NCBI RefSeq assembly: GCF_964204865.1
Contig: NC_135259.1
Coordinates: 6,138,001 to 6,202,000, forward strand
Direction of reading: 5' to 3'
DNA: 64,000 bases
Origin: Styela clava
Taxonomy: Eukaryota
This document shows positions 1-64,000 of the stretch, piece after piece. Within the stretch, counting starts at the first letter, position 1. Every line of letters begins with the position of its first letter. The notes under the pieces are model-generated. The model was given only the letters and a program-made list of their open reading frames with translations, was not told the DNA's origin and ran no database searches. A program made the translations under genes and the position numbers.

Positions 1-208
1 GACAAATGATCATAGTCGCAATGTATGCCCATTATGCCAGTATATTTGGTAATAACCCCAGTTTGATTAAAGTTAAGAAGCCTCAGATTCTTGTTTTAGC
101 ATAAAGTCACAGTACAAGAAATATGATATCATAATACAAGTTTTAGTTAGGTGGAGATAGGGAGATTCTCATACACATGTAGCTATGAGATCGTTTATTT
201 GAACTTAC

Positions 209-3200
209 AAGATTTCCGTGATGCATTTCGAGATCTTTTCCTTCTATGAACAGTTCTTTCTTGTGGAGTTTGTGTGGCAACTTTAACCAATTCATCCATA
301 ATTTTTTCGTCAGATCGATCGTCAGCAATTGCTTTTCGAGAGTGTCGCCTTCTCACTGGTGCTTCTTCTGCTGGTGGACCACCATTCATTTCGCTATTTA
401 TAACGTGGCCATTAGCGACTGGAGAAGTTGGTTCTTTCTTAACTGTAGATTATAAAAAGTTGATAAAAATTGTAATTATTGTGGGATATATATTTATAGG
501 GCGCTTATTCATGTCTCTTTTCACTTCGAGTAAGGCCCTATACAAATTTCAACTGATATTTAACGATATATCAGGAGCTACTATTATTTGGAAGCACTAC
601 AATTTTTTCTCATTCGACATTGTCTACCCCATTTATTACATCATGGGCATGCTATTTGAACCCAAGATGTAATCTGTGATGCCAACACAGTGAAGTCCAA
701 AGCATTATTCTAGGTCAAATTGCCTAAGTGAGTCACATCTACAAGTTTAAAAACTGAACTTTTCGCTGTTCAAAACAACTTTTCAATTATATTCGCTTTG
801 GATTTAAGGTTTACAATGACAGTGCACCATTCAATTGATTATAATCTATCAACTCAGTGCACTTAACTATGGTATGCTTATAAATTAATTTAAATTACAA
901 TGGTAACAAGACTGACCTCTTGAGCTTCTTGACCGTTGTCTTCTATCAACTCGTACATCTCCTGCACCAAGTTTTAATGCAGATTCCATTTTCATTTGTT
1001 TCACTTGTTCCTCTGTGTGTGAAAATTTTCGCGTCTGAAATGAATAATCATATTTTTGCAAAGAATATGAATATTTATATATTTTCCTTTCCAAAGTCAT
1101 TTCATGCAAGTTTGAAAAACATGATAAATGCATAGTTTATTTTTTGAATCGATTTTATTTATTTATTTCGGATAAATGGTGAACAATCATCACAAGATCA
1201 TATTGGAAAAAGGAATTTTAAAACATTTCAAGTACATAAGGAACAATGAAGGTCCTGAATAGTCACCTAAAAGTATCTTTTCTTTTCATAATAAAGTATT
1301 ACAATATTCAATGCAATGTGGAAAAGAAACTGTACAAAAGTATTTTATGATCCAGAAAATAGTGCTTATGACCTGATGTTGTATGTTATTGAATAAAATT
1401 ATGAAAAAAAAGCTTTGTATGACATTGAAGAGCCTTTTGTTACACGGCTTTATTGATAAAATAAATACGCTTTGTTACAAGCAAAATATAAGAATGATTT
1501 AAAAATTGTATTGTGATATTTCACACATTTTATTTCACGGGTGCAACAGACGGCCCGCGGGCCACAACCCAACCAGCCAAGCAAGCCACTTCGTATGGCC
1601 CTTTTAACACTCAGATTTTTCTCCATCAAACATAAAATCTTGATCTGACAAGTTATATTTGTAACTCATTGTGTGCATGGAATAACTAAATTTTCAGTGT
1701 TTCCCAGATAGATGTCTGAGGTTGGTTATACGGCCAACCGACAAAAAACGTTGCACACCCCTGTTCTAATGCAAATGTTTACTGTAATAATATAATTTTC
1801 ATATAAGTTATTCATTCTGTATAGTGCATATGACGTGCATGAATATGTAAAAGGAAATTATCTCCAAAATTTTGCATTGTGAAACAAAAAAGTGAGATAA
1901 TTTTAAGTGAGAAAAAAATAGAAGAAGTGCAAAAAGAAGATTTTGTGTTATGATAGATACTAACCATGTGAAATACAAAATCATCTGGTTCTTCACTTGC
2001 ATCAGAGAATATTTCCTCCTCGAATATTGAAAAAAGAAGAGGAAATAGAGAGAAGTGAATAAAAGAGAAGAAAGTAGAGGAATCACAGTCTTTAGAACCA
2101 TAAGTTATAAATATTGATTCTTGATTGAATATAAAATAAACACCATTGCAAGTACAGACTCATTGGTTTTTCATAAATAGTATTTTCCAGCTTGGCATTT
2201 ATTTTTTCATAGTTTTAATAAACTATCCTTCCTACTTGGTTTGAAAATTTCTAACTATAATACCATCCTAAAATTTTTATGCAATATTTCTAATCATAAG
2301 TGTTTATGCTTATGTGGTAATCAATTGCTTCTGTGTATAATATCATTATTTTTATTACTCTATAGAAGTTTTTCTAGGGCAGGAAGGAATTCCGCTGTTC
2401 GGGACAATTTTTTTTTGTTTCATTCAGTACTATTGTAATACATATTTATAAACACATTATAAACTATTCAAACAGTGCCAAAGCCAGAGTGCGAGTTGTA
2501 AGTATCACTAAGTAAGTAAAGCCATTTAAAATTGAATAACTAACGGAAACCGAAAAATTTGGAGTTTCAAAATAGGCAAAGGGCGGAATATTTCAAAAAA
2601 GGTTGGAAACCACTGCTCTATAGCGTTTTTCTGAAATTCATTTTCAAATGAATACTTTTCAAAGTGTTTGAGTGTGATCATATTACTGCAACTGAAATTG
2701 TTAGAACAGTCTACCACATATGATCACTTTACAAATTGTATAAAAAATGTGTTTCTCTTTGCATTCATACCTCTGTGATCATTTTTCCTCTTGTTTTACT
2801 TCTTTCTCCTCTTGTTTGTTTCTTTTGTTGTTGTGTGACAACTCGTTCTCTCGAAGTACGATATTCGAGTGCGAACTCAGAAATTAATCGACAAAACGAT
2901 TGAACTTCCATTTTTGACGCATCCTCGGGTGACATTCCAAAATAAACTAAAGTTTGATGAAACCTGTAGAGGATATTTAGATTAATTAAACTGAATCATG
3001 GATAATTAGGAAGGCGCTATGGCCTAGCAGTTTGGGCATTAGACTCGACTGCTTTGGGGCCGGAGATTACACATCCCATGCCCCCGCATCACCCATGGTA
3101 AATATAATAAATTGGGTAGTTAATACCAAACCGGATAGATTCTGGTCCTTTTAAATAAATCAGTGGTTCCCAAAGTTGATTGACCGGGGGTCAAAATTAG

Positions 3201-6200
3201 AAGCGGATATTCGCGGGCCAAAGGAGGTGTGCACCCGCAAAGGGCCGATACCGTTACATATATTTAAGATACCGGTATAGTTGAATTGTTACAAATATAC
3301 ACATGCTGAAATTGGGATAAAGACATAACAATTGGTGGTATCTGGAACGTTGAGGAAAAAAAACATATGGTGTTAAACTATTTCACTTAAGTTCGGTGGG
3401 CCATATTAAATCGTTTCGCGGCTATTTTGGTCAGTAAATAGCCCGGGGGCTGGATTTTGGGAACCACTGTTTTAAATGATAGCAGTTCGTCACATACTAT
3501 CAGGGACTGCTTTTATAGGGTCATTTTCGAAATGAAAGGCGTGGATAACCACAGTATAAAAATACTATCAGTTTTCAAAAGTAGTTGAACAGTGAGTGTT
3601 TTCTGACATAAAATACTCAATGTAAGATTATAGTCTACTTGAAAATTTATTTTTTCACTTTCGAGTGAGTGTGTGTGTGACCTTTGAGTAACAAAATCCA
3701 TTCAATAAAACTATACTGTTATAAACTTTGTTCCATAATTTTAAAAGAAGAAGACAAGGATTTTACAACAAGTGTTAAAGTAAATGAATTCTATGCATGT
3801 ACCTGTTTATCAATCGTCTGTGTACAACACCTAATGTTATAATACGCTGTGCAGAACTTAGTAAAAAGTCAGACATTTTGTTTCTTTGTGTTGCTTTCGT
3901 TTCGTGCTTTGCAATAGTTTTGAGATGATCCCACGATTGTTTGCAACGAGATTCAAGATTGTCTAAAGTTTCCTCTAATGTAGGGAAGTCACCCTGCAAA
4001 ATAGTCATGGAAATATTGGATTCCATTTTAAATGGAAGTATAAAAACACCTGATAAAAGTTTCAAATAGCAGAATGGCTGAGGGTGGAGTTGTAATATAG
4101 ATAATTTCAATTGCTTGTCACCTAAAAACTTCAACAATCAACCAAAATTTGATTTAGTGCTTTAATGAAAATTTCATAAAACAATATTTATATGCATGGT
4201 TATATTAACTCAAAATCACCCTTACCCTTGATGCTCTGGTTATCGATCCAATATCAGAATACAAATCTGTTGTATTGGGGAAATGTTCAAGTACCAATTG
4301 TGTTAAATGGTGCAGTAAAGACTGTTTGTGAACTGTGTCTTTGACTTCAGGAACTTTGGCAAGATATTTAATATCAAATCCATTCGCCTGTAATACAAAA
4401 ATAGAGAATATTCAATCATTAAAATGAGAGCAATTTTATATGTGCCCTGATATCAGGAAGCATGAATTGATTGAAATCAGATTCTCGGCGGTTGGCGAGT
4501 GCTAGGAATACGCTTGTAATCGCAACTCTAAATACTATGAACGGGATCGCATGTTTGATACATGTGGGGATAATTACACGTGTGAGAGAATTACTGGTCT
4601 CTTCGCTCATGAAAGGTGGTAAACATACCCACTGGTTGGTTCATTCATTATTCCCATACCAGATGTGCACTGGTAACCAGACAGTAACTTCATGGTTTGG
4701 CATATGAAATACCTGTCTTATTGAGCCAGTTTATTAGTGTCTACCTTGTGTATCATTACATGTAAACACTTCAATCAACTCGCTCATGCGTGTAACCTAT
4801 TTTCGTTGCGCTTTTCAAGTGTGTTGTCCTAATTGTATTCATTCCTTGTTAAGTTGTCTTAAGAGTCTGTTGTTGTTTACGTTTAATATTATTTGTCACA
4901 AAGAACTTGTGTGTTGTATTCGGGGTGACGGACTGTGGCAGAATCCAATAATATACATCCATACTGGCGTTGGCTCTTCTCTCCCCCAGAATACATATGA
5001 AAATCGTATCCAAATGAAATATTGAATTGCAACAGAATATTATCTTGGCACACTTCATTAATAATTTCAACTCCCCCTCATGAATTACTGTATTATATAG
5101 TTCTGTGACATATCAAAAACATTTAAATACCTTAGTTCCATTCAAAAAGTTTCCAACACTTTTCAAAACTGCTAGAATGCATCTGAATGTTTTATTTTCT
5201 CTCAACTGCTTCATACCATCTCGTAAATCTGTTAGAGGTTCAGCAATTTCCTGGAAAAAGGTAGTTTACATAGCAATGAGAATTGAGCAATTACATAAAT
5301 TAAACTAGCACTCATTATGGATTTCACTGACATAAATACAGTTTTGGTAGCAAGTGAAGATAGAAAACACACAAACCTTTTCTAATGCTTCATAATCTAA
5401 TTTAAAAGACCAAAGATGTAATCTTGCTGAAAGTTCACTTATGGACGAAAGCGTGAGAAGAAATTGTTCCGCACTTCCGAGTGGAATATCAGGGTTTTGT
5501 TGCATAGCATCTTGAATCTTAACTTTTTCTTCTTCTGTGGGAATCATCGTTAGTAATTTCTAAAAAAATTGTTTTCAAAAGTTTATTAGAAAATTATTGA
5601 TTTATTGGAAACCCAATTGCAGTCCATGGGCTAAACTGAAACATTAAACCAGTGTTTCTCAACCAGAGAGAAATTCCTCCCCAAGGAGGAATTTCGCTGT
5701 TTGTGAGGAAAATATACTGCTTTGTATTCGACGCAGTTTTACTAATATTCTATAATTTACTAAAATTGTAATATACAGGGTGTCCAAAAAGTTTTGCCTG
5801 ATTATAAAGTCTTTATAATCAAATTTTTTTTTTTTTAATTTTAAAAAAGATTTATAGTCAACCTGTTTCTAATTGGAATTGGATGTTGAATGTTGTAGTC
5901 CCCATTTATCATACAACCAAATTTATTCAAATTTGCAATTGGTATGCTATGAAATTGGGTGGAACTTTTTGGACACCCTGTATAGCCCATTTATGGGGAC
6001 AATATAAACTATTCAAACCATGCAAAGGCAGAGTATGAGTTCCGTGTAACACTAGCAAATACAAAAAACAAATAACCAAAACAGGGTTTTTGTGCATATT
6101 GAATGAAGGAGATATTAAGGATCCAAAATAGGCAAAGGGGCAATATAAAAAAAGTGTTTAGGAGCCAATGCATTAGACCTGTATCCATATTCATGAGGAT

Positions 6201-9200
6201 TTATATACAGCGCAAAGCCAAGCATTTAATCTCATGATAAAGATTATGAAGTGCTTCCGACTTCCAACCTTCAAATATTTACAAGGTTGCCAGTTAGCCT
6301 AACAAATGACAAGTGGCAATTGAAACATTTCAAGAACTCAAACCAAGATACTCGTAAGTGATTAAACACTGGTAGAAGAAGAAGTATAAAGGATGAATAA
6401 TCGCGCAGCAAGCAAAAAAAATAGCTTTTTCATATTTGAATAAAAGGTAATATTGATTAGTCTTATTTATAACTAAGTAGTTTATCATTAACAATTTTTT
6501 CTTTATTCAATTTGAATTTCAAGCATTCTATGTGGTTTGTTTAAGAGATGCATGACTGGTATACAAGCCAAGAATTACATACACACATTTTAGATGGCCT
6601 ATTTCAATAATGATTACAGAAAAATAAAATAAATAAATTTGTAACAAACAGAATATGTTCTTGTTATAAATTTTGATATCGCATAAGACAAATAAAGAAT
6701 GATGATTTGTGTAAGAGGACCAAAAATCTTTCCCGATAACTTGAGTTACTGGTATGTGGAATTCGCTACTACATTGCTATTTTCCTAAGTTTTTATCCCA
6801 TATTTTACGATTGAAATCTCCCAAATTCAGTCAAGTGTAACGCACCTCAATTTGCTCTTTATTTAAAGCATATTCATCCATATGTAAGATTGCTGATTTT
6901 ATTGTACGTGGTGGTGGAAGCACTGTCAATCCAATATTGATTGCATTTGAACGTTTTGGATCCAAAATTATAATTCGGTTCTTTTTGTCTATTTGTTGTT
7001 TCTGAAAAAATTGTGAAAAAAGAAAGTTGACGAACATGATATAATTTTCAAATAGAGAAGTATAAATTAATGTTAATTTATGTAGAAAAATGCTGCTGGA
7101 AATATCATTCCTGGAAAACAGATTTTTCTAATGAAAATATATTGTTCCCCCAAATATAGTACTATTGAATACACTATCAATGTCAATAATGTTATATATC
7201 TTTGTGATGTATTTGCATAATTACACTAAATAAACTACATAATTTGAAGAAAAGCTTTCTCACAACATTTTTTAATAAGAATTCAACAAGCAGCAAAATC
7301 ACACTTAATAAGAGAAAATGCATATCTTTTTGGAATATAACTGAAACTGCAGTTCTGATTCTGCACATTTTACACCTAATTTTATACCTTTACAATATCC
7401 TTTGTCCTCAATTCAAACAAATGCAAAATTTTGTCTTCGTTGATTTTGACGTCTTCAATATCTTGCCAAACTGATGGAACTTTTTGACCAAGAGATTCTG
7501 TTTTACTTTTAACCTGGGTTTTTTAAAAGAAAATACTGATATGTAATGTATAAAATACAAGTAGAAAATAATGATTCTAGAAAAAGGTAGCCAAAGATAA
7601 ACTGAAGTTGGAATGAGGGTATATTTACAAAAGAGTAATAAATATTCGATTCCACATAACAATGGTTCCAAGACAAAGGGACAAATGCTGAAATTTGGAA
7701 AAAAAATTCATTTAAGATTTTTCTTGCTACTATAAAACCTACACATTAACTCCTTCAATCGTCTTGTAAAAAAGGCCACAAACGGATCTGATCCATCAGT
7801 ATATGAAATGTTGAGTGAAGAATAAGCAGAACACATCCGACAACACAAACATATATTTAATTTACATTTAATTAAAACTAATATTCACCTCTTTCCAAAA
7901 AAGTCTTACTGTTCTTCGTTTCATGCTTTGTGGGGAATTTGGAGGCGGTGTGGGGCTGCATGCTGGTGGAGGCGGGGGTGGGGCCATCGGAGGTGGTGGA
8001 GGAGGTGGAGGCCCCATGCCGGGTGGAGGAGGAGGTGGTGGTACAGAACCAGGAGGATATGTTGACATAGGCAATTTTGGTTTCGCTAAAATGTCAATAT
8101 CATCTTTTTCAGTGAGATCAGTGAAATCAAAATCTGAGACAAGCAGAGATTGCTGTAGAAATAAGAGAGTTTTAAACAAGTTTAAAAAATGCAAAGAGTT
8201 GAAAATACTTTAAAAATTTCATGGGAATTTTACCTATATTTGAACAGTCTAAAAATCAAGTCAAAAAAGTGTTTTTATATTCTATTGCTACCAGTGAGAA
8301 TTTGGGTTAAGTAAAATTTATAAAAAAAAATTGAAATTTAGTATAAAATAGTAAACTAAATTTGCAGAAAGTATGAAATACAAAAAATGTTAGCCAGCAG
8401 CAATATGTATTTACAGGGTAACTGAAAGAAAAAGAACCCAAGTCATTTGGAACATATTGTAGAGAGAACATAACTTTTGTGCATAACATTTTAGATTAAT
8501 GAAACTTTGAGGTACAATCATACACAAACAGAAGTTTGAGTGTTGAAGATATTTTCCTCATTTCTATACAAGTAACTATAGAAAGTAATGAATTGGCTAA
8601 TATAGTACTAATCTGGTTTATGATCCACAGCATGATTAAGCCATTTTCAACTTTTTTTTACAAAAATTGGTATTAAACTATATTATACCTTAGAACTTTG
8701 AAGCAATAGTTTTTCCCACATTATATCACTGTCTTTCTTAGGTTTGGCAGGTTCAGGGCTGAGTGTTCTTTCTACTTTATTATTTTGTTCTGGCAAGGTT
8801 TGTGGTGTTTTCATTGGTTTTCCACCAAACATTTTTTCCATGGCAGCTTTTGCTGAACTGATGGACATGTCAGAGGGTTCAGAGTTATTTGAACTTTCAT
8901 TTTCTATTACAGGGGTAGTTTTTAGAGTGTTTTTTTCACTTGGGGTTTCTGAAACACCATTTTCTTTTAATACAGCTGCTTCAGTTGAACCCTCAGATCC
9001 ATCATCGCTTTCTGACCCCTGTTTCAATGCAACGGCTTGATTTGCATAAAGCATGTCCATCATAAATTTTTGATTATTAGAAATAACATCCCCTGAAGGT
9101 GTCATCAACCCACTGTGTTTTTTCGGCGACGCCGTTAGTTGAGTGGGCTTTTGAATAGCTGGTGATAAACTTAAAGAAGCTGGTAATGGTGTGTTGTTCT

Positions 9201-12200
9201 TTTTGACAATTTCTGGAACGTTTGGGGCAACATCTTCCTCAATTTCAATCGTATCTGCGTCCATTCGGATTTTGGGATGTTGAGAACCATTCGTATGGTT
9301 TGAGACACCGTTAACCATAACTTGTGGATGTTTTTCAGGACTTTCCTTACTTTGATCGCTGTCCATCTTATGAAAATTTGATCTTCTCATACGCGCTGAA
9401 AGTAGAAAGATGGTAGGTGTGAATATGTGAATATAAATAATTAAATGCTGAGCTTAGATTCTGTGTTAAACTTGTCAAATATGGAATGAAAGCTTCCAGA
9501 GGGAAGAGCTAAATAGAAAATATCTTCCATTCTTATATCGCTATTCTAGAAAATATTTACCATTCTTTATCGCTTCATTATATACAAATCAGCTTATGTT
9601 ACATTTCAATGTTTTGAGAAAATTGCATTTTTGTAAAAGTTCTAGTTATAACAGCCTCAAAAATGGACCTAAGTCCCACCTAAAAAAAAAACTAAAACAA
9701 GCTCAGCTTTTAAAACCAGACCAAAGGGTGGCTCCAAGTTCACAATGAGAGAAGATTAAAAGTGCACTTCTGAAAAAATGTGACATAAGCTAAATTAGTT
9801 TTACTGAGGCGATATCGGCCAAGATTGAAAAAATACATCGAAACAGTAAACCACAATGTAGTAGAATGATGCAGCGCATACAAAGTAGTGTGGCAATTAA
9901 CACACTGCCTAGTGCAAATATCAAAACACATGTTGAAAAAACTGAACAAATTGGCTTTCATGACTTACCTCTTGTGCTTATTTCCAGCATCTTACTTGAT
10001 GATGATCTGACTGGTGGAGGTGGAGGAGAAGTCGTACCATTCGTGATGGGAACTTCACCTGAACAATCAAAAAATATTTTTCATTCCATTTCAATTTCCA
10101 ATTTTTCAACACGTTGTGATGTCATAAAAGAAGAAAACAACAACAATGCTTTGATACAAAAGTGATTAATGTGATTTTGCTAAATATTCTCAAATAAAAT
10201 AATTATCATAATTGGAAGACATAAGCTTTCATTTAAATCATCCGTAATGCTTTTAACCCTTTTTCTTTCGTTTGTTGGCTTAATATTATTAAATATAGTG
10301 CATAAAAAAACTGAGGGAAACACATTAAAAGCAAAATTGGGTATTTTGATAAAAGGGTTGAAAGTCTTTGAAAGTGGGCCATGGATCATGAAAGTCTAAC
10401 AACAACCAGGATAAAGGATAATATAAAGAAATTTAAGTTACTAGAAGTAAAATAACTAAAATACATACCATTCTGTGAGTCTGGTCTATTATTGAGAGCA
10501 TTCTGTTGTTTGCTCAAAAATTCCGCTCTCCTAAAAAATACATGGAATATTTTAAATTTTTTTTATTTTCATATATGAACTGCAAGCAATGTTTAAAAGA
10601 ACGGAAAATTGAAAATCATTCCTAACTATTTTTTATATTTACTCATATATCTAAGCAACACATTGAACATTATCTTGAAAAAATCAGTAAATGTTGAAAG
10701 TGTTTTAGATTCAGATCGATGCCTCACAGATATTTTGATGTTTGATGATTTGTGGTTGACAAGTTACAGTGCAAAGTTATTAAACAAAGCAAAAACCCTA
10801 CACAGATAATCGTTTGAAGCATTTATTTTGAAAATATGTCGTTATTTAGCAAACACCAAAGTCACAACCACGACTGCGTCAAGGCCAATGAAGCAAAACA
10901 TAAATGTCATTTTGGAATTTAAATGGGATTTAGTCTCCTTAAAGTATTTCTACTTTTCCACGAAATTGCTCGATTAGAAATTATGCATCATATAGAGCAA
11001 TTGAGGTGATATTAATCATTAAACCATGGGTGTGCAACCTCATTGGTGTGGTGGAACCTGGTTTAAACATTCTCGATGCTTGAGGAACACCTTTGCAATA
11101 ATTTAAAAGTTTTATCAATAAATAAATATACAGATTGTCAATAAAGTCCCTTCACAATTTCAGTTTCGTTACGAAGTCAGTTCTCAATACATCTTAACCA
11201 GGTTTGTTGCTTTATAATCAGTAATTTTTTAAGCATTTTTTCTTCATTTAATACATCTGTGAGGGTCAAAACAATATAATATGGTATTGATAAATTTTGC
11301 AATTTCAAAACACCCTATATGTATAAAGCGAACCTAATACTGCACGAACAAAATCTTTTAAGTGCAACAAGTTTAATAATAGTGGCAAACCTAATAGGTA
11401 ATCGATTATATTCACACAATACACATATAATAATATACTCTCGGACTTGAATGTAAACTTGCCAAACTCCTTGACTGTAGTGGCGGAACCACTGAATTAA
11501 ACACATATGTAATGATTAATGAATACTACTTCTCTAATGATATGATGAAAAATTTAATTTTTTTATATGAAGCTAATATCCAACATTTCACTCTGAACAA
11601 GGCCCTGAGCAAGCAACTACTGATATCTATATATATGTGAGGATATACTAATTTTGAAAGAGCTGGAATATTCACAATTTGGCATTGTCTACCCAAATTT
11701 TGGTGCTCCCGAAGTATTCCTACCCAGATGGCGCACAACCTGAACATAGTATGAGTACCAGGTTAGGTTTGTTCAGGTTGTTCGTCATCTTGGTACGAAT
11801 ATTTCCGGAGCGCCCAAATTTTTTATACCCTGGGTGAAGTGGTGGGCATGGGATTTGAGTACAGATAGGGAACCTGCAATGCCAAACTAGTTGAGTATAA
11901 CGGTTTACCCACTAGTTCCCAAAGTTTAGTTTGAAGAAGATGTTTTGGATATTCAGATTAATTTAATTTTTCAAATAAAGTCACATAAGAACAGAATCTC
12001 TAGCCTATTGCGCAACAATAAAACCATTAAAGTTCATCGCTATGCTCAATTAAAATGGAATTTAATTTTTCGCAGAATTTTCACATCTCCACATATATAA
12101 ATCGAATCTTATAGTATAGTAATATAGTAAATTTTCATAGATTCGTCAACAAATGAATGTTTACAAATAAGAACATCAGATAATTATAACTCTTACTTTT

Positions 12201-15200
12201 TATCTCTATCTTCATCTCGATTTCTTCTTCGCCTTTCTCTTTCTTTTAGATCAACATTGACGGCGTTATTATATTGAACTTGACTTACAAAATTGCGAGG
12301 AGGATCCGCGTTCACTGATGGCCTGATAAAAGACGCATAATAAAGTTACACTGAGGAGCAGATGTCAACAAACTTGGTTATATTTAACAACAGCAGTTTA
12401 GTTATGCTGGAGTTACATAATTCTTGGACAATATTTCATTTTAACTCTGTAAAGGATGGAGAAGGATTTTCACTAATATTGCTAAGTTTCTTAATCTTAT
12501 TGTAATATCTATTTATTTGAACATTATAATTTATTCAAACTGTTCAAAAGCCAGATTGCAGATTGTACATAAGACTAGCTAAGGCCCCTAAAATATTCAA
12601 CAAAAACCATAAACAGAATTTTCTGCATAGTGAGAGAGAAATAAAGAGATATAAAATAGGTAATAGTGAGAAATATATTAAAAAAAGGTTGAAAACCATT
12701 GGCTTAGATCAGGGTTGGGCAAAGTTTTTTAAAATAAAAGCCGCATGCAGCAAGTCAGAAATATGGAAGAGCCACATAATTTTTGAAAATTTTTAATATT
12801 AGAGCTCATTAAAGCATTTTGCATTGTGAATGTTACATTAGTACTAATTTGGGAGATGCACCTTTGTCCAGTGCTACGCGAAACCAGCGTTTGGGCTATT
12901 ACTCGCTTCGTGTTGTTGGGATCCAAGACTGCGACAACATCAGCAAATTTTATTTCACAAAATCACAGTCATGGGTTTTAGCATGAGTTGTTGTTCCCTC
13001 AAGATAAATATGTGAATCCTATCTATCACGGTATACCGCCAACAACAAACATTTGACCATTGCGAAACGTAAGATTTGTCGCTTGAATGATTTGGATAAT
13101 AATTAATGCTAGCGAGAAGAACCGCATTAAATCTCTTGCGATTTACCCACCGTTGGCTTAGATGATGGAACAAGTTAAAAAAGTCAAATTGTTGTCTGGA
13201 GGGATGGTGCGTAATAAATTTTTCATTAATCTATACTAAAACAGTCTTTCGAATCCTTCATGAAAGTGAATTCAAACTTTATCTCGATTATTATCACTCG
13301 AATAATAACAACTCGAAACCACTTAACGATTGATTTCGTTACAGCAGGCACTTGAACTAAACATTGACAGCAAAATATGAATAGATGAACACATATTGAG
13401 TGTAATTGACCTTTACATTGTGTTTGTGTGTTATTTATAATGTATTGAAACAAACAAAGAAACTAAAACAACAATATAAAGCTTTCAATGGAAGAAGTGC
13501 TGAGATGATACTTTGAAGAATCAACCAATACACAGAGACAAAGGATTGAAGAGAAAAGTGTTTTCTCTATATAATTATAATAGGTATAATATATATACTG
13601 TAAAGTTAAAAGTAGAAATAATCTTATTGAGGCAAGAAAATATAACTTGTCCAGTGAGATATAATATATAGATATAATATATTTTTTCATATGACAGTTA
13701 TTCACGCTTTTGCTCTAAACGATTCCAACATACATAAACATACAACAAGTCACTGATATCCAACAACATGTGAGTAGTTACCATATATTCGATTCAAAAC
13801 CAGATTCCTACTTACTTTTTCACAAGCCATGGTTTAGGACTTATGGTTGGATCAGCTTGTGGTGATGCAGGCTCTTGTTGTTCTGCCTTCTTTGTTTGTT
13901 GCAATTCCAAATGTTGCTTTGATAACTCATGCCTTCGATTTCGACTTCTTTTATTAAACTGTGGTGTTTCTGGTGCAGGATTGATAGATGGAGTGGACGG
14001 AGTACTTTTGCTGTGTTCTTCCGCGGGAGGAGGGGCAAATTTTTCAGGACTTGATACTTCGATTTGTTGAAATAAATTTGCTGAATGACGGCGAACACTT
14101 TTTCTTGGAACCTCGAGTTCTGATTTAGTTCGTTCTCTGTTCCATCTAAAATAAGAGGGTGAATTAAGTCTTATGTTTGTTTTAGAGGTGAATGTAATAG
14201 TAATAGACAAATATTGATGGTTTGGAAAACCAGAACTCTGTGAAGCATACAGGCATGCGGAATGAAATTCTCATTCCCTCTGGTTTCTTATCATCTTTTT
14301 GGATCTTTCAACCTAAGTGAAATGATCGTACTTGCCATACGGCTCCTAACATAAAAGCAGTACTGGGTCTCATGCCAAACAATGAATTCTAGTTCTATGG
14401 TAATTATGGGTAATGGTAAGCAACTGAGTGAGAGTAAGAATCCCTGTTTAATAAGTTTCCACATAATAAAAATTGTGAGTGTGCTCAGCTACGTTGTGAT
14501 ATATTTGTCATTGTTTGAGGTAATGTAGAATAACTAACTACTTATCATTAATGTTCTATTTTTACACTTCGTCAGGCACAGTATTGATTTGTTTGAAAAC
14601 AAGAAATATATTTTCGTTCTCAAAACAACTGATAGGTGGGCAACAGATTGATATTTGGAAAAGTATGCTTTTTTGTATGGTGACAAGTCAGCCACAACCA
14701 GTACTTGTATTGTATATATTCAAACTTTTCAAGTAGGTTAAAAATAAACTAATTTCAAACTCTTGAGAGCATTCCAAACAAACTGTCACAAGAATAAAGA
14801 CCTCATAAGAGAGGGTTTTCCTCTGATTTTTTTTTTATTGTATTGTTAGTGTGTAGAATTCCAGAATAGCAAAATGTTTTGATATAATCTTGATTAATGA
14901 ATATGTACATTTATATATCATGATATTGGAAGCAATGTTCTATAAACAATGGGTACTACAGACATTAAGATACAGACATTAGATAAGTTTTAATTACACA
15001 CAAAAGAAAAAATAAGTAATATAGAGTCCTATTACTCTGTGTTTCATTCTAAACATTGTTGCCTTTAACATATTGCTTAAAGATTTAAACAAACACATAA
15101 CAGTATGTTTAAATAATATTTAAAATTCCCTTCTATGAAATTTGTCATTCGACTCTACAAACTAAATGAATGGACCGAACGAAGTAGGATATTTATATTT

Positions 15201-18200
15201 CCATTTCTAACATGGATGGAAGATAGTTTTAAGAATTTATGATGCACTGAAAATGCCTGAAACAGTCACAGTTGGTTTGTTAAAATAATGCTTGCTAAAT
15301 TTGAAACAAAGAGGTAAAGAATAGATGTTTCCATTTTCGTAACATTGTCTAATCAACAAGATGCTCATGATGACATAACAATTTAAATTTTGGAACCACT
15401 CAAGTTAGATTTTAGGGTATGGTGATGGGCATTAACTCGTTTTCGTGTTTTGCTGGTTTTTGGTCAGTTTTTAGTTATATTTCCGAAATTTATGTACAAA
15501 TTAAATAAATCATTGATCTTTGCAATTTCTGGAAAGTTTTAGTTTATTTGCAGTAATCAAAAATTAGTCCCCAAGCTGCGATAGACAATGCTGATGGTTG
15601 AATATTCTGAATAAAAATGATGATTTGAGCATGTTAACCAGGTTGTAAGTACCAACTCTCGAAAACAGTCTCAAAATGAGCATCAGAGATTTCACCAAAG
15701 CAGAGTATGAAAGTAATTTTTCCAGGTCAACTGTTTGGAAGACATCCACCCTGCCTTGTATATTTGGCATTTTTTGCAAAGAAATTCCATTGAAAACAGT
15801 GCAACAATATTGAAAATACTAACTTAATTCCAACACCAGGAGCAGATGATTTTGAAGCTTCTTCATCTCCATCTTCATGCTTCAAGGCAAGCTGATGAAA
15901 TAAACAGATTGATTAACTTGACATGACATAACTGTGTCGACATCAATGTCATTACAAAAAGTAATTGAGTAAAATGAGTTCGCCACTTGTTTCCAGACTT
16001 TCTCAATATCGATGTGGCATAATAAAAGAAGCTAATTTCAGCAAATTTCATTATGCTAGTTTCGACAAAAAATGTGTTTTTAGCACCGTAAAGCATTGTA
16101 TCAGCAATGTCATTATGGCATCATAATAAACACACACACATCATTGGGGTGAAATATTTTGGAAGAAAATATTGCTTGATAAGAGACATTTAAGATGTAT
16201 TTAAACAGCCCCTTTGTGTTCAAATCAATGTGAAATGCTCAAATTGGAAATAGCTGATATTACAGGTTGCCTATATGTGGCAATTTGATACCATATTAAT
16301 TGCAGTATACAAATATTCAAAGAGAATTTTTACATTACACCCAAGACAATTTTTAGAAGTAAGAGGATTTTTTACAGAAGACTCTTGGCACAGCTTACCT
16401 CATATATTTTAAACTGTTCCAATAGGTCCAAATCATTTCCTTTTTTGTTGAGATGTCTCTGAAAATTCAAGAAACAAAATCTGTGTAAATCACTACAATA
16501 CTTGAGCATCGAATGAAATATGAAACTATACTATAATGGTCTTATTAATTTTCCATGAAAAACATGATATCATTCAAGTAATATGATAAGCTATATCATG
16601 AATACTGGTATAGGATTTTTGTAATTATTCCTGTGTAACACGATGCAATATGGTTTGATCAATTACAGACTCAGAGCAACTCATAACCTATTGGAAAAAG
16701 TGTGGGGATAGCTATACTATACAGTTTCATGTTCCATACCAGTGTTTCACACACTGAGCACTCGACTTCACCAGGAGGCCAAGAAGTAAAGGGTACCATT
16801 CACAATTACTGCATTAATTTGGTTGCAATGCATTTGCTCTTTTGCTTTAGTTCGTTGTATTTTATTATTGAACATGGCGCATAAAATAACGATGGAACTT
16901 GATAAGAAAAACTGTTTTTTTTATTAGAGAGCAGATGCCACAAGGTGTTGAGTGTTCTTGGAAAGGGAGACACAGAACATGAAAGTTTAAGGAACACCGA
17001 TCTCGATACATGGATGTGGTCTAGTAAAGATGCAGTAGCTGACCATATTCACAATATGATGGTGAAGGACCAAACAATCCTATACCTGAATTATAAGATT
17101 TGAACCCACAAAGCTTAAGTAGGGTAATTGGCAGAGTGATACCTCTGTAATAATTAGCCTGATGATTGCCCTGAAGCGTGGACATCAAGTGTGGTGGACT
17201 AGCATCAAAGCACTAGACTTAACTGTGTTGGCATCACAGATTACACAATCTCAGGTTCAAGAAAGATGCGGGTAACTGTCATATAAAAAAGCGGTTGGAA
17301 GGGACTTGAGGCAGCAAGTGCCAGCAACTGATAATATTTTGTATCAATTTGAAGCTTGTAAATGGTAAAGAGACAAAACACATTTACAAAGTTTAGTAAT
17401 TTTATTTTTGTGTATATGTTTTCTGAAAGACTCTCGAAATCTGGTAATTGTAACGAACCTGGGATATTGTTTCCATTCCATGTGCTTCCAGTGCATCTGT
17501 GACATCATAAAATGTATCTTGATCAGGTATATTACTTATTGTTTTATTGATGAGAGTCATTGCATACACAAGTAATTCACAATCAATTCCATCTTTTTCA
17601 TCGAGCACTCGCATCACATTTGCCCACTCTTTTTGCCCTAAAGAGAAGATCATATTTATTGTTAATATACAATTCTTTAAATTAAGGTCCATAGGGCTTG
17701 CAATTAGATTTAATTGCCAGAAATATAAAATAATTATTATAGCTACTTATAGCTGATGCCAATTGCATTTATTGAACATGTATAAAAAGCTTAAAACTTT
17801 ATAGCATAAAAAAATATTCTCTCAGTTAAAATTATATATTAATTGTATTACTAGTTACCTCAGATAGAGTGTATTTTTAAACTAAGTTAAATTTAATTGA
17901 CCCATCTCATAGCAGGCTATGTATTTATCCATCTAAAATTGTGGGTAAATTAAGTGAGCATATGTATATATACCTAATAATGACTGTTTATCAAGTAGGC
18001 TGAAGCATTCTGAATGTAGACACCTAATATATACAACACATAATCATTACAAGATAACTCCAAATTAATGCATCCCATCGCATAGTGCACCTTGCTAATT
18101 TCCTGGTTGTATCAATTAAAGTTTTGAGTGTGTTTAGTATACATACCACGCAGAATTGAGCGATGTGATTCAAGTTTTATAGGGATTTCATAACAAATGT

Positions 18201-21200
18201 AAGGCCTGGGTAACATATTCTACCTAGTATTGTGCAGGGCAGCAGCATATGAATGCTTTTTTATTAAAAAAGGAATTATAAAAGAACACATAAAAATATA
18301 GTAAAACTACTGTTTTTTACAGTAATTAAATCCCCACTTTTATCTAATTGAAATATAGGTTGGTTTCGTGATTGATCATTTTAAATGTCATATGAAAAAT
18401 ATTATGAAAATAAATGGAAGATGGTTTAATAGGACACTGTTATGGTACAAGTTGATTGTTGAGTGCCAAAATATTAAGCAAAAAGGTACTAATTAGACCC
18501 TACTAATGTCTGGATATTAAATTGTAATTACAATTTGCAGTTGAACTGTGTTATAACCTTATTGAGGACACGGCTGTTAATGTAATCATAGGTCAATTGA
18601 TTGTCTGACACATATAACAATGTTTAAGTCATTTTTATACAATTTGCTCTTGTATTTTTGAAGTGTCACTAAAATAGATAAGACTACAAGAGATAAATGG
18701 AATCATGAATGCCCTACAACCTACCATATAAAAATGTAATAATTTATGTTCCAAACAGATAAAAATAAACTCTTAAAATTCACAAACGTTCAAGTGAACC
18801 AAATCAAAATATTGATTACTTTCATTTCTTATTATTCACATTTTTTCTAAAAATTTAGCTCTTTTTACTAGAAAAGGCCTTTTGCAGATACACATATTGA
18901 TTAAAAGATATAGTAGTTAACATTCATGATTTGAAACTAAAATGCAAACATAATTCAACATCAAAAATTGCAAAAGTGTGCTATTTTCATGGTGGCAACA
19001 AATACGATAAACCTGAATCACACCATTGATAAATAATGATAAACCATGATAGGTAAATGATAGAGTACTGTATAATAATACCTATCTTTAACCACCATCA
19101 TTTATCTTTCAAAAATATTTTGTTCACCACACCAAATTTTACCATGAATGGAAATTATTCCCCTAAAATGTTATTTTGGGCATTTTCTCCAAAATGTGCT
19201 GGTCAAAAAAAACAACAATCGAAAACGTATACGCAAATCAAAGCAACTATTTTGGTATATAATAATAGGCTCTTGCCCAACCTTATAAGTGCATGCTTTT
19301 GGGGATTAGTAGGACATTATCTTATGAAGACAAACGTATTATGCCGTGACACATTTTACCATACATATTTCATTGTTATAATGAGAAATGATTGTTATAA
19401 AGGCAGTAATTTAAATTAACAAAATTTTCAAAAAAAAGAGATTTCCATATAAAAATAATTTAAAAGTAGGTGAACACTTCAGACATCAATAGTTAGAAAA
19501 CAGACAAAATTGTTCTTACTTAATTATATGTTTTTGAATTATAAAATTTTAATATTCAATGTTCAGAATAGCATTACATATGAAAAGAAATAAATGGCGT
19601 TGATGGTAAGTATGAAAAAAGTAATAATAAATTCAGTAGGTAGTTGTTGAATGGCCATATCATTTAATAAAGGACACAACGATGAACTCAAGTATTATTT
19701 TCATAGCTTTGGAATGAATAAACTTATTTTGATGTACAAAAACCTAAGTCAACATAATATATCTCACAAAATTTGTTACAAAATGATTCAATGTACATCT
19801 AAATAGATGTTGCAAAAAAATCTGGTCAAAGTGATTTGTCACCGCATTTTGTTGTCTTTCAAACATGGAGTGGCCACTTTTGGACATTTAAATAAAAACA
19901 TGGCAATCTGTGGGCGACTTCAAAAGGTGTCGTGGCGTTAAGGACACACAGCATCATATTTCAAATAGTGGCTGCCTGTGTAGGTGGCCATTCATACATT
20001 TGCCGAGGAGACAATGGCTTTTAGAAAAGTACTCGATGGGTAATTGAAATTGCACCACATTCAGTCGGGGGTACTTGAGTGGGCCTGGCTAAACATAGGA
20101 CAATGACGCCTCATTTTGTACATTCCTTCCAACGTATTTAGTCTCTTTCGATCATATCATTTTGTTGTGATTTTAAGACAAGAAATAACACAGAAGTACC
20201 ACTTGTCACTGCATTCGGAAATGGTTGAACAAAACATTAGAAAATGAGATGATGTTTAAAACATACTGTAATTTTGTGAACTCAGAACTATAACATTTTC
20301 AATTTAATTATTTTCATGTAACTTTTTTTTAATTACATTATTAACAAGCCGTACAAAAAATAATTCCCAAAATTTAAAACCTGCCAACAAACAATACCTA
20401 GGATTATTGTAGACATGCTGGCTGAAGAATAAAGTATGCCAAAAGCTTTTTATGTGTTTGTCTGTAATGCTATGAAGCGTAAAATTTTAGCATCACAATT
20501 AATCAGTGTTCGCAATACTGATACAGACATTTACAACAGATTAAGACTTTCTGGTCAATCATTCAAAAATATCTGCTGTGGAATTTTCCATTATCTGGTT
20601 AGAATGCTGTTTTATGAAATTACCAAGCTGCTAATAAGTTAAAATAACCCATTTTCACCACTTTTTGTGGCATATATTTTCAACGATAATGCTAATTAGT
20701 CTTAATTTTCATGACAGCGACAGGAACAAAATAACTCGTGAAAATTGCTTCAATTGTTATGTTTTTTAGTATAAATTCAGCACAAAGCACTATGAACATG
20801 GTAGAGAGTATTTTTTTGTGAAGCATAAACAATAATAATTGCAAATAATGTACTATGTTCATAATTCAATGATAATTTTTTATTGAGCAAGTCAGTAGGT
20901 CACAAAGTGATAAATAACTCAAAATTTGCTCATTTGCAAATAAGTAGGGTAAAGTGGTCAAATTAAATTGCAGCTGGCTCACAGGATTCAGCATTCTGAA
21001 TAAGACAAATCAAGTATCTAACTCATTTTTTTGTTGAGACTCCATTGCTTGCAAATATTATATCATTGTTTTGCACAAATAACTAAGAAATTAAAATCTA
21101 CTAATTGGATTAGTGAAAAGTGTTGAAAATTCAATCCAAAAATAATTTAATATTAGTAAAACTGGTCATATTTGACGCAAAATTACTTAATTTACATTCA

Positions 21201-24200
21201 TAAATTTTAAGCTCTCAAATTTTAAGTTAATGATCAAATTCTGGAAAAATATGTTATGCAGGCAATATATTGGTAAAAATGTTTAATAATGTTTTGTTAA
21301 ATATTCATTGTTTGTAATTAGATAACAAAATTTTTTTGGTATACCACATACAATGGTTTGCAACCTGTTTCTCGTTAATTACCAGTTAACTATCAGAATA
21401 GTTTTAAGGTGACAATTTATAGGAATGATTTACTAAATATTTCAAAACATCCGAATATAACCAGTGGGCTTTCATAACCAATATAAATCTTAAACCGGAA
21501 AAGACTTTAAAGATAGATGGCTTGAGTCACTGCTCCAACATAAGCTGGGCTGTAAATTGTTTACAAACTACATGAGGCAACTCACATACCACACATATCA
21601 TGTTGCAAGAAAAAAAACATCTCACGATCATTATGAAAACCACAGAACCTGCCCCCTGCAGTAGTGATTTATTACAACTTGTGGCCACAATTTTGCAGAG
21701 AAAATATTCTGTTTCAGACAATGCAATTTATATTGGTTTTTCAGTTCATAAATGTTAAATTCTGATGAATCGTTTAGATTAAGGAGTCATTTATATTGCA
21801 ATATGTAAGGCATTTGCAATTATGTTTTAGCCATTTTTGGGTACTCCCGTAGTGTGTGAAACAGGCTAGGATTAGGCGATAATTTTATTAAGTTTTTCCT
21901 CATTTTAGTTCAATTACGAGTTCGGGGACTGTCTGTATTAGCCAACTAAATATACTATACCCCTGCCAATAGTAATCAGTCCCTTTACCCAAATTGATGT
22001 AAAGTAGGCGAACAAAATTAGTTACCTCCATATCAGTACACACACTTCTGGAGCGCCAATTTATGGATTTTTGTTTGGATTTTGATATTAGATTTGTTGG
22101 AGTGAGCGTGTAACATACATCTTAATATTTTACCTGATTCTTACTCAACTGATATGAATAAAATAAATGCAAAACTACATTCTTTTACAAAATACTAAAC
22201 AGCATATCACTGGGTATAAATTTAATGAAATTCTATAAATTGTCTTTAACTTACTTCGTTTCTTATCCACTTCCCGAACAGCATCCAATAACAGCAATGC
22301 ATTTGTTTCTGCATATTCAACAAACACAAGAAGGAGTTTTAATGTTGTCTTCACAACAAGACGAAACTGAAAGAGCAAGAGCGTAACATACAAAATTAAT
22401 TTTGCTTTCACTTGTCAATTGTTACAGTTATGTTACAAAGTTAAGTTACAAACATGTTAAATATAGAATTATATTGAATGTTATTTGGAAAACATTCTGG
22501 ATTAGGAGTATACTACAATATTATGTTAAATTAGGTCCACTACTTCTGTCAAATAAGACACAAATTGTATAATCTCAGTCAAGTGGCAGGTCCAAGTACA
22601 TAATTATGTAATTCCTAGGAAAATAGATATTTAAATACAGTGTGTTAACATATAAATTCAAGAATGGAATACCTCTATGCTCTATATTATTCAAAATATA
22701 TAAATATTTCATGGAATGTCAATATTAGTCAAAACATATGTTATCATAATCATATTCTTATTTTATTTAATAGATAATATTTCAAACTAATCATCAATGT
22801 TGAGCACTTAATTCAGTTGACAGCTATCACAACAAATAATCTTAAAGTGGGTGACCGGAAGAACACTAAGAAGTGGACTCTAATGTCATTTTACCGAGGC
22901 ATTCCATCAAATAGCCAGGGAAAAGAGAATGTGTATATATCAATAGAAGACATACGCTGCTATTTAACGACAATGGTAGTGTTTCACTATGTAAATAGAG
23001 GTGGCGTGCGCCGAAGACATGACGTAACGTTTTCCATTTTCAGCTAAAATCTATTACTATTTATGCATTGCGGTTTATGCATGGGGCATATCCATTTAAT
23101 GATGATACATGCTTAACCGAGTATAATTAAAGAATGTAACTCAAAAAAGGTAACAAATGTGCATTTGGCTTTGAAATAGTGCTAAAAGTTGACATATGAT
23201 CTCACCCGTGACGCTATAAGTGTGTAGAGCCATCTGACTGTCTCACTGTGTTCAATTACTCCGTTCATCCCATCAACATAAAGCATAATTTGACCAAGAG
23301 CTGAAAAGTAATACAAAAAGGATGTTTTGAAATATTTGAGGTGAAACCGCTTTACAAATAACCATTGAATTTCAGATTAGATTACAAATCTGAGGTGTTC
23401 TCTCATTACTAAACACAAAGAATAAAGAGAGTAGTATCTTCGCTTTGCCTCCACAGCATCTTTTGTAAAATGTTGAAACACTAATTAAGTATAACAGTAT
23501 AAATCCAAATAAGAACAAATTTTCATAGCAAAGGTTTGCTAGTAGCGGCATTGTATGCAAGAGGTCATGCTTTCAAATTTGAGCCCATTGCTCAACCCAA
23601 GACCACAACATTACCAATATGTAAAAAAATATTATGTCCTATGTAGTTTATATTTTCGATGTTGCTGGTGTAGAGCCTTATTCAAAAAAAACATGTAAAA
23701 CACAAACAAATCACACAGTATCAACAACTCTAGTCAAATTTAATTATGATTCATCCTAAGGTACCAGCATTAGCTAAATTTGAGTCACTATATAAATAGC
23801 AAATTTGGAAGCCACAGTGTACACAACCATACCGATTACGTATTCCAGAGGCTAAGTATAAAGATGGACATTAAACAAACTTCATTTGGGTATTATACAT
23901 CCTTGTTCAAGCTAGGTTAATATGGATCTACAATTAAGGTATGTATTACAATAACTATGTAGTAGTAACTAGTAAAACATACTGCTATGAAGATGAAGTT
24001 ATAAAAACAGCTGTTGAAACAAAACTGATGGTTGCTATGTTTTGGGTAAACAAGTCTTTTATTGCAGTATCCTGAATCATTATTGACGGTAGCAACAATA
24101 TTTGAATTTAACATATAGAAATGGGAACAAAAAAACAAATCTTTGGTTTCATACGAAATAAGACCTCTTACAATTATGTCAAGTATATTGAACTCACAGG

Positions 24201-27200
24201 ATGTGAAAAAAGACGGAAGACATTTTAACTTTAGAAGGTCCAGAATATTTTATTCAAATATTGTTACCAAAATTGATGCTGGCTAAACAACCAAAAGAAT
24301 GTACAATATTCCAAACTTTAATCTACATTTTGTAAGCCAAATTGAAATATTTGATAAAATTCAAAATTTTTTCATACTCATACTCACATACTCAACTTTC
24401 AAGAAAAACATTTCTTTTACATACACTCATGTTTAGTTAAGTATGATTTTATTTAACCGAGTACAGCTTGGAAATGTCAATTCACTCAAGGCATCACTGA
24501 TAAAATCGAATTCTGTGTTATCTGACATGTTTGCTCAAATTGATTTGAAAACGAGATTGAAATATGAACAAGTAACATTCCCTGTCTTATGATTGGTACC
24601 ACTAAATTCAAAAGTGATGTAAAATGTCAGCTGGGCATAAATTCCATTGGTGAAAACAAACATGGCGGCGGCCAGAAAGTAAACATACATTACACATTTC
24701 AACAAGGTAGCCGTAAGTAAAATGTATGTTTTACATATGAAAAGTCAGTAGTTCCCACATAAAATTGCTTATTTGCTTGCTATTGATAAACAACGATGTC
24801 CACATGAAGCACAGGTGTGTAGTTATATCTTTTTCCCTACTTGCATCTCTATTCATTGGTCTATTACGGTAATAAAAATTAAGATCGCCACTGTATATAA
24901 AAATTCTTTTATAATCACCACTTCTTAATCAATGACCACTTAGTGCAAGGCTAGCCAAATTAGTGCCTAAAGGCAAAGCGAAGTTTACCATATTGGATCA
25001 TACAACACCCTCATTCAACATCCAACTACTTATAATAAACATGATATTATACACTTTTAAGTTACCTATATTCGTGTAATATTATGGGGAACCAGTATAA
25101 TTTATAAAAACAGTTTTTACACGGTAAATACATCAAAAATTTGTGAATACCCAGACTTATATCAATATTATAGATAATAGAGATAGTGATAGTCATTAGA
25201 GGGAAAAAGATAAACAAACACCCACACAGGTATATTGTTTGCTTCTGGCAAACTTACACTTTTCTTCAATGGAAATAGAATTTTAACTTTTTGAATGACC
25301 TAAGTGCATCCATAATAAATTATATAGGAAAAGTATTTAGAAATATCAGAAACGGCTTTCAAAATAAAATCAATTGAATATTTAATATTATATAGATATA
25401 ATTTTATTGCAAGCAATGACTATTAAAAAAATTGAGTGTAGAGCTGACATGGGCATACTACACCCGCGGGCCAAATACGGCCCGTTGGGTTATTCAATCT
25501 GGCTCGCCTGATGCTGCCACAACTAAACATGGCCCGCCAGTCTGGGTGGACAAAATTGGTGGCCTCTGGTCCAAAAACCTTGCCCACCCCTGGTGTAGAG
25601 TGATATGTTGATACAGTTTGATTGTTATTGGAATCTAATTATATCATTCTTTAATAATACACAACCTAATTTACAGTATATTGTAGTTGAAATTACATAA
25701 AATGAAAACTTCTATGAACGCTGGTTATTTGGTGCAAAGTTATCACAGCAAACCGCATATTTCTTTACTGAACGTGACTCATATAGGCGATACGCTTGTC
25801 AGCCTGGTTGTCAAACAATCCCATACTTGAAAAACGAGCATCAGATAATGTGCTGAAATAGCAATCGACCGTGGATTTGATTTTAACTTTCCGTAACGGA
25901 ATGAACCACAACTTCCATTTTGTACCAAAACCAAGGCCCGAACTATTTTGAGATAAAATTTTAGTTTGCTAATGCTAATAAAGAAAAATTTGCTCTAATA
26001 TCTTGATCTGGGATCGCAATGAAGCATATACAGTATAACCATTTACAACTATTATTTATAAACTGTTTCATATGAGTATCAAATCAGAAAAATGTTAACT
26101 TCCTATTAATAAGGAATTGATGGGATAGTCTTGCTTAACATATAACAGCTAGCAATTACTTCATTTCAGAATATGTTTAAATTTAAAATTTGAATAAATT
26201 AGATAAATTTTAGTACATGAAAGGAAAGTTAAGCTGTCCAATTCGTTTGCTAACTTAAGGCTGGGGCAATACACATTACAACAAATACCTAATTTTGAAT
26301 TTCCAATATATTATCTTTTAATGTATACTACTTAAGAAGAATGAAATGGATGAACTGCATATGAAAGCTACAGTAAATGAAAAAAATTTCGTAATGAAGC
26401 AGAACACCCAACAATATTTTCATTACACACTTAGTTAGATAGCCAGATTTTGAGCTTAGATTGAACAATGCGATGACCAGTGTTTAAACTTTAATTCGAA
26501 TACAGGAAATCAACCTATGATTTCGGTCAACATTTAATTGCATGTAATATGAACTTAATTGGGTTTAACAGACAAAACACTTAATTTCAACCACCAAGTC
26601 TACTACACTAAAATTCGATTTTCAGAAATCATCCAATCCCGATAATGAATAGTAATTTACAGTGTGAAAGTGTGTCCGTCCATGTTTTTAAGAAAAGAAA
26701 ATTCAACACTACAATTAAAACTGTCTAAGATCTGTGATAGGCTGGATTAGTCACAACCAGCAGATGACGCCCATCAGAATCAATTGTTTGTGAAATATAG
26801 GCATGATCTTCTCAATAACATCATGTTTTATCAACAGCCCATATACATTTACATATGAAGGAACATATTTTTGAATACGACATTCCTTAAATACTATCGT
26901 GGTCGACTTGGATTGCATGATAAACAAAGTATAAATGGTAGAACGTTATTTTGTAAACGAGCCGCGACAAAGAGGGATTAGCGCTTGCTAGGATTGTACA
27001 CTTGGATTTATCAAAATTTTTCACATGTATCAAGAAATTGCCGAAATAAGAAAATTAATTTAAATTGATAGATTGAATATTGTATTGACAAAACTTGCTA
27101 ATGAAAGGCAATTTATGGAAATTGTAAAAAGAAGTATCTATGTTTTTAGTGGTTTATAATATTATATGCAGTATAGCAAAAAAAGATAGAGTTTGTGCAA

Positions 27201-30200
27201 TGTTCAATTCAAGTTAATTGAAAAATTTTGTGAAGTCAATATAAATCCTACAGTAACTCTGTGATACCAAACTTCATTTTGTGCAATGTCTTTAAGCACA
27301 CATTTGAACATACTCAAAGTTTAGCATAAAAAAGGCAATATTTTGACTTCAAAAATGTATACAGCTACTAATAAGTAAATTAAACATACCTCTATCTGCA
27401 CAAAATAAAGATATATGGCAATATTATCAGCTAAATCAGTCAAATATTCTTAAACTCACCTCTCAATATATAATTTTGATAATTTTGATCTGCTTCCGCT
27501 CCTACTTTGATAAGACACGTCAAACCGTCTGCGTTCACAAATTCGTGAACAAGATCTTTATCATCCTAAAAAAAATGAAATTTATCATATAGTTCATCGA
27601 TGTGGATTTGATAATGAAGGTTAAATGACACTATTACATGATATTGTACAAACTATTATAAAATTTAATGATTGTGATTGACTGAATCGAGGAAGGACAA
27701 AAGATAAAGTGTTCAAAATCCCCCTTCATCGGTCCGCCAAACACGATTTGTCAAATAATACAAAATCTCCATTTCTTGATTTAATCACATAGTGTATTAA
27801 TCTTATATACAGCTAACATTTTCTAAGTTGAACTTGGCCTTACTACATTATTCCATTACTAAGTAAAGCGTATGCTAACCAGAGATGAGCAAAGCATCTA
27901 GATTTGAATCAAATTTGATGATATAAGAATAATAATATTCAAATTCAATGATGTTAAATCATTTTATGAAAACTATGACAATCTCCCTTATAATTTTCCA
28001 TGTTGCCAGAGAAATCATAATTCATATTTATATCATGATTTTGTTGCATGGTTGAATGATTTACAATAATTGAAATAAAATTCCATTGTGAGATTAAATT
28101 ATAGAACCTGCTTTTCAATATGGACCTCCCAAGTTGAGTTTAAAACAATGTTAGGTTCAAGTGAACTGATCAAATGGCATATTCTAATGTGACTATTACT
28201 CTTTGCAAAGATTTCAACAGATTGTGACCTAAGCGAACAAGCAAATAATAATTAAAGTGCCATAAGCCACCTGTCATGAAATTCCCCATTATCACCAAAC
28301 AAGGAAGCAATTTCCACACCCATTTTTATCTAAATCGTCAATCTAAGCAATCTTCGCATTTGACTAAGCCATTTGTGATGATTTGTTATGATGCATTAAT
28401 CTCTATTCCATCATGATAACCTTAGCAGTGCTAAGCATCTGCAATTTATCAATGTCAATAACAAAACACAGCATGCAGTAGGTTTTATGAGCAATCTTTA
28501 AGGCCTTGATAAAAACTAATAAAATAGAATCAGCTGGAGACTGTAGCATTGATAATTTTACTGTCCCAAGGGCAACAATAACAAAAGGTCAATTGGGGTC
28601 GTTCAGAATCAATTAAGACTAATTTTACATCATAAAGCCATTCAGCTGAATTTGTACAAGCAGTGTTCCCATTCAAAGTTTTGAACTAAATTGAAAATAA
28701 GAATGCGAAGTGTGTTGGAGTACCCAACAAGATTAGATATGATTTCTACACAGTACGCTTTCGTAAGATTGATTTTAAAAGAATTCACATTGGAAAAGTC
28801 TATTGAAATTTTGACATGGGAAATGGGAACATTAAAAATAAAGTATATTTTTGAATTATAGCATGCTGGAGAATATTATATAACATCATTTAATAAGCAA
28901 AAAACTTAAATTCAAATTCAAGTTAGAAATTACTATGTGCTATCCATTCATGGTTCGCAAATGCCACACAAAAATAAAAGAAATACATTCTGACTTGGCT
29001 TCATGTCATAGTAAATATATCTTGGTGAAATTTCCTTGACCCACACACATGCATGATCCGATGATAAATATATAAAAGTATCCACTGATAGATATTTTAA
29101 GCTATGAGATTATTATTGGTAACGGTTCAGCGAAAGTGTCACACTAGTGCTTAAAGTTCCGACCATGAGGCGACAATTTTACGTCAAGTGCTGCTTAGAA
29201 ATATTCCAATAATTTCATGCAAAAATAAAATCAGTACAAATTAGAATATTAGTGTTTACAGTAAAATCAAGCATTTAGATATTTTGTTCGCCATCAGTCA
29301 CATTTACTAAAAATAAGTGCGCTGAATTTAAAATTTTTAGTCTAAATACCCTTATCATAAAAATTAAAGCAGACAGAATTTTTTTTTTATTTCTTTTGGG
29401 ATTATTATGGTGACAAACTATTTCTGTGAAAGCAAAATTTGCTGCCTGTGCACAAAATCATTACATTTTTGGTCAAATTGTCCTAAAGTCACTTAAAATA
29501 TGATTGAAAAAATTTAATGTGCTATGTACAATCGGAAAAAAGTAGTCATGTAAATTTTTTACAGTTAATAAAGTTTCAACTGGTTTTGTTTTTTTGTGTC
29601 AAGGAAGAATAAATTTAACAAGATGGCTTAATAATATAGTGAATCTTGGATTTTGCTTGGGTTATTAGCCAAGATGAGATTAGAAATTTACATCCAACTA
29701 GCTTCAGAGGAATGTACTATACTTCAGAATAGTTTATAGAAACAGCCACATATAAAAACGCTCTCAAATGTCTGTTCTTCCACAAATTCCTTTTAAAGTC
29801 ATTCCATTACACATTTATCAATTGGACTCATTTCACAGCTTCAGAAAAGACCATAATAGTCATCGAAGGGAAGTAATGATAAATCAACAGTTTCCTGAAT
29901 GTTAAATATTGCTCAATGATCACAACATTGTAGACTGAATTGTACTCATCCATAGGCAATGATTCCTTTGGGTTTTCTTCACACAATTTTATAACAAAAC
30001 GAAAATAAGGCTATGAAATTATTTTTTAACATAATTACCTGGAATATTTGTTTCAGTGAGAATAGGGCTCTTCTCAACTCTCTTCCCTTTGAGTTGTACA
30101 ATTTTTCTGCAAAATAGAAAAAATTAAAATACAGATAATTGGAAGCTTTGGTCTAGAGATCATCATACCCAAATAAAATGTAATTCTGAAACTTCAGTTT

Positions 30201-33200
30201 TATTTTATTTTGTATAAGATAAAACTTCCATTTTGTATTTCTATAAAAAGCATCAAATTTGAAAAAAGCACATCTGAATTTTTAAAATTAACACTGTCAG
30301 ATATATTGAACTTGATTCAAACTAATATGAAGCAATATACATAGATTTGCACTGCAGTCTGCAAAGCAAAGTAAAACAAATGAAGAGCAAAGCAATGAAT
30401 TTTATAAACTTTGAAAATCAATTCTACAATAAAAGCAGAAAATATTTCTATTCGTTTGAACAATTAGTCCAAGTGATTATTCACCATCATTAGCTAACAA
30501 ATTATAGATGTATGATACAAATGCAAAATGAGCCATTTGATAGTAATTCTTGTAATAGAGTAGATCTGTTCAGTTAAATTATTATTAACCACTATTTGTA
30601 CAGCACAATAATAGGAACCTCATAGGAACCATAAGAATCTGATGTCTGGCAAATGGCTTTGTCAAGAGATTTGGAAAAAGACTGGGAAACCACAAATTAA
30701 AAATTCATATTGTGCTCTCTACACAACTGACGTTGAAGCAATCCAGACTAGACCCAGAGTAAACATCTGGCGCCCTAGCACAGTGTTACTATAAATTTTT
30801 CATTGAATATAGAGTTGTCTGCACTCTATTTCTCTCGGAAGAAATAGGCCAAACAGAAACAGAAGGTTGCAAAAAGAAATATCTGAAAAAATCAAAACTC
30901 TTCAATATTTCATCAGAATTTTATGATAACCAGAGAAAGACTCTTTCAGTTCTATCAAATGTTAAATAAAATGAATGGGTATTAATATTTTTTGTGCTAT
31001 TTTTAATATTATAAGGTGTCTTGAAAATGATAAATAATCCCAGCATAAAAGCAAACATTTTAAAAACAATGCACTGTTACCGTAATAAGTGATAAAGATT
31101 CAATCAAATTTGATTTACTAATTTAAAAATTTCCAACCAAACAAAAAATATGTAAATTATGTATATTATTAATATTTCTATGATTTAGTGGGATTCAAAC
31201 CCAATGAAATTTCACCAAAACTCAGAATACTTCAAAATCTCAAGCCAAGATGGTCAGTACAATAGTTAACAATGAATGATATATCAATCACTATCATCAA
31301 TATCTTGAGATCAGAATGCCCATTGTACTTTTTTTATCCAATGTTTATCTACCTATATTCATGAAAAGGTATGGGTCAAAAGGTGGGCATGTGGAATGAG
31401 AAAAGGTAGGTAGTACCTACTATAGTACTACTATAATAGTACCTACTATTACAAAATATCTTCAATTTAGCATTTTAAATTTCAAGCAAATAAATATCCA
31501 TCAATTAAATTGCATTATTGCATTCTCTTATCAAATCATTTCTTAACGTAAATTGTGTGTAATAAAAAGCTGTTCTAGGAAGTCACATTCTTTATAAAGG
31601 CTTATAATCTTGGAGCTTGCTATTTCAGATGGTATTTTCAAAATAAGCAAGCGCTACACTGTGGAAATATGAAATTTAAGCATTGTGTGATCATTTCTTT
31701 CAATACAAATTGTAATATTTAGTATCAATATAAACTATTTAGTTCATTAAAGCTAAACAAAGCATTACCGGCATATGAGATGTCAAGTTGTAATATTTAT
31801 TTGAATGATTATACCTTCACAGTTCAAAAACATTCAATAATAGGCTCTCTTGTTGATGTTAATCAGTTCGAGACAATGACTTGACAGAGGATTAGGAGTA
31901 AATGCGAGACTTAGAAAGGCCTGTTATTATAATATCCCATTCTCTCTTATTTATGTAGGATATGTTATCAAGTTTAGAATGTCTTTTGGTGTAATGAACA
32001 ACGGAGTAATTATGGATCGCCTGTGTACTTTATGGACACGATTTTGGCTATATGTGGTGTCGGAAGTTTTCATAACCGGTGTAAGTAGTAAGTAAAATCT
32101 TACATGATCAATCTATCAGATTTATTTATGACTGTGCCATGTATGATTAAAGGACAAAAGTCACACAATGTTGGTACAAGGGTAACTGGTAATCTGAAAA
32201 TTACAGACTGTATTTGGAAAGGATTTTTGATAAATATGTTCGAAATGGGTGAGGAATTTTACTGGTATTAACTAAATATTTGTAGCTAATGCTTATAAAC
32301 GTCATCGAAGGTAAATTCTCATATATTCATTTATCCCATAAATCTGTAAAATCCGTACTTACCCACCTATACATTGGAATAGATGGCATAATGTAGAATT
32401 TGCAATCTCCAAAATACGCAAAACAAAGTTAGCTGAATAGCTTTTAACAAAATGAAAGACTTTATGATATTGGAGTGACGGAAAAATACCACTACATTTA
32501 TCAGAATGAAATAAATAAATTGAAGTATTTCAGTTATATAAATATGTATGCATGAAAAAGTTGGTCTAATGTAAAAATTGCAATCCTTTATTAATAAACA
32601 ATGCCTAAAATTCATTGATTTCATAGAGAATAGGTCAAACATAGTCTACGTCATGGTGTGAGATAAACTAAAACAGTTAGGTTAACTTTTCAATTATTTT
32701 TCAAAGTAATTGACTAAGATTATGTTATTGGCAACAGAAACTAATTCCATGATTTGTGTGGGTTTGTAATGATGCAACAAAACGTATCGAAAAACATTAA
32801 TCCAGATTTAGTTACACCAAACTTTGACTAACATCTCTCGATATGATTCAACCACAAACTAATATCAATTTAAGAATAAATCATGATGCGAAATTTTGCC
32901 TGAGGCTTGGTGTTCTTATGTTGTACTGAGAAAATTCCTTCGCAAAATTTGCTAAATATTATATGGGAAGTAAACAGTTTCATGTTGTCCACTTTGTTGA
33001 CTAGTTATTAAATATAGATGAGAGCCATCTATGGTTTGTTCACTAATATGAATCATAATATTTGTCCCATTTATTTAAATGACTGAAAATAACTGCACTA
33101 AGTAAAATGTAAGGCGATCCTTGTATGGCATACAAAAGCTTATGATGTCATAAGATGGCAAAACAACTTTTATCAGTATTGTCAAAATTTTATTGTGATT

Positions 33201-35784
33201 GCAAATTTTGAAAAACATTGTCTGATTATTAGTCAAATTTTTGTTGAACTAACAGGGATATAACAAAGTTTTATAATCAGTGAGAAATAAATATTTTTAA
33301 CAACCAAAATTTCAATTTTGAAAAATAATAATTGTTATTGATGATAAATGTTGGGATCATAATTGATCAATAGATGAATTTTGATGAAATATTTCACAAT
33401 ATGTAAGAAATACTACAGCCTAAGCTTACAGTTTTGTGCGGTCACAGCAACGTAACCAAATCCAGACACTTGATAATATAACAATAGGTTTAGCACCGTA
33501 AATCAACAATCTTATGAATAGTGTTCTTTTGTTCAAAGAACAAAGACTATACATTTTTATTTCATATTCTATAACAAAGCAGAGCATGTTTCTCATTCTG
33601 ATTAAGCTATCCGATTAAAAGCGTTCGGATCCGAAATCTCTATTTGGTCCCTTCCTTTGTTACCAATTATCAATGTGGCCAAATTATAGTGGACTTTAAA
33701 CATGTAGAAACAAAAGACTTTAGTGACCAGAAATCCTAATAATGTATACTATGTATGCTTCAGTACAAAACAAATTGAAATGAAATGCTTTTGTCCTGAA
33801 TTCCATTATTAAAAGTTACTTTGATTGAGCTTGTGAGCTCCTGTGGCTCGCAATCATGAAATAGATCAAAGATATATTTTTGTTCAGGGATTTCCAAATT
33901 ACTATGATAAAATTAGGTTGTCATTCAAAAGGTTACAGAAAGAAAGATTTCTATATTCACTATGAATATATATTATTATGAATTATATTTTATTATCAAA
34001 AATAAATTTCACAAAAGATTTCTAAAAATTTTATATCCATGTTTATACATAAGCTACATGTCTATTTTGACAGTGGACAAAACCTCTATATAAAGATCCA
34101 GTATATAAAATGACGAATCATACAAAAAAAAGAAACTGTAGTATCAACTCACCAATACATGAATGTACTCTGACTGAAAGCAGTGTACGAACTATCACTG
34201 AATTTCTTTTTCTGTAAAAAGCAAATAGGAGAACTTGATTAACAGGGAAAAAATAATAAAAACACATACAATTTGCAAGTTAAGAAAAATAACATAAAAG
34301 GATGTGTGACATTACAAACAACAGCCATAACAGTCGAAAAATATTTTCAAACTAGAACATTCATAGAAAATTAAAAAAAATTATGGCAATAACATGAGCA
34401 AATGTATTAATAATCCAATTTGGCTTTATTTTTTGGCTTATTGAATGTAAAATTGTAAATTAACTAGGTCAAACATTAATTATAAATCATTCTTATGACA
34501 ATAAAATGGCAATAGTGGTATCAAAAGGCCCAATTTATGCCACATATAAATAAACTATCATTAACTTATTATAGGGGTCCAAATAATAAGTGAAAATAGG
34601 AAATCATTTTGTAGCAATGACAATCCTTCATCACAGCTATTTTGTTGGGTGACATACCATCTTGAAAAGTAAATATTTACACCTACGTCTGTTTGCCGCA
34701 TCATTCAAGTATAAATATATAATAGTTAAGTGTTTTGCAAGCAACGCTTAAATGCTCAAAATAAAATATACTTTATTGAAATAGTTAATAATATGCGGCC
34801 CATTTAAAAAATGTACATTCATGAGCCAGCATCAGTTAATGAAGTAACTCACTTTTCCTGTATTTTTAAAAGCCAATTTATACATGGTACTGAATGTTAC
34901 TTTATTTAAAGCCTATAGGTGCAAATACCATAATATGACAAGGTAGCTTTTTCAGCCTCAATTTACAGTACTGATTTTATGTTTCCACAAAGAGAGAACT
35001 CGAAAATAGAAATATCTTGAAATTTATTGTTGACCGCAACCTGTATTGCTTTAAAGAATATAAATAAACTACAGCGATTCATCTTTTCACATTAGGCTAC
35101 ATAGAGCGGACATCTTTCAGAGATTTTGTATGAAGATCTTCCCGAAAACATTGCAAATATCTTACCCATCGGTGAAAAACTTTTCAAACTCTTCCTTTTG
35201 TTCAGTAATTGAAAGATCCAAATCTAAATATGCTCCAGTATGTGATATCTGAAGTGTGCAGTCATCAATCTGAAAAAATAAGCAATAAAAGTTAAGATAT
35301 TTTCAGTTCTGATTGGAGCGGACAAAAACCTAAAAGATTAGTCAGATAACTTGATTACATGATATAAATTTAGACAAAAACTTGGTGATAAATCCAAACG
35401 TGCTTGGAGCATCAGCAAAACTCCAATAGTTGAACTAGTGGTTAAATTTCCATGGAGTATTTGCATAGGGAATTTAATCTTTTTTAACAACAAAGGCTAA
35501 TCTGATGACTGCTCCACAGACCAAAATGCAAATGGACATAAGTCAAAATGCTCAATAATAAGGAATTCCTTTACCTTGTGAGGGGCTTTGAGAAGCCTAT
35601 GAACTCCTGCTAATTGTTCACATAAAGGTAAATCCACATTGAAAGTATAACTTGGTGGTCGAGTTGGTTCAGGAAAATTAGTTGATGAAAAGGGATCGGT
35701 GTCATCCAAATATTGGACTCGGCATGTCAACCACTGTGACCCATTCGCCACAGTTGTCAAGTGACCAGCATAGTCAGAAGGCAT
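209..35784 (-). CDS. FHOD3: FH1/FH2 domain-containing formin (FHOD1/FHOD3 family); 25 coding exons in window (~1374 codons), final exon lies beyond the left edge
   Basis: Phase-consistent GT-AG exons: 35575-35784 ([24 protein letters not shown]), 35166-35269, 34153-34211, 30039-30106 ([23 protein letters not shown]), 27460-27565 ([32 protein letters not shown]), 23206-23300 ([16 protein letters not shown]), 22255-22366 ([18 protein letters not shown]), 17459-17637, 16399-16458, 15824-15891, 13816-14145, 12197-12322, 10469-10530, 9969-10058, 8689-9395, 7889-8152 (poly-Pro FH1, RTVRLFWKE), 7388-7513, 6846-7001 ([23 protein letters not shown]), 5377-5559, 5131-5250 (GNFLNG), 4226-4387, 3803-3993, 2771-2963 ([15 protein letters not shown]), 917-1034, 209-442 (DAD: [21 protein letters not shown] then GTAAG donor). 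Probably co-ortholog of vertebrate FHOD1 and FHOD3. Confidence 0.95.
1537..1763. mobile_element. Short hAT-like MITE
   Basis: CACGGGTGCAAC..GGCCCGCGGGCC..GTTGCACACCCCTG. Confidence 0.65.
3161..3469. mobile_element. hAT-like MITE in FHOD intron
   Basis: TIR CAGTGGTTCCCAAA...TTTGGGAACCACTG; GCGGGCC motifs; TTTTAAAT near both ends. Confidence 0.82.
4482..4690 (+). mobile_element. Diverged SINE copy in FHOD intron
   Basis: GCTAGGAATACGCTTGTAATCGCAACTCT..GGGGATAATTA..GAGAATTACTGG resembles the 46175 copy. Confidence 0.55.
5776..5980. mobile_element. Tc1/mariner-like MITE
   Basis: TA-flanked TIR CAGGGTGTCCAAAAAGTT...AACTTTTTGGACACCCTG; sits just inside a CAGTGTTTCTCAACC end at ~5650. Confidence 0.82.
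7889..8152 (-). CDS. FHOD3: FHOD exon encoding the FH1 poly-proline tracts and start of FH2
   Basis: [52 protein letters not shown], flanked by ttctacag acceptor and GTGAA donor. Confidence 0.93.
11695..11821. repeat. Imperfect hairpin (~52-bp arms, ~23-nt spacer), likely a palindromic MITE
   Basis: AAATTTTGGTGCTCCCGAAGTATTCCTACCCAGATGGCGCACAACCTGAACA pairs with TGTTCAGGTTGTTCGTCATCTTGGTACGAATATTTCCGGAGCGCCCAAATTT. Confidence 0.8.
25444..25592. mobile_element. Short hAT-like MITE
   Basis: TSD GTGTAGAG on both sides; right end TTGCCCACCCCTG; CCCGCGGGCC motif. Confidence 0.75.
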
Positions 35785-38700
35785 CTCGGAAAGTGGAGAA
35801 TGAAATCAGCCACATTAATAAAATTTAAGTTCTGTATATCAAAGCTGTGCAAAAATTAAATTGTACATAATGAACTATATTTTGAACAGTGGTGAATGGC
35901 GATTTAAAAACTTGAAGATCCCTGATTATATTAACTAAATTTGATCTATGCAAGGCGGAATAATGCTGATATGGATAACTCCTGCTAATGTTCCCTGTTT
36001 TTGGCTCATGGCAAATTCTACAGGAATTTCACAGTAACAAAAATTCCAATATATCCTCCTTTTTGATAATCTGGAACATGCCTGACAATTAAACATTTAT
36101 TTCTCTGATGTATTGATACCATCCAATCTCCTAATCTAAATAGGCCACTTATATATTCATGAATACAGAAACCAATGTACTAAGGGTATGATATTATAGA
36201 AGTCCAATTAAATGGACAAAATCATATTAAACCTAGTGGTTACAAAGATTTTAGCTCTTTTTTTATTTCTATAACATTTGACATTATCCAAATCGCAATA
36301 AAGTCAAAATTACCAACGCGTAATATCACACAAAACATCACATGAACCAAAACAGACAACTGTATCTCATAACACTGTTATAATTGCCAGACAAGACAGC
36401 ATTCCATGACACTCATCTCCCGGACACTCCATTCACGGACGTGTGAATACATAATCACTTCCTATGCATGCTTATTACTCGGTATATACATCAACATGAC
36501 TCAAACTTAATAATATGGAATATACGTCCATGGTCCTCCAAAAACGACCATACAAAAAACGGCTGATTACGGACTGAAGGGATTGAGAGACATCTTATAT
36601 ATTACAAAGTGGGATTTTCATATTTATCTTGTGAGATAAGAAATTCGATAAGACAGTAAGACGGCTTATCAAAGAGAATCAAATAATAATGTATTCACTG
36701 ATAACCCCCAGCTATCCTTGGATAAACCTATTAGCTGAGAAATATTCCAAACATAAAACAACAAACTTGATGAATTGGCCTGCGCTATTTCTGCATTCAA
36801 CCGCCGCCACATACTCCACCGCAAAATACGAGTGATTAGCCCACTGTCTACGATCCATCCTTTTCTTTCACCTGAAATAGCTGAGGGCAACTTTGCCTGC
36901 TTCGTGAACTTTCAAGTACTGGAAGTTTACTAACGATCTTGAATGACTCACAACAATAAAAACAATCGGACATTCTCCTTAACAGGCCTAAATAAAACTT
37001 AAATCAAAATGCTTCTTCGCTGTTAAAATTTAAAATCATCATCTCTATGATTAATGACGCTTTACGGGTTCCAGAAACGTTATGCTGAGATTTAAACCTA
37101 TAACTCGGGTTTGGTATACGACGAGTGAGAAATAAAAACAAATTTTACAACTGTGGGCGTAAAATTAAAATCACGACCACGATATGAAGAACTAAAAATA
37201 AAGGCATCCGTTAGTTTACGAATTAAATTTATCAATTGGAATAATGATGTCATAATAAAACCTATACCTCCTTAGACGTCATAAACAAAATAGCTAACGG
37301 TACAGTGATGATGCAAGACGTATTAAATTAATGATCTATCACGGCGACGCTTGATTTGTCAGCATTCCGCAGAAAACGATTTGCCTGCAGTATTTTGTAT
37401 CGTAATAACGTGCTACCCGAAGCTCCATTCAATCTTCAATTTACGGCACTTAAGTAAACTAGGCATACTTTGATCTCTGGGAAACGGATTGTTTGTTAAC
37501 AGGTATTAGCCGCGCTCACTTCGGCGCCATATTTGCGAAACGAATCAAGAAATCCGGTTCAGGTTTTCCGTGATGATGGGGAAATACGACACTCCGCTTA
37601 TCGTTGTTAACGGATTTGGTACAACGTCATATTTGGCATATCAGCTAACATATAATATTGCGTCAAATTCCGGAAAAAAACAAAAATACGCTATTTTTTA
37701 ACAAACGCTGATATGTAAATTCCGTGTTAAAATACTTTCATTTTCTCATAGTAAATCAACTGATAGGTAAGCATGGATAACAACATATCGAGATAACAGT
37801 AACATATTACGTCAAATGTATGAGGTTAATCCTCGGCTATGTTACGTAGAACATGTTTTTTTCAATGAACATATAGGGCAAATGAAAAGTAACAATCGAG
37901 AATGAATGTTTGAATGCATAAACTGGAGTACGCTGAAAAACAGTTAAAAGACATAGAAACCTCATGATTTTACCTGGTGAAAATGAGCGCAAAGTAATGG
38001 GGTTTGGATTAACTAAAACAAATTTATTTGGTTAGCATTCGATCGGATGCAGTGCTGAAATATACAAATAAGATTAAAATTTTTATTGCACTCGTCTACC
38101 AAAGTGACCTATTTTACTTCAGTAATCGAACCCCTTCATGTACCGACAATTTGATACGCGTAAGCTTTAATTGCATTCTAATTAGTTTGCAAGATTTCTT
38201 TGAGCAAATCGAACTATTTGTAATAGGACGATATCTTACCCACGCTGGGGCCAGAGGGGGGGCTTGTCTTTTATCAGGCTTTTACTCAGATTTATACCTG
38301 ATATCCCACTACCACTTACTGGTAATCTGTGCCTACAAACGCCACCATGAAATGATAATTCATCGCTGAATACCACCAGCATCGCATCAAATTACGATTT
38401 TATAAACAGGCGGTTAATATCATATCTCGATGATTTATGATCGTTTTAAGCAATATTTTTACGCAAAATGGAATTTGGGAAACATTCCACTACATTTAAA
38501 TATGAAAAAGGTCCTTCCTGGGCAATACAGCATTATCACAAAGACTAATTAAATCGCTTGTTAATAAACGGCTTTCAAGCGTGGAACTTGACAATGCCGT
38601 TCTATCAGAGATTACACCTAAAAAACGGTTGATGACAGTTTCGTGGAAACTTTCACCAAAATCGTTCATTTGCTGAAATTGATTTCTCTTCACACGCTGG

Positions 38701-38829
38701 CTCTAACCACTCGCTGATAGTTTTCACAAATGTATACTCATCAGGAACATATTATAAAACCCCATTCGCATATACCATATATCGAATATGAAAGATTCTA
38801 GTAATCTAAGACCACAGCATACTAATGAA

Positions 38830-39500
38830 ATTACCCGCGCCTTGCTCGGAGCGATGGGGTAATTCACTTCATCAAATTCTTTCAAACCTGAATTAGTCGC
38901 AAAAAGGGTTCTCGTTAAAGTATATGAGAAAAAATAATTAGCATACTGTAAGAGTAATCGCGATATCACCACCCATAACGAGCGAGCGATCTCCACTCGA
39001 GACTAAACAAACTGCCTCTCAACATGCGCGACGTTCTATCATTTTTTCTTTTTTTCGCATTAATTTTTATTGGCTCCACAGCGCCCTCTCACGCTTTCTA
39101 TCATAGAAAATTATCAACGAAGATATATGTGGGTGATTCCCCTTAGAACACGTGACAATCCCCTTGCTATATTGACCAAAGTGAGTTTTTAGTAATGTCT
39201 TGCTGTCTTATCTTGTTGGAAATCAGGTCGTGTTCTGCAATGGTGTTAAGATGGGATCGTCATTCTTCATATCAGGGTGAACTGTGTCTGTGAACTGATT
39301 TTAATGTATAAACTACGGCGTCGTACTTTTTGCATAGCCCGCCATATCGCGATTTGTATGGTAGCCTAGATTCGGAAATTGCATAGCTGGATTGTAAGGG
39401 CATTGTTTCTCCAAGTTTCTAGGCTTATCATTATATGACCAATAACGAAAATGAGGCGCAAGTTCACCTAACGCCATTTCCTTAAAATAATATGGCGGGT
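38830..39500. promoter_or_regulatory. Candidate bidirectional promoter region between FHOD (-) and MMAB/SARS2 (+)
   Basis: Locally CpG-rich; minus-strand donor (GG|GTAA) at ~38834 fits a FHOD 5'UTR exon; YY1-like CGCCAT/ATGGCG motifs at ~39340, ~39472, ~39492. Confidence 0.4.
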
Positions 39501-39578
39501 ACTAGGTTATACAGTAATCCGAACAGAATATGCAAAGGACCATTGCTAAAGGTTTCTTCAAATCCTAATTATCTAGAT

Positions 39579-39978
39579 CAGGGGTCGACAAACTTTTGTC
39601 GCTCGTGGGCTAAAAAAAAAGTTGCAAGTCATTGGCGGGCCGCACATATTTTTAGAAAGTTTAAAACCGAATGGATGGCCGATAGCCTAAATCAAATTTT
39701 TCCACGCAGATCAGAAGTTAAATTCTAAGCAGCGTGCGAAGACTGACAATTTGAATATTTTCTGCGTCATCAAACCATTTGCACTTAGCATCAACTTTTC
39801 TGCGTTTTGTTGTCATTTGTCATTATTTGTGAATTATATACTTGTTACGTTATAATCTAATCTACATAAAGAATATGTTACGTAAAGAATATAATCGTCA
39901 AAACAGCTGTTTTGTTACTATAATTCAGTGAAGCGTCGCGGGCCGGATTATATTGCACCGCAGGCCGGATCCGACCTG
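39579..39978. mobile_element. hAT-like MITE (same family as 47490-47970) upstream of MMAB
   Basis: CAGGGGTCGAC start, GCGGGCCG motifs, ..GACCTG end, perfect TSD ATCTAGAT. Confidence 0.85.
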
Positions 39979-40371
39979 ATCTAGATAGTAGGCTATAACT
40001 TCGAGTCTCCAGGGACGGTGCTTAGTAACCAGCTTTGGTTTTGCATGGCTTTTCTTTCCGCTAAAATTATGTGTCCAATTTTTTCATAATTTTGTATGCT
40101 ATTGTTGTTTTTACTGCCCGAAAAAATAAAGTTGAATATGACTTATGATTCATACTTGCGAGAGGTAAGCAGTATATATGTGTTTTGAATCTGACCTCAA
40201 AGTTTTCTTTTTTTTGTTGGTTATCCAGTCTCCCTAGCTACGTTACTGTTGATTTTGTGTGTGTGTTCACTAATATGGGTATTTCATCCACTTATAAACA
40301 TTTTTTTCCAGATTCCCTGTGTTTAGAATAAATATTTGCATTGAAGCTTTTGGTACTAGCTCCTGACAACA

Positions 40372-41142
40372 ATGATGCGGAGAGTTGCTCTTCATTTTGT
40401 GAAAAACACTTGGTGTGACGGCCTTTTTGGGAAAGCAGAGCAGTTACCTAAAAGATCCATAATTTTATCAGCCTTTAAAAATAACAACACATCGGAAACG
40501 CAATCGAAGGTTCCTAAAATATACACAAGGACTGGAGACCAGGGGACTAGCAGTCTATTTACAGGTGAAAGACGTCCAAAAAATGATTTCGTTTTTGATA
40601 CTCTTGGAGATGTCGATGAAGTATCATGTAATGTGGGATTATCAAAAAACACAATGATGGAGTCGTGGCAGAATGAAAATTTTAAGGAACTTGCAAATCA
40701 GTTTGAGAAAATTCAATCTGTGCTCCAGGATGTAAATTCTTGTGTTGCTACTCCTTTGAGTTCCGCATCGGAAGCTAGATTAGAGCGAGTTAAATTTGAC
40801 GATGGGCTTACTGAAGAGTTAGAAGAATGGATTGATTTTTATACTGCTGAACTACCTGCTTTGAAAAACTTTATTTTGCCATCTGGAGGATTAGCCGCTA
40901 CACACATCCATGTCACAAGAAGTGTTTGTAGAAGAGCTGAAAGAAAAGTCGCGTCTCTTGCTGCTTCTGGTGAAATTCATGGTGATATTTCAAAATACAT
41001 GAACCGTTTGAGTGATTATTTTTTTACAATTGCACGCTATGTTGCAATGATGGAAGGTCATGTTGAAAAAATATATAAAAAACCAAAAAGGAAGACAGAG
41101 AGTATAGATGCGAATTTAGAAGACAAAATGGAAGATGCTTGA
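40372..41142 (+). CDS. MMAB: Mitochondrial ATP:cob(I)alamin adenosyltransferase (PduO-type), single coding exon, 256 aa
   Basis: Motifs PKIYTRTGDQGTSSLFTGERRPKND, FILPSGG, H..RSVCRRAER, YMNRLSDYFFTIARY; basic N-terminal presequence-like segment. Candidate 5'UTR intron 40165(GT)-40311(AG); AATAAA at 41432-41437. Confidence 0.96.
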   Translation: MMRRVALHFVKNTWCDGLFGKAEQLPKRSIILSAFKNNNTSETQSKVPKIYTRTGDQGTSSLFTGERRPKNDFVFDTLGDVDEVSCNVGLSKNTMMESWQNENFKELANQFEKIQSVLQDVNSCVATPLSSASEARLERVKFDDGLTEELEEWIDFYTAELPALKNFILPSGGLAATHIHVTRSVCRRAERKVASLAASGEIHGDISKYMNRLSDYFFTIARYVAMMEGHVEKIYKKPKRKTESIDANLEDKMEDA

Positions 41143-41652
41143 ATTTCCATCGGTTTAAATATCATGTTGATGTTCTTTATTTTATTTTTTTTGTGCAACT
41201 AAATTTTCGAGTATTATTAGCCATGTACATATTGGGGTTCTCATATACAATATAAAAATAATATGTAGAAAAAGCATATTTACACAGGCATTGATTGGAT
41301 TCATGTTTTATCTGATTGTTGTCTTGTTCAGGAGGGTTTCTCATCGTTTCGTAAGTTATAGTATAATTTTAAACTATGGCTTTCAAATTGTCCCATATAA
41401 AAACATTCTATATGAAACACAATACCTTGTTAATAAAAAGAAATAAGATTGAATAGAATCATTTGTTTTCTTAAAATATATCATTTTAATAGTTTTGTTG
41501 TGGAATATTGTTTATCTAAATTTTTCCATGTCTCTATTGTTATATTGGTTGTATGAAACTGGTTTATGCCATAACCCTAACCCAGATCTGTTTATTTAGA
41601 TCAGCCGAAGTAATTCTAAACGTATGGAGTTTGTTGAAAATTAAATTTCCTA

Positions 41653-44600
41653 ATGAAGATTCTTGTGTCATTATATCGTCGACAAATCCGGCATGGAGTT
41701 CCAGGACACATATATCATAGAACTGTTTTTACATGTGTGCGATTATTATCGCGAGAACAAAATTTAAAAAGACTTTCAAATTTCTTCAAGAATGAAAAAG
41801 AAATTGTATCAAAAATAAGAACAGAATTTGCTGAACCATTCATCAGCATTGATGGTTTAATTGAAAATGTGAAGGAGAATTATCCACATCAGCCATCAAA
41901 GAGCATTTTATTACGAGGAGTTCGTGATGGACAATTGCATCATCCAGCAATTCCTATTAATTATATAAAAAAAAATGTAGAAGAAATACAAAGCAATTGG
42001 CAGAATAGGATGCCTTACAATGAAAGATTGAATATTCTCAAAGATGTTGTAAGACGTCTTTTATACTTCAAATTTCCATATATTCAAAACCAATTGTATG
42101 TTGTTTTTTTTACATTCCCGACCTTTTTTGCAGTTACCTTGATTTTCCTTGTCATTAAGCTGTAATCTATCATATATGGTAGTTATTAGGAATCTTCTAC
42201 ATACTTTTCTATTAGCTTAACATATTTATAAATATTCCAGATAGCACCTTATGACCGATTGCAAATAATAAGACAAGCGAAAAATAAATATTTGTCAGAG
42301 AAGGACGCACTCACAAAAAGTACGCAAGATTTTTGGGTCAGTATATCATCAAAACTAGTTGAAAAAATGTCTGTAAAAAGATTTTCCATGAAATTTAAAT
42401 AAAAAATTCAGGTCAACAATCTTTTGAATATTTCTTTCAACTTACTGACATGCAAGACTTGGGAATCCAATTCCTGGACCTGTTATATTTTATACACTTA
42501 CTCCCAGTTTTAAGTGCGCATGGGAGATTTAAGTTTGGGCCTGTGTTTCAGTAGTCACACATAAAAACATCAATGGCTATCAAGCTGGATCCCAGCTTAG
42601 ACGTAAAATATAGAGCCATCGTTTGAATACACTTTAGTCCTTGGAGCTGGAGTCATTGCGATTATCAACCAGCTTCCCAGCCCTGCTGGAATCATGTTTT
42701 TGAATGCGAGTAAATGCCATTCCAATAAAGAAAGAAGGCAAGTATGACCTTTGACAGCTTGCCAGCTTTCTGGTTCATATACTGCCAATTTGAGTCAATT
42801 AATTAAATATCGTGGTTTATGAAAATTGGTAGTATTTTATTATTAAGACAATACTTTGTATGACACTATTTATGCCTTTCTCTCCGAACAAGGCCCTGTA
42901 TAAGCAGCCACTAATGTCTGATGATATGCAAGAAGCATTCTGTAATATCATTACATTTAAGTCTAACGTTTTATTAACCGCTAGATAGGCCATTGCAGCA
43001 CCCTTTTGAAGGATGACTGAGAGCTGCAACCATCTTTAGGATTTAGATCAAGCTAGTAATCTATTTTCTATTCAGATTCATCACAGAGAAAATAATGAAT
43101 CCTCAGTTCCTCCTGAAATTGAAAAAGATAGACGAAAATCATTAAATTTAGGATGCATTATAAGCTTGCTGTCCTGGATTGAATTGAAATTGGAAAAATT
43201 ATTTTATGAAAATGCATTGATGATCCCCAATATTACACATCCAATGGTGCCAGGTATGTTGCACTATTTAATGCTTTATTAGAAACCCAGATATCTAGCC
43301 AAAAATTTTGTTCTTACTTGTTATTTTCGAAAAGTTTACAATTATACTCTCTGCTTTAGTTTCAATTCGTAATTTCACCCATGATATCATTATTTTACTG
43401 AAAAATGGATCCATTTCAACTAATGAAAATTGGAATAAATTGATACAATTCTCGAATGCCAATCTATTTTGAATAAAAAAGCTATTCTCAGCTTTAAAAC
43501 GAGGTACAAAAGTTACGAATGTGATACAGGCCGATAAAAAAACAGAATCCTCGTCATTTGGAACATATTCTAAACTAAAGAGATCATAATTTTTGCGCAA
43601 AGTGTTCTGGATTATTGAAACTTCTGGTTTCAATCATACATATACAAAATTTAATAAGTGTTAAATAGGGTTTCTTTATTTTCGTAGAAGTAACTAAGAA
43701 ATCCGTGTTTTGTGTTTCTTTTTTTTTTTTGGTCACCTGGTAGCAAGTATATACATATCAAACACATACTAAACACAAATTTTTCACAAAGTATTTTAGT
43801 TTCATTTGAAAGTGAAGGGTCAAAGACAAACAGGATTTAACACTCTCTTCTTTACATGATATTGTAGTTGGTGATGAATCAGCGGGTGAAGTGATAAAGA
43901 CAGTGAATGAGAAAAAGAAGAATAAATATCTTACGTATGGTCATATGGATGTTGGTGAAAGAACAAGCATAATTCGACAAAAGAATATTTCTAATTTCAC
44001 AGGACAAAGGTTTGATGTCATCATATGGTCCAATCTTGATCTTCCACCAAATATCCACAGTGCTACGGATAAGCAATTACTTTAAAGTCAAAACTGTTTC
44101 TCTTCAGTCTCACATTCCAAGTTTGATTTTCTGATACACTCCCAATCTTTTGGGGATCACGGCCCTCTTCCAGAGGCTTTTAGCCCCCCCTGTACATCAT
44201 TCCAGCGGTATTTAAGTGTTATTTTGATTGTTAGATTCCAAATCCCCTTATTTGCAAACAATTCCTGCTCAACGATGTGCACTGCAAACGCTCTTTGAAA
44301 TAACCTTATTAGGCAATGAAACTAGAAAGAACGAGGAGTTATCTTGTCAAGTGAAAAGTGAAATCAGTTTTGCACCTAGCATTGTGGGCTTTGTGGCCCT
44401 CTCCAACTACTCTTTGGCCCCTAGGTCTCCCGGTTGAGAACCACTGCAATAGATATTGGCATCCATACTTGTGTATATATATATACCGTAGATTATCCTG
44501 AATGTGTATTTTGAGGTTATAAATCTCAGGAGGAATTTTCTATTTGTTTAGAATCAGTGAACCGTTTTCAACAACAAGGCGGAATGTTTTCTTCCACCCC

Positions 44601-47600
44601 CAAGTTCATCCATACACTAGCCACAATTAGCTGATTAGCTTAAAGTCTATTTCCAACCACGAAGACATATATTGACACATCATTCAGCCAACTTTCCTCT
44701 TATATGTTTATATAAAAAACCTGTATTTACGTTATTTTCATTACACCCATGGATTATGGGAATATTTATATTATTACATCTTCGCATTGTATACCGGTAT
44801 ATTTATTGAGCTTTCAAGTTCAATCCCTTGTATTGTAACTTACATTCAATCTAATTCGACTAATCGTAGATCAGTAAATATTGCCCTTCTTTGAAATTGT
44901 CTGAAAATTTATGTTTTTGCACAGAACTTATTACCTCTATAAAGAAGCTGCTGATCTGGAACAAGCTTTAGTACGATATACAATTGATAGATTAAAAGAC
45001 AAAGGTTTTCATATGATTTCGGGATCAAATATTTTGCACGGATCTGCTTATGAGGGGTGTGGAATTACAAGCTCAAAAATGTCAGAGTGAGTATCAAGAG
45101 TTTTGAGTTAACACTTGTATATGGATCAAATGAAAAAGCACATCAATTACTTTATTGAGCTTTTCATGTTATGTAAAAAATCTTTGCCTACACTACACTG
45201 TACATAATTGGTTTTACTTCGATGGAGACTGATCGAACAGTATTAGAACTCAGTATATTGAAAATGTAGGACAGGAATCCTTCGGGGTAAAGCCAGATAC
45301 TGGAAAAATGTACATCACACTTCCAATCTTTTTAAAAACCGACTCCAACACCTGCTCTAAAGGGAGAACCAAATTTTGATCGTAAAATCCTAGTGCTCGT
45401 TAATTGAGCATGCTTTATCAATTTAATGATTTCTTAGTTTTTCTACAAATTTTGACTTTAAAATACCACTATTAGGAATCTAACATTCACATTTCCAACT
45501 GTGCAAAGCGATCAAAGTTCTACCTCGATTACTTGAAATTACAACTCTGGATCTGACTTTAATATAAACCATAACTTGCTTTCTGGCTGAGACAGCTTGC
45601 ATTATTCTCTTGTGAAATAGGCCATAAACATTTCATCAATATACTTTGAATTTTTTGAAAATGATGGATAAACTTTTTCAGTTTGCTGTATCACATAGAT
45701 TCTGAGCAAGAAGATGATTTTTTCATCACTGGAACATCGGAAGTCAGTATAGCTGCATTCTGTGCCAATCATGCAATATTACACAAACATCTACCTTTGA
45801 AACTATGCTGCGTTAGCACATGCAACAGGAAAGAGACAAGTATGAAGATTTGCCACATTTATAAATTTATGGCTTGGTTGTTAATCCAGGGTTATCCAGA
45901 AAAATTAGTTGAATTTTTTTCTATTCAAAGATATATAATCTGAATAACTGTTTTTTAATTCTTTGATTTTCATGTTTTCAGGAAGTAGTATCGATAGACG
46001 AGGAATATATCGGGTTCATCACTTCACAAAGGTAAAAATTTGTTGTCCATGCATCTGAAATAAATAATTGGTCAACTATTTCCATCCATACCTTGTCACT
46101 TGTCAGGTAACATGATTAGGTCGTTCTATTCACTTTCTTCTCCCCTGGGATAAATATAAAATTATCCTATTCTAGGCGCGGCAGTGTGGCTCATCATGCT
46201 AAGCGCTAGGAATATGTCTGCCATCGCATCTCTGAGTACTCTGCTCCCATGCGGGGATAGTTATGTGCAAGAGGATTGCTGGACTCCTCGCGCCGTAGGT
46301 TACGGCTTTTTCCACCCTCAAGTCCAGGCTTCCGAAAACAAACACTAACTAATCCCATACCCGACATGGAATGGTAACAGGACTAGAATCAGTGGTTCGC
46401 CATATGGTTAAGTCGTCTTTCCTCTTTCCCGGGATAAATATGTGAATCCTATCCTATCCCTTCAATCTACCACGTTAATTGGTACCTGTTGCTACTAACA
46501 TATTGCTGCTATTTTCAATTTTATTATGTCTGACATTTTCAAAGGTAGAAATGTTTGCCGTAACAGCTAATGAAACGGAAAAGGAGAGTGAAGAATTGTT
46601 TAACGAATTTTTACAGATTCAAGAAGAAATATTCACGGACTTAGAACTACACTTTAGGTATAACTGAATTTCCCATTTTAGGAAATAGTCATCCGTTGAA
46701 AGAACATATCACAATGTTGTGATCTATATATATATTTTTTTTTATGTAAAGAACTTGATCCAGGCACTTACCGTACTCATTATGCTTAGAAAGACTGGAA
46801 AGTGGTTGTGAATTCGCCATAACCGAAACCTTAGCCCTGGATATGTTTTCGCACACTATTGAGACAACATGCATTTGTATCCTGAAAACGTCGAAAAAAC
46901 TTTTCTTTTAGAATAGTCAATATGGCAACCGAAGAGTTAGGATTACCAGCTCACCAAAAAGTAGATATGGAAGCATGGATGCCAACAAAGAATGGATATG
47001 GCGAGATATCAAGCACATCTAACTGTACAGATTTTCAAAGTCGACGATTACATATTTTATATAAAAACGAAAACGGCAATTACAAATTTGCACACACTGT
47101 AAACGGTACCGCATGTGCTGTGCCTCGTATGATTATTGCTTTACTCGAAAACAACCAGTCAGAGGTGAGTTGAAATGCAACTTATTCAGAACTATATGAA
47201 TATGAAGCACAAGCTAATGAGAAGGGTGTCCGCATATGAAACTCAAATCCTGATGTTCATATTCTATAGCCAGGGTTGCCATCTACTCTGAGCCCAAAAT
47301 AAGCACGGGCGTCAAAATGTTATTTTTCTTAACAACCGCAGAAACGCAGAATAAACATGTGAAGAAGATCATACACGAGTCTCCCACTATTTATCATTAG
47401 AAGTCGCTTCGAACACGATTGTACGCAGCTTCGAAATCGCAAAAAGCTATGGCAAAATATGAAGTCACTGCTGCGCGCAATTTCTAAAGCAGGGGTCGGC
47501 AAGCTTTTGTTGCTCCCGGTCAAAAATCAAGTGTTACAAATCTTGGCGGGCCGTATAGAAAGTTAAAAACTGAACAGGTGACTGATGAACCAAATATTTA

Positions 47601-49066
47601 TACAGAACAGAAGTTTTAGATATTAAAAAGCGAGCGGACACTGACTATGCAAAATATTTACAAATCACATTTAATGTGATACTATTTGTTACATTATGCT
47701 TGATACATTTTCGACATCAAGTGACACACTGAATAAAACCAAAATTAGAACATTTTCTAAATGGGTAGCCTATAACTAATCCTAGTTCTCCGCACGGTAA
47801 ATTTCATTTTGGTTCGATAATTGAAAACAAAAGCGATTTTTCATAACGGTGAGAAAAAGAATTATTAATGAAGAACAACATAATAAGGATCCCTAGATTC
47901 CAGCGAAGCATTGCGGGCCGGATTATTTTACTCCGCTGGCCAGATATGACCCGCAGGTCGCCAACCCCTGATCTAAAGTCTTCATACTTTGGTTTCCCGC
48001 AATGCTTCTTGTGTTTTGTGGGCACTGATTACTGTTTTCCACCTTTCATCGATGTCGCAATAGCAGTAGTTATTAGCAAATTCTTTTTCATATTCGAAAG
48101 AGAACTCATGGTTACGCTTACTCATTGTCTAAATTGCGGTTTTCCCCTAAAACACTTAAAAACAGTATCCCTAAAAACTAGCAGCAACTATTGTGTGTAT
48201 CGCAGTTTGCCTGGAAATATCGCAAACTCCGCCATAAACAGAAAAAGTTCGTCCCTCGTTTCCACAGAAGCTCTGTACGCAAAACAAGAACGAGTCATCC
48301 ACGTTTCTAAGACAAAATAAGCACGCAACTCAAAAATAAGCGCTTTTCTTAGAAATAAGCACATCGTTATGTTATAAAATGCGGGCTAGAAAATAAGCAC
48401 AAATGTTAGAAACAAGCACGATATGGCAACCCTGTCTATAGCTTAGGCTCAGCAGTGTGGCGCATCGTGGTAAGCGTTAGGAAAACGCTCGCCACCGCAC
48501 CTCCTCTCCCCCGGAATAAACATGTAAATCCTATCCTACCCTAGTGAAGTATAACAGGAAAATCCCGTTTTTACTCGTCACCATCCGTCATACTAATTAG
48601 TAGTAATTAAACAATAAATGCTGGGGTCACTGATGCCAAAAATCATGAATATGAAGAGCATTTATGGAACATGAAACTGTATGTACCGTAATGCATTTAA
48701 ATCAAGCATAACAGACCTTGTTGTCAATTCACTAATATGCCGTATTTCAATTTGAAATTCCTATACACTTTTTCTGCTAGTTTGAATATCAATTTTATAG
48801 ATATGAATTGGATCTTGAATTTCTAAGTTATAATAAGAGCGAGCCCAGTCCGTAATATACCGTAATACTACTTATAGAATATTGACAAAGACACAATGTA
48901 AAACATATTTTCATTTATTCGTACCATACAGGACAAGGTAATTACGCTACCGAAAGTTCTACATCCATATCTTCAAAAAACAACTATAGACCGATCTAGC
49001 AGGCTAAACATGGAATATATTGGGCCAAATCAATCCAAAAGTAAATGGAAAATGCCAAATGAGTGA
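41653..49066 (+). CDS. SARS2: Mitochondrial seryl-tRNA synthetase, 10 coding exons, ~560 aa
   Basis: Exons 41653-42048, 42241-42336, 43076-43253 ([17 protein letters not shown]), 43868-44009 (VGDESAG), 44925-45086, 45682-45839 ([13 protein letters not shown]), 45982-46031 ([10 protein letters not shown]), 46545-46657 (VEMF), 46912-47164 ([44 protein letters not shown]), 48932-49066 (YIGPNQ..TGA). Sum 1683 nt, divisible by 3. Exon 1-2 boundaries less certain. Confidence 0.92.
44130..44446. mobile_element. Degraded hAT-like MITE in SARS2 intron
   Basis: GGCCC motifs and right end GGTTGAGAACCACTG; left end unclear. Confidence 0.5.
46175..46459 (+). mobile_element. tRNA-derived SINE, near full length, directly preceded by the tail of another copy (~46085-46172)
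   Basis: Head GGCGCGGCAGTGTGGCTCATCATGCTAAGCG (A-box-like), CCCATGCGGGGATAGTTATGTGC core, tail ATCCTATCCTATCC; homologous to copies at 48446, 52688, 54234 and ~4482. Confidence 0.75.
47271..48434. mobile_element. hAT-like non-autonomous element in the last SARS2 intron
   Basis: TIR CAGGGTTGCCAT...ATGGCAACCCTG, perfect 8-bp TSD TCTATAGC (47263-47270 / 48435-48442), subterminal AAATAAGCAC repeats. Confidence 0.88.
47490..47970. mobile_element. hAT-like MITE nested in the 47271-48434 element
   Basis: Ends CAGGGGTCGGC...GCCAACCCCTG, TSD TTCTAAAG/ATCTAAAG (7/8), internal GCGGGCCG motifs. Confidence 0.85.
48446..48542 (+). mobile_element. Internally deleted copy of the same SINE (head joined to tail)
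   Basis: GGCTCAGCAGTGTGGCGCATCGTGGTAAGCG..CGCTCGCCACCGCACCT joined to CTCCCCCGGAATAAACATGTAAATCCTATCCTA. Confidence 0.72.
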
Positions 49067-49260
49067 AAAAAGGGTGATGGAACTGGTTTAGACAGTGGTG
49101 ACAAACAGAAAATAAATCTTTGTTTTGTCATCAGGCTTTGGTAGCAGCAGTAGTACGTGCGATACAGTATTAAGTTTACAGAAGTGTGTCACAGTAAATG
49201 GCGCTTGGTCTTTGCTTCTGGCCGAGTATTCTAAAATAGTATAGAGTGAAACTACTATAG

Positions 49261-51814
49261 TCATGTCAAAGTCATTGGTACTGAATTAGCGTTATCCGGT
49301 CCATCCCCTCTGACTTGTGAAGATGTTGCAGGGGCCAATGATCTGATTACAAAACCATCATTAATATCCATGTTTCTACCTTCTTTCTCCTGAAAAATGC
49401 AATATATATTTTAATGAAAGCAACAATAAATTTAGCAAGATGTATTTTGATTTTCAGTTATATGGATAGAATGGAATTCTACACTATAAAGATTCATAGT
49501 CTCGTGGTTGTCTGTAAATCTCGCATAACCTTGCTATTATTAAGCAAATTTTCCTTGTGAAGAATTCGAAATGAAAGCTCCTAGTAGTGGATTGTCCATT
49601 TTATGACAAAAATCATTCCACCATGCTAAGGATTGAAACCAGTGGATTAACTCCATGCCATCACAGGAATATAATTTTTTTTATTAATTTTTCAAGATAT
49701 TTGCTCAGAGCAAAGTCATGAAAACTCACCCAGTAATTAAAGATCCCTGAGTGAAGCTACAGACACTATATAGAATTAGTGTGGGTTTGCACATTAGTAA
49801 ATACAGATTGGTGCAAGAATTTATTTAGTGTCCATGTGGCCAGAAAAAAAAACTCCTGGCATATACCGGTAGTTGTTCTTGTGTAAAAAGTGAACTAACC
49901 GACTGTAAACGTGTGAAAATTCAGTTTGGCTGCTGAAAACTTCGTCACAAAGAATGTGTGGAAACATTCTTGGGCTTACTATGGTGTTGTTACTTACCGC
50001 TTTATAATCCAAAAACATTTCTTTGAATGAAATGAAATCTGAAAAACTGAGGAGCATGTCAAAGATATCACCAGTTATCTCATTCTTATGTGCCCTGGAA
50101 AACAAAGTATTAGCAATATTCATGGAATTCGTCACAATAGCAATTTGTAACAATTTCCTATACTTACTGTAACGTTGAGACAAACATTTCCATTGAAAAA
50201 TCAGAAATTCTTTTCTTGAGTTCATCATTCAAACATTTTTCTATTGTGGCAGTCTAAAATACAAATTTTTATAACACAACTGCCAATTATAAACGTGATC
50301 TATGCTGCCGAGTATTGAGAGATATTTATTTGAGCTAAGAACTTCAGTCAGACTGTAGCTGTTTTTAAATTAGTGTCAGAACATTAATTGCAGATTAGCA
50401 AGTACAGTAAGATCAAGGAAAATATGCTCATCTGACTCTGAACACTTCATTAGTTTGAGATTGTGGTGTATAATCTTTTGAATTACAGACTATACAATAG
50501 ATAAATCTGTGGCAAATTGTTTTAATTAACGGGAACTGAATGTACTTAAGGAAAGTACCAGCTACCAGCATTCACTCTTGTTGTGACATCGTCACATTCT
50601 CAGTGTCCCAAATAACTCTCTTCCATTGAAGTTTTGCCATTCCACAGTTGTGTTCATATGCAGACCACAGCTATACAACCTAATGGATGCTTCAAAACCA
50701 TGGAATAAATAATAACTTACATATTCTTTAAATATATCAGTGTAAATAAATTTGTTTTCTTCAGAGTCATCAAATTCCTTATAATATTTTTCCATGAATG
50801 TATCTTGCATATTCTGAAAATCCTCACCTAAATTGAAAAATACGTTTAACGTCATGCTTCGAACTGCTGTAGGGGTTTTTAAAAAAGTATGAAAAACAAC
50901 ACTCAGTGACGATTTTATTTGCGAAACCGCATCATCTGTAGCAGCAGATCAATTCTTCACTATATATATTGGCCAATTTAATTTTATCTTGTGTTGCTAT
51001 TTGAAAAAAAATCTGTCTCTTAAAAATATGAATCTGTCCATCTAATAGCTGGCCAGTATGCTTTTATACTCATATTGGAATCACAAGTTTAGCAACATGG
51101 TTACATTTGCACTCCTGAGGAATAATTATTTGTGAGAGATAGCTGCAGCACAAGGTATGCATCAGAAACAAATAACTGGTAAACTATTCTCATGAACTGG
51201 CAACCGGACGAGAGGCAAGAGCTTTGCCATATAATTAGTCAGGCTTATAGACTTCCCTCTTCGTTGGATATAAATTGAAAGAATTCTTATTTCGCATTAG
51301 TTTTCAAAATTTACACCAACTAATGTATCTCACGGCTTCGCCATAATGGCATCCCAAGAATACTGGAATAGGTTTGTGCTAAACTCCTGAATCTCACCAT
51401 TGGGTATAGCTGATGAAAAGATAGCTAAATGATATGGCGAGTAGGTAATAGACTCTCATATGGTTACCAGTTGTGCATTCCAATTACCATGTCTGCATGT
51501 GAAATACAGTAGGCCAGTTAATACATTACGAAATTTTACAATCGCAAAATGGGATTTAGACTGAGGAGTTTACGGCTAACTAACAACCGCATTGATGGGA
51601 GTCACAGACAGTGTCAAGCCATCCCATGATGCATCTCGTTCTGTCTTGGAATTCAAACTCTCTCGTCAAATGTGTTAAAGAGCAATATCAAAATAGTGGC
51701 TAAAAATATATAATTTATCTCACTAATAATGATATCTTCAATATGCCCAATGATTGAATCGAACTTCAGACTTTCTTTTGATGTGGAAGTGATTTCGTCG
51801 ACATCGATGTCCAT
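49261..51814 (-). CDS. ARL2BP: ADP-ribosylation factor-like 2 binding protein (BART), 5 coding exons, 169 aa
   Basis: Exons 51724-51814 (MDID..FDSIIGHIEDIII), 50721-50827 (FMEKYYKEFDDSEENKFIYTDIFKEY), 50168-50253, 49998-50094 (EITGDIFDMLLSFSDFISFKEMFLDYKA), 49261-49389 (EKEGRNMD..TGA); sum 510 nt. Confidence 0.93.
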
Positions 51815-52190
51815 TTTCTGATTTTATTGTTCTGGAACTCCTCTAAACGGTGTATAGGTATCCTATTAGACTGTTCTGCAAGCGATAAATCTGTAGATCA
51901 ATAACGTTCAATGTTTTCTTTACAAAAATGAAGCCAAAAACGGAACATAAATCTCAAACTTTAAACTGACGACGACAGAATGTTGTTTGTTCCGAAACGA
52001 TGGCAATTTTTCACGCATGAGTAGTTGAGGGTGGATGGAGGGCGTCAAAGTGACTATAGTCATAGTTTACAGAGGACTTGCACGGGTCACGTGACGTTGT
52101 TTACTGGACGGCAATAAAACAAAAACGTCCATGTGGCTCCTGTCAGTTGCAAGTCGAATTATACGTTTCCGTTTTGTTTGGCTATTGAAA

Positions 52191-53175
52191 ATGGTTATTT
52201 CGTATTGTTCCGCTGGCTGTACGTATAGTATAGACAACGAAATGGATCTTCAGTTATATTCCACTGTTTTCAAAAGATCCGGAACGTCGCGCAATGTGGA
52301 TATCATCTATTGGCAGGACTGCTTGGTGTCAAGTCCAGAAGCCATCTCATTTGTGTTTCACTGTTTGCGGACAGCACTACGTTGATGGTGAGTCATGATG
52401 TGCCGTTATCATTTTTTTTAAATATTCATAAGCTCCCTCATTTCAATGAAAAGCAGATGACAAACTACTGTTATTGGTAGGCCTAGGCCAACGACTAACA
52501 TACCGGCCTAGGCGTAGGCCTACTTGCAGACTTGACTCGTGTAAGGTATTAATCAATAATTGCCATAAGGTATTGTTTCCCTAGTTAGCAGGTAATCTAT
52601 TAGTAAGTGTGAAAAGTTGAATGGATAACTAAAGTTTAACGCCAGTGCTAATGCAAAAAATAACCAGAATTCAATTGAATTCTCCATCTAAGAATACGCT
52701 CGCCACCGCATCTCTGATGCCCCTGGGAGTTTTACAGGTTCCAATCCCATGCGGGGGTAGTTATGTGCGGGGGATTGCAGCTCTCCTCCCACTGAGGGTG
52801 GTTCACACGACCGCTGGTCGATTACGACATCCACCACCATCAAGTCCATGCTTCTAAAACAAATAACTGGCTAACTAATCCCGTCATAGAATGGTAATCG
52901 TACGATGTTGCACCTTGCAATCTGTCCCCAACCACAGATAAATTCTATCCTAAAAACTACCCACATTGGTAGGCATAGTTGCGTTTTAAATTGAAAGAAA
53001 TCTTCATTAATGGTCAGAAGGTGTTGTCTGATTGTTTTATTAGTTAGCAGGTAGTTTATTACTGATCTGATACACAAACTTGGCACTGTCAAATGATGAT
53101 TAGTGTTTAATTTATTTTCAGGAAAAAGGGAAGATAACCCATTAACAGCTGCTTATATGTCCCATCAATATTTGA
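52191..53175 (+). pseudogene. Frameshifted THAP zinc-finger (C2CH) gene remnant, two exons
   Basis: Exon 1 52191-52387 read across frameshifts: MVISYCSAGCT..FHCF(P)KDPERRAMWISSIGRTAW..VCGQHYVDG|gtgag; exon 2 from 53122 after ttttcag: GKREDNPLTAAY(fs)VPSIF, matching the THAP AVPTIF box. Confidence 0.8.
52688..52951 (+). mobile_element. SINE copy inside the THAP intron of the foldback element
   Basis: AATACGCTCGCCACCGCATCTCTGA, B-box-like GGTTCCAATCCC, tail GATAAATTCTATCCT; 5' part mirrored at 54234-54331. Confidence 0.75.
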
Positions 53176-54638
53176 ATTTTTCGCCATCTCCAGAGCGGAA
53201 GAGAATTAGTTAGAAAACGGGGGATTTTGAAGAAAGGAAAAAGGCAGGACCATTTCAACAAATTCTGTTAACTTGTATGCGTTGCAATATTACTTTGCAG
53301 TTGTTAGCATAAACATTTATTGTGTCTTTCGACTAGACCTACCACACTTTAAAAGAAGCCGCCTACACCCCTTTTCACTAGAACCATAATACTGTAAAAT
53401 ATTCGATAGAAATTACCCCCGAGGCATCATATCTTCCATTTAAAATGGCTGTGGAGGCAGATATATTTTTTACTCTAACCAGGTTATCTTATCCTTGCTT
53501 ATAGATATCTTGAGGTTAGTGACTCCAACTGACCCATGCATGCCACACTGCAAATTCTCTTGTATACCGATAAAATTAGGCTGTTGGAGCTTTCAGACCT
53601 TGAAAACAGTAAAATCTGAGCACGATGGATTCATGTGAAACAGGTAATATGCATTTATAGGCAAAAATATCCCATCCTGAGCAGTACCGATCCACAACCT
53701 CCTGCCTCTGGAATCAAAACATTAGACAAATTGGTGTACTGTGCGCATTCACAAATCTTTGCGAATCAAGTGTGCCTTTTGACTAAAGAAAATTTAGCAT
53801 TGCAATCTCAATATCAACCTAGTATCTGCAGATAAAACCAATTGTTTTTTAAAAATACATTTTTGATGTGCTTTATTTTTCAAATATGATTTATAATTAC
53901 TGTAAAGTGTGTGATACATTTGGTACCATGAATATCATTTGCAAATTAGCTTGGGTTACACCCCTCTCATATAAAAGTTTAGACTCTTATGTCATATCTC
54001 ATAATATTCTTTAAACAAAAGGTTGCGGCTAGCCGGCTATCCATCAGAATTTTCTTTCAGATCACAAAGTCGCAATATTACGTCTTGCTAAGTTTCATTG
54101 GCAACTGTATCTGGTTGTAGTATCGGTGTCCAACTTGGTGACTGAAACCTTCACTACCAGACCCACCTAAACAATTTTTTTTCTTGATGGGGTCGTCTTG
54201 AAGTTGCTTTCGTTAAAGCACAATGGACACTTTAGAGCTGCAATCCTCTCGCACATAACTATCCCCGCATGGGATTGAAACCTGTGAAACTACCAGGGTG
54301 ATCAGAGATACGGTGGCGAGCGTATTCCTAGATGGCGAATTCAATTGAATTCTGATTATTTTTTGCATGACCACTGGTGTTAAACTTTAGTTATCTATTC
54401 AACCTTTCACACTTAGTAATAGATTACCTGCCAATTAGGGAAACAATACCTTGTAGCAATTCATTATTAATTCCTTACTGTCTTACACAAGTCAAGTCTG
54501 CAACTGCAAGTAGGCCCACGCGCCACGCCTAGGCCTACTAATAACAGTAGTTTGTCATCTGCTTTCCATTGAAATGATGGATCTTGTGAATATTTAAAGA
54601 ATTTGATAACGGCACACTATCACCACATTATCACTCAC

Positions 54639-54842
54639 CATCAACGAAGTGCTGTCCGCAAACAGTGAAACACAAGTGAGATGGCTTCTCGACTTGACAC
54701 CAAGCAGTTCTGCCAATAGGCAATAGATGATATCCACATTGCGCGACGTTCCGGATCTTTTGAAATCAGTGGAATATAACTGAAGATCCATTTCGTTGTC
54801 TATACTATACGTACAGCCAACGGAACAATACGAAATAACCAT
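54639..54842 (-). pseudogene. Inverted second copy of THAP exon 1 in the right arm
   Basis: MVISYCSVGCT..KDPERRAMWISSI..VCGQHFVDG|gtgag. Confidence 0.8.
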
Positions 54843-55232
54843 TTTCAACAGCCAAACAAAACGGAAACATATAATCCGACTTGCAGCTGACAGGAGCCAA
54901 ATGGACGTTTTTGTTTTATTGCCGTCCAGTAACAAAGGCACGTGACCCGTGCAAGTCCTCTATAGTCACTTTGGAGGGCGTATTCGCCGAGATTTCAGGA
55001 CTAAAATTGATATTTTAGGATCCTAAAATTGATATTTTAGGTTCGAGATTTTTACTTAACAGTACCAGGATTTTATCAAATTTGGAAAGAAATACACTCA
55101 TAAAATGGAAAATTTGAGGAGAACAAACATCTATTTTTGTCACATTGAAGCGTAAGTAGATGTAGCCTACATCAGAGACAGTGTGATGGACAACTTGGTG
55201 TTGACGGTCACTGATGAGCAAGTCCGGCCGCA

Positions 55233-55274
55233 CAATGAGCATATATACATATGTACCGGTATATATGCTCATTG
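55233..55274. repeat. Perfect 16-bp inverted repeat with 10-nt loop
   Basis: CAATGAGCATATATAC-n10-GTATATATGCTCATTG. Confidence 0.85.
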
Positions 55275-55802
55275 GGCTGCAGTAAAAAACCAACGACTAA
55301 CATAATGAATACAAGAGAGCCACGCTCAAATATACGGACAAGTGGCGCCACATAGTGGCAAATATTGATGGTATCTTAGCACACAAAAGACGATTAATAA
55401 AAGTAATATCCTTCTAGCGAAAAATATCCAGTAAGTAAATATCTTTACTCACTGAAAATTTCAAAGCAATTGGTCCACTAATCAAGGAGAAAAACGATTT
55501 TTCCAAACGATACGAAGAAGAAGAATACCAACAAGAACAAGATTACCAAAAATATGAAGACGGTCCATTGGTCCACTTTTTGCTGGTTTCATATAGCATT
55601 ATTTCTTTCTGTGCCACAGGAAGTGGGACTGGAGGCGTGAAAGAAGATCGCCCACTTGTGTCAATGAATTAGAATGCAAACTAAATAATATATCATAATG
55701 ATGCATAAAGGAAGAGGTGTCTTTTCTAACGAAGCTCGAAAATATATAGATAAAGGTTTTGTAAATAGTATGTGGTCATGATGATGAGTGAATTTTAATG
55801 GC

Positions 55803-56952
55803 TAATGTTGGGAAGAATCGAGTTATTGATTTGTTTCGAGTCATGTCTTACGTTTTTCATGACTCGTAGAATTTGAGCGAAATGACTCGATTAACTACCA
55901 GAGAGACTTCACTTGAGACTCAAAGTCTTAGAAAGTCTTGCCGGTGTGTAGGCCTACTATACAAGACGCAATTGACAACTGTGCTGTGAATTCAAAATTT
56001 TCTCATATCTTTCTGATGAAATTAGAACCCGGGCCGTGAGCGCACATGTAAGTGTGACGAACTAAAGTGTGCTATTGGATGCATAACGGTAATCGAAAAT
56101 TGGCTATTTGATCTTTGCCAAAATACCTAATTGTCGAAAACTTTGCAATATTTGCCGCTTTGCCGGTATAGTAGACGGCGTTTGTATTCAAAACGTGTGC
56201 GACATAAGATTTTAAACTCGTATCAGTCGTCAACGAAGTCTAACCCTGAACGCCGGTTTGAATGAAGTGATATGAAGATTTTTATGATATTTCAATCTTT
56301 AAAAATATATATACTTGTAATATTATATATTACCCATGTAATTGGGGGTGGAAAATCTTTACAGTCCGCCAAGAACATGATAAGTTAACTTTGTCCCCAG
56401 AATGATATTTGAAGCCATGGTGTAAGGGTGATTCATATTTAATTCAATTTTTTCAATTCAATTTTATAAAATATGCAAGGACTTGGGACTAGGGCTGGGC
56501 ATTTCAAATCGAATATTCGAATCGAATAGTAAATTATTCGAATCGGTTCAGAGCTAAATTTCGAATTGCGCTATCTTGTTTTTATCTTTCCGCTAATGGT
56601 CGACGTGAATTCTCCAATTTTTTTTCCATTGGAGTCATATTTCTGCAACGAAATTCTAACATATGACTATTTTTTTTTTGTAGTGAGTTATTGATAAAAC
56701 GTGTTTGTTATTCTGTGTGAACGCTCAGTATCTGTCTTCAGTAATTCCTTTGTTGAGAGGACCGATTACTATAATAAAGTCGCTTACAATTATATATTTT
56801 GAAGTATTCGAGATTCGATTCGAAAAAATTATTCGATTCGATTCTGAAATCACAAGGTATTCGAAAATGCTCAGCCCTACTTGGGACTCGATTTGTGACT
56901 TGTGGACCAGCGACTCCGTCTTGACTCGCAACTCGACGCTTAGGCTAACACT
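55803..56952. mobile_element. Older hAT-like element with GACTCG/GACTTG subterminal repeats, host of the 56490-56879 MITE
   Basis: Clusters of GACTC(G)/GACTTG at ~55815-55930 and ~56480-56940; right end CTAACACTG; left end degraded. Confidence 0.55.
56490..56879. mobile_element. hAT-like MITE with ATTCG/CGAAT subterminal repeats
   Basis: TIR TAGGGCTGGGCATTT...AAATGCTCAGCCCTA, perfect TSD CTTGGGAC (56482-56489 / 56880-56887). Confidence 0.88.
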
Positions 56953-58782
56953 GCTACTGGCTAGTTTATCCTACGAACCCGAGTACCGATAATGTGAACA
57001 GGTACGGTAAAAAATACAGAATTCAAAATAAAACAATCAGCAACGGTCAAGAACGTAATTATCGGTACAAAGAAGTTGTTGTGTCTCTCGCTTGTCTTCC
57101 TGCTCGCTGCTTTTTATATATTTTATATAAATTTATAGGTGCCGCTGCTCGATAACCAGTATTGGTTTCTCGCGTCTCCTTCACCCTGAAATATGGCCAA
57201 TTTATAATTTAATTTATTGCAATTTGTATGTTTGTGCCTATTTTAAGTATGGTGAGAAATAAACTACTGATTACTGATTACTGATTTTTCGTTTCCAGGT
57301 CTAAACAACTCTACCAAGTGAATAAGAACTTCTATGAGTAACCATAAAATTTACACGCAAAGGTTGGCCTATTCAAAGTTACAGATGCATGTGCGCGACA
57401 GTTTTTTGAGAAGAAATTAGAATTTATAGCATGGGCGCTGGTAAGCGCGTTGGGCGCATCAGTAGACAATATATCAGCAGGAAAAAGTTTTAATATTCCT
57501 CAATCATATTTGTCTCTCGTATGATCTAACAATGATTTGTGTTTCACTTAGCAGAATATTGTGTCCCGACAACAACGGTAAAAGTAATTTTTCCAAAACA
57601 TTTTGTGACCAACTGTCTATAATGAAGTACAACTGGTTTGGTTTGGTACCAACATGCTAGGTTTTGGCGATGTGAATAATGAGCTCTAACCATTGGAGGG
57701 CGCTAGCTATTCATAAACGCGTGCAAAATACAACGCTGACCTCTCAAATCATTGGATAGATTCAATATTTCGTCAATCGGATTATACCAGTCGTTAGTTG
57801 CCAAAATTATTATTACCTAATAGGAAAGGCTGATAATACGTTTCTCATCTCCCTTCATAGTTGCTCTTGTGCGTGAGATTTATACCTAAACGACCTCAAT
57901 GTTTTCAGACATCTTCTTTGCAGAGAAATTCAAGTTTTTGACACCAGGATATTTCCTTTTCCTTTTTGTTCAGAAGCTTTCAAACCAACTTTCATATTAT
58001 TATTACGCAGGTGTAAGTAATCTCTTTTTAATGACGTCTTTATATCAGATTTAGATCATTGTGCCTTTGTTTTTAGCAATCGTCTGAGAATGCACTAATT
58101 GGCGGTTCTCACAATTAATGCAAACATTATAGATTATGCGTTTGGCCTCAATTACGTCGTGCATTGTCTTATCTCTGCTTGAGACAAGATATTATTGTGA
58201 TTATCGTCGCAGGCTACTACCTGCGTGAAGAATCAATTTCGGAAAAAATCATTTATCTAGGCTAGGGAATTATTTCCTAGTAGAACCATTTGGAACGGTC
58301 TCAAACATTCATTGCTACAATTTATCACTCTACTATGAGAAGACCGTACATCTGGTTTTACATCACTTAATTTTTATACAACTTGCTTATACACTATCTT
58401 CAATCTCAAGTCACAATTTATCTCGTCAATATACACGAAAACCTAATCAGTACCTTCTCGTTATTTTTCTTCCCTTGTGAACGAACTTTCCATTCATCTC
58501 GAAAAATTCAGTTACTCAAATACTAATCTTTTCTAACAATTTGACTGATTTCACTCGCATGATTTAGACACTCAGCTAAATGCCAAAAACCTAACTTTGT
58601 AACTGGGTATAAGAAAGTTAAACGCTGTTTCACTCGCTTGCATCACACGTTTTCTCCTCACTACGCAACCTTGGGTCCAAGTGTCTCCTTCTACACTCAG
58701 TATACAGTACACCATCATCGCCGCCCAGCATGATGCCCCTCATGGATGATGTTGGTATCGAATCCAACAGGTTTCAGTCTAT

Positions 58783-58860
58783 CAGTGGTTATCAACCTTT
58801 TTTAGTTTGCGGACCGGTGAAAGTTAAAAACTAATTTTGCGGACCGGCGAACCTTCAAAA
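58783..58860. mobile_element. Left-end fragment of a hAT-like MITE
   Basis: CAGTGGTTATCAACCTTTTT followed by two TTGCGGACCGG motifs; no right end found. Confidence 0.5.
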
Positions 58861-59790
58861 TCAACCCAAAATGTCAAAAACCCAAAACATAATTAAACGA
58901 TGTAATTAAGAAAAAAGTATGCAATTCAAAAGCTGAGAATTTTCCAATTTAATGAAAAATTTGCCGCTGTCCTTCAGGTATCATAAGTGGTGAATGCGGT
59001 TCTAATGAGGTTTCTGCAAGGCGAAATAGAGCGTTGACTTTAAAAAGATTCCTCTGTTTGGTCTTGATGGGGGATAACGATGAAAAGCTTTTCTCGCTTG
59101 AGAAAGTTGTACAAAAAACTAGCAGTCCTTTTTTAGATTTATCACTGAGCTCAGGAGATTCTTTATCAGGCGATATCCAAAACTGTGACAATGGCGAATC
59201 TTTATGCTACGAGATCAACGTGATATCGCAGGAAAGATCAAACATCGATTAATTGAAATTTAACAAGGCAGGCACCATGTGCTCTCGAACTCCTGTGTCA
59301 TTATGTTCGCCGTTATGAAGCCATAGACTTAACGAAACATACATCCTCCGACCAAGTCTGGTTTCCGCAGCAATAGGAGTTAAAACTCACAAAATGTATT
59401 GAGAGGCCATCAGTGTCTTGCGGAATTTAGATATATTGGAATATATTTGGCGGGTTGGTGAGACAACTGATAGCGTCAGTGGCTGAACTAAACGGACTCG
59501 TTACTAACTCACGACGGGAAAACGGATTCCAGCAAATTAGAAGACAATCGGTATTAATACATCACAAATGAATCATGAATGGTTTTTATATACAAATCAA
59601 GGAAATTCGCGATAGATATTTCAGACATTTTGGCCACTTGGAGAATCACTGACATGAAGAAGTCTTCCTAGAATGATCCTGCGAAGCATACTAATCTCGC
59701 ATATAAAATTACGCATACTATGACCCATATCTGATCGAACCGCGCCTCTTTACCTCCATTTAGCCACGAAACATAAAATGAACAATAAAG

Positions 59791-59796
59791 TTTATT
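59791..59796 (-). terminator. Candidate distal polyadenylation signal of cyclin E
   Basis: AATAAA on the minus strand, ~1.7 kb past the stop codon, after U-rich 3'UTR-like sequence. Confidence 0.45.
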
Positions 59797-61484
59797 TCAT
59801 ATAAAATATCTAAGTTTGGGTACAAACTGATTGGTTTCATTTTTTTGGACAGAAAGAACGGTTTATCTTTAAAAACGATATATCTTGGCAAATACTGCTG
59901 TTAACTAATATGAAACAATTCATATTCAAGACATTTATCAGAAAGCAACATCTGAATAACCTTGTTCCCAACAGCTTATCTCATCTGGACAACGTGGAAA
60001 ATTTATCAACAATAATCCTCATTTGTGGTACAAAAATGTCGGGATTCATATTCAGGACTGCAACCATGGAAGGGCGCAAAAGACAATAGGTTTGAAAAAA
60101 CTCATTTGAAAAAGCGAATTAGTGGTTGGATGGTGTTTTTAAATTTCCTCTTTGCCCACTTGTCTGGAAATAATAGCTTGCTATACTGTGACTGAGTTGA
60201 ATAAGAATTCGTTATGTCATTGTTTATGTTCTTCGCAACAATACTATATAAAATATGAATGTAAAAGTATGATTATGAAATGTAAAACAAAGTTTGGTCA
60301 CGAACATTGGAATAAGTTATTTTTTGTTTGGTCCTATATTAAGAGGTTTGTTAACAGAGCAAAGCATATGTAAGCAATAATAATATTACAGCTGTTACAT
60401 CATCATACAGATTTCATATCCACAAGCAAATGACTAGCATTATCCTAAGACGATTTTAATCAGAGATACAGGTATATTTTTCAAATGAGGCACATAAATA
60501 CAAAAAATTGCTGCTTGGCACACAAAAATAGCACATATAAAACGAGGGAAATAGTGCACTGAATAGTATAGTATACTTTGAAAAAATTGTTCCGAAGCAA
60601 CTCTGGATGTTTACCACAATATACTATCCGTTCATGCTCAAGAAAGAAGTGGTTCGCTTGAGAATTTTGAGATTCAAATTGGTGGAACTAACAAAATTGC
60701 ACCGAATTCAGTATATATCTGTTGTTGAGATGTTTCAATATTTCATTTTCATTTTTAGGATTGCCATCACCAAATGAAACGAACAAAATAATCACTTACA
60801 AGAGAGAGAGAGGGAGATAGAGAGACAAGACAAGAAAAATGAGCTATGATGACATAAAATGAGCAATGCACCAAGTGTTGCAATTTTGTTGCGAGTTCAT
60901 AAGTATGCATTAAAATTCATAACTATATTACTGGACTTATTAAAAAAAACATTTGTAGTAGCATAAATATCTTGCACCATAGAAAACAAATTTGAACAGG
61001 AAAATAAAATTGAAAAAAAAAATACAAAAATTTTTTTTAAACTTTTTATGCTAATATCGCATCATAACAAAAAAAACTTTGTATATAATAAAAATTCATT
61101 TTTTAAAAGCATTGCCTATTTCACGCAAGCAACTCTATCTTAGTTTATATTGGACATTCTCTATCCCCTATAATTGGACTCCTTCAGCAGTCTGTAAATT
61201 TTTTTTTCACTATCTGTTAGTCATTGGGAATAATGGTAGTATGTCTTACCATTACAGCCCTACCCAGTTTGTACAACCATAATCCATCACAGTGGTGAAG
61301 ATTTTCAAGCAGGCAAAGCGACTCTAGCCAGCATCACATTTAACATCATCATTGATGGGATAGGAGCTGATTTTCTGGGTTATTCCGCAAAACCTTTGGG
61401 CACACCTTGTAATTTTCGCACAATGCGTTGACGGTCACGCGATTAGAACTTTTGCCCACATCGTTAGGGCAGTCCTCGAAACAC

Positions 61485-63324
61485 TCAACAGTGTCCTACT
61501 CCGGCACGTTTCGCATGAGATGAGTCGATTATCATAGGTTTTTGACTGCTTTTAGGTGGAGTTATAATTCCTGCAATTTCTGTTGGCGACGAACATACTG
61601 TCAAATGCTGTGACCTTCTTTCATATACCATATCCTATAAAAGAGAAGAATGTAAATATACTAGAATTTCGAATTTGAAGAGACGAAAATAGGTTGAAAT
61701 CAAAATTATTAATACGTATTCAGTTGAAATTGCAAATTGTATCATAGTATTTTACCAAACTTAAAAATAGTAAAAATCTTACCAGTGCCGCAATATCATT
61801 AGAATGAGTTTGAATATTGTGTGCATCAGATTTTTCAACTTTTGCAAATTCTTTTACTGGTTGAAGACCGGTATCTCGCACAGTCATTGCAAATGGTGCC
61901 ATCCAATGAATACACTGTTAAGAAAAAAAGAGAAATTTACCAAAGGAAATAGTATCAAGCAAATTTTAGGTTAAAAAATACGAGGATTGTAACATTGTGA
62001 ACATATTACTCAACATAATATAACATTGTGAACATAATCTTTATATTATTGCTAAGCATACAATCTGAGAATGACTTACCTTAGCTAAATCTTTGTATTC
62101 ATAACCGGACACATGTGTAGCAAGTTCACAAGATGAGAAATGATAAAGTGCTGATGCTGCTATAACTCCTGATGAAAATTCTAAACTTTCCATATCCAAT
62201 ATACATAAATCAGTCAGCTAAAAACAAAGAATAGAATGTTAGTAATACATTGAAATAGGATGGCTGTAGCATTTTATCAATAATATGAGATCAAGATCAG
62301 AAGATATGAGAAGATTACTAAGCCTAGAGGTTATGTGCACTCAAGTTGAGTCTTATATTCGGAATAGAGTCTAACCTCTGTAAATTTGGTCAAAACTTGT
62401 TTTGTTGCCCGAAGGGTGAAAAATGGCTAGTTTCGTTTTTCTCTTTTATTATAAACATTAAAAGGACAACCTTTTTTAAAATTGAAGAAGCTCTCACCTG
62501 CGCGACATGGACAAAAGTATGCTGTGGATACTGCGGCAATATAAAAGTATTTGATGCATTTGCGATAAATGAAAGATGTGCAGTTTGCAGGTAAACGTTC
62601 AGCCATGAGTTGACTGTAACAGGCGAGAGAGCCCATTTGAGTTTATTTAACATAAGTAATTCCAATTTTAAAATTTCATCTTCCGTACAAGCACCATCTG
62701 TTACATAGGCAAAGTCAGCAAGCTTAGGCGGGTAGATTTCCTGGAATAAAAAGAAAATAATAGTTAGATAAATATACAAGACATATTATTCTAATCAAGT
62801 CTCTTTGAAAGCAAGGTTCCCAATCGAAAAATAAAAAATTCATGTCTACATTTGATATAAATCTACAAACCTCTAATTTTGCTGCGATAAATAAAGCTGT
62901 AATTCCCACTAATTGTAATTGTGTTTTTCTTATATTTTCTGTTCTTGATAAAAATCTGTCGATGTAGTCGACAGCAAGGTAAAAAGTTTCTCGATGCAGT
63001 GTGTAGACTTCACAAACCTAAAGAGGAATTGTATTGTTAGAATTAGTTAGAACTAGTGGGGGTGGCCATTAGCCCATTAGTACAATATACTACAGGTTTC
63101 TTTAAAATTCTGAATTTCGTGAAACAATGGATATTCCAGAATCTGGGGTGAAAAAATCTACCCTTTGAGTATAATAGTACAAAATTACCTCGATCATCCA
63201 ATCCATTAAGATGGCTCTCATTCTTGGTTGAAGATCAGGATGCCTGATCATGTATTTATTATCACATTGATATTTCATTTCTTTGTTTACCATTGCTTTC
63301 CATAAGTCTTGTGAATCGGCCCAA
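61485..63324 (-). CDS. CCNE: G1/S-specific cyclin E, 3' six coding exons (5' part not resolved, probably beyond the right edge)
   Basis: Exons 63189-63324 ([23 protein letters not shown]), 62871-63017 ([23 protein letters not shown]), 62498-62740 ([18 protein letters not shown]), 62080-62217, 61783-61914 ([14 protein letters not shown]), 61485-61634 (GIITPPKS degron, TGA). Confidence 0.95.
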
Positions 63325-64000
63325 CTGTAAAAGAAAAAATAAATTTAATATCATTTATTAATAAAGTCCTCAAATAATAGAAAAAGACAATATAAAACTT
63401 GAAAATTTGCACTTCAGTAGTGTGTCACAAGATATAGATAATTTACTTAAAAATGAGTCGAGACCACACATCAAAAGTACCGCTGGATGACGACACCCAA
63501 CTAGCATTCGTCGTGCGTCATGTGTAGGCGTTCGAGCAAAACAACTCTAAATTGGATACGAAATCCAGTAACAAAGACGTATCATTTCAACCAGTCTGTG
63601 CCGGCGGTCACGGTCCATTTAAACACGTGGTAACCGAAAGTATTTGATTCAGAAAATTCGATAATACGAACTGTATTCAGAGCGATACATGAACCATCAA
63701 AATATGCTAACTTGGTATTTATAAATGTAGAAATACGAACAGTAATTTATCACTATTTACTAGAACCGTGGTTAAAAATTTTCTAGATTACCGTTCCGAA
63801 AACAGTCTTAGTTTGGCGCAATAGATACACCGATGTTTTATCTGTTTATTGAAATAGTCTAATAGTAGGTAATATGACACCAAGTCTAAATATACCTTTG
63901 AAGCTGAAAGCTTTCGGTTGCACTTTTGACGTAAACGTTCTTTTGCATAATCATGATTGCAATGAAAAATAAATCCACAAATTCAAAACGTTAAGACTGC

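What the first reader, a model, noticed from the sequence alone, without database searches (positions are those of the whole stretch)
52046..54973. Foldback transposon whose ~740-bp inverted arms each carry an inward-facing THAP exon
Seen: exact 8-bp TSD (GAGGGCGT), CA..TG termini, ~740-bp imperfect arms, and in each arm an ATG-initiated, frameshifted THAP exon ending at a GTGAG donor. Only the left copy continues to exon 2 (YVPSIF box). Known: THAP is the DNA-binding domain of P-element transposases, P elements make 8-bp TSDs, and Galileo is a P-superfamily element with long foldback TIRs. Inference: a non-autonomous P/Galileo-like family built from two copies of the 5' end, which puts two transposase promoters facing each other. 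It could yield long hairpin or dsRNA (a small-RNA source against the family) or promote rearrangements.
Basis: partly seen in the sequence, partly recalled or inferred. Interest (0 to 1): 0.8.

Follow-up and report, generated by a model that had tools for sequence, protein, structure and literature searches.

The report
Transposon sitting in another's excision scar
A dead, hairpin-shaped jumping gene from a common family lies exactly inside the small scar left by a different jumping gene, so it looks like a P element although its own family moves in another way.

Summary
Window 52046-54973 has two inverted arms of about 730 bp, an exact 8-bp direct repeat (GAGGGCGT), CA..TG tips, a frameshifted THAP first exon in each arm, and a YVPSIF exon-2 relic after the left arm only.

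The P/Galileo reading does not hold for the family.
- The genome carries at least 458 ends of this family.
- All 30 other complete-ended copies end at (T/A)AT|AGAGGAC and have no 8-bp duplication.
- The resident intact ISL2EU element (THAP-HTH-DDE plus YqaJ) ends the same way (AAT|AGACC).
- One paralogous empty site shows a net gain of 4 nt.

The 8-bp repeat and the CAAAGTGAC tips match a second family, Y.
- Y has 329 tips.
- At 94 loci its excision left P-type scars. All 20 examined carry 8-bp repeats and keep 11-18 nt per side, one of them 17+17.
- The 22-bp palindromic scar occurs at 20 loci. Here the THAP element sits in the central TATA of such a scar.

Both arms share the same frameshifts and a SINE piece, and they diverged before the family amplified. 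No autonomous partner was found.

Tips occur at three loci, far more than chance allows. A composite moved by the P-type enzyme therefore stays open.

First readers of this scan noted other copies on other pieces (s1-817542, s1-808007).

The parts
52038..52045 (.). left copy of the 8-bp direct repeat GAGGGCGT
   Evidence: The same kind of 8-bp repeat flanks 20 of 20 Y-family scars examined.
52046..52057 (+). outer tip CAAAGTGACTAT: the left half of a P-type (family Y) scar or shell, whose last two letters AT serve as the ISL2EU-type target
   Evidence: Identical to the first 12-13 nt of 329 Y ends and of 94 scar loci. Absent from 28 of 28 other family loci first examined.
52058..52070 (+). 13-nt filler at the left junction, absent from the right end and from other copies
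   Evidence: Alignment of the two ends. It lies exactly at the family's own end. It is also present in the RNA-like contig that lacks the element.
52071..52785 (+). left arm (long inverted repeat), starting at the family end AGAGGACTTGCACGGGTCACGTG
   Evidence: It is 93-95% identical to left arms of 14 other loci but 86% to its own right arm.
52191..52387 (+). dead THAP exon 1, left arm; GT donor at 52388-52389
52689..52903 (.). SINE-like repeat in the former intron 1. Its first part belongs to both arms. Coordinates are approximate.
   Evidence: Positions 630-844 and 2572-2753 of the full-length copy match unrelated loci L044, L046, L047 and L088 at 75-85%. Read depth is 2-3 times higher in these bins. 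ARAGORN found no tRNA.
53122..53209 (+). exon 2 relic with YVPSIF at 53156-53173, the C-terminal box of THAP. An in-frame stop lies upstream in this copy.
   Evidence: It is open for 50 aa in copy L034. No Pfam hit on its own.
54234..54235 (.). point of a 457-bp deletion relative to full-length family copies
   Evidence: our 1-2189 and 2190-2928 match L034 with 457 bp between them.
54236..54961 (-). right arm, ending ...GTCCTCT
54639..54842 (-). dead THAP exon 1, right arm, with the same frameshifts plus a 7-bp duplication
54962..54973 (+). outer tip ATAGTCACTTTG: the right half of the scar or shell
54974..54981 (.). right copy of GAGGGCGT
51724..51813 (-). context: first coding exon of an ARL2BP/BART-like gene. 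The element lies about 230 bp upstream of its ATG, inside sequence that an RNA-like contig carries.
   Evidence: Sequence; BART domain on the next two exons; contig of run X5.

Best explanation
Window 52071-54961 is one internally deleted copy of an abundant non-autonomous DNA transposon family. A full copy is about 3.36 kb.

Origin of the arms (inferred). A full copy has two arms of about 0.8 kb, 86% alike. They arose before the family spread, by an inverted duplication of the 5' end of an already broken THAP-bearing transposase gene. That 5' end comprised the end sequence, the leader, THAP exon 1 and part of intron 1 holding a SINE.

How the family moves.
- Shown: the anatomy of the ends. 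The family ends at AGAGGAC...GTCCTCT next to AT, usually inside TATA.
- Inferred: it moves by cut and paste with an enzyme supplied in trans, in the manner of ISL2EU elements (PHIS superfamily), whose transposases carry an N-terminal THAP domain and duplicate AT.

This copy (inferred from anatomy). It lies in the central T|AT|A of a 22-bp palindrome, CAAAGTGAC TATA GTCACTTTG, flanked by an 8-bp duplication. That palindrome is the recurrent scar left when an unrelated P-type family (Y) excises with a staggered cut of about 17 nt and the two tips are rejoined through their palindromic TATA. The 8-bp duplication and the CA..TG tips therefore record an earlier Y visit, not the insertion of the THAP element.

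Later events. The left junction was broken and rejoined with 13 nt of filler. Another haplotype, or its cDNA, lacks 52078-54970.
For: Family and layout:
- 1517 first-look candidates for the arm. The left arm is 93-95% identical to other left arms and 86% to its own right arm.
- 458 ends with at most 1 mismatch; 300 exact.
- The full layout is seen in L031-L036.
- Left-type arms form a clade with 100/99 support.
- None of 36 distinct exon-1 copies is open from ATG to donor, and left and right types share the early frameshifts.

Ends of the family:
- In 28 of 28 other loci homology stops at (T/A)ATAGAGG and the flanks are unrelated.
- In 30 of 30 pairs of ends there is no abutting direct repeat of 3 nt or more. 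The flanking base is T in 29 of 30 on one side and A in 29 of 30 on the other.
- A paralogous empty site (L023 against L031/L033) reads TATATA where the filled site has TATATA-GAGG..CCTC-TATA. The net gain is 4 nt. This fits an AT duplication with ends AGAGG/CCTCT, and excludes a Tc1-like TA duplication and blunt capture.

ISL2EU comparison:
- The resident intact ISL2EU (L046) has a 511-aa THAP-HTH-DDE frame plus a YqaJ frame and a TIR of about 305 bp.
- AT precedes AGACC in 95 of 100 listed ends, and AAT in 90 of 100.
- Print: ISL2EU has a THAP N-terminus and a 2-bp AT duplication with a conserved base on each side (PMC4122938 and PMC4482050, passages read).
- The THAP piece scores 28.5 bits against the L046 THAP and 16.9 bits against the resident P-like THAP.

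The shell (family Y):
- 329 Y tips, with controls of 0 and 4.
- 94 scar loci, control 3.
- 20 of 20 scars examined (17 distinct) carry 8-bp direct repeats: 11 exact, 9 with one mismatch.
- Scars keep 11-18 nt per side, one of them 17+17.
- The 22-bp palindrome occurs at 6 loci exactly and at 14 with one mismatch.
- Print: P elements have an 8-bp duplication and a 17-nt staggered cut (PMC7776569, passages read).
Against: - Tip-bearing family ends occur at 3 loci. With about 229 insertions and about 500 Y-tip TATA sites among about 3.5 million TATA sites, three or more hits have P of about 5.5e-6. Independent chance insertions into scars are therefore not credible. Either targeting or joint mobility is needed, and neither is shown.
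- Typical copies show no palindromic flank preference: 3.37 against 3.35 matches of 12.
- Y subfamily L088 has GAGGACA 8 nt further in than the family's GAGGACT. This could mean that the two end sequences are related. The similarity beyond the first 13 nt is not significant against shuffles (22 against 17.9, sd 2.4).
- No autonomous partner with these ends was found, so no DDE or YqaJ gene ties the family to ISL2EU.
- TATA is a palindrome, so AT, TATA and no duplication cannot be separated by flanks alone. Only one clean paralogous empty site was found.
- The allele lacking the element is not the clean shell that this reading predicts as the ancestral state. It looks like a later deletion, or like a reverse-transcriptase skip.
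Confidence: 0.6

Rival explanations
1. Composite element with two sets of ends. Once a THAP-family copy had landed in a Y scar, the two abutted Y tips (11-13 nt each) again enclosed cargo. The P-type Y enzyme then moved the whole as a unit and made new 8-bp duplications. The inner ISL2EU-type ends stayed usable and kept seeding ordinary copies. GAGGGCGT would then be the duplication made by the composite itself.
For: - Three loci carry the tip with unrelated outer flanks, far above chance.
- Y subfamilies that share only the first ~15 nt are each multi-copy, and the one full copy examined has 7 of 8 bases duplicated. A short tip may therefore suffice.
- The tip-bearing copies sit at basal to middle positions of the left-arm tree, with ordinary copies among them. 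This is what one expects if composites seed ordinary copies.
Against: - Only this locus shows both ends, so no second composite with its own 8-bp duplication is documented.
- Drosophila P elements need internal transposase-binding sites as well as the inverted repeats (PMC7776569, figure legend read).
- The AU test rejects one clade for the three copies (p 8.5e-7). That fits this model only if ordinary copies descend from composites.
Confidence: 0.22
2. The family is a P/Galileo-like foldback element whose true ends are CAAAGTGACTATAGAGGAC... with 8-bp duplications, and the hundreds of copies that start at TATAGAGG are truncated by-products.
For: - An 8-bp duplication and CA..TG tips are present here.
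- There is a THAP exon.
- The tip is shared with a P-type family group.
- The best distant THAP match (P0001, E 8.7e-7) ends in a stretch that I recognise from memory as the start of a P-type transposase. Pfam did not call it.
- In Y the 17-nt cut lies 4 nt before GAGGAC. The same spacing in this family falls exactly where ordinary copies begin (my inference).
Against: - At least 454 of 458 ends lack the tip, and 30 of 30 pairs lack any 8-bp duplication.
- A P-type integration would still make one.
- The paralogous empty site holds TATATA and the net gain is 4 nt, which does not fit blunt capture.
- The ends mirror the resident ISL2EU.
- There is no P-type coding remnant inside the element: tblastn with the 822-aa resident protein gives E of 4 or more.
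Confidence: 0.1
3. The long arms are the natural giant inverted repeats of an ISL2EU lineage in which both convergent genes (transposase and nuclease) begin with a THAP exon inside the repeats. Other first readers of this scan proposed this. On this view the family is a simple internal-deletion derivative, not an inverted duplication.
For: - Both arms keep the ATG and a GT donor.
- A frame of about 100 aa on the right-hand side, downstream of the right exon 1, stays open in many copies.
- The resident ISL2EU has long TIRs of about 305 bp.
- Notes s1-817542 and s1-808007 propose it (not checked beyond this).
Against: - Both arms share the same early frameshifts and the same SINE piece, which points to copying of an already dead end.
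- In the intact resident ISL2EU the THAP lies outside the TIR.
- The right-hand frame has no Pfam match and no match in the ISL2EU loci.
Confidence: 0.07
4. Assembly artefact (false inversion or collapse).
For: None found.
Against: The same layout appears at many loci. The arms are 14% diverged and each is closer to its own type elsewhere. Contigs of X1 match both junctions without a difference.
Confidence: 0.01

Closest known systems
ISL2EU elements (PHIS superfamily of DNA transposons)
   Same: - N-terminal THAP domain in the transposase.
- AT next to both ends, with a preferred base on either side.
- Long inverted repeats.
- Ends starting AGA, as in the intact ISL2EU of this genome (PMC4122938 and PMC4482050, passages read).
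   Different: - No DDE_Tnp_4 transposase or YqaJ gene in any copy examined, and no autonomous partner found.
- The preferred outer base is T..A here, against A..T in print and in the resident element.
- The arms are about 0.8 kb, against 6-259 bp reported in PMC4482050 and about 305 bp in the resident element. They include a whole first exon, intron sequence and a SINE.
P element and Galileo (P superfamily)
   Same: The THAP domain, an 8-bp duplication and CA..TG tips at this one locus. Galileo also has long foldback-like inverted repeats (abstracts of PMC3573991 and PMC3688188; passages of PMC4168063).
   Different: - The family as a whole lacks the tips and the 7-8-bp duplication.
- There is no P-type coding remnant.
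- The resident autonomous P-like element (5.4 kb, 822-aa frame, duplication GTTTGTGG) has other ends and a more distant THAP.
P-element excision footprints
   Same: The outer shell here equals a class of scars in this genome: an 8-bp duplication kept on both sides, up to 17-18 nt of each inverted repeat left behind, one scar being 17+17. This matches the 17-nt staggered cut of P transposase (PMC7776569, passage read).
   Different: The scars are inferred from sequence in an animal far from Drosophila. The enzyme of family Y was not identified. The typical make-up of Drosophila footprints is recalled, not read.
Drosophila Foldback (FB) elements
   Same: Two long inverted arms around a short middle.
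   Different: FB arms are built of tandem subrepeats (recalled). The arms here hold no internal tandem repeats and derive from a gene's 5' end.

Membership tests
P superfamily (P element, Galileo, 1360) | 7-8-bp target site duplication at the ends shared by the family | tested here: not met
   It is met at this locus only. 0 of 30 other pairs of ends have any abutting repeat of 3 nt or more.
P superfamily (P element, Galileo, 1360) | terminal inverted repeats common to the copies of the family | tested here: not met
   The CAAAGTGAC tip occurs on 4 ends at 3 loci, against 458 family ends.
P superfamily (P element, Galileo, 1360) | THAP DNA-binding domain at the N-terminus of the transposase | tested here: met
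   Pfam THAP gives 22.4 bits here (under the cut-off) and 25.8 bits in copy L034. The exon is broken in all 36 distinct copies. ISL2EU shares this feature.
P superfamily (P element, Galileo, 1360) | P-type transposase core (Tnp_P_element and the RNase H-like domain with its GTP-binding insertion) | tested here: not met
   No remnant in the element. None of the 5 long pairs of ends examined holds one. Such genes exist elsewhere in the genome with other ends.
ISL2EU (PHIS superfamily) | AT next to both ends, with a conserved base outside it | tested here: met
   30 of 30 pairs have AT next to AGAGG/CCTCT. The outer base is T in 29 of 30 and A in 29 of 30. The resident ISL2EU has AT in 95 of 100 and AAT in 90 of 100 listed ends.
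ISL2EU (PHIS superfamily) | the AT is a true 2-bp duplication of the target | tested here: inconclusive
   One clean paralogous empty site fits AT, TATA or no duplication, and rejects TA-plus-TAGAGG and blunt capture. A second site fits AT. A third attempt was uninformative.
ISL2EU (PHIS superfamily) | transposase with THAP, HTH and DDE (DDE_Tnp_4) domains | tested here: not met
   Only the THAP relic is present. No DDE was found in family copies, and no autonomous partner. The family is non-autonomous, so this bears on proof of membership, not on the mode of movement.
ISL2EU (PHIS superfamily) | second gene with a YqaJ exonuclease domain | tested here: not met
   It was not seen in family copies: no frame over 108 aa in the full copy, and the one conserved frame has no Pfam match. 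It is present in resident ISL2EU loci L046 and L047.
Family Y of this genome (P-type, outer shell only) | tip CAAAGTGACTATA in inverted pair, flanked by an 8-bp duplication | tested here: met
Foldback (FB) elements | arms made of tandem subrepeats | tested here: not met
   No tandem families within the arms. The defining feature itself is recalled.

The most novel reading that the evidence does not exclude
A P-type excision scar is an empty transposon shell that can be re-armed. When an ISL2EU-type element lands in the central TATA of the 22-bp scar, the two abutted 11-13-nt tips again enclose cargo, and the P-type enzyme moves the composite with fresh 8-bp duplications. The inner ends meanwhile keep seeding ordinary copies. 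One DNA would thus be mobile under two unrelated transposase superfamilies. This would also explain why tips occur at three loci scattered through the family tree.
Probability: 0.2. Interest if true: 0.6.

Novelty: new member of a known kind. Interest (0 to 1): 0.35.

Why it matters
- Classification caution. One nested copy carried every textbook mark of a P-like element (8-bp duplication, CA..TG tips, THAP), yet its family behaves like ISL2EU. Classifying a transposon from a single copy can be wrong when it sits in another element's scar.
- Natural scars. This genome holds a large set of P-type scars (94 loci, one of them 17+17 nt). These suggest that the unusual 17-nt staggered cut of P transposase is conserved in a P-type family of this animal genome, far from Drosophila.
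- Testable question. Three scar-embedded copies are far too many for chance. This makes the choice between targeting to the scar and re-mobilisation of a re-filled shell directly testable.
- Local effect. The element lies about 230 bp upstream of the ATG of an ARL2BP-like gene, in sequence carried by an RNA-like contig. It appears absent from, or skipped in, that RNA, so it may be a polymorphism with an effect on that gene.

Tried and rejected
Search for an autonomous partner:
- Five pairs of family ends 4.7-8.4 kb apart were examined. They hold unrelated inserts, one of them a gypsy-like retroelement, or partial duplications.
- A protein search with exon 2 gave 310 candidates and 150 scored, with a longest open frame of 99 aa.
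- A cluster on C16 is an older truncated copy inside segmental duplications.
- A family arm lies 600 bp from an ISL2EU gene pair in L047, but it points away from it, and no inverted repeat spans the pair.

THAP relatives:
- phmmer of the 53-aa THAP piece against 1.84 billion proteins gave 2 hits. Both are multi-THAP proteins and do not decide the superfamily.

Alternative modes of insertion:
- A Tc1/mariner-like TA duplication and blunt end-joining capture of excised fragments were both considered. Both were rejected on the paralogous empty site.
- The capture idea was attractive because ordinary copies begin exactly 4 nt before GAGGAC, the spacing of the inner cut in Y.

Other checks:
- Homology of the family ends to Y beyond the first 13 nt is not significant against shuffles.
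- Typical flanks show no palindromic preference, and no Y tips lie near ordinary copies in 255 kb of loci.
- A further empty site was sought through the L029 flank. That flank is the very end of another high-copy element, so it was uninformative.
- ARAGORN found no tRNA in the SINE-like part.
- Exons were searched one by one.
- Supplementary files were not opened. The target-site logos of PMC4482050 (its Additional file 2) may bear on how unusual T|AT|A is among ISL2EU families.
Full report
**1. What is at the coordinates**

Window 52046-54973 holds two inverted arms.
- The repeat finder gives six blocks of 82-97% complementarity plus a perfect 14-nt terminal pair.
- The pairwise alignment runs from the tips to about 52785 / 54236.
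- GAGGGCGT stands directly outside both tips, and the repeat does not extend to a ninth base.

Each arm has an ATG-started exon followed by GTGAGT.
- The Cys-x3-Cys part and the FSKDPERRAMW...CGQH(Y/F)VDG part lie in different frames.
- The right arm has a further 7-bp duplication.
- The open C-terminal piece hits Pfam THAP at 22.4 bits, under the 23.9 cut-off. The same piece of copy L034 passes at 25.8 bits.

After the left arm only, an AG acceptor precedes a YVPSIF box, the C-terminal THAP motif.

**2. The family**

- The left arm has 1517 first-look candidates in the window's own 377-Mb assembly. Of the 40 scored, 14 other loci are 93-95% identical, while this copy's own right arm is 86%.
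- A 24-nt end motif occurs 458 times with at most one mismatch.
- Full copies (L031-L036) read: left arm, about 1450 bp, 457 bp that this copy lacks (deletion at window 54234/54235), right arm. That is about 3.36 kb, with arms of about 0.8 kb.
- Left-type arms form a clade with 100/99 support. The two arms had therefore diverged before the family spread.
- None of 36 distinct exon-1 copies is open. There is no indel between the arms over the first ~110 nt of the exon, so the early frameshifts are shared.
- The inner part of both arms is a piece of a SINE-like repeat that also occurs at unrelated loci. This confirms note s1-813425.

**3. The family's own ends are not those of this copy**

- In 28 of 28 other loci, homology stops at (T/A)ATAGAGGAC and the flanks are unrelated.
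- For 30 pairs of ends (10 from long loci, 20 fetched as short stretches), no direct repeat of 3-9 nt abuts the ends. The base outside ATAG is T in 29 of 30, and the base outside CTAT is A in 29 of 30.
- The tip CAAAGTGAC joined to TATAGAGG occurs at three loci only: here on both ends, at C8:9214848 (L037) and at C14:17153161 (L038). Their outer flanks are unrelated, and the other ends of L037 and L038 are lost.

**4. What kind of movement the ordinary ends point to**

TATA is a palindrome, so flanks alone cannot separate AT, TATA and no duplication.

Empty sites:
- For copy L023, two paralogues of its flank read CATTG-TATATA-TGCTC. The filled site reads CATTG-TATATA-GAGG...CCTC-TATA-TGCTC. 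The net gain is 4 nt beyond GAGG...CCTC.
- This fits an AT duplication with ends AGAGG/CCTCT, a TATA duplication, or a duplication-free TAGAGG element.
- It does not fit a Tc1-like TA duplication or blunt capture of TATAGAGG.
- A second paralogue (L036 against L044) has AT at the site.

Comparison with the resident ISL2EU:
- The genome holds an intact ISL2EU element (L046) with a 511-aa THAP-HTH-DDE frame, a convergent YqaJ frame, and copies 95-99% identical.
- Its TIR is about 305 bp and starts AGACCTTATTC.
- In the 100 listed of its 160 ends, AT precedes AGACC in 95 and AAT in 90.
- This is the pattern in print for ISL2EU: a THAP N-terminus and a 2-bp AT duplication with a conserved base on each side (PMC4122938 and PMC4482050, passages read).
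- The family here reads (T/A)AT|AGAGGAC.
- Its THAP piece aligns better with the L046 THAP (28.5 bits) than with the resident P-like THAP (16.9 bits).

I therefore read the family as ISL2EU-like. Proof by a transposase gene is missing.

**5. Where the 8-bp repeat and the tips come from**

- CAAAGTGACTATAAC occurs 329 times, with controls of 0 and 4. It is the shared tip of several subfamilies, here called Y.
- One complete copy (L088, 3875 bp, non-coding) has a perfect 28-bp TIR and a 7-of-8 duplication.
- At 94 loci (control 3) the two tips stand almost back to back.
- Of 20 such loci fetched (17 distinct), all carry 8-bp direct repeats: 11 exact, 9 with one mismatch.
- They keep 11-18 nt of each TIR, and one keeps exactly 17+17.
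- Two more turned up by chance, at L044 2358-2402 and L037 4446-4474.
- An 8-bp duplication and a 17-nt staggered cut are the hallmarks of P transposase (PMC7776569, passages read). These loci are excision scars of a P-type family.
- The 22-bp perfect palindrome CAAAGTGAC-TATA-GTCACTTTG is a recurrent class, with 6 exact loci and 14 with one mismatch. I infer that it forms when the two overhangs pair through their palindromic TATA.

This locus is that palindrome with its 8-bp repeat, and the THAP element sits in the central T|AT|A.

**6. The problem that remains**

- About 229 insertions fall among about 3.5 million TATA sites. Three or more hits in the roughly 500 TATA sites that lie in Y tips have P of about 5.5e-6.
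- Ordinary copies show no palindromic flank preference, and none has a Y tip nearby in 255 kb of loci.
- The AU test rejects one clade for the three tip-bearing copies (p 8.5e-7; for this copy with L037, p 0.009).

Two readings remain:
- The enzyme is drawn to this scar. The family's own end holds GTCACGTGAC, which resembles the GTGAC..GTCAC of the scar.
- The re-filled shell is itself moved by the P-type enzyme and keeps seeding ordinary copies from its inner ends.

I cannot decide between them. An empty allele at this locus would.

**7. History of this copy and its setting**

- The left junction carries 13 nt of filler exactly at the family's end. Part of the filler resembles sequence 30 nt further in. 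I take it as the mark of a break and rejoining at that end.
- The element lies about 230 bp upstream of the ATG of an ARL2BP/BART-like gene on the minus strand.
- Run X1 looks like the assembled individual. Its contigs match both junction flanks without a difference and stop in the repeat.
- Run X5 is guessed to be RNA from its size. A 1563-nt contig covers 51719-52077 and continues at 54971-55205, with five differences in the flank. The joint has no splice signals and shares TTG on both sides.
- That contig is either a haplotype with a 2.9-kb deletion or a reverse-transcriptase skip over the hairpin.
- The RNA-like runs hold about the share of words that the flanks alone would give.
- Nothing here shows hairpin RNA or small RNAs.
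- Depth in X1 is about 1000 times higher on the arms than on the flanks. The tool warns that this is not a copy number.

**8. Other readings weighed**

- A P-like family with truncated by-products is unlikely on the counts above. The resident autonomous P-like element (5.4 kb, 822-aa frame, duplication GTTTGTGG, at least 7 long copies at 96-99%) has other ends.
- The idea of other first readers (s1-817542, s1-808007) is that giant arms natively supply a THAP first exon to two convergent genes. The shared frameshifts and SINE weaken it. A frame of about 100 aa that stays open on the right-hand side keeps it alive.
- Note s1-822915 names the genome as Styela clava. I did not check that.

**9. 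Verdict**

This is an ordinary kind of object, a non-autonomous ISL2EU-like transposon with unusually long arms derived from a gene's 5' end. It sits in an instructive place, inside the scar of a P-type element. The P/Galileo label rests on features that belong to the scar. The side findings are the large set of natural P-type scars and the excess of scar-embedded copies. They are the more interesting part.

Noticed in passing
G000 loci listed; L044:2358-2402; L037:4446-4474; L088 (C4:9633623-9637497): Family group Y has 329 ends that share the tip CAAAGTGACTATAAC. At 94 loci the two tips stand nearly back to back, flanked by 8-bp repeats and keeping 11-18 nt per side (one 17+17). These are natural P-type excision scars. 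Many of the duplications begin GT or end AC, like the GTANTAC reported for Galileo (PMC4168063, passage read). The enzyme of Y was not found.
   Followed up: partly
L044:2250-2677 and more than 25 other G000 loci: A ~425-bp repeat carrying one such scar (duplication GCTTCAAC) is present in many copies at 93-100% identity. The host repeat therefore amplified after the scar was made. This inflates the count of the commonest scar type.
   Followed up: partly
L044:3347-8716 (C13:4850846-4856215) and copies on C6, C9, C10, C2, C3 and C8: A 5.4-kb P-like element with an open 822-aa frame, a split THAP upstream, an 8-bp duplication GTTTGTGG and very short inverted ends (CACTGA / CACAGA). At least 7 long copies are 96-99% identical, so it was probably active recently.
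   Followed up: partly
L046 (C9:5582500-5592400); copies on C4, C2 and C6: An intact ISL2EU element with a 511-aa THAP-HTH-DDE frame, a convergent 306-aa YqaJ frame and a TIR of about 305 bp. A derived short family contributes to 160 ends in all, nearly all preceded by AAT.
   Followed up: partly
window 51719-52077 joined to 54971-55205 (run X5): An RNA-like contig lacks 52078-54970, has no splice signals at the joint and shares TTG on both sides. It is either a deletion haplotype or a reverse-transcriptase skip across the 0.7-kb stem.
   Followed up: partly
window 49821-50228 (-), 50592-50855 (-), about 51724-51813 (-); 46922-47173 (+): Exons of an ARL2BP/BART-like gene lie on the minus strand just left of the element. 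A class II (seryl-type) tRNA synthetase exon lies further left on the plus strand.
   Followed up: partly
C2:13274640-13274663 (L056): Two family ends abut head to head with a single TATA between them (AAGTCCTgTATAGAGGACT). This is either an insertion into another copy's terminal TATA or a joined-ends form.
   Followed up: no
L042:3441-8130 (C2:15574514-15579203): A gypsy-like LTR retroelement with a 1132-aa open gag-pol frame is nested in the right arm of a family copy. It was only observed.
   Followed up: no
C16:13.85-14.34 Mb; L045: At least six copies of an older, truncated family member (78% at exon 2) are spaced through a block of segmental duplications.
   Followed up: partly
C1:23390837-23410896: Nine Y tips, all in the same orientation, lie within 20 kb. 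This is possibly a tandem array built from a Y element.
   Followed up: no
window 55001-55044: Two tandem 22-nt units (CTAAAATTGATATTTTAGGATC), each partly palindromic, lie just right of the element.
   Followed up: no
L034:2952-3275 (+), i.e. the right-hand inner part of full family copies; truncated in the window at about 54140-54244: A frame of about 100 aa with Cys pairs stays open in many copies, on the strand of the right-arm THAP exon. It has no Pfam match and no match in the ISL2EU loci.
   Followed up: partly
L029:266-425 and about 1000 first-look candidates: The flank of one family copy is the very end of another high-copy element, which occurs as inverted pairs about 3 kb apart.
   Followed up: no
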